Source: an uncultured Actinomycetes bacterium
Lineage (GTDB): Bacteria; Actinomycetota; Thermoleophilia; RBG-16-64-13
Assembly: GCA_963784835.1 (NCBI GenBank)
Contig: CAWASM010000002.1
Span: forward strand, 272,076-304,075
DNA length: 32,000 bases
Reading direction: 5' to 3'
Shown: piece after piece, positions 1-32,000 of the stretch
Layout: every line of letters starts with the position of its first letter
Numbering within the stretch: the first letter of the stretch is position 1
Made by a program: the position numbers and the translations under genes
Notes under the pieces: generated by a model
The model's input: only the letters and a program-made list of their open reading frames with translations
What the model was told of the DNA's origin: nothing
Databases searched by the model: none

Positions 1-219
1 CGACCCGCTTCTGCGGGTAGAGCAGGCGGTTGGGGGAGTAGAGGCGCTCTAGGCCCACCGGCGGCTCTGGCGCAGAATCGCCCCGAAGCGCCGCGGGAGT
101 CGCGGAGCGGCCTCCACCCGTACCGCCCGTCCTCCCTCCACATGCACCAGCATGCCGCATCCATTGCCGCATTCCTGGCAGACGGTCCTCACCACTCTGC
201 TTTCGTCATCACCGGTCAT
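1..219 (-). CDS. Molybdopterin (Mo/W-bis-MGD) oxidoreductase, N-terminal part. Runs off the left edge and appears frameshifted.
   Basis: ATG at 219 is preceded by GGGGAG. 'VVRTVCQECGNGCGMLVHVEGGRAVRVE' carries the CxxCxxxC N-terminal 4Fe-4S motif of this family. The family-typical strings 'GRFCARAAGG' and 'LERLYSPNRLLYPQKRV' continue in the other two frames between 1 and ~110. Confidence 0.6.
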
Positions 220-384
220 CTGCTTTGCTCCCCACGTGAATGCCACGCCAATACGGCCATAGTACCGTGATGTGTCGGCGCGCGACTCCCCAGACCATCC
301 TGTAGATCTTGATATGTCGTCCAAGGCGTATCACTGCGTTTCAGCGCAATCCCCAGCCGGGGAGACAGGCACGCTCCAAGAGAA

Positions 385-458
385 AAGCCCCGTCTTTCGA
401 CGGGGCTTCGTATGGTAGCGGGGACGGGCTTTGAACCTGTGGCCCTCGGGTCAGGAGC
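385..458 (-). other. Diverged copy of the tRNA-fMet 3' half (413-458) plus a terminator-like hairpin (385-408). Putative outermost att remnant.
   Basis: 'tggtagcggggacgggctttgaacctgtggccctcgggtcaggagc' differs by about 7-8 substitutions from 18541-18586. There is no matching 5' acceptor strand upstream, so it is not a tRNA gene. The hairpin is aagccccgtc/gacggggctt. Confidence 0.5.
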
Positions 459-468
459 AGTATGGACG

Positions 469-509
469 CCCCATGGTGTCTAATCCCGTTCCAGTCAGAC
501 ACCATGGGG
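469..509. repeat. Perfect 12-bp inverted repeat with a 17-nt spacer
   Basis: ccccatggtgtc (469-480) and gacaccatgggg (498-509), read directly. It lies immediately inside the diverged att-like fragment. Confidence 0.7.
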
Positions 510-827
510 CACTTGTGGGTCACAGCTCACAGGGAGTGAGCAAGAGCGTGTGACTCCGTTGACGTATGTTCTCACCCCCCGCCTGAACGGCTCCTGAACG
601 ACTGGGGGCGGACCTGCTCGAAGCTGGGACCAAGTATTGTCACGGCGCTACTTCCGTCAACCTCCTCCAGGTGGTCTTACGAGCAGTTTATGTAGTATCG
701 GCTATGCTCACGCGGCTGTTCTCGCAAACGGCACGTGGCGGCAGCCAATCTGGAGAGCGCGCCCAGATTCGCCGTAGCCAACGAAATCCATGCAGACCAT
801 CTGTTCGTCGTTGTGAAAGGAAGCATC

Positions 828-1794
828 ATGGCCACGGAATATTGGAGCACAGACCCCCCGACCGACTCACCGGCGACTCCTCAAGTCCGCCCGCCGGTGG
901 ACCCGCGGACCCGCTATCAGAGGATGAACTCCCGGAAGAAAGGGCAACGAAGGCTGATCGCCCTCGTGGGGGTCCTGGCCGCAGCGCTCATAGCCGTCAG
1001 CGCCACGCTGGCCGACGACCGCCGGCGGATCGGTCGCCGCGACTACCAGCAGTTCAATAGCGGCTTCGAACATCGCCTCGACCCAAGCTCCGGCGCCTGC
1101 TGTCTCAGCCGGCCTCGCCGACGTACGGGCCGCCCTGGCCAGCCCCGCCCAGACGGTTCTTGACAAGGCCTACACGAGCGTGGTCAACATCTCGGTTAGC
1201 GCGTCTTCCGGACGGCGTTCGGCCTCCGGAGTCGGCTCGGGCGTCATCTACACGTCGGACGGCTACATCTTGACGAACGACCACGTGGTCACGCTCGACG
1301 GGGCGGTGGGCTCCGGGCAGTCGATCACGGTCACGTTCAGTGACGACAGCACGGCTCCGGCGACCATCGTGGGCGAAGATGCCACCAAGGACATAGCGGT
1401 GATCAAGGTGGACAAGACCGGCTTGATTCCCGTCAGCTTCGGCTCATCGAGCGCGGTGGAACTTGGAGACTGGGCCACGGTGATAGGCAGCCCCTTGGAC
1501 TACCAGAACAGCGTCACCCTCGGCATCGTGAGCGGATTGGATCGTTCCCTGCAGGTTTCCGCGTCGGAGACACTGACCGGTCTCATGCAGATCGACGCCC
1601 CGATCAGCCCAGGTAACTCCGGCGGCGGGTGCTTCAACTCGCTGGGCCAATTCATCGGCATGCCGGAACTGTATCTCCCTCCGGGCAGCACCGGCGCGGA
1701 GAATATCGGCTTCGCCATTCCGGCCGATGTCGTGGCAAGCGTCGCCCACACCCTCACGGGCACGACCAGTGACAAGACTGGAAGCGAAGTCTGA
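828..1794 (+). CDS. Membrane-anchored trypsin-like serine protease (HtrA/DegP S1C-like, no PDZ seen). One frameshift near 1010.
   Basis: ATG 828 follows GAAAGGAAG. The N-terminal TM 'LIALVGVLAAALIAVSATLA' is in the frame of ORF 735-1163. The rest ('LADVRAALASPAQTVLDKAYTSVVNISV...GSGVIYTSDGYILTNDHVV...DIAVIKV...GNSGGG') is in the frame of ORF 1180-1794, which gives the His/Asp/Ser triad context. Span length is 3n+1. Confidence 0.8.
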
Positions 1795-1809
1795 ACGGCA
1801 CTGAGCTCT

Positions 1810-2743
1810 CTACCGAGGGTCCCCATGCGAAACCCGGTCTTCTGGACCGGGTTTCGCGTTTCTTGCCCCGGCCAGGCTCTCGTCATACCCCCCGCCTTCA
1901 CCTTCGGCCACCCCGATCGGCCCCGGTCGCCAAAGTTCCCCCAGGGTGCCTGAGCCGGCTCGGCGACCGATGACGCCCCCACCCCGGCCTCGTAGCACCC
2001 AGGCGAACCCGACGGCGATTGCGGCCCCAATGAGTGGTCCGGCGACGTAGGCCCACCAGGCGGTGTGATCACCGAGAATGAGCGCCGGCCCCAGCGAGCG
2101 CGCGGGGTTCATGGAGGCTCCACTTACTGGGGAGCCAAGGATCCCAGCCAGAGCGACAAAGCCGCCCACCCCGATGGCGGCACCCCAGCCCACGTTCTGC
2201 GCGCCCGACGCGGTACCCAGGACCACGCTCACCAACCCCAGAGTGAGCAGGGCTTCCCACCCCATAGCGAGAACCGGACTCACTCCCAGGCCTGGCAGTG
2301 TGAGACCGGCCGCTTGCTGCTTGCCGAGGAGCAAGACGAGCAACTCCATAGCCAAAGCGCCGCCCGCCAGTTGTGCGGCGACGTAGCCGGGGACGCGCTT
2401 CCAGGCGAAGTCGTGGCGCAATGCAAACGCGATGCTCACCACCGGGTTCAGGTGCGCTCCGGAGACCGCTCCCATGAAGAGAATGATGCCGGCGACCATC
2501 GAGACCGGGAGCCACTGCCTGCGCCGAGGCCGAAATCGCGTGCCCCCCAAAGCGAGCGTTGACCACCCCGGTTCCAGCCGCCACGAACACGAGAAGGAAG
2601 GTACCGAGGACTTCCGCAAACAGCCGGCGTAGGATGTAGCGACCTTCTTTGTCGAAGTCCTGGCGTCCGCGTAGGGATTGGGCGGGAATGCCCAGCACAT
2701 CGGCCAACAAGTGATGGGGAGACTCTCCTCGCGGTTCTTCCAT
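1810..2743 (-). CDS. MIP/aquaporin-family channel. One frameshift near 2500.
   Basis: Two NPA-type boxes are present: 'SGAHLNPVVS' and 'SGASMNPARS'. The N-terminal part 'RRLFAEVLGTFLLVFVAAGTGV' is in the frame of ORF 2069-2986 (ATG 2743) and the remainder is in ORF 1810-2700. Span is 3n+1. The true 3' end is uncertain because the long Gly/Arg-rich tail overlaps a terminator hairpin. Confidence 0.8.
1827..1864 (+). terminator. Rho-independent terminator after the protease gene
   Basis: 13-bp stem gcgaaacccggtc / gaccgggtttcgc with a ttctg loop, followed by gtttctt. It overlaps the 3' tail of the convergent MIP ORF. Confidence 0.6.
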
Positions 2744-2871
2744 CTCTTCCTTCACGGCCTCTCCCACTTGGCGCGACGCTGACTGCTTGGTTTGTGCAAG
2801 CCGCTGTCTCGGCGAGGTGTTTGCGACGACCGGGCCCCTCCTTCTAGAACAAGGCCGGGATATGAGGGTCA

Positions 2872-3991
2872 CTACCGCACGGAGCGATAGCCGCCCGTGA
2901 CGCCCCTCGGGCTGAGGACGACCTGCCAGACCTGGTGTCGTCTCACCCTGAAGCTGGCTGCGCAGGAGAGCAGGTAGTACGTCCACATCCGGTAGAAGCG
3001 CTCATCGTAGTCGTGCTTGATCGAGTCCCAACTGTCTCGAATTCTGGCACCAAGCCATGAGCGTGGGATCGTAGTACACGCCGAAGTTATGCCAGTCCTC
3101 CAGGATGAACAGCCCTTCGGCGGCCGTGGTGATCTGCTTGGCGGAGGGGATCATCGAGTTCGGGAAGATGTACTTCGCGATCCAGGGGTCGGTGTGCCGG
3201 CCCGACCTGTTGCGCCCGATGGAATGGAGCAGCATGAGGCCGTCGTCTGCGAGCGACCTGTGGGCCACTTCCATGAAGGTGCGATAGTTGTTGACCCCGA
3301 CGTGCTCGAACATGCCGACGGACACGATCCGGTCGAACGGCCCGTGAAATCTGCGGTAGTCCAAGAGCTCGAAGTCCACGGGAAGCCCCGCTGCCCGTTC
3401 GCGGGCAAGATCGATCTGTTCGCGCGAGACAGTGACGCCCGTGACGTGGGCGCCGTACTTCTCGGCGGCGTATATGGCGAAGCCGCCCCAGCCGCAGCCG
3501 ATGTCCAGGACCCGCATCCCATCGCGAAGGTCCAGCTTGCGGCAGATCAGGTCCAGCTTGGCCTCCTGGGCTTGGTCGAGGGTGACGGCCGACTCCCAGT
3601 AGCCGCAGGAGTAGTTGAGACCCTTGTCCAGCATCTTGACGAACAGGTCGTTGCCGATGTCGTAGTGGTGTTCGCCGATCTCGAACGCTTTGGTGAGGCG
3701 CTGCGGATTGAGCATCCTGGCCTTGAGGACGGCCCACAGTAGAGCCTTCGAGCGGCGCATGTGCTTCTCCAGCCCCGCGGTCAGGACGCGTTCGAAGAAC
3801 TGGTCCAAAGCCGGGCAGTCCCACCAGCCGTCCATGTAGCTCTCGCCAAGCCCCATCGTGCCGTTGCCCAGAATGGCCGAGTACAGCCTCGGGTCGTTCA
3901 CCTTGATATCGAAAGGCCGACCGCCGTCGATCTGCACTCCTGCGATATCCAGCATGCTCTGCACGAGCAACTGCCCTGCGTCACTCTTCAC
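2872..3991 (-). CDS. cfa: Cyclopropane-fatty-acyl-phospholipid synthase. Frameshift near 3040.
   Basis: GTG 3991 lies 6 nt after AAGGAGGG. 'LGESYMDGWWDC', the SAM-binding 'VLDIGCGWGG' and 'FDRIVSVGMFEHVG' are present. The C-terminus 'DSWDSIKHDYDERFYRMWTYYLLSCAASFRVRRHQVWQVVLS' continues in another frame to the stop at 2872. Span is 3n-2, with the break at 'cagaattcgagac'. Confidence 0.85.
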
Positions 3992-4182
3992 GCCGCTCCC
4001 TCCTTGGCGACGGCCGGCGGATCCACCGCACGGCTGCCTCACTGCTCGATCACGAACGATGCGTCGGCTGTGGCATGACAGGCCACGCCATCACGATACA
4101 CTCCGGAGCCGGACCCCGGCGAAACCCACGTCGGTGACCTGGGTCCCTCCCAAGATCTCAAAGACCGCTCTGCGCCGTTGTG

Positions 4183-4686
4183 CTAGCAGATGCCCGCCGA
4201 CCGGAACGCCTCCTTCACGTCCGAGAGAAAATAGATCACCTGCAGCTTGTACTTCTCCGACGTGGTCTTGATCGTGACCTGATCGGGCCCCGTCCCGTCG
4301 GGGCCCGTCCCGAGTCTTGTACTTCACCTTCTTGATCGTCCCGCGGTCGATCGCGAAGTTGCCCGGTGACTCAGCCAGCGCCGCGTCCGGCGGCATATGC
4401 AAGTACACTTCATGGTAGTTGGACGTCGCATCAAGCTGCGCGCCCCACTGGCCGAGGAAGCCCTTGCCGTTGGCCTTAGCGTCACCGCGCGACTGATTCA
4501 TTATCGCGGCGACCTTCTCTTCGTATGCTCAGCGAAGATGATCCGGCGGTCGGTAAGAATGAGCGAGTACCTCTTTGGTTTCATACCCATGAACCCGCCG
4601 ACCCGCATGAGGTTGCCAACGGTCGCGAGGATGCGTTCGCCTGCGAGAGGGGCGGGTACCGGCGTGTCTATCATGTGTGCCCTCAC
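4183..4686 (-). CDS. Bacterial PH-like domain protein (hypothetical). Two compensating frameshifts.
   Basis: 'KPKRYSLILTDRRIIFAE' is a bPH-like strand motif. The reading continues 'EKVAAIMNQSRGDAKANGKGFLG...' after a shift at ~4510 and '...DGTGPDQVTIKTTSEKYKLQVIYFLSDVKEAFRSAGIC*' after a shift at the G-run 4300-4303. The family assignment is tentative. Confidence 0.5.
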
Positions 4687-4760
4687 TCCTTCCTGGAATG
4701 AGAGAGAAGGCTCCGGGACTCCGGAGCTTTCCCTTATCGGATCGTACGACCCGTGACCTA

Positions 4761-5231
4761 CTAGTAGTGGAGCTTGTCCAGTGCTTGCTGTGCCGCGGGG
4801 TCGTCCATGGTGATCTTCGGATCGGCGTCATCACCCTTGGTGAATGTTGTGTTGTCCTTCGCCACGTCGTTGACCGCCCAGAATGTGCCGGCGCCCTCTG
4901 GGTCGTCGGTCGCCCACACTCCTTGATGGTTCTCCATGCTGCTCGAGAATTCCATAGCGACGAAGTACACGTTGGGCAAGGTCGCGCTACTGACCATCCA
5001 ACCAGAAAGCGGTCTAACCACGGCGTCTTCCTTTGCGCCCGCGGCGATGGCGTCGAGAAGACCGGGCGATACGATCGCATCCACTGGCTCTGTGGCCGGG
5101 GCACCCGCGGCTGCTGTGGTGGCGCTCACCGCCGTCGTCGTTTGCGTCGCCCCACCATCTCCGCCGCAGGCGGCAAGGGGGATGACGAGCAAGGCAATCG
5201 CCAGCAGGATCAAGACGCAACGCAGCTTCAT
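4761..5231 (-). CDS. Lipoprotein, function unknown
   Basis: Intact ORF. The signal peptide has the lipobox 'VIPLAAC', followed by a Thr/Ala-rich linker. Confidence 0.7.
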   Translation of the reverse strand: MKLRCVLILLAIALLVIPLAACGGDGGATQTTTAVSATTAAAGAPATEPVDAIVSPGLLDAIAAGAKEDAVVRPLSGWMVSSATLPNVYFVAMEFSSSMENHQGVWATDDPEGAGTFWAVNDVAKDNTTFTKGDDADPKITMDDPAAQQALDKLHY

Positions 5232-5524
5232 GACATGGACCCCATCTTGTTCGAATTAGAATCACTCCAACCAACCGTGATTGGCCGGTGCCCAGAGACC
5301 TTATCACCCGGAGGCGGTGCCGGCAAAATCCCATCGGCGTCTCACAGAGGCGACGCATTGGCGAGCCCGTACGGTCGCGCACGTTCTCGGGAACTTGACC
5401 CTTGTCCCAACTGAGATGTTGCTGAGAATCGAGTCGGACCCGCGCTACAATGGGGCCGCGACCGGCCCTGCCCGTTCGCGTCTAGCGATGGGGCCCCGGG
5501 CCCGCGCGGAGAGGGAGGACCGAA

Positions 5525-7276
5525 GTGGAGACTGGGCTCACAAGCGGTTGGCACATGTCGCGCGGGGGCGCAACGTACGGTCCCTACGAATGGAACGACC
5601 TGGTCGCCTGGGCGCAGGGAGGGCGACTCGCCCCCGGAGACCTCGTCTGGCAGGCGCAGCTTCCTGGTTGGATGCCGGCCGGGAAGGTGCCGGGATTGTT
5701 CCCGGCCTGGTCCGACGCTCTGGTTCCCGCGTATGGACAATCCCAGAGGATATCCTCACACCGGGGACGATGGGCGCTCATAGCCGGGCTGTCCACGCTT
5801 GTCGTGGCGGGAGCGGTGGTGGGGGTGCTCTTCGCGGCCGGGGTCTTCTCCAAGCAGTCCGTGGTGGTCGAGACTCCCATGCAGGGCCCCACGGTCATCG
5901 ACGTTCCCTATGACTCCTCGGAGCTGGTGGTTTCGCCTGAGGATGGAGGGCAGCTCGAGTTTCAAGGCGCCCAGATCTCTGTCCCGCCGGGCGCGGTAGC
6001 TTCGGACGCGACGCTGGAGGTCAAGGTACTGCCGGATGACTTCAACGTGAGTCCGACGGCTTCGCCAGAGGATGAGTTCTTCGCGGTCGGCCCCGTGGTG
6101 GACTTCGGGCCCGCGGGAACCGCCTTCGACCAGCCGGTGACGGTCACCGTGCCCTACGACGAGGGTCTCCTGCCGGCCGGTATTCCAGAAGAAAACGTGG
6201 CTTTGGTCTACTGGGATGGGTCGGCCTGGGTCACGGTGCAGGGCACGGTCGACACGAGCAGGAACACCGTCACCGCCCAACTTCGGGAGTTCGACGGGGT
6301 AGTTCTCACGACCGTCGCAGCGCTCGTATTGGTGCCAGTCGCGGTGGGGATGTGGGTCTACAAACTGACCAGGAGCGACCCCATCATCGATGGGAAAGCG
6401 GACACGTACATCATCCCCGACAACTCCACGGTCAAACAGATGGCCCAGACCAGCACGTGCGGCGGCGTTTCCCTTGCCAACCAGCAAGCACTTGCCCAGC
6501 ACATGGAGAGTCTGCAGACCCCGACACCGCAGAAGCTCGCCTTCACCAAGCCCGACGGGACACAAATCCAAATGAACGAGGGCGAGCACTACGACGCGGG
6601 TGCCGGCACCAACTGGCAGATGCCGAACGCCTTCTTCGACAAGAACATGAAGGGGGACTGCACAGACGTGACCAATGCCATGGTGAGCGTGTTCCGGTCG
6701 CTCGGGTATGAGGCCAGGGGAGTATTCGGATATGAGACTGATCCCACTACGAAGGCGCAAGACCCGCACGCGTGGGGAGAAGTGCTGATAGGCGGCAAGG
6801 TCTACCTGATCGACGAGCAGGGGCAAGTGTCACCGCGTGAGCGGGCCATGGAACTGCAGCACTTGGAGCGGCCCAAACCGGAGGACGCTCGGTACAAGAT
6901 GTGGGACGACGTCAATCACGTGCAAAAGCAAGATCCCGACTGGTACAAGCGGTACCTCACCAGCACGACTACCAGCACGACCGCCGGCATCGACGCCATG
7001 GCCATAAACGGCACTTGGGTAGGCCAGGCGAGCAACGGGACAGCAGTCGATGATGTCAATCTCGTCATAAGTGTCTCAGAGGGGGGCACCGGAAGCGCCA
7101 CGGCGACGTGGAAGGACCCACGGTACTCGCCGATGCAAGCGATGGTGGTAATCAACGGGGACGTGGTTGAAATAGGATTCCAGGACATGACCCAGTTGTC
7201 TGGAAACTTTACCGGTGGCAATACCCTAACCCTGTCGGGCCCGTCGACAACGTGGAAGCTCACGCGGGTACAGTGA
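5525..7276 (+). CDS. Membrane protein with a GYF_2-like N-terminus, two TM helices flanking a ~190-aa domain, a transglutaminase-like cysteine protease core and a C-terminal beta-rich domain
   Basis: GTG 5525 lies 5 nt after GGGAGGA. 'GWHMSRGGATYGPYEWNDLVAWAQGGRLAPGDLVWQAQLPGWMPAGKVPGL' fits the GYF_2/DUF4339 pattern. The TMs are 'WALIAGLSTLVVAGAVVGVLFAAGVF' and 'VVLTTVAALVLVPVAVGMWVY'. The Cys-His-Asp context is 'GDCTDVTNAMVSVFRSLGYEARGV...DPHAWGEVLIGGKVYLIDEQG'. Confidence 0.8.
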   Translation: METGLTSGWHMSRGGATYGPYEWNDLVAWAQGGRLAPGDLVWQAQLPGWMPAGKVPGLFPAWSDALVPAYGQSQRISSHRGRWALIAGLSTLVVAGAVVGVLFAAGVFSKQSVVVETPMQGPTVIDVPYDSSELVVSPEDGGQLEFQGAQISVPPGAVASDATLEVKVLPDDFNVSPTASPEDEFFAVGPVVDFGPAGTAFDQPVTVTVPYDEGLLPAGIPEENVALVYWDGSAWVTVQGTVDTSRNTVTAQLREFDGVVLTTVAALVLVPVAVGMWVYKLTRSDPIIDGKADTYIIPDNSTVKQMAQTSTCGGVSLANQQALAQHMESLQTPTPQKLAFTKPDGTQIQMNEGEHYDAGAGTNWQMPNAFFDKNMKGDCTDVTNAMVSVFRSLGYEARGVFGYETDPTTKAQDPHAWGEVLIGGKVYLIDEQGQVSPRERAMELQHLERPKPEDARYKMWDDVNHVQKQDPDWYKRYLTSTTTSTTAGIDAMAINGTWVGQASNGTAVDDVNLVISVSEGGTGSATATWKDPRYSPMQAMVVINGDVVEIGFQDMTQLSGNFTGGNTLTLSGPSTTWKLTRVQ

Positions 7277-7450
7277 GCGGGGGCGTTGCGGTAAGCGGGC
7301 AGCGCCACGCTCACCCCTCTGAGGTAGTCGCGCATGGGTTCCGCCGGAAGGCGAACGATCCCAACGGCGCCTGCCGAATTTATGGGGATCAAGCACGCTA
7401 CCCAGTGTCCAGGGGTGAGCCTCCCCTCCCCCCTTTCCTCACAGCTCACT

Positions 7451-7540
7451 CTTGACCCTACTGAATACCACCATATTCCATCTGGGAAGGGGTCAACTCA
7501 GGGGTCAATTCAGGGGTCAAGCGCCTTGAAGGGGTAATGC
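7451..7540. repeat. Conserved arm block with three tandem 12-bp GGGGTCAAnnnn units
   Basis: ggggtcaactca (7489-7500), ggggtcaattca (7501-7512), ggggtcaagcgc (7513-7524). An inverted gggtcaag lies at 7451-7458. The block is homologous to 14057-14130 and partly to 18452-18480. Confidence 0.65.
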
Positions 7541-7560
7541 TCGATATATCGACAAAAGAG

Positions 7561-7635
7561 AAAGGGGGCCGGAAGTCCGGGCCTTTCATATGGTAGCGGG
7601 GACAGGATTTGAACCTGTGACCTTCGGGTTATGAG
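7561..7635 (-). other. Direct repeat of the tRNA-fMet 3' 45 nt (7591-7635) plus a terminator-like hairpin (7561-7587). att-type island junction.
   Basis: 7591-7635 is identical to 18541-18585. Identity stops inside the anticodon loop (..gttatgag). Confidence 0.8.
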
Positions 7636-7899
7636 TGGTGCTATAGACGATCTAGTGCATGGTTTCTAGCATCGCTTGGTGCCTTCCTGTCTGCAAACAG
7701 GGCATTTCTCCAAAGAACCCCGAACGCCGGTGTAGGCCCGTTCTGACCGGTGCGTTGGAGAGATGTTGGCAGGTTCTTGTTGTCCCCGACCGCCGCGTTG
7801 TGCACCTCGCACAACACCGATGGAGTGGACGGCGTACTGTCATCCCGAGCACCCTACCCGTCTGTGAGTGACAGGAAAGGTGTTCCATACGACAGCATT

Positions 7900-8714
7900 C
7901 TACGGCATGCCTTTCCACGGTTCGCCCGGGATCCTGGCGATCAGACGCTCATGCACCAACCTATAGGCCTGGTCGATGTCGTGGCCCGAGTCATCTCGGA
8001 GTAGGGGCATGACGTCATTGCGGAAGTCGGCGGAAGCCAGCTTCTGGGCCATATTCGCTTCGTAAGCCGCTCTCGATACAGACAGTCCTCCGTGCTCCAG
8101 ATAGGCACGAAGGCCAGCGACTACGCGCTCCTCATCGGGTGAAAGCGTCTCGAGCGCAAGCCATAGGTCGTACAGATCGCGTCCCTTTCGGCGCTGATAG
8201 AGAGCGCGGAGCTTGGTGGCCATCAGTTCCTCGAGAGCATAGGTCGTCACCGGGACGGTCGCAGCGTACCAGGCGTTTCTCACGGCGAACGGAACCTGAT
8301 GTAGCCCCTCCACCGCGAAATGCTCCCGTGTGTTGATCTCGATCTTCACCCGCATCCGCCGGACCGGATGCGCTGTGGTTTCGAAACCGTAGAGGAGCTT
8401 CACGCTATCGGCAGCCTGCTGGAACGTGGGGGGCCCAGCCAACCGTCGAGCGCTTCCTGGACCTCCAGAAGAACCGGTTTGATGGGCCCAGCCGTCACCT
8501 GCACTAGGTCCAGGTCCTCAGAGTACCTACCGGGAGGATCGAAGAACAGCTTATGGAGAGCCGTCCCGCCCCGGAAGGCAAGCATCTCGCGCAGTGCCGG
8601 TCGCGCGAATATCTCGGAGAGAGCGCGGGAGAGCACCAGGTCTTGCTCTACCTGCTCATCGAGAGCCCACGGCGCCTGCGCGCGCCATGCCGTGATGTTC
8701 GCCCGAGGTATCAC
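7900..8714 (-). CDS. abiEii: AbiEii/AbiGii-family nucleotidyltransferase toxin (type IV TA). One frameshift at the G-run 8428-8433.
   Basis: 'VEQDLVLSRALSEIFARPALREMLAFRGGTALHKLFFDPPGRYSEDLDLV' and 'KIEINTREH...KLRALYQRRKGRDLYDLW' are typical of DUF1814/AbiEii. GTG 8714 overlaps the upstream stop (GTGA). Span is 3n-1. Confidence 0.8.
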
Positions 8715-9546
8715 AGATCGAGCTCTATCTCCTACATTGGGGATCACGCGCCAAGGTGCTGCGGGAACGGCATCGCCCCGCGGCATGTCACGCGCGAGCA
8801 GTACCGGACGATAGCGTCGTGCCGCCAGCGCCCGCAGAAGAGCATCGGCCAGGCGAGACTGACCGGCCTGATCGAGAAGGAAACCAAGCCGCTGGACCTC
8901 GGGACTCTTCCGCGCCTCGGCCAGGGTGTGGAGCCCGGCGGGGTCGATTCGCTCCGCCAGTTCAGAAAGCACCATCGCCACGTTACTCCACCCGCCGCAT
9001 GCGGAGGAGAACTTCACCAGGTCGAACGCAGTCAGTCTCAGGGTTAGAGACAAGCATGGAGCCCGTCTCTGTCTGCATGCTTGTGACAGGCTCGTCTTCC
9101 AAGGTCCCAGTCGCGTGGAACTCGATACGAGCTCGCCCTACCTTCGCCGGACGGGTGGGTCGGTCGGTCATCACCTGGAAGACCATGGATTGCTGGTGCG
9201 AAGCGCCGTGAAGAGCGGCGGCCGAGAGAAGACCGACATGGTAGGGCCGGCCCAGAAACCGCATCAGATCGTCGATGAACCACGACGGCGGCGGGGCACC
9301 CGCTGCGCGGTACTCCATGGGCACGATCACGAAGAAGCCGCGGCGCGGCACAACGAGTCGCCCCCTATTCTTCAGGCGCCGAATAGCGTTGTCGAGTGCG
9401 ATCTCCGAGATACCCAGTGCACCCCGAGCCTCCGAATCCGAGAAGGTGTAGCGGCCTGCTGCCTGAGTATCATCAACAAAGGCAGTCAGACCGGGGAAAC
9501 TGATGTCATCTGCAAGCGCCATTCTGTTTGCGTAATATAGCGCCAA
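8711..9546 (-). CDS. abiEi: AbiEi-family antitoxin/transcriptional regulator. Two frameshifts (~9030 and ~8735).
   Basis: The N-terminal wHTH-like part is 'GRYTFSDSEARGALGISEIALDNAIRRLKNRGRLVVPRRGFFVIVP'. The C-terminal part is '...TAFDLVKFSSACGGWSNVAMVLSELAE...PWRVIPNV', then 'EIELDL*' in a third frame. The first break sits at a tandem ACTGACTG. An alternative start is ATG 9522. Confidence 0.75.
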
Positions 9547-9567
9547 GCGCTCAGTTCTGCAAGAGTA

Positions 9568-9771
9568 GTGGCCGCTACATCAACCGCGATCGGTGCTGCC
9601 GGCGGTGCTGTAGTAGGGTTTGCGGCCATGAAGGGAGCAATCGAGGCGGCCGGAATCAAGGGTGTCTCTGCGGCTGGAATAAGCACCGGCATAGCCAAAC
9701 TGGGCAGGATTGTAGGTGGAAGGATGGTCGCAGGAGTCTTGGTCGTTGCCGCAATCCCATTGGCGGGCTAG
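9568..9771 (+). CDS. Small (67 aa) Gly/Ala-rich hydrophobic protein, function unknown
   Basis: GTG-initiated ORF, divergent from abiEi. It has repeated small-xxx-small spacing (AIGAAGGAVVGFAA, AAGIKGVSAAGISTGIA) and a C-terminal hydrophobic stretch. I recognise no homolog. Confidence 0.4.
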   Translation: MAATSTAIGAAGGAVVGFAAMKGAIEAAGIKGVSAAGISTGIAKLGRIVGGRMVAGVLVVAAIPLAG

Positions 9772-9814
9772 TAAGCGCAGACGACCCTTGCCCGCTACGC
9801 TGGCTGCGATCCCC

Positions 9815-10776
9815 ATGCTAGCGCTGCTGCTACTGGGCAGCTGCGGCACTGGAGACCCCAGCTCTGGCGAGACGACCACCCTCTTGGCTCGACTGGACCA
9901 AGTGATCTCCCCAGGCAAGATTCTCAAGGTTGCTGACCTGAGCAAGGAGGGCGCCGTCGAGGGGGTCTGGTACGTGGACCCGACGGGGAAAAGACTCCGC
10001 CACGAGGAAACAGGCGCGTATACGATGGGAAACGTGACCGTGTTCGATGGAACAGGGCACAGCTCTCTCAGTGGTGCCGATCTCACAGTCACCCCGCACG
10101 GAGGGGGCGGCTACGATGCGGGGTACGACCTTCTCGACGACTTCGCCAACATGGAGCCCATCAAGACGGGCACGATTGAAGTCAAGGGACAGGGGCTTAC
10201 CATCTACGAGCTTGCCCTCCCCTCGCCTGACCCCGCCCACACCTACGCCGCGCGCTTCTACGTTGATCCCTCAAGCGGTCTCCGCGTGAAGCAGGAGATA
10301 TCACCGATGGGGTTCTCGACTGGACCCGTGAGTGTGGGGTCGTGGACTCGTCGCAGTTGGAGGTTTCCCTTGAATGGTCCGGACTTGGCCAAGAGGCGTC
10401 AGCTAGGTTGGAGAAACGCATAGCATATCTGAGCGAGCTGCCCTTTCCCGTCTTCGGTCTTCCAGACTCCTATCTCGGCCTCCATCTCGGAGTCGTGATT
10501 CCCGTCGGTGACTGGAGCATGGTCCGGCTCGAATACTTTCCCGAAGGCGGGTCACATTCGGCATACGTGGTCGTGAGCACCTACAACCTAGCCGAGTATC
10601 CCGACTATCCGAAAAGCCATCTCAACCCTCTCTCGTCCGCTTCGGCGACGCGCGATTCGCTCGGTGACGTGCTGGCGTTTGGCCAAGGTGGGGCAGGTAT
10701 CCTGCTGCAGGCCCTCCCCGACCGCGTTGACGCGAGCGCCGAGCAGATAGCGGGAGCGCTTGTCCGGGTGAACTAA
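9815..10776 (+). CDS. Lipoprotein, function unknown. One frameshift at the G-run 10335-10338.
   Basis: 'MLALLLLGSCG' is a lipobox. ORF 9716-10423 continues into ORF 10342-10776 ('...GPVSVG|VVDSSQLEVSLEW...'). Span is 3n-1. Confidence 0.6.
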
Positions 10777-10842
10777 CCCTCGAACTTATGGTGCCCAGCC
10801 AAACGGCTGAGAGCGATTCGCTGCTCGCATCGCGAGAAAGCA

Positions 10843-10917
10843 AAAGGCCCGGAAATCCGGGCCTTTCATATGGTAGCGGGGACAGGATTTGAACCTGTGA
10901 CCTTCGGGTTATGAGCC
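10843..10917 (-). other. Direct repeat of the tRNA-fMet 3' 47 nt (10871-10917) plus a terminator hairpin (10843-10866). att-type island junction.
   Basis: 10871-10917 is identical to 18541-18587. The hairpin aaaggcccgg/ccgggccttt is identical to the one after the intact tRNA. Confidence 0.8.
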
Positions 10918-11489
10918 GAGGAAATGGGGTCTCTGTTAGTTCTTTTTGGTCGACCTTGGTGCGCCAAAACCGCGTCGGAAACCGCATTTCGCCCAGTCAA
11001 CTGAGACAGAGAAAGACGAACAGAGACCATTCTCGCCGCGCTCTCGTGGGCAACGTGTGGGCAGAACCCCCCATGTGCGACCAGATCTTGTCGCTCCCAC
11101 TGGGGGCTTCTCCTACGGCTCGGGCCGCGCACGGGGGAAGAGGCGCTCCTCTCCCCTGCGCTTGAGCCCGGGGTAGAACTCGAACCCGCATGGGCACAAC
11201 CCTGCAGTGCCAAGGACCGGCGAAGGCACTGTCACGCTCTGTCTGCTCCTGCCGGATCGTCGTCTTTGCAGGGCTTTTCCCGACCGCCAACGCACCCATC
11301 TGCGCCGCCCTGCTGCCCCCTGACGGCCGGGTCGCTGGCTACCACTCCGCCCAGCAGACTGCGCAGGGGCACACGGTTCTTGACTTTCCTAAGCGGGCAG
11401 GCAAGGGATGCTCCATCGTGAGAATGCCTGCGCCGGGGAGGCCGGACTCAAGCAACCAAGCCTCCAATGAATCCGGAGAGGTTCACTGC

Positions 11490-12121
11490 CTAGTCTGCGG
11501 CGCCAAACTGCAGGCTCTGTGTGATGGCCTCCAAGTCCGGCAGGACGTTATCGTCGAAGCCCCACACTCCATCCCGCCCCGCAAGCACGAATAGAGACCC
11601 TTCGAACTCTATCCACACGTCCTGCTGCTTGTAGTAGGGCTCTCCGTTGGGGAGTTCGTACGACTTGACCAACGCGGGCAACCCGTCCACCACGGTGGTC
11701 CAGCCGGCGACGTCGCGCATTGAGCTCCCCCACTCGGCCGCCAACATCGCGTAGGCTTCATCGAACGTGTTCTGCAAGGTCTTGTCTGGGGGCAGTTCGA
11801 GTCTCACCAGTTCCACCCGGGGATAGGAGTCGCCTTGATCCAGCGCGAACAGAGGAGTGCAATCAAGCAAGCGGCCCAACGGCCACCGCATGGTCTCCTC
11901 GACGGAGGCTGATCTCCACCCGGCGGGCCAATCCAGCGAGACTCCCCCCGCCTCCCAGTGCCCGGCGGCTGTCCCGGTCGTCGTGGAAACCACTGAGGAC
12001 TGCGTGGTGGACGCGCTGGTCAAGGTGGTGTCTCTTGAGTGGCGCAGCCCACAAGCAGCACCACGAGCGGCGAGCAGACAAGGGACGAGAGGACCGGCAC
12101 CGTGTTGCTCCGCGGCTTCAT
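11490..12121 (-). CDS. Lipoprotein (possibly PsbP/DcrB-like fold), function unknown. One frameshift near 12025.
   Basis: ATG 12121 lies 8 nt after AAGGGGGTGG. 'MKPRSNTVPVLSSLVCSPLVVLLVGCATQETPP' (lipobox LVGC) is in one frame and joins 'LTSASTTQSS...' of ORF 11490-12023. Span is 3n-1. Confidence 0.6.
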
Positions 12122-12381
12122 CTGGACCGCCACCCCCTTCCCTGGCAAGCTGCTGCGGCTACGAGGTACAGGCAGACGCGCCGGCCATCAGCCTCGCATC
12201 TACCGACTTTCAGGGCCAGTGGAAGGAGGCACGTCTCGCTCCTCCTGCGACCTCATTGTATGACACACTCGAAAGGAGTCAACAGGGCCTCGGCCCCCAA
12301 CGCAGCTCCGGTTCATCTTGCAGCACACCTCTTGGCCGCGGTACCTTAGGAGGGACCTGTACCCGCGGCCTGGAGGTGGAC

Positions 12382-12953
12382 ATGCGACGCCCACGCTTGT
12401 TCGGCCCGCTCCTGCTCTCCCTGCTGTTGCTCAGCCTGCTGGTGATCGCCGGCTGCGGGGGGACCATCGCCCCGGGCAACGTCTCGGGCAGCCCGCCGAC
12501 CACGGCCTCGATGCCACCACGACTGCGGATCACGAGCGCGGGCGAGACCACGACCACGGCCGAGACCGACGCGGCCGACCGGCCTTCGAGTCTGCACCGG
12601 CATCGGACGCCACCCCGGGGTCGGGGCCTGATTCAGGTACCACGCCGACCTCCCCGGACGGGCTGCCGGCCGCGATCACTCCCGAGGAGATCAAGAACGC
12701 CATGTGGTCCATCGGGATGGGGTCTCCGGACCAGCTCCAGATCTACGACTACAAGAACTTCGGCCACTATGCGGCCGCCTACGTCATGGCCGCGGACGAG
12801 AACGTGTATCTGGTGCTCTTCAACGACGAGACCGGCGGCTGGGCGATCCTGGCCACATACACCGGCCTCGGCTGGGAAGCCGTTCAGGCCGACCTGCGGG
12901 CCAAGGCAGCGCCGGAGGACTTGATCGACTGGGCGAACCCTGGGGAAGGGTAG
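12382..12953 (+). CDS. Lipoprotein, function unknown. One frameshift near 12583.
   Basis: ATG 12382 follows GGAGGTGG. 'MRRPRLFGPLLLSLLLLSLLVIAGCGG' is a lipobox. The C-terminal part 'AFESAPASD...ITPEEIKNAMWSIGMG...' is in the frame of ORF 12318-12953. Span is 3n-1. Confidence 0.55.
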
Positions 12954-12955
12954 AC

Positions 12956-13085
12956 CGGCAGTGGTCCGGCCACCATCGCAATGACCATGGACGTATACTC
13001 GCACGCCATACCGGCTCTGCAGAAAGACGCCGCGGACCAAGTCGCCGCGCTGGTTGTGACCTGTGACCTGTACGACCTCGGTTGA
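12956..13085 (+). pseudogene. Tyrosine recombinase (phage-type integrase) C-terminal stump
   Basis: 'ATIAMTMDVYSHAIPALQKDAADQVAALV' matches the conserved ...GHssIa.Tmd.YsH... end that contains the catalytic Tyr. Only about 40 codons remain. The 3' end is overlapped by the IS inverted repeat. Confidence 0.6.
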
Positions 13086-14048
13086 CACCTTCACGATACC
13101 AACTTCTCTCTCAGGACCTCATACGGAGTCAGCCCCTTAAGCCCGGCGTGAGGCCGGTGGACGTTGTAGAACTCCTCCCAGACCGCGAGCTTCTCCGTGA
13201 GGTCGACGTCGTCGGTGTACTCAAGGAGCTGATAGAACTCGAGCTGATCGGTGAGGTGAGAGCGCTCGACCTTGCCGTTGAGGTTCGGGCTCCCCGGCTT
13301 GATGTAGGTGTGCTTCATGCCCTGGTCCTCCACATGCCAATGGAACTTGGCCTGGAACTCGTGGCCGTTGTCGGTCCGCACGGTGTGGATGCGGAAGGGG
13401 AAACGCTCCACGACGTGGTCGATGAAGTCGATGGCGCTCTCCTGGTTGTGTTTGTTATAGACCTTGAGAGCGCGGATGCGGGTGGCGTCGTCCACGGCGG
13501 TGAACTGGTAGCGCTGCACCTTGCGGCCGGCCGGATCCACGAACTTCAGGAACTTCACGTCCACCTGCACGTGGTGGCCGGGCATCTGCTTCTCGTAGCG
13601 CTTGCTCATGATCGAGCGAGTGCGACAGTTGGCCGGCAGCCGGCTGAGACCATTCCGGGTGAGCACGCGGTGGACCCCGCTCGCCGAGATGCCTATCCCG
13701 TGATAGCGCTCCAGGTACCAGGCGATCCGCCGCGGTCCGAAGTGATAGTTACGGCGTAGGTGAAGGATCTTCTCCTCGACGGGGGCCGGCGTGCGTAGGG
13801 CCACATTCTGCGGGCAGGGCTTCTTGTTCACGAGACCCGTCTCGCCATGTTTCTCGTAGGCTCGCTTCCAGATGTAGAAGCACTGCCGTGAGATCCCGAA
13901 ATGGCGGCAGGCGAGCGATACGTTGCCTGACTCTTCGGCGTACCTAAATACGGCCAGCTTGCGCCTGATGTCCCTCTCAGCTTTCGTCACCTAACAACCT
14001 CCGATTGACTCTCGCTACTCTATAGCTTGTGTCAACCAAGGTCGTGGA
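13069..14048 (-). mobile_element. IS481-family insertion sequence
   Basis: Terminal inverted repeats are ACGACCTCGGTTGACAC (13072-13088) and GTGTCAACCAAGGTCGT (14029-14045), matching at 16 of 17 positions. They flank a single DDE transposase ORF. I could not identify a target-site duplication. Confidence 0.8.
13091..13990 (-). CDS. IS481-family DDE transposase (rve integrase core)
   Basis: Intact 299-aa ORF. It has an N-terminal HTH ('ACRHFGISRQCFYIWKRAY'), 'HVQVDVKFL...FTAVDDATR...VRTDNGHEF' (the DDE context) and 'FYNVHRPHAGL'. Confidence 0.9.
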   Translation of the reverse strand: MTKAERDIRRKLAVFRYAEESGNVSLACRHFGISRQCFYIWKRAYEKHGETGLVNKKPCPQNVALRTPAPVEEKILHLRRNYHFGPRRIAWYLERYHGIGISASGVHRVLTRNGLSRLPANCRTRSIMSKRYEKQMPGHHVQVDVKFLKFVDPAGRKVQRYQFTAVDDATRIRALKVYNKHNQESAIDFIDHVVERFPFRIHTVRTDNGHEFQAKFHWHVEDQGMKHTYIKPGSPNLNGKVERSHLTDQLEFYQLLEYTDDVDLTEKLAVWEEFYNVHRPHAGLKGLTPYEVLREKLVS

Positions 14049-14056
14049 TTCCATAA

Positions 14057-14130
14057 CTGAATACCACCGTTTTACATCTGGGAAGGGGTCAATTCAGGGG
14101 TCAAGCACGTTGAAGGGGTAGATGGTGATC
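14057..14130. repeat. Conserved arm block with two tandem GGGGTCAA units
   Basis: 'ctgaataccacc...tctgggaaggggtcaattcaggggtcaagcacgttgaaggggta' aligns with 7461-7535. Confidence 0.65.
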
Positions 14131-14145
14131 TAGCGACAAAAGGAA

Positions 14146-14220
14146 AAAGGCCCGGAAATCCGGGCCTTTCAAATGGTAGCGGGGACAGGATTTGAACCTG
14201 CGACCTTCGGGTTATGAGCC
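14146..14220 (-). other. Direct repeat of the tRNA-fMet 3' 47 nt (14174-14220, 1 mismatch) plus a terminator hairpin (14146-14169). att-type island junction.
   Basis: Matches 18541-18587 except for one t>c change at 14200. Confidence 0.8.
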
Positions 14221-14466
14221 GCGGAAATGGGGTCTCTCCTGGGCCTTACTGGTCGACCTTGGTGCGCCGAGACCGCGTCGAAAACGGCACTTCTGCTCCG
14301 CGGGCTGGACGAAGAGAGACTAACAGAGAGCATTTTCGTGGGCAGCCTGTGGGCAGACCAATTGAATGACCACAGGCGCCGACCGAAGAGGCCGGACTCA
14401 GCCAAATAGGTCTCCATTGAAGCCGGGGCGATTCACGCCGGGCTGTTGACATCCAGTGAAATCTGC

Positions 14467-14985
14467 CTAGAGGGCGATCACCCGGAACGCTCTCACGTTC
14501 ATCTGTCCCGAGGCGTATATGCCGACTGTCCCGGCCTCCAGCTGGCGGTTGTCGGTCGCCCTCACTACCTCGGCGCCGTCAAACAGTAGCCGGATGGAGT
14601 TTCCATATACCTCGAGCCGGTAGGTATGCCAGTTGCCATCGTCCACGTATTTCACGCTGGAGAGCATCTCGGAGGCGAAACCCACCCGCACTGAGCAGTC
14701 CGACTGATAATAGCCCCCCTCGTAGCCTCCCCAGTATCCTTCACCGCTAATCAGTCTGGCCTCCAGGTAGAAGCTGCCTTTGCTGGGGTCGATCACCTGC
14801 ATCTCCGCTTCCACCGCATAGTCGGTCATACTTCCCAGATTTACCGGGGCGATTGAAATGGATGGCTGGGTCCCGTCCGATACCAGCATCCCGTGAACGC
14901 TCTTCCACTGGCCCACTCTCGCCCAACCTTCGGTGTCCGCCGTCCACTCGGTGATCTCGTAGACCAGGGTGCCAGGGGTGACGAC
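14467..14985 (-). repeat. Copy 1 of a ~520-bp direct repeat; copy 2 is at 15888-16406
   Basis: The nucleotide strings are near-identical through the 3' two-thirds and more diverged toward the 5' end. They encode the paralogous lectin-like domains of the lipoprotein and the TIR protein. Confidence 0.85.
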
Positions 14986-15276
14986 GGCCTCGGTTGTAGT
15001 AGTGGTGGCCGCGGAGGTGGTGGTCGTGGAGATGGAGGTGGTCGCCATGAGAGTCGTCGTGGTGGTATCCGACGCACTCGCGTTCGTCGTGGGCGTCACC
15101 GCGGTGGTCAGAGTGCCCGACTCGGCCACGGTCGCGCTCGGGCCTGAGGGAACATATGAGGTCGCACTGCAACCTGCAACCAGGAACACAAGGAGAAGGA
15201 GGGGAATCATCCAATGCGGTCGCCGTGATATCTTGCGACGCTGCAAGACGCCGTCGTTTGCCTCCCGGCCGTTCAT
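14467..15276 (-). CDS. Lipoprotein with a Thr-rich linker and a C-terminal concanavalin-A-like (DUF1080/LamG-like) domain
   Basis: Lipobox 'FLVAGC'. The linker is TTTTT-rich. The domain shows 'GQWKSVHGMLVSDG...DYAVEAEMQV...GNWHTYRLEVYGNSIRLLFDGAEVV...GTVGIYASGQMNVRAFRV'. Its ATG overlaps the upstream stop (ATGA at 15273-15276). Confidence 0.75.
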   Translation of the reverse strand: MNGREANDGVLQRRKISRRPHWMIPLLLLVFLVAGCSATSYVPSGPSATVAESGTLTTAVTPTTNASASDTTTTTLMATTSISTTTTSAATTTTTEAVVTPGTLVYEITEWTADTEGWARVGQWKSVHGMLVSDGTQPSISIAPVNLGSMTDYAVEAEMQVIDPSKGSFYLEARLISGEGYWGGYEGGYYQSDCSVRVGFASEMLSSVKYVDDGNWHTYRLEVYGNSIRLLFDGAEVVRATDNRQLEAGTVGIYASGQMNVRAFRVIAL

Positions 15277-15791
15277 TGTTGACCTCCCGCTACAGGATCT
15301 TGGCCTTTGTCATCTCCAGCCTCTGGCTCAGAAGCGATGGCCTCAGCCGCTTGCTCGCTCGACAGGGGCGGAGCCGCCTCCTGCGCGGCGTACTCAGCCG
15401 CCGGAGCCTTCGGCGCCTCGCTCTGGAACTGGGCAGGTGGGCTGACGGGCCTGGCGTTCCGCTTCCGCCGCATCCGCACCGCGAGAGCCACCACCACTGT
15501 CAAGACGATCGCCCCGAGGAGAAACCACGCGGCCAGCTTCATGAAATCGCTCAGAGTATCATCGAGACTCAAGCGCACCGCTGCCACGACGACTGCAAGC
15601 GCCAAGGTCCGGATGTACAGCTTCTTGACCACCCACACGACGGCCAGCAGCCACGTCGCGATGATGCACACCCAACTACAGGCCACAAAAGCCACCGAGG
15701 CGGCGCTCGTGTCGCGCATGTACTCGAGTGCAAAGAAGCAACCGATCGCCAGCACGGAGAACACTGCCTGCCATGCTCTAAAGACCGCCAT
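15273..15791 (-). CDS. Polytopic membrane protein (about 4 TM) with a Pro/Ala/Glu-rich tail, function unknown
   Basis: ATG 15791 follows GAGGAGTGAGAAGG, although the ORF is open up to 15851. Hydrophobic segments include 'AVFSVLAIGCFFAL', 'VAFVACSWVCIIATWLLAVVWVV', 'LALAVVVAAV' and 'AAWFLLGAIVLTVVVALAV'. Confidence 0.65.
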   Translation of the reverse strand: MAVFRAWQAVFSVLAIGCFFALEYMRDTSAASVAFVACSWVCIIATWLLAVVWVVKKLYIRTLALAVVVAAVRLSLDDTLSDFMKLAAWFLLGAIVLTVVVALAVRMRRKRNARPVSPPAQFQSEAPKAPAAEYAAQEAAPPLSSEQAAEAIASEPEAGDDKGQDPVAGGQQ

Positions 15792-15887
15792 CCTTCTCAC
15801 TCCTCTCGAACTGAGCGTCTTGTCCTCGACCCGGAGGGCGGCGGCAGACAAAGCCAGCTGCCCATCGCCCGATGAGACTATCTCATA

Positions 15888-17237
15888 CTACAGAGCGACC
15901 ACGCGGAACGCTCTCACGTTCATCTGTCCCGAGGCATATATGCCGACTGTCCCGGCCTCCAGCTGGCGGTTGTCCGTCGCCCTCACTACCTCGGCACCGT
16001 CAAACAGTAGCCGGATGGAGTTTCCATATACCTCGAGCCGGTAGGTATGCCAGTTGCCATCGTCCACGTATTTCGCGCTGGAGAGCATCTCCGAGGCGAA
16101 TCCCGCCCGCACTGAGCAATCCGATTTGTAGTAACCCCCCTTGTAGCCGCCCCAGTACCCTTCGCCGTTGATCAGTCTGGCCTCCAGGTAGAAGCTGCCT
16201 TTGCTGGGGTCGATCACCTGCATCTCCGCTTCCACCGCGTAGTCGGTCAGGGTTCCCAGGGTTACCGGGGCGACTGAAATGGACTGCTGGGTCCCATCTG
16301 ATACCAGCATGCCGTCCACAATCTTCCATTGGCCCATCTTCGTCCAGCCATCAGCGCTCGGCGTCCACTCGCTCTTGTCGTAGAGCACTGTGCCGGGGGT
16401 GACGACGGCCTGAGTGGTGGTCGTGGTGGATGAGGAGGTGGTGGTGGATGAGGTAGTGGAGGAGGAGGTAGTGGTCACCTCAGTGATAGTCGTGGTCGTC
16501 GCAAGGTCATTCGTAGTCGCCGGCAAGCCGGTAGTATGAGAAGACTCTGCCATGGCGGCCGCGGAGATGCTGCTGCTGACCGTGGTGCCCCCATCAGTTC
16601 CGCCGGCCTTTCCGCCCCCATACAGCATGACCGCGAACACGATGGCCGCGATCACCACCATGGCTCCGGCCCCAAGACCGACCAGACCCAAGGGACGCCT
16701 ATACCATCGTCGGGAGCCCTCGACTGTGCCTCTGGGTGGCGGTGTTTTCACCGTCTCCGCACGGGAGGCGGTCACGGTAATCGGTGTGTGCACCCGGGCT
16801 ACGGGCTCTACCCCTGGCGAGGCAGCACTCCCATCTCTCGCTAGGAGTAGCTGTACCGTGTCGGTTAAGTGCTCGAGGTGCCTCTCCAGCGGTGGAGTGA
16901 TCGCATCCAGCCAGTGCGTGCTGCTTATGTAGTATTCCATTGCCGCGCTGGGGGCCACGTGTTCGACCCGGAAAGGCAGTATGGGGATCGCCCTGCTCGC
17001 CGCCCTCTCAACCTCCCTCACCACATGGGGAGAGTTGTTCGATCTGGAAGAGAACACCAAGACCATGAGCGCGGCATCGCTGATAGCCTTGATGAGCTGT
17101 TCGGCATAGTCGCGGCCGGGTAGGACGTCGCGCGGGGCGACCCAGCAGCGCACATGCTTCGCCTCCAGGGCAGCGGACACCGCGTCCGCCACGGGCTTGT
17201 CCTCAGACGAGTAGCTGATAAAGACATCGTGCGCCAC
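15888..17237 (-). CDS. TIR-domain protein: N-terminal TIR, one TM helix, Ser/Thr-rich linker, C-terminal concanavalin-A-like (DUF1080/LamG-like) domain
   Basis: GTG 17237 lies 7 nt after GAGGGGG. 'HDVFISYSSEDKPVADAVSAALEAKHVRCWVAPRDVLPGRDYAEQLIKAISDAALMVLVFSSRSNNSPHVVREVERA' fits the TIR_2 pattern. The TM is 'LGLVGLGAGAMVVIAAIVFAVMLY'. The C-terminal 172 aa are paralogous to 14467-14985. Confidence 0.85.
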   Translation of the reverse strand: MAHDVFISYSSEDKPVADAVSAALEAKHVRCWVAPRDVLPGRDYAEQLIKAISDAALMVLVFSSRSNNSPHVVREVERAASRAIPILPFRVEHVAPSAAMEYYISSTHWLDAITPPLERHLEHLTDTVQLLLARDGSAASPGVEPVARVHTPITVTASRAETVKTPPPRGTVEGSRRWYRRPLGLVGLGAGAMVVIAAIVFAVMLYGGGKAGGTDGGTTVSSSISAAAMAESSHTTGLPATTNDLATTTTITEVTTTSSSTTSSTTTSSSTTTTTQAVVTPGTVLYDKSEWTPSADGWTKMGQWKIVDGMLVSDGTQQSISVAPVTLGTLTDYAVEAEMQVIDPSKGSFYLEARLINGEGYWGGYKGGYYKSDCSVRAGFASEMLSSAKYVDDGNWHTYRLEVYGNSIRLLFDGAEVVRATDNRQLEAGTVGIYASGQMNVRAFRVVAL

Positions 17238-17405
17238 CGATACGCCCCCTCTTTCACACACCGATGATCGTGGGCAACTGGACTATAACACGGTGGACTC
17301 CGGAGAAGTCGAGCCCAAAACTGACCACCCCTAAATCACCCGCTACGTGGCCCAGATCGAGATGACCTTGCCTCGGCAGGCACGGTCCACCCCGGCCTCT
17401 CCCCC

Positions 17406-17897
17406 CTATCGAGAAGTCCAGCGTGCAATCCCCAGACCTACCGAGCGAAGCAGGAGCGGTATGCGCTCCACCACTCGCCTGTCCTTTTCCTTTTCCTCCT
17501 CGGGAAGCCTCTTGTAACGCACTAGACAAGGATGAGTGCGGGCGACAGGATCGACCGTCGGCCCGAAGCTCCACCCGGCCTGAAGCTTCTCGCGCATCCA
17601 CCGCATGTGCTCTTGCCGGGACAGGCGTTCGAGTTCTCTGGGTGTGAACCTGAACTCCCCGAGAACAAGGCCATTGAGAGGGACAATCGCGGCACCGATC
17701 ATCTCCAGCTTCGACCCTATGTCATCAGCCTGGCTGCGGTTGGAGTCTCGTTCCTCCTCAGACAGACGCTCGTAGGGAACCAGCCTCCCGGCGTCTGGGC
17801 TGGCATCCCGGGATACGGCCGCCCGGGCGACGTAATCCTGATGGATCGCCTTCGCCAACTCCTCGCGCGAATGTGCTTCAAGATGGGTGGAAATCAT
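17406..17897 (-). CDS. RyR-domain protein (two RyR-like repeats)
   Basis: 'ELERLSRQEHMRWMREKLQAGWSFGPTVDPVARTHPCLVRYKRLPEEEKEKDRRVVERIPLLLRSVG' fits the RyR-domain consensus. A weaker first repeat is 'LAKAIHQDYV...LVPYERLSEEERDSNRSQADDIGSKL'. ATG 17897 overlaps the upstream stop (ATGA). Confidence 0.75.
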   Translation of the reverse strand: MISTHLEAHSREELAKAIHQDYVARAAVSRDASPDAGRLVPYERLSEEERDSNRSQADDIGSKLEMIGAAIVPLNGLVLGEFRFTPRELERLSRQEHMRWMREKLQAGWSFGPTVDPVARTHPCLVRYKRLPEEEKEKDRRVVERIPLLLRSVGLGIARWTSR

Positions 17898-18379
17898 GCC
17901 GCAGCATCGCTCCGAAGACCCCCGCTGCTCTCCGCGACCTGTTTCCACTCCCTGCTCTCCGACTCCATGAGCGTCTCGGCACGCTCTACAAACAATGCGG
18001 CGGGATCCGCTATCCCGGCATACGGGCCAGCGCTGTAGCGAAAGAGATGTACCTCACGCTGCAAGGCTTCGCATGTGAGTCGATGCGTGATCCACGACTC
18101 CTTGTTCTTGAAGGCTGACAAGCTCACGGTCGCGATTGCCGCCACCATTGCGACCGCAGCAGGCAGGATCCGAAAAATCACCTCCGACGGATGGTCCAGC
18201 GGTGGAGGCGAGAAGATTATGTCCAGTACCAGGAGCACAGGGGTCAACGCCGTCGCTCCGATGGACAGTGCCGCCAGACGGCGGAATCGGCGCCGGTGCT
18301 GCACGGCCTTGCGGCCGTGATACTTGATTTGGCCTTCAACGCGCTCGGTCAAGTACAAGCCAACATCTGACGCGCCCAT
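17894..18379 (-). CDS. DUF4231/SLATT-family 2-TM protein
   Basis: ATG 18379 lies 4 nt after AGGAGGG; the ORF is open up to 18424. 'QIKYHGRKAVQHRRRFRRL' is followed by two TMs ('ALSIGATALTPVLLVLDIIF', 'ILPAAVAMVAAIATVSLSAF') and then 'ESWITHRLTCEALQREVHLFRYSAGPY', which is the DUF4231 layout. Confidence 0.75.
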   Translation of the reverse strand: MGASDVGLYLTERVEGQIKYHGRKAVQHRRRFRRLAALSIGATALTPVLLVLDIIFSPPPLDHPSEVIFRILPAAVAMVAAIATVSLSAFKNKESWITHRLTCEALQREVHLFRYSAGPYAGIADPAALFVERAETLMESESREWKQVAESSGGLRSDAAA

Positions 18380-18507
18380 GAGGCCCTCCTGGTCACCATC
18401 TGACTCGACGCTTCTTCTTACCATTTTAACGGCGTCACGCGCAACTCCACGGGGGTCAATTCAGGGGGCAGGCGCGTTAAGAGCAGCCTACGTGACGATC
18501 CCGCCAA

Positions 18508-18537
18508 AAGAAAAAGGCCCGGAAATCCGGGCCTTTC
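18508..18537 (-). terminator. Rho-independent terminator after tRNA-fMet
   Basis: On the minus strand the stem aaaggcccgg/ccgggccttt is followed by a T-rich run (tttttctttt). It starts 4 nt after the CCA end. Confidence 0.7.
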
Positions 18538-18540
18538 ATA

Positions 18541-18617
<77 letters not shown>

Positions 18618-18840
18618 CCGCTGTGAACGGGAAGTATAGCACGACGCCCACGCCAGCGACGGCAAAGGCCCTGCCAACCTACTCCCTTGGTCCCATCGCA
18701 ACCCCGCCTTCAACGCGCTATCATCGCGCGGCCCCGGAAAAGGGGGGAATGCAGGCGGATTGGCGAATGGCGCTAAGTGCTTCGCCATTCTTGCCGATAA
18801 ATCCACGGAGAGGACAAAGCCAGAAGCCGTGAGAGCGTTG

Positions 18841-20052
18841 ATGCATCGAGTCCGGTCAAGCCGCGAACGTTCCTGCACCGCCGCCATCGGGCGCGCGCGG
18901 GTGATGGGTCGTGCCTGGCTGTGGATCGGCGGCGTGTTGCTCTTCGCCGGAGTCCTTCTCTTCTGTTCCCTCCCCGCCTCCGTGCAGGCCGTTCCCGACG
19001 ATTCCAAGCCCCTCCGCCTCTTCGGCGAAGTCAAGACCCAGGTAGACGACCTCACCCTCCAAGCGCAGTTCGTGCAGGCCGACATCGACTCCCTGGACGA
19101 CCAGCTGGAGCAGGCGTCCGAGACCTACAACCGCTTGCAGGTGCAACTGGACGAGTTGAACATCTCCATGAACACCATGCGCCGGCAACTGCAGGCCGCT
19201 CAGGACGACCGAGCCTACCGGCTGGAGAAGTACGAGAGCCGCGTCTGTGACCTCTACAAGGACGGGGGAAACAACGAGTTCTTGGACCTGCTCCTCTCGG
19301 CCAAGGACGGGCCGGACTTCCTGTCCCGGGTGCGGCTGGCTGCCAACCAGGCCGACGAAGACCAGCGCCTGGTAGCGAAGCTCGCGGAGAGCACCGCGAA
19401 GATGAACACCATCCTCGCCAGTATGGATGCGGCCAAGCTCCAGGAGGTCGATATCCGCCGGCAGATGAGCGACCAACGGGAGGGCATCCAGGCGGCGCTC
19501 GAGGCGCGGAAGGCCACCCTGGCCGATCTGGACACCCAGCTCTCCACCGTCATCGAGCAAGAGCGAGCGAGGCAGGCGGAGGAGCAGACCAGGCTGCAGG
19601 CCGCCCTGCAGGCCCTGATCAACGGCGGACAGGTCTACGACGGACCGCTCCCACAGACCGACAGCGAGATAATCAACCAGCTCCTCGAGACCGCGGCCAC
19701 CTACATCGGTATTCCCTACGTGTGGGCCGGCGACCGCCCGTCCACCGGGATGGACTGCTCCGGCTTCACCCGTTTCGTCTACGGCCAGCATGGGGTGGCC
19801 CTGCCGCACTTCTCCGGATATCAGGCCGAGATGGGCATCCCCGTGGACTATGTCGACATGCAGGCCGGTGACCTGGTGGCCTTCGGCTTCCCGGTGCACC
19901 ACGTGGGCATCTACATCGGCGACGACCTCTTCATAGAGGCGCCCAGGACGGGAGATGTCATCAAGATCTCGCGGCTGAGCGCACATGGCAACCTGGCCGC
20001 CATCCGCCGGTTCGACATCCAGCCTCGCATCGGACCGCCCGCCATCTACTAG
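18841..20052 (+). CDS. Secreted NlpC/P60 (C40) peptidoglycan endopeptidase with a long N-terminal coiled coil (RipA-like architecture)
   Basis: 'GIPYVWAGDRPSTGMDCSGFTRFVYGQHG...GDLVAF...HHVGIYIGDDLFIEAPRTGDVIKIS' gives the Cys/His catalytic context. The signal-like segment is 'WLWIGGVLLFAGVLLFCSLPASVQA'. The start is uncertain (ATG 18841 or 18904). Confidence 0.85.
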   Translation: MHRVRSSRERSCTAAIGRARVMGRAWLWIGGVLLFAGVLLFCSLPASVQAVPDDSKPLRLFGEVKTQVDDLTLQAQFVQADIDSLDDQLEQASETYNRLQVQLDELNISMNTMRRQLQAAQDDRAYRLEKYESRVCDLYKDGGNNEFLDLLLSAKDGPDFLSRVRLAANQADEDQRLVAKLAESTAKMNTILASMDAAKLQEVDIRRQMSDQREGIQAALEARKATLADLDTQLSTVIEQERARQAEEQTRLQAALQALINGGQVYDGPLPQTDSEIINQLLETAATYIGIPYVWAGDRPSTGMDCSGFTRFVYGQHGVALPHFSGYQAEMGIPVDYVDMQAGDLVAFGFPVHHVGIYIGDDLFIEAPRTGDVIKISRLSAHGNLAAIRRFDIQPRIGPPAIY

Positions 20053-20102
20053 GGCAGCATCGGCCCCCCACTCCACCCAGCCCGCGAGCGGCGGTCTCGG
20101 GG

Positions 20103-20117
20103 TAGAATAGGCGCATG
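20103..20117 (+). promoter_or_regulatory. Possible -10 box (TAGAAT) placed for a leaderless transcript
   Basis: TAGAAT at 20103-20108 lies 6 nt upstream of ATG 20115, and there is no Shine-Dalgarno sequence. Confidence 0.3.
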
Positions 20118-20431
20118 TCGCCTGCCATGATCATCATGATCGTTCTTATCTGTCTCGGCTTTGCGCTCTTCCTCGCCGGGTTGGTCATCTTGGCCATCAA
20201 GGCCGTCGGTCTCCTCAAGGCCGGCCGCCGGTCGGGCATCTCCTCCAGGGCTCACGTGCGGAGGTCATACGCCGCAGCCAGGCCATCGCCCCCAAGGCGC
20301 GTGCGCTTGCCGCCAAACAGAAAGTCGTGGCCGAAACGCTCAAGAGCGTTTCGGCCACGACCAACGAGTTCAGCTCACTCAAAGACGAGATCGACCGCGC
20401 TACCGGTCGCCTCACCGGGCTGAAGTCCTAG
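20115..20431 (+). CDS. Small membrane-anchored coiled-coil protein, function unknown. One frameshift near 20255.
   Basis: The N-terminal TM is 'MIIMIVLICLGFALFLAGLVILAI'. The tail 'EVIRRSQAIAPKARALAAKQKVVAETLKSVSATTNEFSSLKDEIDRATGRLTGLKS*' is in another frame. Span is 3n-1. Confidence 0.5.
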
Positions 20432-20468
20432 AGACCCACGGGGCCGCGCCCGGGGTCGCCGGTCTTCC

Positions 20469-20693
20469 CTAGGCGGCCACTACCTCCGTGATCTCGGGAA
20501 TCTGCTCCTTCAGCACCCGCTCCACGCCCATGCGCAGAGTCATCTGCGACATCGGGCAGCTGCCGCAGGCGCCGACCAGCTTGACTTTGACGATGCCCTT
20601 GGCCTCGTCGACATCGACCAACTCGACGTTGCCGCCGTCGTTCTGCAGGGCAGGACGGATGAGGTCAAGTGCTTTTTCAACGCGTTCTTTCAC
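20469..20693 (-). CDS. NifU-like (Nfu-type) Fe-S cluster scaffold/carrier domain protein
   Basis: GTG 20693 lies 6 nt after AAGGAG. 'VEKALDLIRPALQNDGGNVELVDVDEAKGIVKVKLVGACGSCPMSQMTL' carries the CxxC motif. Confidence 0.8.
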   Translation of the reverse strand: MKERVEKALDLIRPALQNDGGNVELVDVDEAKGIVKVKLVGACGSCPMSQMTLRMGVERVLKEQIPEITEVVAA

Positions 20694-20727
20694 GACTGTC
20701 TCCTTGCTACTTCGATCCTTCTCTGGC

Positions 20728-21913
20728 TCAGACCTTGACGATGGTCGCGATGCCCTGGCCGCCACCGATGCACATGGTGGCAAGACCGTAGGTGCCGCCC
20801 TCCTGCTTGAGCGCATAGATGAGCGTGGTGAGGATGCGGGCGCCCGAGGCTCCGATGGGATGCCCCAGAGCGATGGCCCCTCCGTAGAGGTTGACCTTGC
20901 TCATGTCGAGACCCAGTTCCTGGGCCACAGCGCCGGCTTGGGCGGCGAAGGCCTCGTTGGCCTCGATGACGTCCATCTGCTCGATCTTCATGCCCGTCTT
21001 TTCCATGACCTTCTTGGTGGCGTAGTAGGGGCCCATGCCCATGTACGCGGGATCGAGGGCGGCGGTCGCATAGCCCACGATGGTGGCAAGGGGCTTGAGG
21101 CCCTTCTTCTCGGCCCACTCGGCCGAGGCCACCACGAAAGCCGCGGCGGCGTCGTTGATGCCGGAGGCGTTGCCGGCGGTGACGGTGCCGTCCTTCTTGA
21201 ACGCCGGCTGGATCTTGGCCAAGCCTTCCAGGGTGGTCCCGGCGCGGGGATGCTCGTCGGTGTCGAAGACGACAGGATCACCCTTGCGCTGCGGGATGAC
21301 CACGGGCACGATCTCGGCTTTGAACTTGCCGTTGGCGATGGCCTCGAGCGCCTTGGTCTGGCTGTCGTAGCCGATCTGGTCCTGGGTCTCGCGGGTGATG
21401 CCGTACTTCTCGGCCACGTTCTCCGCGGTGATGCCCATGTGGATGTTGTTCATGGCGCACTGCAGGCCGTCCAGGATCATCTCGTCACTGAAGCACTCCG
21501 TCGCCCATGCGGTAGCCTTTGCGGGCATTGGGGACGAGGTAGGGCGCCATGCTCATGTTCTCCATGCCGCCCGCTACGATGCACGTCGGCGTCGCCGGCC
21601 TTGATGGCGTTGGCGGCCTCATGGACGGACTTCATGCCCGAACCGCACACGATGTTCAGCGTCCATGCGGGGATCTCCTGGGGAAGCCCGGCCTCCAGCA
21701 TGGCCTTGCGAGCGGGGTTCTGGCCCTGGCCGGCCGTCAGCACGTTGCCCATCATGACTTCCTCGCACGTCGGTGGCATCGATGCCGGCCCGCTTGACAG
21801 CCTCGGCGATGGCGATGGAGCCGAGCTTCCAAGCGCGGGATGTCGGCCAGAGTGCCGAGGTACCGCCCGACCGGCGTGCGCGCGGCGCTCAGGATGACTA
21901 CGTCTCGTGACAA
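20728..21913 (-). pseudogene. Acetyl-CoA acetyltransferase (thiolase II), broken by four +1 frameshifts in its first ~430 nt
   Basis: '[16 protein letters not shown]', '[21 protein letters not shown]', '[21 protein letters not shown]...[11 protein letters not shown]', '[17 protein letters not shown]' and the intact 266-aa C-terminal ORF ('[12 protein letters not shown]...[21 protein letters not shown]...CIGGGQG') occupy alternating frames. Span minus 4 nt equals 394 codons. Confidence 0.85.
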
Positions 21914-22015
21914 GGGGGGTCTCCTTTCCTATTCACACGTGCATATCTGCACGAAATGTACTGGGAGAAGATACCACCCCGTGCGACACCCCAACGTCAG
22001 GCGGCCCTGCCAACG

Positions 22016-22948
22016 TCAGGCGGAGGAGCCGGTCTGCCGGTCCATCCAGTCAAGGATCAAGCCGACCACGCGCGCGTCCACCGGCTTCTTCACCTGCTCC
22101 TTGTAGGTGGAGAGCCGCGGCGGCCCCGGATCGGCACGCAGAATGTGGGTGACGTCGGGCACGACGTGCTGCTCGAAGGGTGCGGTCACAAGCGCCGCCA
22201 TCCTGCCCAGGTTGCCGGGATCCACCTGGATGTCCTTTGAGCCGGTGATGGCCAGGACAGGAACGCCGATCTTGGCCAGATCGCCGCTGGGATCGTATTC
22301 CAAGAATTCCCGCATCCACTTGGCGTTGAGCTTCGCCACCAGTTGAGTCCGGTACCAGTCGTCACGGGACCGCTTGATCTTGTCCAATTGCTTCCTCTGC
22401 GCCTTCACCACGTCGATGTGCAGCAGCTTGACGAGCAAGCCGCTGAACCCGGTCATGCCGGCGGCGATCTGCTGCGCCTGCCACACGAGTTCTTCCTCGC
22501 CACGTCGGGCGCCGCCGGCCAAGAGGATCACGCCTGCCACCTCGGGTGTCCGAGCCGCCACCATCGTCGCAAGATAGGCGCCTTCGCTGTGGCCCAGCAG
22601 GAAGATCTTCTCCCCCGCGACGATCTCCTTGGAGCGGATGAACCCCACCGCCGCCTCGACGTCGGCCGCGTTGTCCGCCAGCCCGGCCGCCCAGAAGTCG
22701 CCCTCGCTTTCCCCGACCCCCCGTTTGTCGTAGCGCAGAGAGTCGATGCCCCGCTCCGCGAGATGGCCTGACAGTTGCCCAAACACGTTGATGCGCATCC
22801 GCTCGTGGTTCTCGTCACGGTCCACCTGGCCGGAGCCGGGGATCATCAGAACGCACGCGGAACGACGGGGCTCGCCGCCGATGGTGAGGGTACCCGCCAG
22901 ACGCGCCCCTGCAGAGTCGAAGAATATGCCCTGCTCGCTCATGCCCAT
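22016..22948 (-). CDS. Alpha/beta-fold hydrolase
   Basis: Intact ORF with the nucleophile elbow 'LLGHSEGA' and late Asp/His contexts ('GSKDIQV', 'DVTHIL'). Confidence 0.75.
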   Translation of the reverse strand: MGMSEQGIFFDSAGARLAGTLTIGGEPRRSACVLMIPGSGQVDRDENHERMRINVFGQLSGHLAERGIDSLRYDKRGVGESEGDFWAAGLADNAADVEAAVGFIRSKEIVAGEKIFLLGHSEGAYLATMVAARTPEVAGVILLAGGARRGEEELVWQAQQIAAGMTGFSGLLVKLLHIDVVKAQRKQLDKIKRSRDDWYRTQLVAKLNAKWMREFLEYDPSGDLAKIGVPVLAITGSKDIQVDPGNLGRMAALVTAPFEQHVVPDVTHILRADPGPPRLSTYKEQVKKPVDARVVGLILDWMDRQTGSSA

Positions 22949-23056
22949 CTCCCACGCTCTATGGATCGACCGCTCCTCGAGGACAAATGATAACCCGAGA
23001 ACCCGCAGGCGAGCGTCGTCCGGCGTGGCTCAAAGATGCACCCGCCGGGAAGATGG

Positions 23057-23081
23057 AAACGGCCCGCAACGCGGGCCGTTT
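23057..23081 (-). terminator. Terminator-like hairpin downstream of the Tag-like gene
   Basis: Stem aaacggcccgc/gcgggccgttt with a 3-nt loop, followed on the minus strand by tttcc. Confidence 0.45.
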
Positions 23082-23151
23082 GACGGCTGGACGGGACTGC
23101 TCGCGACTGCTCGCTCTGAGTCGTCGGAGCCCTCTTCGCAGGCGTCACAGC

Positions 23152-23608
23152 CTAGGCAGCGTCGGCCTCGCGCGGCCGCCAGCCGGCGCTGAACAAGAAG
23201 AAGAGCGCCGACGTGCGGCCCAGGTGGGTGAAGCAGTGCGACAGCTCTTCGGCCGCGGCATCAAGGTCCTCGCCCGCTCCCCATTCGGTCAGGCAGGCAT
23301 GAAACGAGGGATGAGTCCCCGGTCTTCTCCAAGAAGACACCCGCGTTGTGGATGACCGCCTCGATCTTGCGCCGGTTGCGGATGACCGCCGGGTCGCCGA
23401 GCAACTGAGTGACGTCGGCCTCCCCCATCTGCGCCACCTTGCTGGGATCGAAGCCATGGAAGGCGTCGCCCATGCTCTTCCAGCGCGACTCCACCACCTT
23501 GGGCCCAAGCCCTGCCGAGAACACCGCCCGCGCCAGAAGCCCGAAGTATTCCTCGTCGGACTGCGGGAACTCGCCGGCACGCTGCATCCAAGTCTGCTTC
23601 TCGAACAT
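23152..23608 (-). CDS. DNA-3-methyladenine glycosylase I (Tag)-like protein, short form. One frameshift at the C-run 23317-23320.
   Basis: 'YFGLLARAVFSAGLGPKVVESRWKSMGDAFHGFDPSKVAQMGEADVTQLLGDPAVIRNRRKIEAVIHNA' parallels the Tag core. The C-terminus 'HPSFHACLTEW...FTHLGRTSALFFLFSAGW' is in another frame. Span is 3n+1. Confidence 0.6.
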
Positions 23609-23754
23609 GGTCCCTCCTCGCCCTCATTCGACCGGTCACCTTGTTGTGGACAGGTCGATGGTAGGAGCGGAGGTATGGGAGGTCTCTACAACGTCGGTCC
23701 CATCTTGGCGGGGACGACACGCCGAGCCGCGGCGGCGCGATCGGGCGCCCCGGC

Positions 23755-24459
23755 CTAGAGGCCCAGTCTGCGCCGGACGGCTTCGCCCTCCAGCTCGCGC
23801 AGCGCGTCGGAGGCCACCCAGCGGGCGGTTTTGCTGTCCGCGGCCGCTAGGCGTCGCGCCGTCTCACAGGCGAGCGCGTTGAGCACTGCATTCCGTTTGC
23901 CGATCTGGCGGAGGGCCCAGTTGACCGCCTTCTTCACGAAGTTGCGCTCGTCGGTCGCCTCCCGCTCGATGGCGGCCAGCAGCGGCTGGAACCGTGAGTC
24001 GGCGGCCTTCTTGTCGTGCACGGCGAAGACCGCCATCAGGGCGAAACCGGCCCGCTTGACGAACTCCTCGTCGCGGGCGCTCCACTCCAGGGCTTTGTCC
24101 CAGGCCGGCGCGGCAGCGACGAACAGATTGAGGCAGAGCTGGTCGCAAACGTCCCAGGAGTCAAGGTCGAGCGCCCAGGCGTCCATCTGCTCGGCGGTCA
24201 CCAGCGCGGCTAAGTCGACCATGCCCGCCAGCAGCCGAGCCTCGTGGATGCCGGTCTGCCAGAGTTCGAGGGCGAGGGCATGGCGGGCCGGGTTCTGCCG
24301 CCCCACTTCGGTCACGATCCGCTTGCCCAGGGCCCGCACTTCCGGCACTGTCCAGCCGTAGGCCTTGTCCACATTGATGCCAAAGCGCGCCATGCCGGCG
24401 AGCGCCTTCTCGTCGCGGCGGGACTGGAACTCCGCCACTACCTCAGCAACGGCGATCAC
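23755..24459 (-). CDS. DNA alkylation repair protein (AlkD-like HEAT-repeat family)
   Basis: Intact ORF. 'FGINVDKAYGWTVPEVRALGKRI...ALELWQTGIHEARLLA...DSWDVCDQLC...FVKRAGFALM...FVKKAVNWALRQIGKRN' fits the DNA_alkylation family pattern. Confidence 0.7.
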   Translation of the reverse strand: MIAVAEVVAEFQSRRDEKALAGMARFGINVDKAYGWTVPEVRALGKRIVTEVGRQNPARHALALELWQTGIHEARLLAGMVDLAALVTAEQMDAWALDLDSWDVCDQLCLNLFVAAAPAWDKALEWSARDEEFVKRAGFALMAVFAVHDKKAADSRFQPLLAAIEREATDERNFVKKAVNWALRQIGKRNAVLNALACETARRLAAADSKTARWVASDALRELEGEAVRRRLGL

Positions 24460-24468
24460 GGCCTCACG

Positions 24469-25158
24469 TCATTCCACCCGTAGCTCCACGTCGTCCACGG
24501 TCCGTGCCACCCACTCGCGCGCCACCGCCCCGCGGTCGCTCAGGTCCAGTTCGCGCAGTCCGTGGTCCGGAGTCAGTTCCACGACGCGGTCGGCCAGGCG
24601 AAGGGCCTCGGTCAGCTCGTGGGTCACATACACCACGGCCGTCTTGCGCTCCTTGATGATGCCCTCCAAGATGCCCATGAGCGACCCCTTGAGCGTCACA
24701 TCCACATTGGAGAAGGGCTCGTCCAAGAGCAGCACCTCCGGCTCCACCGCGAAGGCCCGCGCCAGCGACACCCGCTGAGCCATGCCCCCGCTGAGCTCCG
24801 CCGGATGGTAGCGCTCGAAGCCCGCCAACTCCACCCGCTCCAGCCAACGCTCGGCGACCGGCCAAGCCTTGGCTTTGTGCATGCCCCGAGCGCGAAGCGG
24901 TCCGGCCACATTGTCCAGCGCCGTGCGCCAAGGCAGCAGCCGCGGCTCCTGAAAGACGTAGCCCACCTCCCCCGCGGTGACCGTCACGGTGCCCTCGTCC
25001 GGAGCCAGGATGCCGGTGATGAGCTTCAGGATGGTGCTCTTGCCCGAGCCGGAGGGTCCCACTATGCCCAGAATCTCTCCCGCGCCCACATGCAGAGAGA
25101 CAGCGGATAAGACTTTGAGAGAATCAAAGGCCTTGCTCACGTCTTGGAAGGTGATCAT
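24469..25158 (-). CDS. ABC transporter ATP-binding protein (NitT/TauT-like)
   Basis: Walker A 'GPSGSGKST', signature 'LSGGMAQRVSLARA' and Walker B 'LLLDEP'. The start overlaps the permease stop. Confidence 0.9.
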   Translation of the reverse strand: MITFQDVSKAFDSLKVLSAVSLHVGAGEILGIVGPSGSGKSTILKLITGILAPDEGTVTVTAGEVGYVFQEPRLLPWRTALDNVAGPLRARGMHKAKAWPVAERWLERVELAGFERYHPAELSGGMAQRVSLARAFAVEPEVLLLDEPFSNVDVTLKGSLMGILEGIIKERKTAVVYVTHELTEALRLADRVVELTPDHGLRELDLSDRGAVAREWVARTVDDVELRVE

Positions 25159-26054
25159 CCGACCCCCTTGCGCCAGCGCATCACCCGACGCCTGAGGGGG
25201 CGCAGCACGCCGAACTCCAGCAGAGCCATCAGCGCTAGAAGCAACACGATCCAGGCGAAGAGTCCCGGGGTGTCGAGGTTGCTCATCGCTCGGGAGAAAG
25301 AATGTCCTATACCGCTCATGGCCGCGAGGACCTCAGCCAGAACCACCGCCCTTACCCCGATGCCCGTGGCCAGGGTCAAACCGGCCAGCGCGGGCGACGC
25401 GGTACCCGGCAGGTAGATCTCGGTGAGCATGAGCCGCCGGGGATAGTGATAGACGCGGCCCATCTCCACCAGCCGGGGATCGAGGTTGAGCACGCCGGCC
25501 AGGGTGTTGATGTACATGGTGGGCACCACGATGAGCGCGACGGTGAAGATCACCGTAAAGTCGCCCAGGCCGAACCACACCATGGCCAACCCCACGATGA
25601 TGATGGCCGGGATGGTCATGCCCACCCAGCGAAGAGGCTCCAGGAACGAGCGCAGCCGCGGTCCGAGGCCGGCCAGCAGGCCGAAGACCCAGCCCAGCCC
25701 CACGCCGATGGCAAGGCCGATGACCAGGCGCTTGAGCGTGATGAGGAGTTGGATCCAGAGCGTCCCGTGAGCGGCCAAGCTGCCCAGCGCCTTGGCTGTC
25801 TCGACAGGCGAGGCAACAAACACTTCGCTGACCCAGAGGGAGAGGAGTTCCCAGCCTAGCAGGAGAGCGGCCGTCCCCAGAGCGGCGTAGAGGAGGCGGG
25901 TGCGGCGCGAAACGGGGCCGGGAGGTGCGGGCTGCCCACCGGGCTTCAGGCCCGGCGCGGTGCGGCGCCGCGAAGCGGTGCCGCGCGGCCCGGCGGGGTC
26001 TTTCGACCCCGCCGGATCCGGTGAGTGCTTATGGGGCGTAGTAGAAACCATCAT
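25155..26054 (-). CDS. ABC transporter permease (BPD_transp_1 type, NitT/TauT-like)
   Basis: Intact ORF with a Pro-rich N-terminal extension and then about 6 TMs. The EAA-like loop lies around 'EMGRVYHYPRRLMLTEIYLPG'. Confidence 0.85.
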   Translation of the reverse strand: MMVSTTPHKHSPDPAGSKDPAGPRGTASRRRTAPGLKPGGQPAPPGPVSRRTRLLYAALGTAALLLGWELLSLWVSEVFVASPVETAKALGSLAAHGTLWIQLLITLKRLVIGLAIGVGLGWVFGLLAGLGPRLRSFLEPLRWVGMTIPAIIIVGLAMVWFGLGDFTVIFTVALIVVPTMYINTLAGVLNLDPRLVEMGRVYHYPRRLMLTEIYLPGTASPALAGLTLATGIGVRAVVLAEVLAAMSGIGHSFSRAMSNLDTPGLFAWIVLLLALMALLEFGVLRPLRRRVMRWRKGVG

Positions 26055-27139
26055 CGGGCAGTTTCCCGCCGATGACCTCTGGTGACAACTCCATCAGCGC
26101 CGTGTAGAAGGCGGCCAGACTGGCCTTGGCCTCGAGAGCGGGGGTGTACTTCCAGGTGATGCCCTTGAGCGCGGCGGTCATCACCGGGGCTTTGAGTCCC
26201 AGATCGGGCAGTTCGGTCTCCACCAACTGGCCGGCCGCCTCGGGGTTGGCCAGCATCCACTCGACGGCGGCCGCGTATTCGCGCTGGAAGGCGGCGATCG
26301 ACGTCCGGCCTGCCCAGGACGTTGGGGGTGGCCACCGTGCCCGCGATGGGGCTTGTGGCGCCGGGGCCGGCCGCGGTCTCCCAGGCCTTGTCGAAGGCCA
26401 GGACCTTGCGGAGCGGCTTTTCGGCGTCCTTGGTCTGCAGCACCACTGCCGTAGCCAGGGCCTCGCTCAGCACTGCGTTGTCAACCTGGCCCGACACCAG
26501 CAGTTGGGCCGCCTGGGTGGGGTCGGCGGCGTAGCGCAGCTTGAAGTCCTTGACCGGGTCGAGGCCTTCCTTCTTGACGATGTACTGGAAGGTCACGTCG
26601 GGCACGCTGCCCTGGAACGGGACCACCAGCGACTGCCCCTTGATATCGGTGAAGTCGGCGGCAGCCGGATCGCGCGTGACCAGATAGGTGATGTTCCACA
26701 CCGAGATGTCCAGCAACTGCAACGGGAGGCCCTTGTTGTAGAAGATAGCCGCGGTGTTGGAGGGCACGGTGACGAAGTCGCCCTGCTTTCCTGCCACGAT
26801 GGCCTTGAGCTGGTCGGGGTTCTCCCAGATCACCAGGTCGGTCTCATCGGCCACGCCGGCCAGTTTGTTGTTGACCTTCAGGTAGGCCATGGGTATGGCC
26901 ATCGGTCCGGGCGGAGCCACCAGGGTGAGCTTGTCGAGCTTCGCCAGGCTGGTAGTGGTCGCCGCCTCGCTGGTGCTGGTGATCGGCGCCGCCGTGGTCG
27001 GCGTCGCGGTGGTGACCGTGGTCTCAGGACCGGCCGAACCACATCCTGCCACGAACAGGAGCCCGCACGCCAGCAGCACTGCCAGGAGCAGGGCAAGTGA
27101 GCTCGAACGCCCGTCTGATGGCCTCGTCACTTGATGCAT
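26029..27139 (-). CDS. ABC substrate-binding lipoprotein (NMT1/THI5-like, NitT/TauT family). One frameshift near 26300.
   Basis: ATG 27139. Lipobox 'LFVAGCGS' followed by a Thr-rich linker. The body is in ORF 26051-27316 and the C-terminus 'SIAAFQREYAAAVEWMLANPEAAGQLV...' is in the frame of ORF 26029-26256. Span is 3n+1. Confidence 0.8.
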
Positions 27140-27224
27140 AGTCGTCTTGCCTTTCCGTCTCAGTAACACGTCGCCGGGTGTTCGGTGCACTACGTTTCGG
27201 AGAGTCAGGGCTCTACCCCGGCGC

Positions 27225-27473
27225 CTACTCTGCGAAGTCCATCCTCTGGAGGCCCACGCCCTTGAGTCCCTTGAGCTCGAGATAGAACTCCTCTGCTTCG
27301 GCGCCGAAGACATCAACCAGCACCAGGCCGCTGGGGGAGCAACTGGTGGCGTCGGCGTCGTGGATGCCCAGCCGGGTGCGGATGTTGCAGCCGTACTTCG
27401 TCAGGGTGGACTGCAGCGCGGGGACGTTCTCGACGCGATTTGTGATGTGGATACCGAAGATGGTGTGCTTCAT
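27225..27473 (-). CDS. TM1266-like small ACT-fold protein (the family annotated as putative iron-only hydrogenase system regulator)
   Basis: ATG 27473 lies 3 nt after GAGGAGGAG. The 82-aa product 'MKHTIFGIHITNRVENVPALQSTLTKYGCNIRTRLGIHD...GLVLVDVFG...LKGLKGVGLQRM' has the layout I recall for that family. Confidence 0.6.
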   Translation of the reverse strand: MKHTIFGIHITNRVENVPALQSTLTKYGCNIRTRLGIHDADATSCSPSGLVLVDVFGAEAEEFYLELKGLKGVGLQRMDFAE

Positions 27474-27518
27474 GTCTCCTCCTCTGGCTCCGATGCTTAG
27501 AAACAACCCCATTGTACA

Positions 27519-27580
27519 TTGACCTTTGCTACCCGAGGGCGTAACTTGTGAAACACGTAACGGTGTTATCTGTGTAACGA
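27519..27580 (+). promoter_or_regulatory. Putative rex promoter with Rex-box-like elements
   Basis: TTGACC (27519-27524), 17 nt, TAACTT (27542-27547). A TTGTGAA half-site lies at 27546-27552. The inverted repeat TGTTA-n6-TAAC at 27564-27578 resembles the TGTGA-n6-TCACA Rex operator core. GTAAC occurs three times (27541, 27557, 27574). Confidence 0.3.
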
Positions 27581-28737
27581 TGCTGCGATGGGACGGGGCG
27601 GAGCGCGTGACAGTGGGAACAAAGCCGGGAGTATCCCGCAAGACGGTGGGCAGGCTCAGCCTCTACCGCCGGCTGCTCGACAACCTCTCGGAATCCGGCA
27701 CCACCAGCATCTTCTCCCACCAGCTGGCCCACCTAGCGGGAGTCAGCGCCACCCAAGTGAGGCGCGACTTCATGGTGATCGGCTACTCGGGTAGCCCCAA
27801 CCGTGGCTATCAGGTGGACACCTGCCTGGACGCCATCTCCAGCCTCCTCGACGGCTGCACGCGCCAGGATGTGGTTCTTGTGGGGCTGGGCCGGCTGGGC
27901 AGGTCGGTGCTCGCCCACTTTGCCGGCCGCCGCCCGCTGCTGCGCATCGCGGCGGGCTTCGACACCGACCCGGCTACTATCGGGACCTCCGTCGAGGGCT
28001 GTCCGGTGCACGGCATGCAAGACCTGGAACCCATTGTCAAGGCCAAGGGCATCCGCATCGCCATCCTGGCAGTGCCGCCCGAGACCGCGCAGACCGCTGC
28101 TGAGGCCTTGGTGCGCGCGGGCGTGCGAAGCATCGTGGACTTCACAGCCATCCCCCTGCAGGTGCCCGAGGACGTGTTCGTGGACCATATGGACATCACT
28201 TCGGCGCTGGAATCGGCCGCCTTCTTCGCCCGCCAGGAACAGATCCCAGGAGACACGGGCGCCGGCGTCGAGAACGGCGTGGAGAACGGTGGCGAGGCCG
28301 AGATGGACCCCATGATCCACACCATCGACGCCTTGCTGGAAGAGGCTCACTTAGGGCTCCAAGAGCTCGCTGCCAAGATCGGCGCCCGGGTCCTCACGCC
28401 TCACCCCGAGACCGCGGGCGAGGTGACGCGCATCTACGCCGGCGACCGGGTGAGCGACCTCCTCAACGAGGCCTCCGACAAGACCCTGCTGGTAACCAAT
28501 CTGGCCAACCTACAGATGTTGCGGGTGGCTGAACTGATGGAGGTCCCCGGCATCTGCTTCGTCGACGGGGTCGACCCGGGACCGGACATAGTGGACCTAG
28601 CCGCCGAAGACGGCACGTTGCTCATGGTGTCGCCCTTGGGCGTCTTCGAGACCTGCGGTCTGATATACCAATTGCTCGCCGGTGAAGCGCCTTCTCCCGA
28701 GGCTCGCCCTCTCGAAGCCCGGGATGAGCGGGGCTGA
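27580..28737 (+). CDS. rex: Redox-sensing repressor Rex fused in frame to a C-terminal DRTGG domain
   Basis: The Rex part is 'GRLSLYRRLLDNL...SHQLAHLAGVSATQVRRDFMVIGYSGSPNRGYQV...VVLVGLGRLGRSVLAHF...FDTDP...IAILAVPPETAQ'. The linker is 'IPGDTGAGVENGVENGGEAE'. The DRTGG part is 'IYAGDRVSDLLNEASDKTLLVTNLANLQMLRVAELMEVPGICFVDG'. The start is uncertain (ATG 27580 or GTG 27607). Confidence 0.8.
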   Translation: MLRWDGAERVTVGTKPGVSRKTVGRLSLYRRLLDNLSESGTTSIFSHQLAHLAGVSATQVRRDFMVIGYSGSPNRGYQVDTCLDAISSLLDGCTRQDVVLVGLGRLGRSVLAHFAGRRPLLRIAAGFDTDPATIGTSVEGCPVHGMQDLEPIVKAKGIRIAILAVPPETAQTAAEALVRAGVRSIVDFTAIPLQVPEDVFVDHMDITSALESAAFFARQEQIPGDTGAGVENGVENGGEAEMDPMIHTIDALLEEAHLGLQELAAKIGARVLTPHPETAGEVTRIYAGDRVSDLLNEASDKTLLVTNLANLQMLRVAELMEVPGICFVDGVDPGPDIVDLAAEDGTLLMVSPLGVFETCGLIYQLLAGEAPSPEARPLEARDERG

Positions 28738-30439
28738 CCTCCCCACTATCATGGAATTCTTGTCATACGACATAGAGAGCAACGACTTCCGCCGGGCGGG
28801 AGCCGCGTCGCGCGCCATCAAGGAGCACCTGAAGCGCATCGGGGCCGAGGCCGAAGCTATCCGCCGCACCATGATCGCCGCCTATGAGGCCGAGATGAAC
28901 GTGGTAATACACTCCACCGGCGGCCGGTTGGAGGCTTGTCTTTCGGAGTCCCAGATAGACGTGAACGTGGTGGACGGGGGCCCGGGCATCCCCGACGTGG
29001 AGCAGGCCATGGTGGAGGGGTTCTCCACGGCCGGCGCCGAAGCCCGCGCCTTGGGTTTTGGGGCGGGGATGGGCCTACCCAATATCAAGCGCAGCAGCGA
29101 TCGTCTGCGCGTGACCTCGCGGATGGGAGAAGGCACCCGGGTGAGCTTCACGGTCTATCTGCAACCGGAGAGCACCGACGGGAAGCGGCCCATCTCGCTC
29201 TACGCCTCTGCCGACCGCTGCCGCGACTGCCGGGCGTGCTTGACTGCCTGCCCCACCCAAGCCATGCGCGTGCGCGACGGGCGTCCAAGCGTACTCGAAC
29301 ACCTCTGCATAGACTGCGCGGCCTGCATAGCAGCCTGCACCAGCGCGGCGCTGACCATGCGTGACGATGTCTCCAGTCTGGAAGCGCTGCCCGACAAGCA
29401 AGACATGCTGCTGGTGGTGCCGCCGGCTCTGCTGGCCGGTTGCGGCGGGGACTATCCGCCGGCACAGGTGCTGGCCGCATTGCAGGGCCTGGGCTTTGCC
29501 GGGGTGATCACCTCGGAGCCATACGAACTGGCGCTGCTCGCTGCGGTGGGCAAGGCCCCGGCCGAGGGCGCAACCGGCGGCAAGGCCCGTCCCCGGCCTC
29601 TCATCTCGCCCTCGTGCCCGGCGATCGTGAACCTGGTAGAACTGCGCTTCCCCTCGCTGGTGCCCCATCTCGCCCCCTTCGATTCGCCCTGGGAGGCGGT
29701 GCAGGCAGCATACGGCGACCGGCCGGTCGCCTACGTGGTCTCGTGCCCCAGCCAGCGCTCCGCCCTGCTCCTGCAGACGCAAGGCACGGCCGCGGGCGCG
29801 TCCGCCGAATGCTTGACGCCCGGCACACTCCGCCAAGCCGTCATGATGAAGCTGACCGGTGGGGCAAGCCCCGAACCGGAGTCGCACAGCGAGACCGCCT
29901 CGAGCCCCCTCCCCACGCACACCGGTGCGATGCCGGCGGGCACCGCCGGTGACGATACACTTCTGACGGTCACCGGCATCGCGCACGTCATAGCGGTACT
30001 GGAGCAGATCGAGAACGGCCTGCTGGGCGACGTGGCCGCCATCGACCCGTATGCCTGCGCAGGCGGGTGTTTCGGCTCCCCGCTTCTGTTCGAAGACCAC
30101 CACGTAGCCGCCCACCGTTGGGAACGCGGCCGGGCGGCGGTCGAAGCCGCCGAGGCGGCGGGCGCCTCCGGCGCCGTTCCCGCGCCGGCCCCGCAGCCGC
30201 GCCGGCGGCCCTTCGGCGCCCGGCCGGGCATCCGCCTGGATGCCGACATGGGCAAGGCCATCCAGAAGCTGGGCCACTTGCAGCAGGTCATCCACTCACT
30301 GCCGGGCAGGGACTGCGGCACCTGCGGCGCCCCCACCTGCGCAGCCTTGGCCGAAGACGTAGTCATGCAACGGGCCGGCATCGAACTGTGCCCTTACACT
30401 GCCCGTACGAACGGAGAGAAGGAGGACCGCGACCGATGA
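28724..30439 (+). CDS. Multidomain Fe-S protein: GHKL/HATPase_c (RsbW-like) module, 2x[4Fe-4S] ferredoxin, [FeFe]-hydrogenase large-subunit-like domain, and a C-terminal CxxCGxxxC Fe-S domain
   Basis: HATPase boxes: 'EAEMNVVIH', 'VVDGGPGIP', 'GFGAGMGLPNI'. Ferredoxin: 'CRDCRACLTACP' and 'CIDCAACIAAC'. HydA-like motifs: 'SPSCPAIV', 'VVSCPSQ', 'ACAGGCFGSP'. C-terminus: 'GRDCGTCGAPTCAALAED'. The start is uncertain (ATG 28724 overlapping the rex stop, or ATG 28751). Confidence 0.8.
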   Translation: MSGADLPTIMEFLSYDIESNDFRRAGAASRAIKEHLKRIGAEAEAIRRTMIAAYEAEMNVVIHSTGGRLEACLSESQIDVNVVDGGPGIPDVEQAMVEGFSTAGAEARALGFGAGMGLPNIKRSSDRLRVTSRMGEGTRVSFTVYLQPESTDGKRPISLYASADRCRDCRACLTACPTQAMRVRDGRPSVLEHLCIDCAACIAACTSAALTMRDDVSSLEALPDKQDMLLVVPPALLAGCGGDYPPAQVLAALQGLGFAGVITSEPYELALLAAVGKAPAEGATGGKARPRPLISPSCPAIVNLVELRFPSLVPHLAPFDSPWEAVQAAYGDRPVAYVVSCPSQRSALLLQTQGTAAGASAECLTPGTLRQAVMMKLTGGASPEPESHSETASSPLPTHTGAMPAGTAGDDTLLTVTGIAHVIAVLEQIENGLLGDVAAIDPYACAGGCFGSPLLFEDHHVAAHRWERGRAAVEAAEAAGASGAVPAPAPQPRRRPFGARPGIRLDADMGKAIQKLGHLQQVIHSLPGRDCGTCGAPTCAALAEDVVMQRAGIELCPYTARTNGEKEDRDR

Positions 30440-30837
30440 GACTGCAAGAGCTGGCTCAAGTCCTTGATCTCCAGGCGCTCACACCCGGCCTCGATCGACC
30501 GGGCGATGAAACCGGCGCCTCCGCGGGCGTCGAAACCAGCACAACCGCACTTGACGCCGACATCACCCGGGCCTACGCCTCCGACCTACTTAGCGACGTG
30601 CTGGCCAACGCCCCCTCTGGGGGGATCTTGATAACCATACAAGTGCACCTCAACGTCATCGCCGTGGCCAGCCACGCCGGGCTGCACGGAGTGATCTTCG
30701 CGTGCGGGCGGACTCCCGAGCCCGACGTCATCGGGAGGGCGGCCGAGGAGGGCCTTGCGCTCTACGTGTCCGGCGCAGATACGTTCGACCTGGCCGGCCG
30801 CCTCTACGAGTTGGGCGTCAGAGGGAGCGGCGCATGA
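30436..30837 (+). CDS. DRTGG-domain protein
   Basis: ATGA overlap with the upstream stop. 'AYASDLLSDVLANAPSGGILITIQVHLNVIAVASHAGLHGVIFACGRTPEPDVIGRAAEEGLALYVSGADTFDLAGRLYELG' matches the DRTGG proteins found in hydrogenase-linked clusters. Confidence 0.8.
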   Translation: MRLQELAQVLDLQALTPGLDRPGDETGASAGVETSTTALDADITRAYASDLLSDVLANAPSGGILITIQVHLNVIAVASHAGLHGVIFACGRTPEPDVIGRAAEEGLALYVSGADTFDLAGRLYELGVRGSGA

Positions 30838-31675
30838 CCGGCGCCCCCACTGTGAAGTCCCCCCGGGAAGGATGCCATGCTTGAGCGCCGCGTCCACAGC
30901 CGGGTCCTCCCCCCTGGGCGCACACCTGCGCACGTTCCGGGCCGATCTGCACATCCACTCGGCGCTCTCGCCCTGCGGGTCGGAAGAGATGACTCCTCCG
31001 GTCATCGTGCGGAACGCTCTGGAGGCGGGGCTTGACATGATCGCCATCTCCGACCATAACTCCGCGGGCAACGTGGCGGCCGTCCAGCAGGCGGCCGAAG
31101 CTGCCGGCGGCGGTCTCACCGTATTGCCCGGAATGGAGATCGCCTCCGTGGAAGAGGTGCACGTGCTTGGCTTGTTCCCCGACCTGCCGGCCGCCGAGAG
31201 CGTGGCCGCCACGCTGAGCGGCCTGCTGCCTCAGGCCGACGATGGTTACTACTCGTTCTTCGGGGAACAGCACCTGCTCACCGCCGACGGCCGCGTCTCC
31301 GGACAGGAGACAGTCGAACTGGCGAGCGCCACCCCCCTCGACCTCAACGAGGCGGTAGAGCTAATCCACAGCCGGGGCGGCCTGGCCATCGCAGCCCATG
31401 TGGACCGAAAGGCCTTCAGCGTCTTCTCTCAACTGGGGTTCTTCCCCGAAGACGCGGGCTTCGACGGCATCGAGGTCTCGCGTCACTTCTCTCCGACCTC
31501 TACTCTGCTCGACACTCCCGCCCTCCGCGGCCTGCCTGTCACCGGCGCCTCCGACGCGCACTACCCGGACGACATCGGGGCGGCCACCACCCTACTACGG
31601 CTGGCCGAGCCCTCGTTCGCCGAGCTGCTGCTGGCCTTCTCCGGAGCCCAAGAACGGAGCGTGGCTCGTGCATGA
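30834..31675 (+). CDS. PHP-domain metal-dependent phosphoesterase. Probable frameshift at the C-run 30859-30864.
   Basis: 'ADLHIHSALSPCG', 'AISDHNS', 'PGMEI', 'AIAAHVDR' and 'GASDAH' are the PHP motifs. ATG 30834 overlaps the DRTGG stop (ATGA) but is in another frame until the C6 run. The in-frame alternative start is ATG 30872. Span is 3n-1. Confidence 0.75.
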
Positions 31676-32000
31676 CCTGTCGCTCTATCTACTTGAGGTG
31701 CTCGAGAACTCGGTGCGCGCCGGTGCGGCGCATGTAGACACGGCGCTGTTCGTGGATCAAGGCTCCGACACGCTTCGGCTCACCGTCGACGACGACGGCA
31801 GCGGCCTATCCTCCACCCCCGAGCAGACTCTCGACCCCTTCTACACCACCAAGCCCGGCAAGAAGACCGGTCTGGGCCTCAGCCTGCTGAAAGCCGAGGC
31901 CCAGGCGGCCGGCGGCGATCTGCTCATCGGGCCTTCGCCGGCGCTGGGAGGCGTGCGGGTACAGACCTTCATGCGCCTGAGCCATGTGGACCGCCCCCCG
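31668..32000 (+). CDS. GHKL/HATPase_c-type ATP-binding protein (partial, runs off the right edge)
   Basis: GTG 31668 overlaps the PHP stop. 'LLEVLENSVRAGA' is the N box, 'VDDDGSGL' is G1, and 'DPFYTTKPGKKTGLGLSLLK' covers G2. There is no stop before the window end, which is why it is absent from the ORF track. Confidence 0.75.
   Translation, partial: MHDLSLYLLEVLENSVRAGAAHVDTALFVDQGSDTLRLTVDDDGSGLSSTPEQTLDPFYTTKPGKKTGLGLSLLKAEAQAAGGDLLIGPSPALGGVRVQTFMRLSHVDRPP

Follow-up and report, generated by a model that had tools for sequence, protein, structure and literature searches.

The effector of Thoeris systems is constant, and their TIR genes are variable and sometimes multiple; in types I and II, a ThsA of SIR2-SLOG or Macro-TM architecture is accompanied by one or several ThsB proteins. 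Thoeris type VII combines a TIR protein (ThsB) with a SLATT effector (ThsH), protects against phage, and is activated by canonical cyclic ADP-ribose (cADPR) (bioRxiv 10.64898/2025.12.03.692087). The type VII TIRs produce cADPR on infection only, and in the validated system the SLATT protein ThsH seems to detect cADPR by itself, which removes the need for a separate sensor (bioRxiv 10.64898/2025.12.03.692087). By this logic, the NAD-derived signal made by the TIR, canonical cADPR, leads to a membrane-breaching SLATT assembly.

In bacteria, TIR-derived cADPR signalling and SLATT effectors are already established. Binding of such signals by RyR-type domains is a very recent finding, so far confined to phage counter-defence. 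The phage protein RyDEP cleaves 2'/3'cADPR via H75, W78, H100, and D117 (PMC13232231). The phage RyR Tad gp68 binds 3'cADPR (43 nM) as well as 2'cADPR and canonical cADPR (both <1 μM) through the ligand residues H129/W132, K147/H154, and K170/D171 (bioRxiv 10.64898/2026.06.04.730250). A literature search returned no description of a host RyR protein in a TIR-SLATT-type system. Here, we describe a locus in which a gene for such a protein is coupled to a SLATT gene.

A five-gene islet at tRNA-fMet

The window analysed is a 32,000-nucleotide stretch of DNA from an uncultured Actinomycetes bacterium (GCA_963784835.1 CAWASM010000002.1:272076-304075). An earlier note, made from the sequence alone, had placed five same-strand genes directly beside tRNA-fMet, two pairs of them coupled by ATGA. 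All five were found at the coordinates first given, with two start codons refined (Table 1), and the ATGA overlaps of the SLATT and RyR genes and of the 4-TM and lipoprotein genes were read directly in the sequence. The genes lie on the minus strand in the order SLATT_1/DUF4231 2-TM protein, RyR-domain protein, TIR-TM-DUF1080 protein, 4-TM protein, and DUF1080 lipoprotein. Because the 3' half of the tRNA and its terminator hairpin recur at the far end, the five genes exactly fill one islet of 4.3 kb, within which no strong internal terminator was predicted.

Table 1. Positions of the features of the islet within the window
Feature	Position	Strand	Basis or detail
tRNA-Met (CAT), initiator type	18541-18617	-	ARAGORN; Rfam tRNA, 65 bits
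tRNA terminator hairpin	18512-18537	-	11-pair stem, then T run; upstream of SLATT gene
SLATT_1/DUF4231 protein, 161 aa, predicted membrane effector	17894-18379	-	Pfam, NCBIfam, hydropathy scan
Soluble RyR-domain (Repeat12-like) protein, 163 aa	17406-17897	-	Pfam, PDB sequence match, AF2, Foldseek
TIR-TM-Ser/Thr linker-DUF1080 protein, 449 aa, GTG start	15888-17237	-	Pfam, AF2, Foldseek
4-TM protein, 172 aa, acidic/Pro-Ala-rich tail	15273-15791	-	Four hydrophobic segments
Lipoprotein with LVAGC lipobox, Ser/Thr linker, DUF1080 domain	14467-15276	-	Pfam, hydropathy scan
tRNA 3'-half copy (14168-14219) with terminator hairpin copy (14145-14170), distal islet boundary	14145-14219	-	Repeats D1, D3; alignment

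The initiator identity of the tRNA is apparent in its sequence: C1 and U72 are mismatched, and the anticodon stem has three G-C pairs (GGG/CCC). As in tRNA-integrated islands, the element is bounded by a direct repeat of the tRNA 3' end, and tRNA-fMet is the integration site of an island array. The islet is one part of this tandem array, and a neighbouring islet at the same tRNA carries an AbiEi/AbiEii locus. Among the ORFs scanned, no tyrosine or serine recombinase that could serve as a cognate integrase was found, and the sole recombinase-like gene, located in the next islet, encodes an IS-type transposase of the rve family. No phage genes were found on the islet that carries the SLATT and RyR genes, which is cellular.

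Searches for known systems agreed with the earlier note, which knew of no characterised system of this composition. Matches in PADLOC-DB 2.0.0 were limited to weak, generic TIR similarity of the TIR protein (best 33 bits), with none for the other four genes. A CD-NTase/SMODS cyclase of the CBASS kind was found neither in the islet genes nor in the neighbouring ORFs scanned.

A SLATT-RyR cassette with exchanged TIR partners

The coordinates of the SLATT gene agree with a public gene call (P0146), and its product matched SLATT_1 (NCBIfam, 95 bits vs a cut-off of 41, E=2.6e-27; Pfam SLATT_1, E=3.5e-8) and DUF4231 (Pfam, 50 bits vs 24.7, E=3e-13). A hydropathy scan located two TM helices (residues 38-56 and 67-85), with the N and C termini both predicted to face the cytoplasm. 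No SLATT relatives were found in IMG/VR. In the TIR protein, a TIR domain (residues 1-134) is followed by a single TM segment in the hydropathy scan (185-203), the linker, and a DUF1080 domain (~275-449). The gene start agrees with a public call (P0167) and with the orthologue start 'MAHDVFISYSS'. The protein matched TIR_2 (Pfam, 74 bits vs a cut-off of 28, E=1.7e-20) and 3keto-disac_hyd/DUF1080 (Pfam, 42 bits vs 26.8, E=1.3e-10). The AF2 model and Foldseek matches to the TIR domains of MAL, AbTir, RUN1, SPARTA, and SARM1 confirmed the fold. Glu75 is invariant across 29 homologues and aligns with the conserved TIR glutamate of TIR-STING and of a type VII ThsB; a TIR with its catalytic glutamate is a general property of Thoeris. 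The protein is predicted to be a signal synthase with a lectin/LamG-like ectodomain. The TIR domain, the cytoplasmic part of the SLATT protein, and the RyR protein are all on the same side of the membrane. The SLATT, RyR, TIR, and DUF1080 assignments of the earlier note are thus borne out by profile matches above curated cut-offs in Pfam and NCBIfam.

Of the five genes, only SLATT, RyR, and TIR recur elsewhere. The earlier note had tied its proposal to co-location of this triad, and the three were together in all other related loci examined (L007/L089/L090, L008, L095/L096, and L097/L098), as an adjacent, co-oriented candidate effector with conserved linkage to a TIR would be in Thoeris. In every related locus the SLATT and RyR genes form a cassette in which the stop codon of one abuts or overlaps the start codon of the other, always with a TIR-superfamily neighbour whose sensor part varies (TM plus DUF1080, TM plus PQQ propeller, TPR, or NACHT-TPR). 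The SLATT gene of L007, L089, and L090 is followed by RyR and then by a TIR-TM-PQQ gene that is 68% identical to the window's over the TIR plus TM; a divergent TIR-TPR gene precedes SLATT and RyR in L008 and L095/L096; and the pair adjoins a DUF4062-NACHT-TPR gene in L097/L098. Tethering of the TIR to an extracytoplasmic sensor-like domain, stressed in the earlier note, is therefore real at this locus and is not a constant feature, as the sister TIR-TPR proteins are cytoplasmic and another partner is DUF4062-NACHT-TPR. An extracytoplasmic sensor is uncommon for phage sensing. Across the triad loci, identity is 48-63% for SLATT, 40-67% for RyR, and 25-27% for those TIR partners that can be aligned at all. 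SLATT and RyR are thus inherited together as a cassette, and the TIR partner is exchanged. This constant cassette with a varying TIR mirrors the constant effector of Thoeris. The islet TIR itself belongs to a very large, promiscuously fused clade (>1,100 matches) whose members are not bound to SLATT or RyR neighbours; L093, for example, has neither.

What is shared with type VII is that a TIR-domain protein and a membrane protein with a SLATT domain are encoded next to each other, and the SLATT protein was likened to ThsH at the level of its domain. Type VII consists of two genes, whereas RyR is a conserved third gene here, found at every related locus; it overlaps the stop codon of the SLATT gene and is coupled to that gene in translation. 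The islet TIR showed no BLASTP similarity to either of the two type VII ThsB sequences compared from Table S1 (E=0.84 and E=5.5) and, as far as these two go, falls outside the ThsB clusters that accompany ThsH. It belongs to a different clade (classic TIR_2) and is fused to a TM plus ectodomain, while the TIRs of sister loci are fused to TPR or NACHT. The earlier description of the system as uncharacterised no longer applies to its kind, since TIR plus SLATT has been validated, and still applies to the host RyR subunit, which is undescribed.

The two remaining genes, which the earlier note had included in a single five-gene unit, are not part of what is conserved. The 4-TM protein had no match in Pfam, PADLOC, or NCBIfam profile searches. 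The lipoprotein has a signal peptide with an LVAGC lipobox in the hydropathy scan and a 3keto-disac_hyd/DUF1080 domain (Pfam, 37 bits vs a cut-off of 26.8, E=3.9e-9). As the earlier note had proposed, this domain is a paralogue of the C-terminal domain of the TIR protein (175 codons aligned gap-free, dN/dS 0.23); the region is the direct repeat D2, with 92% nucleotide identity, and dS is lower (0.13) over the last 65 codons, which may reflect recent gene conversion. A role of the lipoprotein as co-receptor to the TIR ectodomain, or as its decoy, is possible. In an obligatory system of all five genes, the TIR receptor could not do without the 4-TM protein and the lipoprotein as partners. The common strand with no strong terminator predicted inside it, the ATGA coupling of these two genes, and purifying selection on a paralogue of the TIR ectodomain, with its low dS and possible gene conversion, would suit such a system. 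However, neither gene follows the orthologous triad in L089/L090 or occurs at the L008, L095, and L097 loci, and sister TIR proteins carry other ectodomains or none. We give an obligatory five-gene system a slim chance; the 4-TM and lipoprotein genes are local add-ons specific to the window, outside the conserved core.

The RyR protein and its nucleotide pocket

The RyR protein is 100% identical to P0001, has no TM segment in the hydropathy scan, and matched the RyR family (Pfam, PF02026, 69 bits vs a cut-off of 27.4, E=3e-19). Its sequence matches PDB entries of RyR Repeat12 (best E=1e-25). The AF2 model (pLDDT 90, pTM 0.83) superposed in Foldseek on the R12 structures of RyR1 and RyR3 with TM scores of 0.6-0.72, including complexes with ATP, ADP, and dantrolene. 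Structure prediction thus supports the Repeat12 fold, as it does the TIR fold, in line with the RyR and TIR assignments of the earlier note. Animal RyR1-3 Repeat12 is the best match in both sequence and structure; both are single chains of two repeats and have a physical or genetic link to a membrane-permeability device. Animal Repeat12 is one part of a 5,000-aa Ca2+ channel, whereas the islet protein stands alone and adjoins a 2-TM SLATT protein. To our knowledge, direct binding of cADPR to animal Repeat12 is unproven.

Repeat 1 of the islet protein is degenerate (H19, Y22, A36, N53), and repeat 2 has an intact nucleotide pocket, predicted from homologues, formed by H97, W100, H122, and K138-D139. 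These five residues are invariant in the alignment of RyR homologues (A1), counts that are partly biased because loci were retrieved with patterns containing THPCLV or EHxRW. The phage proteins RyDEP and RyR Tad share the PF02026 Repeat12-like fold and the His/Trp/His/Lys-Asp pocket at identical spacing (0, +3, +25, (+41), +42). The counterpart of RyR Tad K147 is not conserved, being V115. Judged by these positions, the islet protein keeps the residues by which phage homologues bind cADPR isomers. The phage proteins are homodimers of single repeats, whereas in the islet protein a single chain holds both repeats, the first being degenerate, and its gene is cellular rather than phage-borne. RyR of the islet type is always paired with SLATT and TIR, while neither was present at any of 80 viral RyR loci; the protein thus does not look like a phage anti-defence factor. 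Phage RyR evades the host signal, and the islet RyR is expected to sense or regulate the host's own.

The best explanation, to which we assign a probability of about 0.55, is a three-gene, type VII-like variant of Thoeris in which RyR is predicted to bind cADPR as a subunit of the SLATT effector. On a cue from infection or from the envelope, which the DUF1080 ectodomain may sense at this locus, the membrane-anchored TIR protein would oligomerise, and its TIR domain would convert NAD+ to a cyclic ADP-ribose isomer. RyR would bind the isomer in its single intact pocket and, as a subunit or gatekeeper of SLATT, would allow the latter to oligomerise into a membrane-breaching assembly, aborting the infection. 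The earlier note had assigned signal production to the TIR, the effector role to the 2-TM protein, and possibly a ligand or adaptor role to RyR, which fits the experimental work of 2025-26 on type VII and on phage RyR proteins. Against our reading, ThsH of type VII appears to manage without a sensor partner, the TIR lacks BLASTP similarity to the two ThsB sequences compared, members of its clade occur where SLATT and RyR are lacking, related loci outside the window do not lie in obvious defence islands, and phage are not usually sensed by an extracytoplasmic domain.

The same pocket would also suit an enzyme. RyR could act as a brake, with SLATT as the direct receptor of the TIR product, a role proposed for ThsH, and RyR hydrolysing the signal like the glycosidase RyDEP or buffering it like a sponge so as to set an activation threshold and switch signalling off, like ring nucleases in type III CRISPR. 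The catalytic dyad of RyDEP (His/Asp) and its binding Trp and His are all conserved in the islet RyR, type VII ThsH has no need for a partner, and at loci with two RyR proteins one of the pair could be regulatory. Yet among eight phage homologues with these residues retained, six are binders that leave the signal uncleaved, and the start/stop overlap and co-inheritance with SLATT, not TIR, are more in keeping with a stoichiometric complex than with a diffusible enzyme. RyR is also fused to scaffolds of effector or sensor type and, in L092, to TIR, where a degrader would be futile. We consider a brake unlikely.

Alternatively, a low, constitutive TIR signal might keep RyR-SLATT closed until phage sponges or glycosidases, phage RyR proteins among them, depleted it and released the pore. 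Such guard logic with a 2-TM effector is described for Panoptes (PMC12657218). The host sensor would here be homologous to the phage sponge family, and the membrane TIR with its ectodomain has no obvious cytoplasmic part for sensing phage. However, type VII TIRs make cADPR on infection only, and the TIR partners bear classic sensor modules (TPR, NACHT-TPR, kinase, STAND), which argues for triggered rather than constitutive synthesis. The chance that the system is such a guard seems very slight.

RyR linkage beyond the related loci

Among 80 species-representative bacterial genome loci anchored on a RyR gene, a TIR ORF was present in 33 (within 300 nt in 22) and a SLATT ORF in 15 (within 300 nt in 14). 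RyR is thus linked with TIR and SLATT well beyond the window's clade. For the earlier statement that RyR domains recur in the same predicted networks as these families, the literature search found no supporting paper, and it is our neighbourhood counts that show the association. RyR loci were common in Myxococcota, Planctomycetota, Acidobacteriota, and Chloroflexota.

RyR is fused to other domains in AAA-RyR, TrkA_N-RyR, and RyR-TPR_S-cyclase proteins and in a TIR-RyR-TIR protein at L092, for which we see an analogue in type IX Thoeris with its 'TIR and SLOG' effector. These fusions put RyR at places occupied by sensor domains. At least five tandem TIR genes are present in L091 and L092, preceded in L091 by a double-SLATT gene. 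Like type I and II Thoeris, the systems would combine a constant effector and a nucleotide-sensing domain with variable, sometimes multiple, TIR genes; the sensor would be RyR rather than SLOG or Macro, on a polypeptide separate from the effector.

The wider distribution also bears on whether the role is antiviral at all. Filamentous or social bacteria might instead use a non-antiviral module of this kind for transmembrane signalling or programmed death, for example to sense envelope stress, kin, or contact; the ectodomain would recognise a ligand outside the cell, and TIR, RyR, and SLATT would alter membrane permeability. The TIR-TM-ectodomain topology with lectin-like or PQQ-propeller ectodomains would suit this, as would the phyla named above and the fusion of RyR to RCK/TrkA_N domains, which are typical of ion-channel regulators. 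The window aside, the neighbourhoods of related loci are not obvious defence islands, and the genes around homologous loci are ordinary ones for metabolism or the cell surface. Against this, the window's copy is in a mobile tRNA island array adjoining AbiE, and the exchange of TIR sensors and a variation in repeat number between near-identical strains (411 vs 571 aa) resemble arms-race turnover. The bacterial pairings of a TIR with an effector that have been studied experimentally in the literature searched were all antiviral. A non-antiviral role is decidedly unlikely in our view.

If the variant of Thoeris proposed here is correct, RyR would be a new class of sensor domain in Thoeris-like immunity beside SLOG, Macro, and others, and the phage RyR sponges and glycosidases would be explained as a captured host receptor fold. 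Membrane TIR proteins with interchangeable ectodomains, a very large family that is so far unstudied, would also gain attention. More tentatively, and with less than even confidence, we suggest that host RyR proteins of the Repeat12 type are dedicated receptors of TIR-made cyclic ADP-ribose in widespread bacterial systems, gating membrane effectors (SLATT here; RCK/TrkA_N-, AAA-, or cyclase-linked elsewhere). They would be the counterpart, perhaps the ancestor, of the animal cADPR-ryanodine-receptor axis, and the TIR synthase of this clade would be built like an inverted Toll-like receptor, with a cytoplasmic TIR, one TM, and a variable ectodomain letting an outside cue trigger the pathway. 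Whether cADPR acts directly on ryanodine receptors has long been debated; RyR and SLATT (163 aa plus 161 aa) would provide a small, tractable bacterial model of Repeat12 nucleotide binding coupled to membrane permeability that bears on this debate. Some of the RyR loci encode two RyR proteins, one large and one small.

The five genes and the SLATT-RyR cassette

Five consecutive ORFs lie on the minus strand, running SLATT, RyR, TIR, 4-TM protein and lipoprotein. Profile searches upheld every domain name that the earlier note had given to the five proteins (Table). The nearest homologues come from Anaerolineae and Coriobacteriia MAGs. Against NCBIfam, the SLATT protein matched only the SLATT_1 domain model and the RyR protein had no match. 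The starts of the SLATT and TIR genes were set from public gene calls and orthologues, and ATGA overlaps are seen at the SLATT/RyR and 4-TM/lipoprotein junctions. By hydropathy scan, the SLATT protein has two TM segments and a strongly basic N-terminus, the RyR protein has none, the TIR protein has one that is preceded by RRWYRR, the gene 4 protein has four, and the gene 5 protein carries a signal peptide with an LVAGC lipobox. From this pattern the TIR domain, the RyR protein and both SLATT termini are predicted to be cytoplasmic, with both DUF1080 domains outside the cell. PADLOC 2.0.0 recognised generic TIR similarity and nothing more.

Table. Features of the window and of two related contigs (L091, L092), with profile matches
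Feature	Position	Strand	Details
Five-gene string	14467-18424	-	five consecutive ORFs
Gene 1, SLATT protein	start 18379	-	161 aa; DUF4231 E=3e-13; SLATT_1 E=3.5e-8 (Pfam), E=2.6e-27 (NCBIfam)
Gene 2, RyR protein		-	Pfam RyR E=3e-19
Gene 3, TIR protein	start 17237 (GTG)	-	449 aa; TIR_2 E=1.7e-20 (residues 13-121 of the long ORF); 3keto-disac_hyd/DUF1080 E=1.3e-10
Gene 4, 4-TM protein		-	no family match in profile searches
Gene 5, lipoprotein		-	DUF1080 E=3.9e-9
tRNA-fMet, CAT anticodon	18541-18617		initiator hallmarks: C1:U72 mismatch; anticodon stem closed by three G-C pairs
tRNA-fMet 3'-half copies (five)	407-458, 7585-7636, 10865-10916, 14168-14219, 18535-18586		most with terminator hairpin and ~60 nt downstream
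rve-family transposase with HTH domains	13091-13990	-	second islet; IS-type
AbiEi/AbiEii locus	7900-9546	-	islet after the transposase islet
ORF within AbiE locus	8983-9546	-	AbiEi_4 and N-terminal part of AbiEi_1
ORF within AbiE locus	8400-9053	-	C-terminal part of AbiEi_1 and AbiEii N-terminus
ORF within AbiE locus	7900-8442	-	remainder of AbiEii
GYF_2, ZU5 and transglutaminase-like core	5525-7276	+	583 aa; outermost islet, between the repeats at 407 and 7585
TIR-RyR-TIR fusion	L092:308-2227		639 aa
Double-SLATT and TIR-TIR genes	L091:2761-13035		double-SLATT protein of 592 aa

Homologues of the window RyR protein that are 57-73% identical are present in metagenomes. Wherever the flank suffices, an orthologous SLATT gene precedes RyR, and its stop codon overlaps or abuts the RyR start. 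A TIR-superfamily gene always adjoins this pair, although its kind differs. In three related loci (L007, L089 and L090) it is an orthologue of the window TIR protein, 68% identical over the TIR and TM region, with a PQQ beta-propeller as ectodomain where the window has DUF1080. The near-identical contigs L089 (7138-8373) and L090 (5764-7479) encode TIR-TM-PQQ proteins of 411 and 571 aa that differ by a block of propeller repeats, which indicates rapid change in repeat number. The partner is a divergently transcribed TIR-TPR protein in L008 and L095/96 and a convergent DUF4062-NACHT-TPR protein in L097/98, from a Coriobacteriia MAG; DUF4062 belongs to the TIR clan. Across the related loci identity is 48-63% for SLATT and 40-67% for RyR, whereas TIR partners either cannot be aligned or share 25-27% identity. 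Among these loci the window alone has the 4-TM and lipoprotein genes. What is conserved is therefore a SLATT-RyR cassette with an exchangeable TIR gene. Of the five-gene unit proposed in the earlier note, SLATT-RyR with an adjacent TIR-superfamily gene recurs and the last two genes do not, and an obligatory five-gene system is a less likely reading. A metagenome scan with the SLATT alignment recovered two loci only, both from the population of L007. Upstream of SLATT in L089 (~4990-5440) and L090 (~3600-4070), a stretch translating as '...GGFEPP...' resembles a tRNA; ARAGORN found no tRNA in it. Here, beside the orthologous triad, there may be the remnant of a tRNA or a structured RNA of another kind.

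The DUF1080 domain of the lipoprotein is a paralogue of the TIR ectodomain. Over 175 codons aligned without gaps dN/dS is 0.23, and 17 of the 26 amino-acid differences lie within the first 50 codons; purifying selection thus acts on both copies. In the last 65 codons dS falls to only 0.13, perhaps through recent gene conversion. A putative role for the lipoprotein as co-receptor or decoy is plausible.

RyR, TIR and SLATT genes in other genomes

A scan with the RyR alignment, taking a single genome for each GTDB species, gave 80 loci, whose six-frame ORFs we searched with HMMs made from sequences collected in this analysis. TIR ORFs were present in 33 of the 80 bacterial loci, within 300 nt of the RyR ORF in 22 of these, and SLATT ORFs in 15, within 300 nt in 14. 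The same analysis of 80 RyR-anchored viral loci from IMG/VR (0.85 Mb) served as control and gave no TIR and no SLATT ORF. Chance adjacency of TIR is ruled out by this difference (33/80 bacterial against 0/80 viral loci), together with the 24 of 53 TIR ORFs in the bacterial loci that are no more than 500 nt from a RyR ORF. Close relatives of the SLATT protein were likewise absent from viral contigs. A prophage or phage origin of the cassette was ruled out since viral relatives were not found, and CBASS was ruled out by the absence of a cyclase.

Among the arrangements are, in Acidobacteriota, a divergent TIR gene followed by RyR and a double-SLATT protein; in Gemmiger, SLATT followed by RyR; and in Bacteroidales and Desulfobacterota, a large RyR fusion combined with a small RyR and a TIR gene. 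The TIR partners in the bacterial loci include TIR-kinase, TIR-STAND, TIR-TPR and TIR-PQQ proteins. Domain fusions reinforce the RyR-TIR-SLATT link. One contig (L092) encodes a TIR-RyR-TIR protein, and in the same place its sister contig (L091) carries a TIR-TIR protein that lacks RyR. In L091 the gene before it encodes a double-SLATT protein, and five tandem TIR genes come after the double-SLATT gene. RyR is fused elsewhere to TrkA_N (L014, L016, L017), to AAA ATPases (L001, L021), to TPR_S and guanylate cyclase (L042, L048) and to an RCK-like domain (L077); RCK/TrkA_N domains are ion-channel regulators. These fused proteins may be further RyR-sensor effectors, and the TrkA_N-RyR type may have a connection with the 'ion channel' effector of type X Thoeris. 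After the TIR-RyR-TIR gene of L092 and the TIR-TIR gene of L091, at least four more tandem TIR genes follow in each contig, several of them TIR-PQQ. Several of the RCK/TrkA_N-, AAA- and TPR-S/cyclase-fused RyR genes adjoin TIR genes.

The RyR pocket and a model for the system

The AF2 model of the RyR protein (pLDDT 90, pTM 0.83) superposes from end to end on the two-repeat Repeat12 domain of RyR1 and RyR3, and the matched structures include complexes with ATP, ADP and dantrolene. Two phage PF02026 proteins, described in 2026 preprints, act on Thoeris signals. RyDEP hydrolyses 2'/3'cADPR through a His75/Asp117 dyad, with Trp78 and His100 holding the ligand (PMC13232231), and RyR Tad sequesters 3'cADPR (43 nM), 2'cADPR and canonical cADPR through H129/W132, K147/H154 and K170/D171 (bioRxiv 10.64898/2026.06.04.730250). 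Residues H97, W100, H122, K138 and D139 of the window RyR match the RyDEP/RyR Tad spacing exactly and are invariant in its family; the equivalence with RyDEP rests on this identical spacing and on the alignment to Repeat12. The DyoEdafos RyDEP was not among the 40 phage matches listed of 135, and no RyDEP entry came up in the PDB sequence search. In repeat 1, H19 and Y22 are kept while Ala and Asn replace the second His and the Asp; this degeneracy leads us to expect one intact pocket per chain. In most of the viral RyR loci (L099-L178), repeat 2 of the window RyR alone is covered by the tblastn match (from about residues 74-97 to 132-160), and the RyR-bearing stop-to-stop ORFs have a median length of 145 aa. 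Position 138 is Lys in 76/76 aligned viral domains, a feature shared with RyR Tad and the window clade, and Tyr in most cellular RyR domains, as in animal RyRs.

Glu75 of the TIR protein is invariant in 29 homologues and aligns with the conserved TIR glutamate. The AF2 model (core pLDDT ~90) matches the TIR domains of MAL, AbTir, RUN1, SPARTA and SARM1. Matches to the PDB came from a profile of the 29 homologues, a single-sequence search having found none. The TIR clade comprises 1,162 matches at 60-70% identity over the TIR region, and its members carry a wide range of fused C-terminal modules.

TIR+SLATT operons have been validated as Thoeris type VII by Yirmiya et al., with toxicity of added canonical cADPR dependent on the system and the SLATT effector ThsH modelled by AF3 as a membrane-spanning oligomer (bioRxiv 10.64898/2025.12.03.692087). 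The window system shares with type VII the TIR+SLATT core, the SLATT likeness to ThsH being at the domain level. It is not, however, a two-gene operon, and its TIR is unrelated at the BLASTP level to the two ThsB sequences compared. The window RyR resembles RyDEP and RyR Tad in fold and pocket; it differs from them in being cellular, in having two repeats and in lying inside a signalling system rather than acting against it.

The reading that assumes least is a type VII-related, Thoeris-like system in which RyR is the sensing subunit of the effector, a model to which as a whole we give a probability of roughly 55%. The TIR would produce an NAD-derived cyclic signal, which the RyR protein would bind, and RyR would in turn control SLATT so that the membrane is permeabilised. 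A sensing role is favoured on three grounds: RyR is translationally coupled to SLATT, the two are passed on together as the TIR partner changes, and in other loci RyR sits where effector proteins have SLOG, Macro or SAVED sensors, one case being a TIR-RyR fusion similar to the 'TIR and SLOG' effector of type IX. In the main rival reading RyR would be a brake within the system, acting as glycosidase or buffer; this draws on the intact catalytic dyad and on ThsH working without a partner, and we consider it rather improbable. The sequence does not separate sensor from brake, since nearly all RyR domains, cellular and viral, have the four pocket residues (His/Trp/His/Asp), a count partly biased by the search patterns that collected the loci, and they were dropped as a discriminator between sensor and enzyme. 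A Panoptes-like guard of signal depletion and a non-immune role in envelope signalling are less likely readings.

RyR is a candidate for a new class of sensor in TIR signalling, the phage sponge fold is likely of host origin, and the cassette would offer a compact bacterial model in which a ryanodine-receptor Repeat12 domain puts a membrane device under nucleotide control. Among the papers searched, nothing relevant to SLATT+RyR+TIR or DUF4231+TIR came up and none spoke of a host RyR beside TIR or SLATT, an absence that is no proof of novelty.

The tRNA-fMet islets

The 3' 45 nt of the tRNA, with the terminator hairpin and about 60 nt downstream, recur at 14168, 10865 and 7585. Four of the five 3'-half copies are 83-87% identical to the more diverged copy at 407, taken as reference. 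Small islets thus stand in tandem at tRNA-fMet, and the five genes exactly fill the first of them. The array comprises three or four islets of 3.3-7 kb each at a single tRNA, and the ORFs scanned in it included no integrase.

The transposase of the second islet is, we presume, IS481-like. Its 90%-identity cluster has 27 members. Most of those listed are annotated 'transposase InsO family protein' and come from short JGI contigs, about 1-3.5 kb long, a pattern suggesting that the insertion sequence is active in the community. The AbiEi/AbiEii locus appears split over three overlapping ORFs, and its genes may be frameshifted or decaying. The protein in the outermost islet carries ZU5, a mostly eukaryotic domain tied to death-fold proteins.

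Follow-up and report, generated by a model that had tools for sequence, protein, structure and literature searches.

The gene at positions 15888–17237 of the window (the whole 32,000-nucleotide stretch of DNA analysed here) encodes, by a modest balance of probability, the sensor and signal generator of a three-gene, Thoeris-like TIR module, consisting of a SLATT protein, a RyR-domain protein and a TIR protein with a transmembrane (TM) helix and a lectin domain. The TIR domain is predicted to lie inside the cell and the lectin domain outside. The bacterial TIR immunity proteins characterised to date reside in the cytoplasm, and little is known of how they sense infection. If the reading is true, bacteria also couple TIR signalling to cell-surface events, by means of a nearly constant TIR and an exported domain that can be exchanged, in approximately 7,200 sequence clusters, and a functional parallel to the Toll-like receptors has been reached by a different chain order. 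The window contains a compact cassette of this kind, in which the SLATT, RyR and TIR-TM-lectin genes are accompanied by a lipoprotein gene with the same lectin domain (Table 1).

Table 1. Positions in the window of the cassette genes, the segments of the TIR protein and the flanking repeats.
Feature	Positions	Strand	Residues or length	Basis and remarks
TIR-TM-lectin gene	15888–17237	minus	449 aa	
TIR domain	16827–17237	minus	aa 1–137	Pfam TIR_2, AlphaFold2; predicted cytoplasmic
Basic juxtamembrane linker	16692–16826	minus	aa 138–182	disordered; ends RRWYRRP
Single TM helix LGLVGLGAGAMVVIAAIVFAVMLY	16620–16691	minus	aa 183–206	hydropathy, AlphaFold2
Ser/Thr-rich stalk	16389–16619	minus	aa 207–283 (77 aa)	disordered; predicted extracytoplasmic
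ConA-like (DUF1080/PF06439) beta-sandwich ectodomain	15891–16388 (15888–16388 with stop codon)	minus	aa 284–449	
SLATT_1/DUF4231 two-TM protein	17894–18424	minus	176 aa	predicted pore-forming effector; NCBIfam, Pfam
Stand-alone RyR-domain protein	17406–17897	minus	163 aa from ATG	two-repeat Repeat12-like adenine-nucleotide-binding fold
Membrane protein	15273–15791	minus	172 aa from MAVFRAW	approximately four hydrophobic segments
Lipoprotein	14467–15276	minus		lipobox LVAGC; Ser/Thr stalk and ConA-like domain
tRNA-Met (CAT)	18541–18617	minus		ARAGORN; 3' part from the anticodon loop on begins the proximal direct repeat
Terminator-like hairpin after tRNA-Met	18512–18537	minus		identical copy at 14145–14170
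Distal direct repeat	14085–14220	minus		partial tRNA-Met (anticodon loop to 3' end), terminator, and ~60 nt downstream partly conserved

Domain architecture of the TIR protein

According to the AlphaFold2 model and the domain matches, the product is predicted to be a type-II-oriented single-pass membrane protein, in which a TIR domain, a linker, a TM helix, a stalk and a ConA-like domain follow one another; the domain scores are far beyond the level of chance. The longest call in the ORF listing (15888–17261, 457 aa) begins at an upstream GTG. The GTG at 17237 is the better start, because AAAGAGGGGG is located upstream of it with a 7-nt spacer, because MAHDVF forms the N-terminus of every homologue, and because the NCBI/ENA prediction (P0001) is the identical 449-aa protein.

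Pfam TIR_2 (PF13676) covers residues 13–121 of the 457-aa ORF (E = 1.7e-20, 74.1 bits against a cut-off of 28). In the AlphaFold2 model, the TIR domain has a pLDDT above 90, and its strands (residues 5–8, 31–33, 57–62 and 86–90) alternate with helices to form a flavodoxin-like beta/alpha fold. The closest solved TIRs match at only E ~1e-7, and a Foldseek search with the whole model returned no TIR structures among the 50 matches listed, all of which are lectin-domain matches. Glu75, in the motif REVERA, sits at the canonical catalytic glutamate position of enzymatic TIRs, aligns with the conserved glutamates of TLR6 (HYEL) and oyster TIR-STING (KFEM), and is invariant in all 78 cross-phylum relatives of the alignment. 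The domain carries a catalytic-type glutamate, and NADase activity is predicted.

The 449-aa protein contains no signal peptide or N-terminal hydrophobic segment. The linker holds 8 Lys/Arg and 3 Asp/Glu residues, and the TM helix reaches a 19-residue Kyte-Doolittle mean of 2.64. A TIR domain devoid of a signal peptide and a single strong helix after RRWYRR had already been described in the sequence-only reading, and Pfam, hydropathy and AlphaFold2 confirm both. The same reading had placed a Ser/Thr stalk and a ConA-like domain of the DUF1080 type after the helix, which agrees with Pfam, AlphaFold2 and Foldseek. Ser and Thr make up 53% of the stalk, which is disordered in the AlphaFold2 model.

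The ectodomain matches PF06439 (DUF1080/3-keto-disaccharide hydrolase; E = 1.3e-10, 42.1 bits against a cut-off of 26.8) and is modelled with a pLDDT above 90. Its top PDB matches in Foldseek are 1oq1 (a galectin-like B. subtilis protein), CBM66, the Emp46/47 lectins, legume lectins and GH16 glucanases, all at probability 1.00, with E values of ~4e-9 to 5e-8 for 1oq1 and CBM66. Its model superposes on 1oq1 and CBM66 (4b1m) with a TM score, normalised to the target, of 0.62–0.72; however, sequence identity is only 15–20%, and the likeness is one of fold. In the literature searched, no description of a DUF1080-type domain fused to a TIR domain was found.

Predicted membrane topology

The predicted topology is derived from hydropathy, charge bias and comparative evidence. 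Within 15 residues on either side of the TM helix, there are 4 Lys/Arg on the N-terminal side and 1 on the C-terminal side. The same bias is found in 98 close single-TM relatives (342 vs 121) and in 72 further family representatives (251 vs 115), and exactly one TM helix follows the TIR domain in 70 of 83 reference-genome relatives, the window's own protein included. In addition, the neighbouring lipoprotein combines a lipobox with a domain 85% identical to the ectodomain, and this copy must be exported. Many relatives carry domains after the helix that are often of extracytoplasmic types, including PQQ/BamB-type propellers, a solute-binding domain, PEGA and FGE-sulfatase.

The lectin domain is thus predicted to be outside on three independent grounds, namely the positive-inside bias in the protein and the family, the lipoprotein paralogue, and the types of post-helix domain in the relatives, all of which favour the orientation first proposed, with the TIR inside and the ectodomain outside. 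Counter-evidence exists in some relatives, where ankyrin, TPR or WD40 domains, which are more usually cytoplasmic, follow the helix, and in the subgroup adjoining RyR-TPR-S-cyclase genes, where the residues flanking the helix show the opposite charge bias. Outside-in control of the TIR is putative.

SLATT and RyR genes upstream

The two genes upstream of the TIR gene provide the strongest clue to its role; the sequence-only reading had mentioned neither these genes nor the minus strand. The SLATT protein scores 95.4 bits against the NCBIfam SLATT_1 model (cut-off 41), and Pfam DUF4231 and SLATT_1 match as well. Its stop codon overlaps the ATG of the RyR gene (ATGA), and the two genes are translationally coupled. 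Between the RyR stop and the TIR start lie 168 nt. All five genes of the cassette lie on one strand, and the terminator scan between the two tRNA-terminator copies gave only weak matches, located inside ORFs.

The RyR protein matches Pfam RyR (PF02026) with 68.8 bits (cut-off 27.4) and Repeat12 of RyR1–3 in PDB profiles with E values down to 4.8e-33 (RyR Repeat12 chimera). Its AlphaFold2 model (pLDDT 88) aligns with human RyR3 Repeat12 at a Foldseek TM score of 0.66–0.72. In the phage protein RyR Tad, the 3'cADPR-contact residues are H129, W132, K147, H154, K170 and D171 (10.64898/2026.06.04.730250). Five of these six are kept in the window's protein at identical spacing (H97, W100, H122, K138 and D139 for H129, W132, H154, K170 and D171, respectively), while K147 is replaced by V115. 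The protein is predicted to act as a receptor for the TIR product or as a modulator of it. Also conserved is the catalytic His/Asp pair of phage RyDEP, and the protein may therefore degrade the signal rather than transduce it.

Conservation of the gene neighbourhood

At 22 of the 80 loci with the TIR module, a RyR-domain ORF occurs within 8 kb; at 14 of the 80, such an ORF directly adjoins the TIR gene (raw counts, not enrichment). Among the 117 neighbours surveyed, RyR is the top neighbour domain, followed by SLATT_1 and DUF3108 with 4 each, again as raw counts; other TIR_2 proteins account for 3 of the 117. Approximately 70% of related TIR loci have neither RyR nor SLATT within 8 kb, and therefore the coupling of the TIR to these partners is not obligatory.

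At three loci (L007, L093 and L094), the genes for SLATT, RyR and TIR-TM are arranged in the same order as in the window; the TIR and TM region is 65% identical to that of the window, and the ectodomain is a PQQ beta-propeller. At two others (L005 and L008), the same SLATT-RyR pair adjoins a different, soluble TIR-TPR protein. Four independent lineages of SLATT-RyR have flanks that can be read, and a TIR neighbour is present in each. The RyR-profile scan of metagenomes yielded 11 loci, most of which are too short to inform.

Near related TIRs, the RyR domain is also fused to a 2TM+TrkA_N channel-like protein, to an AAA ATPase, and to TPR-S with a nucleotide cyclase. Such diverse outputs form the pattern expected if RyR is a common signal-reading domain. 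Some of these partners (the nucleotide cyclase and the channel-like protein) are as compatible with ordinary signal transduction as with suicide defence.

Cassette boundaries and the downstream gene pair

The cassette forms an islet between direct repeats, located at a tRNA gene and next to an IS element. Downstream of the TIR gene, the stop codon of the membrane-protein gene overlaps the ATG of the lipoprotein gene, which is two positions downstream of the TIR gene. Over 170 codons, the ectodomain and its lipoprotein paralogue differ by ~25 synonymous and ~25 non-synonymous codon changes. In the favoured reading, the ectodomain of the TIR protein was copied from this neighbouring lipoprotein gene. 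The membrane protein and the lipoprotein form a conserved module of two genes; membership of this pair in the TIR system was considered and rejected, as the pair occurs without any TIR gene at L089 and L090.

The TIR-module family

The TIR module of the window belongs to a family of many bacterial phyla and some archaea, frequent in Chloroflexota, Actinomycetota and Acidobacteriota, and nearly all of its clusters combine a TIR domain and one TM helix with a hypervariable C-terminal domain. In the reference-genome scan, which used an alignment of the TIR alone, the best match is 70% identical. The domains after the helix are of very many kinds, and the ectodomain is the variable, exchangeable part. 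Several copies occur per genome, also in tandem, together with multi-TIR proteins, and many of the loci are placed among housekeeping genes.

A search for other TIR-TM-lectin architectures, which the sequence-only reading had suggested, found them in P0043, P0033, P0076, P0081, P0102 and P0109, with LamG in P0074. The distant TIR-TM-DUF1080 proteins (P0043, 34% identical) converge on a 2TM+TrkA_N+RyR gene. The architecture had been called unusual; this holds relative to the characterised TIR proteins, but not in nature, where the family is huge. An origin of the family in prophages or viruses was also considered and rejected, since 2.9 million viral contigs contain only 14 distant matches (29–33% identity). 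No paper on TIR-TM-ectodomain proteins or on a cellular RyR-TIR linkage was found in the literature searched; Burroughs et al. 2015 (NAR) and Burroughs & Aravind 2020 (J Bacteriol) may hold an earlier mention of TM-linked TIRs or of the TPR-S sensor.

Comparison with known systems

Type VII Thoeris consists of a TIR protein (ThsB) and the SLATT effector ThsH, with cADPR as the signal (bioRxiv 10.64898/2025.12.03.692087). Similarly, the TIR gene of the window is clustered with a gene for a SLATT two-TM effector, located two genes upstream, and the expected logic leads from a TIR-made nucleotide to a membrane effector. However, there are significant differences. Type VII Thoeris is a two-gene operon with a soluble ThsB-type TIR, whereas the window has three genes, with RyR between SLATT and TIR. 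Characterised ThsB proteins are small and soluble, whereas this TIR is membrane-anchored, bears an exported region of 240 residues, and belongs to a different sequence family. PADLOC reports no known system in the window; its hits are weak and at the level of the TIR (ThsB1, 27 bits), and none of its models matches the SLATT or the RyR protein. Against NCBIfam Thoeris ThcB4, the TIR protein scores 25 bits (cut-off 220), and a search of part of the Thoeris survey's TIR table did not find the family motif.

Two 2026 preprints (PMC13232231; 10.64898/2026.06.04.730250) describe RyR-domain proteins of phages, RyDEP and RyR Tad, that bind or hydrolyse TIR signals of the cADPR type (2'/3'cADPR and cADPR). 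The RyR protein of the window shares with them PF02026, the Repeat12-like fold and five of the six 3'cADPR residues, including the catalytic His/Asp pair of RyDEP. In contrast to these viral counter-defence sponges and hydrolases, it is cellular and encoded with a TIR and a SLATT protein. This cellular setting, together with the fusions to channel-like, AAA and cyclase modules in relatives, suggests a host-side receptor role, which appears in the main text of neither preprint.

The sequence-only reading had also compared the protein to a Toll-like receptor. The predicted topology, with a ligand-binding domain outside, one TM helix and the TIR inside, resembles that of the animal Toll-like and IL-1 receptors, and activation by clustering is plausible. 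The likeness extends to the predicted topology but not to the chain order, which is reversed: animal TLRs are type I proteins with N-terminal LRRs and a C-terminal TIR, whereas here the TIR is N-terminal, the orientation type II and the ectodomain C-terminal. Furthermore, the ectodomain is ConA-like rather than LRR or Ig, the TIR keeps the enzymatic glutamate, and the partners are nucleotide-binding proteins rather than MyD88-type adaptors. The resemblance is convergent, and implies neither membership nor homology of architecture.

Proteins with a constant module and a variable domain are known from the conflict systems of multicellular bacteria (Kaur et al. 2020, 2021, eLife; PMC7159879, PMC8195603). 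Like them, the present family combines a conserved module for signalling or effector action with an extracellular region that varies greatly and is sometimes TM-linked, has SLATT and TPR-S as nucleotide-responsive partners, and is common in Chloroflexota, Actinomycetota and Acidobacteriota. In the searchable text of the two papers, neither a family with an N-terminal TIR, a single TM helix and an ectodomain nor a RyR linkage is described, and the term RyR occurs 0 times.

Proposed mechanism and alternative explanations

In the favoured reading, the ectodomains would cluster when the envelope is perturbed or when they bind an external ligand, be it a glycan, a component of the envelope or a surface protein of an attacker, and the cytoplasmic TIRs would thereby be brought together. 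Clustered TIRs would be active because TIR enzymes require self-association to form the active site. The assembled TIRs would convert NAD+ to an ADPR-type nucleotide, for example a cADPR isomer; the small cytoplasmic RyR protein would bind this nucleotide and control the SLATT two-TM pore. Through the pore, the membrane would be depolarised, leading to growth arrest or death as an abortive defence, or to a graded stress response.

To our knowledge, the RyR domain had no known biochemical function outside the ryanodine receptors until 2026. If true, the TIR linkage gives this domain a native prokaryotic role, explains the origin of the phage anti-Thoeris RyR sponges, and makes the long-debated link between cADPR and the ryanodine receptor testable in a simple three-gene system.

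The foremost alternative, itself rather unlikely, is envelope signalling outside immunity, in which TIR-TM receptors, like Ser/Thr kinases or chemoreceptors, would report the status of the wall, exopolysaccharide or nutrients via an NAD-derived messenger, and the RyR proteins would adjust ion flux through the channel-like proteins, cyclic-nucleotide synthesis through the cyclases or membrane potential through SLATT, without killing. The channel-like and cyclase outputs of the RyR partners, the variety of post-TM domains, the multiple copies and tandem arrays, the many loci amid housekeeping genes, the rarity of the family in viral contigs and the negative PADLOC result are all consistent with such a role. 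However, the SLATT and patatin neighbours are typical abortive-infection effectors, and the TIR+SLATT operons tested so far are antiphage. Moreover, the islet that holds the window's cassette is flanked by repeats and lies at a tRNA gene and next to an IS element, and the combination of a highly conserved TIR with a hypervariable C-terminus is what is seen in conflict systems.

A less probable role, and a distinctly doubtful one, is that of a tether. The helix and the ectodomain would hold the TIR at the membrane in a monomeric, inactive state, until a cytoplasmic cue or proteolysis in the 45-residue linker frees it to oligomerise and deplete NAD+ or make a signal. The long, disordered, basic linker between the TIR and the helix would suit this scheme, and the many family members without a RyR or SLATT partner would fit an NADase effector that works by itself. 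The TIR of Dictyostelium TirC, which is toxic when free, is held in check by a TM helix, the removal of which leads to lysis (PMC13142454). Nevertheless, a bare tether has no need of a 240-residue exported region, and it leaves unexplained both the large, folded, hypervariable C-terminal domain, which is under selection according to the codon differences from the paralogue, and the copying of that domain from a surface lipoprotein.

A bolder extension of the favoured reading, which we regard as a long shot, holds that the whole family would be outside-in innate immune receptors, whose ectodomains are integrated decoys copied from the cell's own surface proteins. Such decoys would catch a phage receptor-binding protein or another attacker before genome entry, and their clustering would activate the TIR, with a cADPR-type product read by RyR proteins that gate pores or channels. 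The system would then be ancestral to the animal cADPR-ryanodine-receptor axis and the source of the phage RyR sponges.

It is highly improbable that the genes adjoin by chance, with the TIR acting alone or with the downstream membrane-protein/lipoprotein pair and with SLATT-RyR as an independent two-gene module. The 168-nt gap, the independent occurrence of the downstream pair elsewhere and the lack of SLATT at most TIR-family loci would fit this arrangement, but it is largely refuted by the comparative data: the gene order recurs with a different ectodomain, SLATT-RyR adjoins an unrelated TIR-TPR protein at two loci, and RyR is the top neighbour domain of the family across phyla. A non-enzymatic scaffold, recruiting other TIR proteins through TIR-TIR contacts as in animal TLRs, is likewise very improbable, since the TIR_2 proteins among the immediate neighbours, the tandem TIR genes and the multi-TIR proteins that suit it are set against an invariant glutamate at the catalytic position and a conserved partner that is a nucleotide-binding RyR domain, not a TIR adaptor.

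Architecture and predicted topology of the TIR-TM-lectin protein

The ORF listing places a minus-strand ORF at 15888..17261. Since a GTG at 17237 is preceded at 7-nt spacing by AAAGAGGGGG, all homologues start MAHDVF, and protein P0001 from the homologue searches is on record as the identical 449-aa protein, 17237 is preferred over 17261 as the start. The N-terminus matches TIR_2 (Pfam, E=1.7e-20) and the C-terminus PF06439, the DUF1080/3-keto-disaccharide-hydrolase family (E=1.3e-10), both above the curated cut-offs. In an AlphaFold2 model built from 46 homologues, the C-terminal beta-sandwich adopts a concanavalin-A-like lectin/glucanase fold, with the best Foldseek matches in the PDB being 1oq1, CBM66, the Emp46/47 lectins, legume lectins and GH16 enzymes. 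Pfam, AlphaFold2 and Foldseek agree in every detail with the sequence-only reading, which had proposed a TIR, a TM helix, a Ser/Thr stalk and a lectin-like domain and had omitted only the strand.

Features of the window and of related loci (L-numbers, loci in other genomes or metagenomes)
Feature	Location	Strand	Remarks
TIR	aa 1-137		pLDDT >90, confident (AlphaFold2)
Basic linker	between TIR and helix		disordered (AlphaFold2)
Single helix	~aa 191-206		AlphaFold2
Ser/Thr stretch	between helix and beta-sandwich		53% Ser/Thr; disordered (AlphaFold2)
Beta-sandwich	aa 284-449		confident (AlphaFold2)
SLATT gene	17894-18424	-	
RyR gene	17406-17897	-	
TIR-TM-lectin gene	15888-17237	-	
Membrane-protein/lipoprotein pair	14467-15791	-	lipoprotein gene 14467-15276
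Same pair, L089	6416-7816		no TIR gene
Same pair, L090	2046-3570		no TIR gene
~140-bp direct repeats	14085-14220; 18452-18617		
IS481-type transposase	13091-13990	-	just past distal repeat
583-aa protein	5525-7276	+	GYF_2, ZU5, transglutaminase-like core
NlpC/P60 peptidoglycan hydrolase	18760-20052	+	PcsB-type coiled coil; immediately past tRNA-Met
Rex-like repressor	27526-28737		
HATPase/Fe-hydrogenase-like sensor	28682-30439		
SMC_N/AAA_23-type ATPase, L001-L004	4028-5770		
SMC_N/AAA_23-type ATPase, L009	6003-7757		

For the hydrophobic segment (aa 183-206) the mean Kyte-Doolittle value is 2.64, and within 15 residues of it four K/R lie on the N-side versus one on the C-side. The same asymmetry surrounds the helix in 98 close single-TM relatives (342 versus 121) and in 72 further representatives (251 versus 115). 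The strongest single argument for a lectin-out topology is the paralogue encoded in the same block, which carries a lipoprotein signal (lipobox LVAGC) and shares the Ser/Thr stalk type and a beta-sandwich 85% identical to the target's; because this lipoprotein bears the same domain, such a sandwich is exported in the source organism. The family-wide charge bias and the paralogue uphold, as a prediction, the earlier placement of the TIR inside and the lectin outside, which is very probably correct. This predicted topology is similar to that of TLRs, whereas the chain order is reversed and the ectodomain fold is different; the likeness is convergent. In the TIR proteins encoded beside RyR-TPR-S-cyclase genes (L039, L040, L043, L070, L085), the charge bias is reversed, with more K/R on the C-side of the helix.

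Operon with SLATT and RyR genes

Directly 5' of the TIR gene and on the same strand lie a SLATT gene and a RyR gene, which the earlier reading, though borne out on domain anatomy, had left unnoticed. The former encodes a two-TM protein of the SLATT_1/DUF4231 type (NCBIfam, 95 bits versus a cut-off of 41) and the latter a 163-aa RyR-domain protein (Pfam). The SLATT stop and RyR start codons overlap, and in the interval flanked by the two tRNA-Met terminator copies a terminator scan returned only weak matches, all within ORFs. SLATT_1 always precedes close homologues of the window RyR, and a TIR gene adjoins SLATT-RyR in every lineage with readable flanks. L007, L093 and L094 keep the order SLATT-RyR-TIR-TM as in the window, with a TIR and TM helix 65% identical to the window's and a PQQ propeller as ectodomain, and in L005 and L008 SLATT-RyR stands beside a divergent, soluble TIR-TPR.

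Across phyla, 22 of 80 TIR loci have an RyR-domain ORF no more than 8 kb away, and in 14 it is the immediate neighbour. No other neighbour domain occurs as often; SLATT_1 and DUF3108 come next (4 each), ahead of further TIRs (3) and patatin (2). Four classes can be distinguished among the RyR partners: channel-like 2TM+TrkA_N+RyR proteins, including one whose gene is convergent with that of the distant TIR-TM-DUF1080 protein P0043; AAA+RyR; RyR+TPR-S+nucleotide cyclase; and small SLATT-paired RyR proteins. Joined as it is to so many different outputs, RyR bears the hallmark of a domain that reads a signal.

The first class (~600 aa) comprises two N-terminal TM helices, an RCK-type NAD-binding TrkA_N domain and a C-terminal RyR; its genes adjoin TIR-TM genes at L009, L020, L026, L048, L066, L074, L087 and L001-L004, in Chloroflexota and other phyla. 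These proteins look like candidate ligand-gated channels and, as such, would be a direct bacterial counterpart of an ion channel that bears an RyR domain. The cyclase proteins (~770 aa) carry RyR at the N-terminus and are encoded beside the TIR genes with reversed charge bias. In addition, two distant lineages of Chloroflexota encode, beside the TIR-TM-DUF1080 gene and on the other strand, an SMC_N/AAA_23-type ATPase of ~580 aa that may be a further component of the system.

Fold of the RyR protein and proposed mechanism

The window RyR model is a complete two-repeat Repeat12-like domain (pLDDT 88) that superposes on Repeat12 of human RyR3, which binds ATP or ADP, with TM 0.66-0.72; a profile search of PDB sequences gave E down to 5e-33. 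Two preprints of 2026 (PMC13232231; 10.64898/2026.06.04.730250) demonstrate that RyR-domain proteins of phages act on 2'cADPR, 3'cADPR and cADPR made by TIRs, either sequestering or hydrolysing them. On alignment with one of them, RyR Tad (phage CB1 gp68), the ligand residues H129, W132, H154, K170 and D171 correspond to H97, W100, H122, K138 and D139 of the window RyR, K147 being the sole non-conserved one. The accessible portions of these two preprints do not discuss RyR proteins that cells encode alongside TIR genes, and that of the December 2025 Thoeris survey preprint makes no mention of RyR.

TIR+SLATT operons constitute type VII Thoeris, with canonical cADPR as the signal (December 2025 preprint). 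The window cassette is proposed to work alike, yet neither PADLOC nor the NCBIfam Thoeris models assign it to Thoeris; its TIR is from a different family and membrane-anchored, and it has an extra RyR gene. We lean towards reading the cassette as a signalling module of Thoeris-like design whose sensor is anchored in the membrane. Ectodomains clustered by an external ligand or an envelope perturbation would bring the cytoplasmic TIRs to self-associate and turn NAD+ into an ADPR-type nucleotide, which the RyR protein, as a receptor rather than a degrader, would bind and thereby control the SLATT pore, in defence or in envelope signalling. A purely non-immune role in envelope signalling is conceivable but unlikely, and a tether-and-release arrangement, with the ectodomain not acting as the trigger, is more doubtful still. 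All 78 relatives examined share E75, which occupies the position of the catalytic Glu in enzymatic TIRs, and a TIR serving as a non-enzymatic scaffold is highly improbable. Equally hard to credit is a coincidental adjacency of TIR and SLATT-RyR, which recurs across lineages.

A constant TIR module with exchangeable ectodomains

The target belongs to a very large family. Of the 8,000 candidates scored in a protein search, 929 were matches; HMMER, with a 135-residue TIR module as query, matched 7,200 clusters at E<=1e-30 among 1.84 billion cluster representatives. With genomes sampled at one per species, a further scan recovered at least 600 loci, 56-70% identical, from Chloroflexota, Acidobacteriota, Gemmatimonadota, Planctomycetota, Actinomycetota, Verrucomicrobiota, Proteobacteria, Bacillota, Armatimonadota and several archaea, and of 83 proteins from it, the window protein included, 70 have a single TM helix following the TIR. 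The TIR module is strikingly constant, in contrast to the hypervariable region after the helix (PQQ and Kelch propellers, solute-binding, FGE-sulfatase, PEGA, Sel1, TPR, ankyrin, DUF4189, LamG, DUF1080). The suggested search for similar architectures yielded further TIR-TM-DUF1080 proteins, such as P0043 (34% identity over 97% of the length). Some members (P0138, P0139, P0145) carry two to five tandem copies of the TIR module on a single polypeptide, P0138 and P0139 being without a predicted TM helix.

Over its final 558 nt the TIR gene can be aligned gaplessly with the lipoprotein gene. Identity is ~72-83% across most of the initial 180 nt and climbs to 97-98% in the 180 nt that precede the last stretch; the alignment ends exactly at the stop codon. 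The lipoprotein (Ser/Thr stalk, DUF1080) and the membrane protein encoded 5' of it (about four hydrophobic segments) form a conserved pair, translationally coupled through an ATGA overlap; in L089 and L090 the membrane protein has a C-terminal zinc ribbon, absent from the window copy. From the gapless match and the existence of the pair without a TIR gene, the TIR-TM gene either has taken over its neighbour's exported domain or is undergoing gene conversion by it; the window thus shows directly how the family's variable end gets swapped.

Genomic surroundings

The five-gene block (4.37 kb) is flanked by direct repeats that begin in the tRNA-Met anticodon loop and take in its terminator hairpin; they look like the att-type duplication of an integrated islet, and the block itself holds no integrase. 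ZU5, found here in the 583-aa protein, is best known from animal proteins. The remainder of the window carries anaerobe-type housekeeping genes, namely those for the Rex-like repressor and the HATPase/Fe-hydrogenase-like sensor.

What the first reader, a model, noticed from the sequence alone, without database searches (positions are those of the whole stretch)
27225..32000. Rex-centred [FeFe]-hydrogenase-associated regulatory cluster with two apparent domain fusions
The gene order is: TM1266-like ACT protein (divergent), Rex, DRTGG, GHKL ATPase, HydA-like Fe-S protein, DRTGG, PHP, GHKL ATPase. All plus-strand genes are linked by overlapping stop/start codons. I recall this conserved but functionally unresolved set upstream of NADH-dependent or bifurcating [FeFe]-hydrogenase operons in anaerobic Firmicutes and Thermotogae. 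The hydrogenase structural genes would lie beyond the right edge. Two adjacent pairs that I believe are usually separate genes are single ORFs here: Rex+DRTGG (27580-28737) and GHKL ATPase+HydA-like (28724-30439). A covalent Rex-DRTGG protein would tie NADH/NAD+ sensing directly to this partner-switch-like module. Given the indel load of this assembly, either fusion could also be an artefact of a lost stop codon.
Basis: partly seen in the sequence, partly recalled or inferred. Interest (0 to 1): 0.65.

Follow-up and report, generated by a model that had tools for sequence, protein, structure and literature searches.

The report
Rex repressor fused to hydrogenase-sensor module
The window holds the regulatory head of a hydrogen-producing enzyme operon from an uncultured soil actinobacterium, in which the NADH-sensing repressor Rex is permanently fused to a small DRTGG domain and a SpoIIAB-like kinase is fused to a hydrogenase-like iron-sulfur sensor; these fusions suggest how putative 'sensory' hydrogenases might pass their signal on.

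Summary
Domain searches and fold searches confirm the gene order: small CPF_0552/TM1266-like gene (minus strand), Rex+DRTGG, GHKL+hydrogenase-like Fe-S protein, DRTGG, PHP, GHKL. Neither fusion is an assembly artefact. Rex-DRTGG is one ORF in 61 of 64 informative Actinomycetota loci, and the other three show frameshifts. GHKL-HydS is one ORF in all 80 species-level genomes recovered, from three phyla. A 92%-identical contig from a separate soil metagenome run has the same ORFs. Its next genes are hydrogenase subunits: HydC (fused to the second GHKL), a HydD-like protein and HydB. More distant relatives also have HydA. A conserved promoter carries two tandem Rex boxes over the -10 element, just upstream of the Rex gene. 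The hydrogenase-like part resembles group D (M2e) putative sensory [FeFe]-hydrogenases but is more degenerate. Other lineages fuse DRTGG directly to this sensor. The fusions link Rex, DRTGG, the sensor and the SpoIIAB-like kinase. I infer, but have not shown, a partner-switch-like pathway that adds an H2 or Fe-S redox signal to Rex's NADH sensing. I found neither fusion described in the searched papers. Corrections: likely starts are 27607 and 28751; only two junctions clearly overlap (28724 is an alternative start); the fusions are lineage-wide.

The parts
27225..27474 (-). Small divergent gene (82 aa) of the CPF_0552 family, remotely TM1266-like. It shares the promoter/operator region with the Rex gene.
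   Evidence: NCBIfam NF052672 at 81.5 bits (cutoff 85). Pfam PF21699 'TM1266-like' at E 0.036 only. No PDB sequence match. It sits in the same divergent position in about 20 close relatives.
27519..27547 (+). Putative promoter: -35 TTGACC (27519-27524), a 17-nt spacer, and -10 TAACTT (27542-27547).
   Evidence: These are the only conserved blocks, besides the Rex boxes, in an otherwise diverged intergenic alignment of 20 loci. The E. coli-type consensus scan did not flag the promoter.
27546..27563 (+). Rex operator box 1, TTGTGAAACACGTAACGG, overlapping the -10 element.
   Evidence: Scores 24.2 bits with a matrix built from the orthologous sites (one of which is this sequence). The best site outside this intergenic region scores 8.9 bits in the whole 32-kb window. 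The orthologous position in about 65 loci holds near-consensus Rex boxes such as TTGTGAATCGATTCACAG.
27563..27580 (-). Rex operator box 2 (minus-strand reading TCGTTACACAGATAACAC), in tandem with box 1.
   Evidence: Scores 17.0 bits. The tandem second site is conserved in close relatives.
27607..28737 (+). Rex-DRTGG fusion protein, 376 aa (the ORF is open from 27526; an ATG lies at 27580). The Rex module spans about 27634-28242, a disordered acidic/Gly linker about 28243-28317, and the DRTGG domain about 28318-28686.
   Evidence: The linker has pLDDT below 50 and varies in length among 34 homologues. The DRTGG motif YAGDRVSDLL is invariant.
28751..30439 (+). Fusion of a SpoIIAB-like GHKL ATPase/kinase to a group-D-like hydrogenase sensor, 562 aa (alternative start 28724). 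GHKL spans about 28751-29167. Two [4Fe-4S] motifs span about 29201-29368. The H-domain-like region spans about 29396-30103. The C-terminal Cx2Cx4Cx16C cluster spans about 30314-30391.
30436..30837 (+). Free-standing DRTGG paralogue (DRTGG2, 133 aa). Its start overlaps the upstream stop (ATGA).
   Evidence: PF07085 at 20.3 bits, sub-threshold. It shares the Y..D..SD.L..A motif with DRTGG1 across 76-80 loci. It is present in nearly all of the loci whose contigs reach that far.
30872..31675 (+). PHP-family metal-dependent phosphoesterase (267 aa).
   Evidence: PF02811 and PF13263. Matches PDB PHP phosphoesterases 7UG9 and 3E0F. An RBS GGGAAGG lies before ATG 30872. The 92% relative has a 267-aa orthologue.
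31668..32000 (+). Second GHKL ATPase domain, of the histidine-kinase type and without a DHp domain. Only the N-terminal 111 aa lie in the window. It probably continues as a GHKL-HydC (NuoE-like) fusion.
   Evidence: PF02518 at E 1.3e-10. 108 of 111 residues are identical to the N-terminus of a 369-aa HATPase_c + 2Fe-2S_thioredx protein in L082.

Best explanation
This is the 5' regulatory half of an [FeFe]-hydrogenase operon from an uncultured soil bacterium. Its relatives are labelled Thermoleophilia and related Actinomycetota.

Transcription (inferred from footprints). It starts at a promoter whose -10 element is covered by two tandem Rex boxes. The Rex module of the first gene product therefore represses its own operon when NADH is low and releases it when NADH rises. 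This follows established Rex behaviour. The inferred purpose is to let the cell dispose of reducing power as H2.

Second input (inferred). The operon's other proteins supply it. A hydrogenase-like Fe-S domain is related to group D 'sensory' hydrogenases. It keeps all its cluster cysteines but has a remodelled diiron pocket. It reports H2 or ferredoxin/Fe-S redox state to the SpoIIAB-like GHKL kinase domain fused to it. That kinase binds and/or phosphorylates DRTGG domains. The candidate target site is the invariant Ser in the shared Y..D..SD.L motif. The PHP phosphoesterase resets the state. Free DRTGG2 competes with the DRTGG domain tethered to Rex.

Output (inferred). In this lineage the DRTGG domain is welded to the end of Rex's dimer-swapped C-terminal helix. 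The second signal therefore alters Rex's operator binding or sequesters Rex. The operon would then respond to both NADH/NAD+ and H2/redox state.

Shown here: the domains, the reality and conservation of the fusions, the synteny with hydrogenase genes, and the operator footprint. Inferred: who binds or phosphorylates whom, what the sensor senses, and the direction of the effect on Rex.
For: - Domain identities.
- Rex-DRTGG. It is a single ORF in 61 of 64 informative Actinomycetota loci. Two of the other three have a frameshift inside Rex, with the Rex C-terminus and DRTGG still in one frame. The third (L016) is broken in the linker. More than 100 clusters are full-length.
- DRTGG1 without Rex. 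In 11 Planctomycetota/Hydrogenedentota loci, DRTGG1 holds the same operon position as a free protein. Rex was therefore grafted onto a pre-existing module.
- GHKL-HydS. It is fused in all 80 recovered species genomes. Among the 150 best representatives, 51 are fused and 67 are stand-alone.
- Other fusions. DRTGG-HydS and HydS-DRTGG occur elsewhere, including in a Bacillota MAG. GHKL2-HydC occurs in the closest relative. A split GHKL + HydS pair with overlapping stop and start occurs in L083.
- Kinase motifs. The N, G1 and G2 ATP-binding boxes of GHKL1 are invariant. Its fold matches SpoIIAB in complex with SpoIIAA, TM-score 0.81.
- DRTGG conservation. The DRTGG domain has more invariant columns per residue than the Rex part of the same protein. 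The Ser-Asp motif is shared by both DRTGG paralogues.
- Operator and promoter footprint. No other Rex box occurs inside the clusters, which fits one operon.
- Hydrogenase genes downstream.
- Literature. [quoted passage not shown] Its partners are still unknown (PMC13104023).
Against: - No experiment or transcript data exist for any part.
- Both DRTGG sequence matches fall below Pfam's threshold. DRTGG has no demonstrated role as a phospho-acceptor. In CBS-pyrophosphatases and SpxR it is treated as a regulatory, possibly ligand-binding, domain (PMC9888711).
- The fused-clade H-domain matches only positions 24-105 of the 245-position Fe_hyd_lg_C profile. Gln replaces the Lys358 equivalent. The segment equivalent to the group A Phe417 loop is missing. 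It may not bind the diiron subcluster, and so may not sense H2.
- In TamHydS the C-terminal cluster does not respond to H2 (PMC13104023).
- Planctomycetota have the same module without Rex, so its ancestral target is not Rex.
- The GHKL2-HydC fusion hints at action on the enzyme rather than on transcription.
- In the window's own clade the right half-site of the Rex box is degenerate (GTAACG instead of TTCACA).
Confidence: 0.55

Rival explanations
1. The DRTGG domain on Rex is an independent ligand-binding or oligomerisation domain. Candidate ligands are adenine nucleotides or another metabolite. It tunes Rex directly. The neighbouring GHKL, PHP and HydS-like proteins do not act on it.
For: DRTGG occurs in nucleotide-regulated CBS-pyrophosphatases. 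In the transcription factor SpxR it is regarded as a ligand-binding domain (PMC9888711). The fold matches the CBS-PPase DRTGG domain.
Against: DRTGG1 is always encoded immediately upstream of GHKL-HydS, DRTGG2 and PHP, whether or not Rex is attached. DRTGG is itself fused to HydS in other lineages. This tight linkage is hard to explain if the proteins do not interact.
Confidence: 0.22
2. The DRTGG/GHKL/PHP/HydS-like set controls or assembles the hydrogenase enzyme post-translationally. For example, it could gate HydABC activity through HydC. The Rex fusion would then only ensure co-expression or co-localisation, with no signal reaching Rex.
For: GHKL2 is fused to the HydC (NuoE-like) subunit in the closest relative and in several other loci. 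The module exists without Rex in Planctomycetota. It also occurs away from hydrogenase genes in L083 and L084.
Against: A covalent fusion kept over 65-92% sequence divergence, with the DRTGG domain having more invariant columns per residue than Rex, argues that the domain matters for Rex function. GHKL1 is SpoIIAB-like, a class known for regulatory partner switching.
Confidence: 0.18
3. One or both fusions are artefacts of an indel-prone assembly that lost a stop codon or a frame.
For: The window has at least one probable indel: the neighbouring substrate-binding-protein gene changes frame near 26298. Three related long-read MAGs have frameshifts in or just after Rex.
Against: Hundreds of independent assemblies have the same continuous ORFs. 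These come from JGI, ENA, NCBI and Logan. A 92%-identical contig from a separate run has only frame-neutral indels across both junctions. Contigs at 99% or higher identity cover 28606-28810 and 28930-29170 without gaps.
Confidence: 0.01

Closest known systems
Rex, the NADH/NAD+-sensing repressor (S. coelicolor, B. subtilis, T. aquaticus, T. maritima)
   Same: Complete Rex module. It has the winged-helix domain, a Rossmann domain with GLGRLG, and the C-terminal swapped helix. It is 32-36% identical to solved Rex proteins. A Rex-box operator overlaps its own promoter, upstream of fermentation and hydrogenase genes.
   Different: It carries a linker of about 25 aa and a DRTGG domain of about 125 aa after the point where ordinary Rex proteins end. 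Sources annotate it simply as 'Rex', with no DRTGG domain called. In the window's clade the right operator half-site has drifted to GTAAC.
Group D (M2e) putative sensory [FeFe]-hydrogenase, e.g. TamHydS of Thermoanaerobacter mathranii (PMC8163306, PMC13104023)
   Same: Two N-terminal [4Fe-4S] motifs. An H-domain with the four cubane cysteines. The proton-relay Cys299 is replaced (here by Ser). A C-terminal Cx2Cx4Cx16C cluster. No PAS domain. It is encoded upstream of a HydABC-type hydrogenase and next to a histidine-kinase-like ATPase.
   Different: Here the ATPase is covalently fused to the N-terminus. The H-domain is more degenerate. The Pfam match is partial. Gln stands at the Lys358 position. 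The W/F-x-x-x-GG loop is replaced by a variable low-complexity insert. Identity to stand-alone representatives is only 27-43%.
SpoIIAB/SpoIIAA/SpoIIE and RsbW/RsbV/RsbU partner-switching modules
   Same: GHKL1 has the SpoIIAB fold (TM-score 0.81 to 1TIL) and intact ATP-binding boxes. It is encoded with two copies of a small alpha/beta domain and a phosphoesterase. That is the logical layout of kinase, antagonist and phosphatase.
   Different: There is no STAS domain, no PP2C phosphatase and no sigma factor. DRTGG and PHP stand in their places, and the output would be a repressor (Rex). Kinase activity and the phospho-site are untested.
Group C HydS systems (R. albus HydS, T. saccharolyticum HfsB) with an adjacent Ser/Thr kinase and phosphatase
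   Same: A hydrogenase-like sensor is proposed to signal H2 through a protein kinase to control fermentation and hydrogenase genes (summarised in PMC5707799). From my memory, not checked here, a rex gene lies nearby in R. albus.
   Different: Those sensors use a PAS domain and a separate PP2C phosphatase. Here there is no PAS, the kinase-like domain is fused, and Rex is physically tied in through DRTGG. Relatives of this locus additionally carry a separate group-C-like HydS-histidine kinase plus a response regulator downstream of HydA.

Membership tests
Rex redox-sensing repressor | Whole-protein match above the curated family threshold | tested here: met
   NF003995 scores 186 bits against a cutoff of 126. 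NF003996 and NF003994 are also above cutoff.
Rex redox-sensing repressor | N-terminal winged-helix DNA-binding domain, Rossmann NAD(H) domain with GxGxxG, and C-terminal swapped helix | tested here: met
   PF06971 at E 3.9e-14 and PF02629 at E 4.1e-14. GLGRLG is invariant. The protein aligns to B-Rex residues 9-207 of 215. Foldseek gives probability 1.0 and TM-score about 0.77 to Rex structures.
Rex redox-sensing repressor | Palindromic Rex box (TTGTGAA-N4-TTCACAA type) at a regulated promoter | tested here: met
   A conserved site lies upstream of the gene in about 65 loci. In the window it is at 27546-27563, with a second site at 27563-80. The right half-site is degenerate in this clade.
Rex redox-sensing repressor | DNA binding relieved by NADH | not testable with these tools
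   Needs EMSA or ITC with purified protein.
Rex redox-sensing repressor | Two-domain architecture of about 210 aa with nothing appended | tested here: not met
   The protein is 376 aa with a C-terminal DRTGG domain.
DRTGG domain (PF07085) | Pfam match above the gathering score | tested here: not met
   DRTGG1 scores 17.1 bits and DRTGG2 18.3-20.3 bits, against a cutoff of 25.2.
DRTGG domain (PF07085) | Fold of solved DRTGG domains | tested here: met
   The model's C-terminal domain matches 3L2B and 3L31 (rmsd 2.2-3.0 A over 115-124 columns) and 2IOJ (TM-score 0.76). Related fusion proteins P0354 and P0303 pass the Pfam threshold.
Group D (M2e) putative sensory [FeFe]-hydrogenase | Two N-terminal [4Fe-4S] motifs, the four H-cluster cubane cysteines, and a C-terminal Cx2Cx4Cx16C motif; no PAS domain | tested here: met
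   All 16 cysteines are invariant in 18 homologues. The C-terminal motif reads CGTCGAPTC-x16-C. No PAS hit was found.
Group D (M2e) putative sensory [FeFe]-hydrogenase | Proton-relay Cys299 absent, and Met353 replaced by Ser or Thr | tested here: inconclusive
   The Cys299 position is Ser (SPSCPA). The L2 motif reads VVSCPSQR, so the Met353 equivalent is Val or Ser depending on register. Stand-alone relatives read (T/V)PCxAK.
Group D (M2e) putative sensory [FeFe]-hydrogenase | Complete H-domain able to hold the diiron subcluster | tested here: not met
   Fe_hyd_lg_C matches only positions 24-105 of 245, whereas stand-alone relatives match 3-245. Lys358 is replaced by Gln, and the loop equivalent to group A F417-V423 is absent. 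Actual cofactor binding cannot be tested here.
Group D (M2e) putative sensory [FeFe]-hydrogenase | Encoded upstream of a multimeric group A hydrogenase | tested here: met
   NuoE/HydC, a HydD-like gene, NuoF/HydB and HydA follow in syntenic relatives, including the 92%-identical L082. The window itself ends before them.
SpoIIAB/RsbW partner-switching module | GHKL serine-kinase/anti-sigma fold with ATP-binding boxes | tested here: met
   PF13581 at E 8e-9 and TIGR01925 at E 3.7e-12. The fold matches 1TIL_E with TM-score 0.81. The N, G1 and G2 boxes are invariant.
SpoIIAB/RsbW partner-switching module | STAS-domain antagonist, PP2C phosphatase and a sigma-factor target | tested here: not met
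   None is present in the window or in the syntenic loci. DRTGG, PHP and Rex occupy the analogous places.
TM1266-like putative iron-only hydrogenase system regulator (PF21699) | Family match above threshold | tested here: not met
   PF21699 gives E 0.036 and 14.4 bits against a cutoff of 27. NCBIfam CPF_0552 gives 81.5 bits against 85. No PDB sequence match was found.

The most novel reading that the evidence does not exclude
The locus encodes a previously undescribed signalling pathway. A degenerate hydrogenase domain gates a SpoIIAB-like kinase. DRTGG domains replace STAS as the switch partner or phospho-acceptor. A PHP enzyme replaces PP2C as the phosphatase. The NADH sensor Rex is the direct, covalently attached output. 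One repressor would therefore integrate NADH/NAD+ with H2 or ferredoxin redox state. This would also identify the long-sought signalling partners of group D 'sensory' hydrogenases.
Probability: 0.3. Interest if true: 0.8.

Novelty: new variant of a known kind. Interest (0 to 1): 0.62.

Why it matters
Group C and D [FeFe]-hydrogenases are called 'sensory', but no signalling partner has been established for group D. A 2026 study of TamHydS names identifying the interaction partners as the critical next step (PMC13104023).

The gene fusions found here and in relatives give concrete candidates:
- sensor = GHKL kinase
- sensor = DRTGG
- DRTGG = Rex
- GHKL = HydC

They also give an output, Rex binding to a defined operator. 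All of these can be tested with purified proteins.

The fusions would also add a second input to Rex, which is normally viewed as a pure NADH/NAD+ sensor. They assign a first regulatory context to the hydrogenase-associated DRTGG and PHP proteins. If the inferences are wrong, the locus is still a clean, well-conserved example of the regulatory head of a Thermoleophilia hydrogenase operon.

Tried and rejected
- Extending the window's own contig. Its GHKL-HydS protein is in the protein collection (P0121, contig 621,741 bp), but the exact-match contig look-up returned nothing. I relied on a 92%-identical contig and on GTDB relatives instead.
- Read verification. No run holds the identical strain across 28220-28320. 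Only 28606-28810 and 28930-29170 are covered at 99% or higher identity.
- Generic Rex-box search. The consensus with 3 mismatches found no more sites than chance. The site became convincing only through orthologous comparison.
- Promoter scan. The E. coli-type scan found nothing.
- PDB sequence search with the small divergent protein found no TM1266 match.
- Literature. Searches for DRTGG with hydrogenase or Rex found nothing relevant. Zheng et al. 2014 (R. albus HydS) is not held.
- Cluster-member look-up gave almost no organism names for the stand-alone sensors.
- Assembly artefact. I considered and rejected it. I also rejected the idea that three 'split' Actinomycetota loci are natural splits. 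Two are frameshifts inside Rex, and the third is broken in the linker.

Full report
**What is in the sequence**

Profile searches confirm the domain content.
- The 27526-28737 ORF passes curated Rex models (NF003995, 186 bits against a cutoff of 126). It has PF06971 and PF02629, plus a sub-threshold DRTGG match.
- The 28682-30439 ORF combines HATPase_c_2/HATPase_c, two ferredoxin-type [4Fe-4S] motifs, a partial Fe_hyd_lg_C match and the PF04060 'FeS' domain.
- The next ORFs are a sub-threshold DRTGG, a PHP/PHP_C phosphoesterase and a HATPase_c domain that runs off the window.
- The divergent 82-aa gene matches the NCBIfam CPF_0552 family just below cutoff. It matches Pfam 'TM1266-like' only at E 0.036.

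**Structure-level confirmation**

An AlphaFold model of Rex-DRTGG was built from 34 homologues (mean pLDDT 76). Its first ~205 modelled residues superpose on eight different solved Rex proteins (probability 1.0, TM-score about 0.77). Its last ~120 residues superpose on solved DRTGG domains (3L2B, 3L31, 2IOJ; rmsd 2.2-3.0 A). Residues 222-246 between the two are predicted disordered. The Rex part aligns to B. subtilis Rex residues 9-207 of 215, so Rex is complete. The extension begins where normal Rex ends.

The model of the second protein (pLDDT 68) matches SpoIIAB at its N-terminus (1TIL_E, TM-score 0.81). It matches [FeFe]-hydrogenases over 370-430 columns for the rest.

**Are the fusions real?**

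Yes.
- A search with Rex-DRTGG returned more than 100 protein clusters of 350-400 aa. They cover 88% or more of the query at 65-92% identity. They come from JGI, ENA, NCBI and Logan assemblies, and the named ones are Thermoleophilia MAGs.
- The second ORF returned at least 120 full-length clusters at 56-92% identity.
- In 34 aligned Rex-DRTGG homologues the linker varies in length and sequence but is never interrupted. The DRTGG domain (YAGDRVSDLL...TLLVTNL...FETCG) has more invariant columns per residue than Rex.
- A scan of one genome per species found 289 relatives. The best 80 all encode the GHKL-sensor fusion. They come from Actinomycetota, Planctomycetota and Hydrogenedentota.
- I classified stop-to-stop ORFs in these loci by BLAST. 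Rex and DRTGG1 share one ORF in 61 of 64 informative Actinomycetota loci. Of the other three, two have a frameshift inside Rex, with the Rex C-terminus and DRTGG still in one frame. One is broken in the linker. All three are from the MFD series of MAGs.
- A 6.8-kb contig from a separate soil metagenome run (L082) is 92.2% identical over 27219-32000. It has only five frame-neutral gaps and the same gene calls.
- Contigs at 99% or higher identity from another run cover 28606-28810 and 28930-29170 without gaps.
It does not apply to these junctions.

**Corrections to the observation**
- Homologue N-termini place the Rex-DRTGG start at GTG 27607, giving 376 aa, the same length as the 92% relative.
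- They place the sensor start at ATG 28751 (MEF...), 13 nt after the upstream stop. The alternative ATG 28724 would give a 14-nt overlap.
- The sensor/DRTGG2 junction is an ATGA overlap.
- DRTGG2 and PHP are separated by 34 nt containing an RBS.
- The last gene starts at GTG 31668 and overlaps the PHP stop by 8 nt. The frame from ATG 31672 stops after 21 codons.

**What follows downstream**

The window ends inside the second GHKL gene. In L082 that gene is a 369-aa fusion of the GHKL domain to a HydC/NuoE-type [2Fe-2S] subunit. The window's 111 residues are 108/111 identical to its start. A HydD/HndB-like 125-aa protein and the start of HydB/NuoF follow.

In more distant syntenic loci the order continues as follows:
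- NuoF, fused or adjacent to a GltD-like Pyr_redox_2 protein
- a full group A HydA (Fe_hyd_lg_C at E 5e-97, plus the small-subunit domain)
- a response regulator
- a hydrogenase-like histidine kinase

**Operator and promoter**

A generic Rex-box search was no better than chance. The best consensus match upstream of each Rex-DRTGG gene, however, falls at an orthologous position in about 65 loci. In distant relatives it is nearly perfect (TTGTGAATCGATTCACAG, CTGTGAATCACTTCACAA). In the window's clade it reads TTGTGAAACACGTAACGG.

I built a matrix from these sites (one of which is the window's own sequence). It scores the window site (27546-27563) at 24.2 bits and an adjacent second site (27563-27580) at 17.0 bits. 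The best site outside this intergenic region scores 8.9 bits across all 32 kb, and no extra strong site lies inside the clusters.

I aligned 20 intergenic regions. Only four blocks are conserved: TTGAC, then 17 nt later GTAnnT, box 1 overlapping that -10 element, and box 2. This is the classic layout of an autorepressed promoter. It suggests one Rex-controlled transcript that runs into the hydrogenase genes.

**What the 'HydA-like' part is**

It has the signature published for group D (M2e) putative sensory hydrogenases such as TamHydS (PMC8163306).
- two N-terminal [4Fe-4S] motifs
- the four cubane cysteines
- loss of the proton-relay Cys299 (here Ser)
- a C-terminal Cx2Cx4Cx16C cluster
- no PAS domain
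- a position upstream of a HydABC-type enzyme, next to a histidine-kinase-like ATPase

An exhaustive search with this part found 2775 relatives. Among the best 150 representatives, 51 carry the N-terminal GHKL domain (median 525 aa) and 67 are full-length stand-alone proteins (median 439 aa, 27-43% identity).

The fused clade is more degenerate than the stand-alone one.
- Pfam's H-domain model matches only positions 24-105 of 245, against 3-245 in stand-alone relatives.
- The Lys358 equivalent is Gln.
- The loop equivalent to group A F417-V423 (W-x-x-x-GG-E in stand-alone sensors) is replaced by a variable low-complexity insert.

Whether it still binds the diiron subcluster, and so whether it senses H2 or only Fe-S redox state, is open.

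**Further fusions and the inferred mechanism**

Some stand-alone-type sensors carry a DRTGG domain at the N-terminus (P0354; a member of its cluster is encoded by a gut isolate) or at the C-terminus (P0303, P0317, P0353; a member of the P0353 cluster is from a Bacillota MAG).
- In the gut isolate the locus reads GHKL, a 109-aa protein, PHP, GHKL, DRTGG-HydS, then a [2Fe-2S] protein.
- One unidentified genome has a split GHKL + HydS pair with overlapping stop and start.
- In 11 Planctomycetota/Hydrogenedentota loci the DRTGG1 orthologue (50-55% identical) is a free protein at the head of the same operon. No Rex lies upstream there. Where I examined it, the upstream gene is HydF-like.

The fusions therefore link Rex-DRTGG, DRTGG-sensor, sensor-GHKL1 and GHKL2-HydC. 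GHKL1 keeps all its ATP-binding boxes and has the fold of the serine kinase/anti-sigma factor SpoIIAB. Both DRTGG paralogues share an invariant Y..D..SD.L..A motif. PHP enzymes are phosphoesterases.

My best reading is a partner-switch-like circuit.
- The sensor gates the kinase.
- The kinase binds or phosphorylates DRTGG.
- PHP reverses this.
- Free DRTGG2 competes with Rex-tethered DRTGG1.
- The outcome modulates Rex at the tandem operator.

The operon would then respond to both NADH/NAD+ and H2/redox state. None of these interaction steps is shown. Two rivals remain open: DRTGG as an independent ligand-binding domain, and a module that acts on the enzyme rather than on Rex.

**Novelty**

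Full-text searches found no paper linking DRTGG with hydrogenases or Rex. The TamHydS papers state that the signalling partners of group D hydrogenases are unknown. Database sources label these proteins simply 'Rex' or 'ATP-binding protein'. The components are known kinds. The fused architectures are widespread in public data. I found no description of them in the searched papers (CC-licensed PMC and bioRxiv only). I therefore rate this a new variant of a known kind. Its interest comes mainly from the testable hypothesis it gives for sensory-hydrogenase signalling.

Noticed in passing
window 26029-27316 (-), break near 26298-26300: The NMT1-type ABC substrate-binding-protein gene next to the cluster changes reading frame. 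Residues 54-266 of the L001 orthologue match frame -2 and residues 267-353 match frame -3.
   Followed up: partly
window 28245-28253: Compared with the 92%-identical contigs, the window has a +1/-1 pair of indels 7 nt apart in the Rex-DRTGG linker. Two or three codons therefore differ in frame (PGD against CGS). It has no effect on ORF continuity. It could be real variation or paired sequencing errors.
   Followed up: partly
L082 4697-5806; also L002, L004, L006, L017, L022, L025, L029, L062: There is a third fusion. The second GHKL ATPase domain is joined to the HydC/NuoE-type [2Fe-2S] hydrogenase subunit (369 aa) in the window's closest relative and in several other loci. It is separate in most others. 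The window's last, truncated ORF is probably this fusion.
   Followed up: partly
L001 16200-18661 and most loci L002-L081: The downstream HydB/NuoF subunit carries a Fer4_20 domain. It is fused or adjacent to a GltD/NfnB-like Pyr_redox_2 protein. This suggests a HydABC variant with an extra NAD(P)H-linked flavoprotein module.
   Followed up: no
L001 20503-21080 and many other loci: After HydA, most relatives encode a response regulator and a hydrogenase-like protein with HisKA and HATPase_c domains (group-C-like sensor kinase). The operon therefore seems to carry a second, separate hydrogenase-based sensing system.
   Followed up: no
L001 18661-20430 (HydA): In my alignment the group A HydA of the relative reads TSCSPGW at the P1 motif, where I expected TSCCPGW. 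I did not check this against other group A3 enzymes.
   Followed up: no
L084 4941-8955 (gut isolate 'bacterium 210820-DFI.6.37') and L083 6558-8266: The same module components recur in other lineages in different orders and fusions (GHKL, a 109-aa protein, PHP, GHKL, DRTGG-HydS, a [2Fe-2S] protein). They are sometimes not next to any hydrogenase structural gene.
   Followed up: partly
window 13091-13990 (-), 15888-17261 (-), 5525-7276 (+): Unrelated genes lie elsewhere in the window. One is an rve-family integrase/transposase. One is a TIR-domain protein fused to a 3-keto-disaccharide-hydrolase-like domain. One is a GYF_2-ZU5-transglutaminase protein.
   Followed up: no
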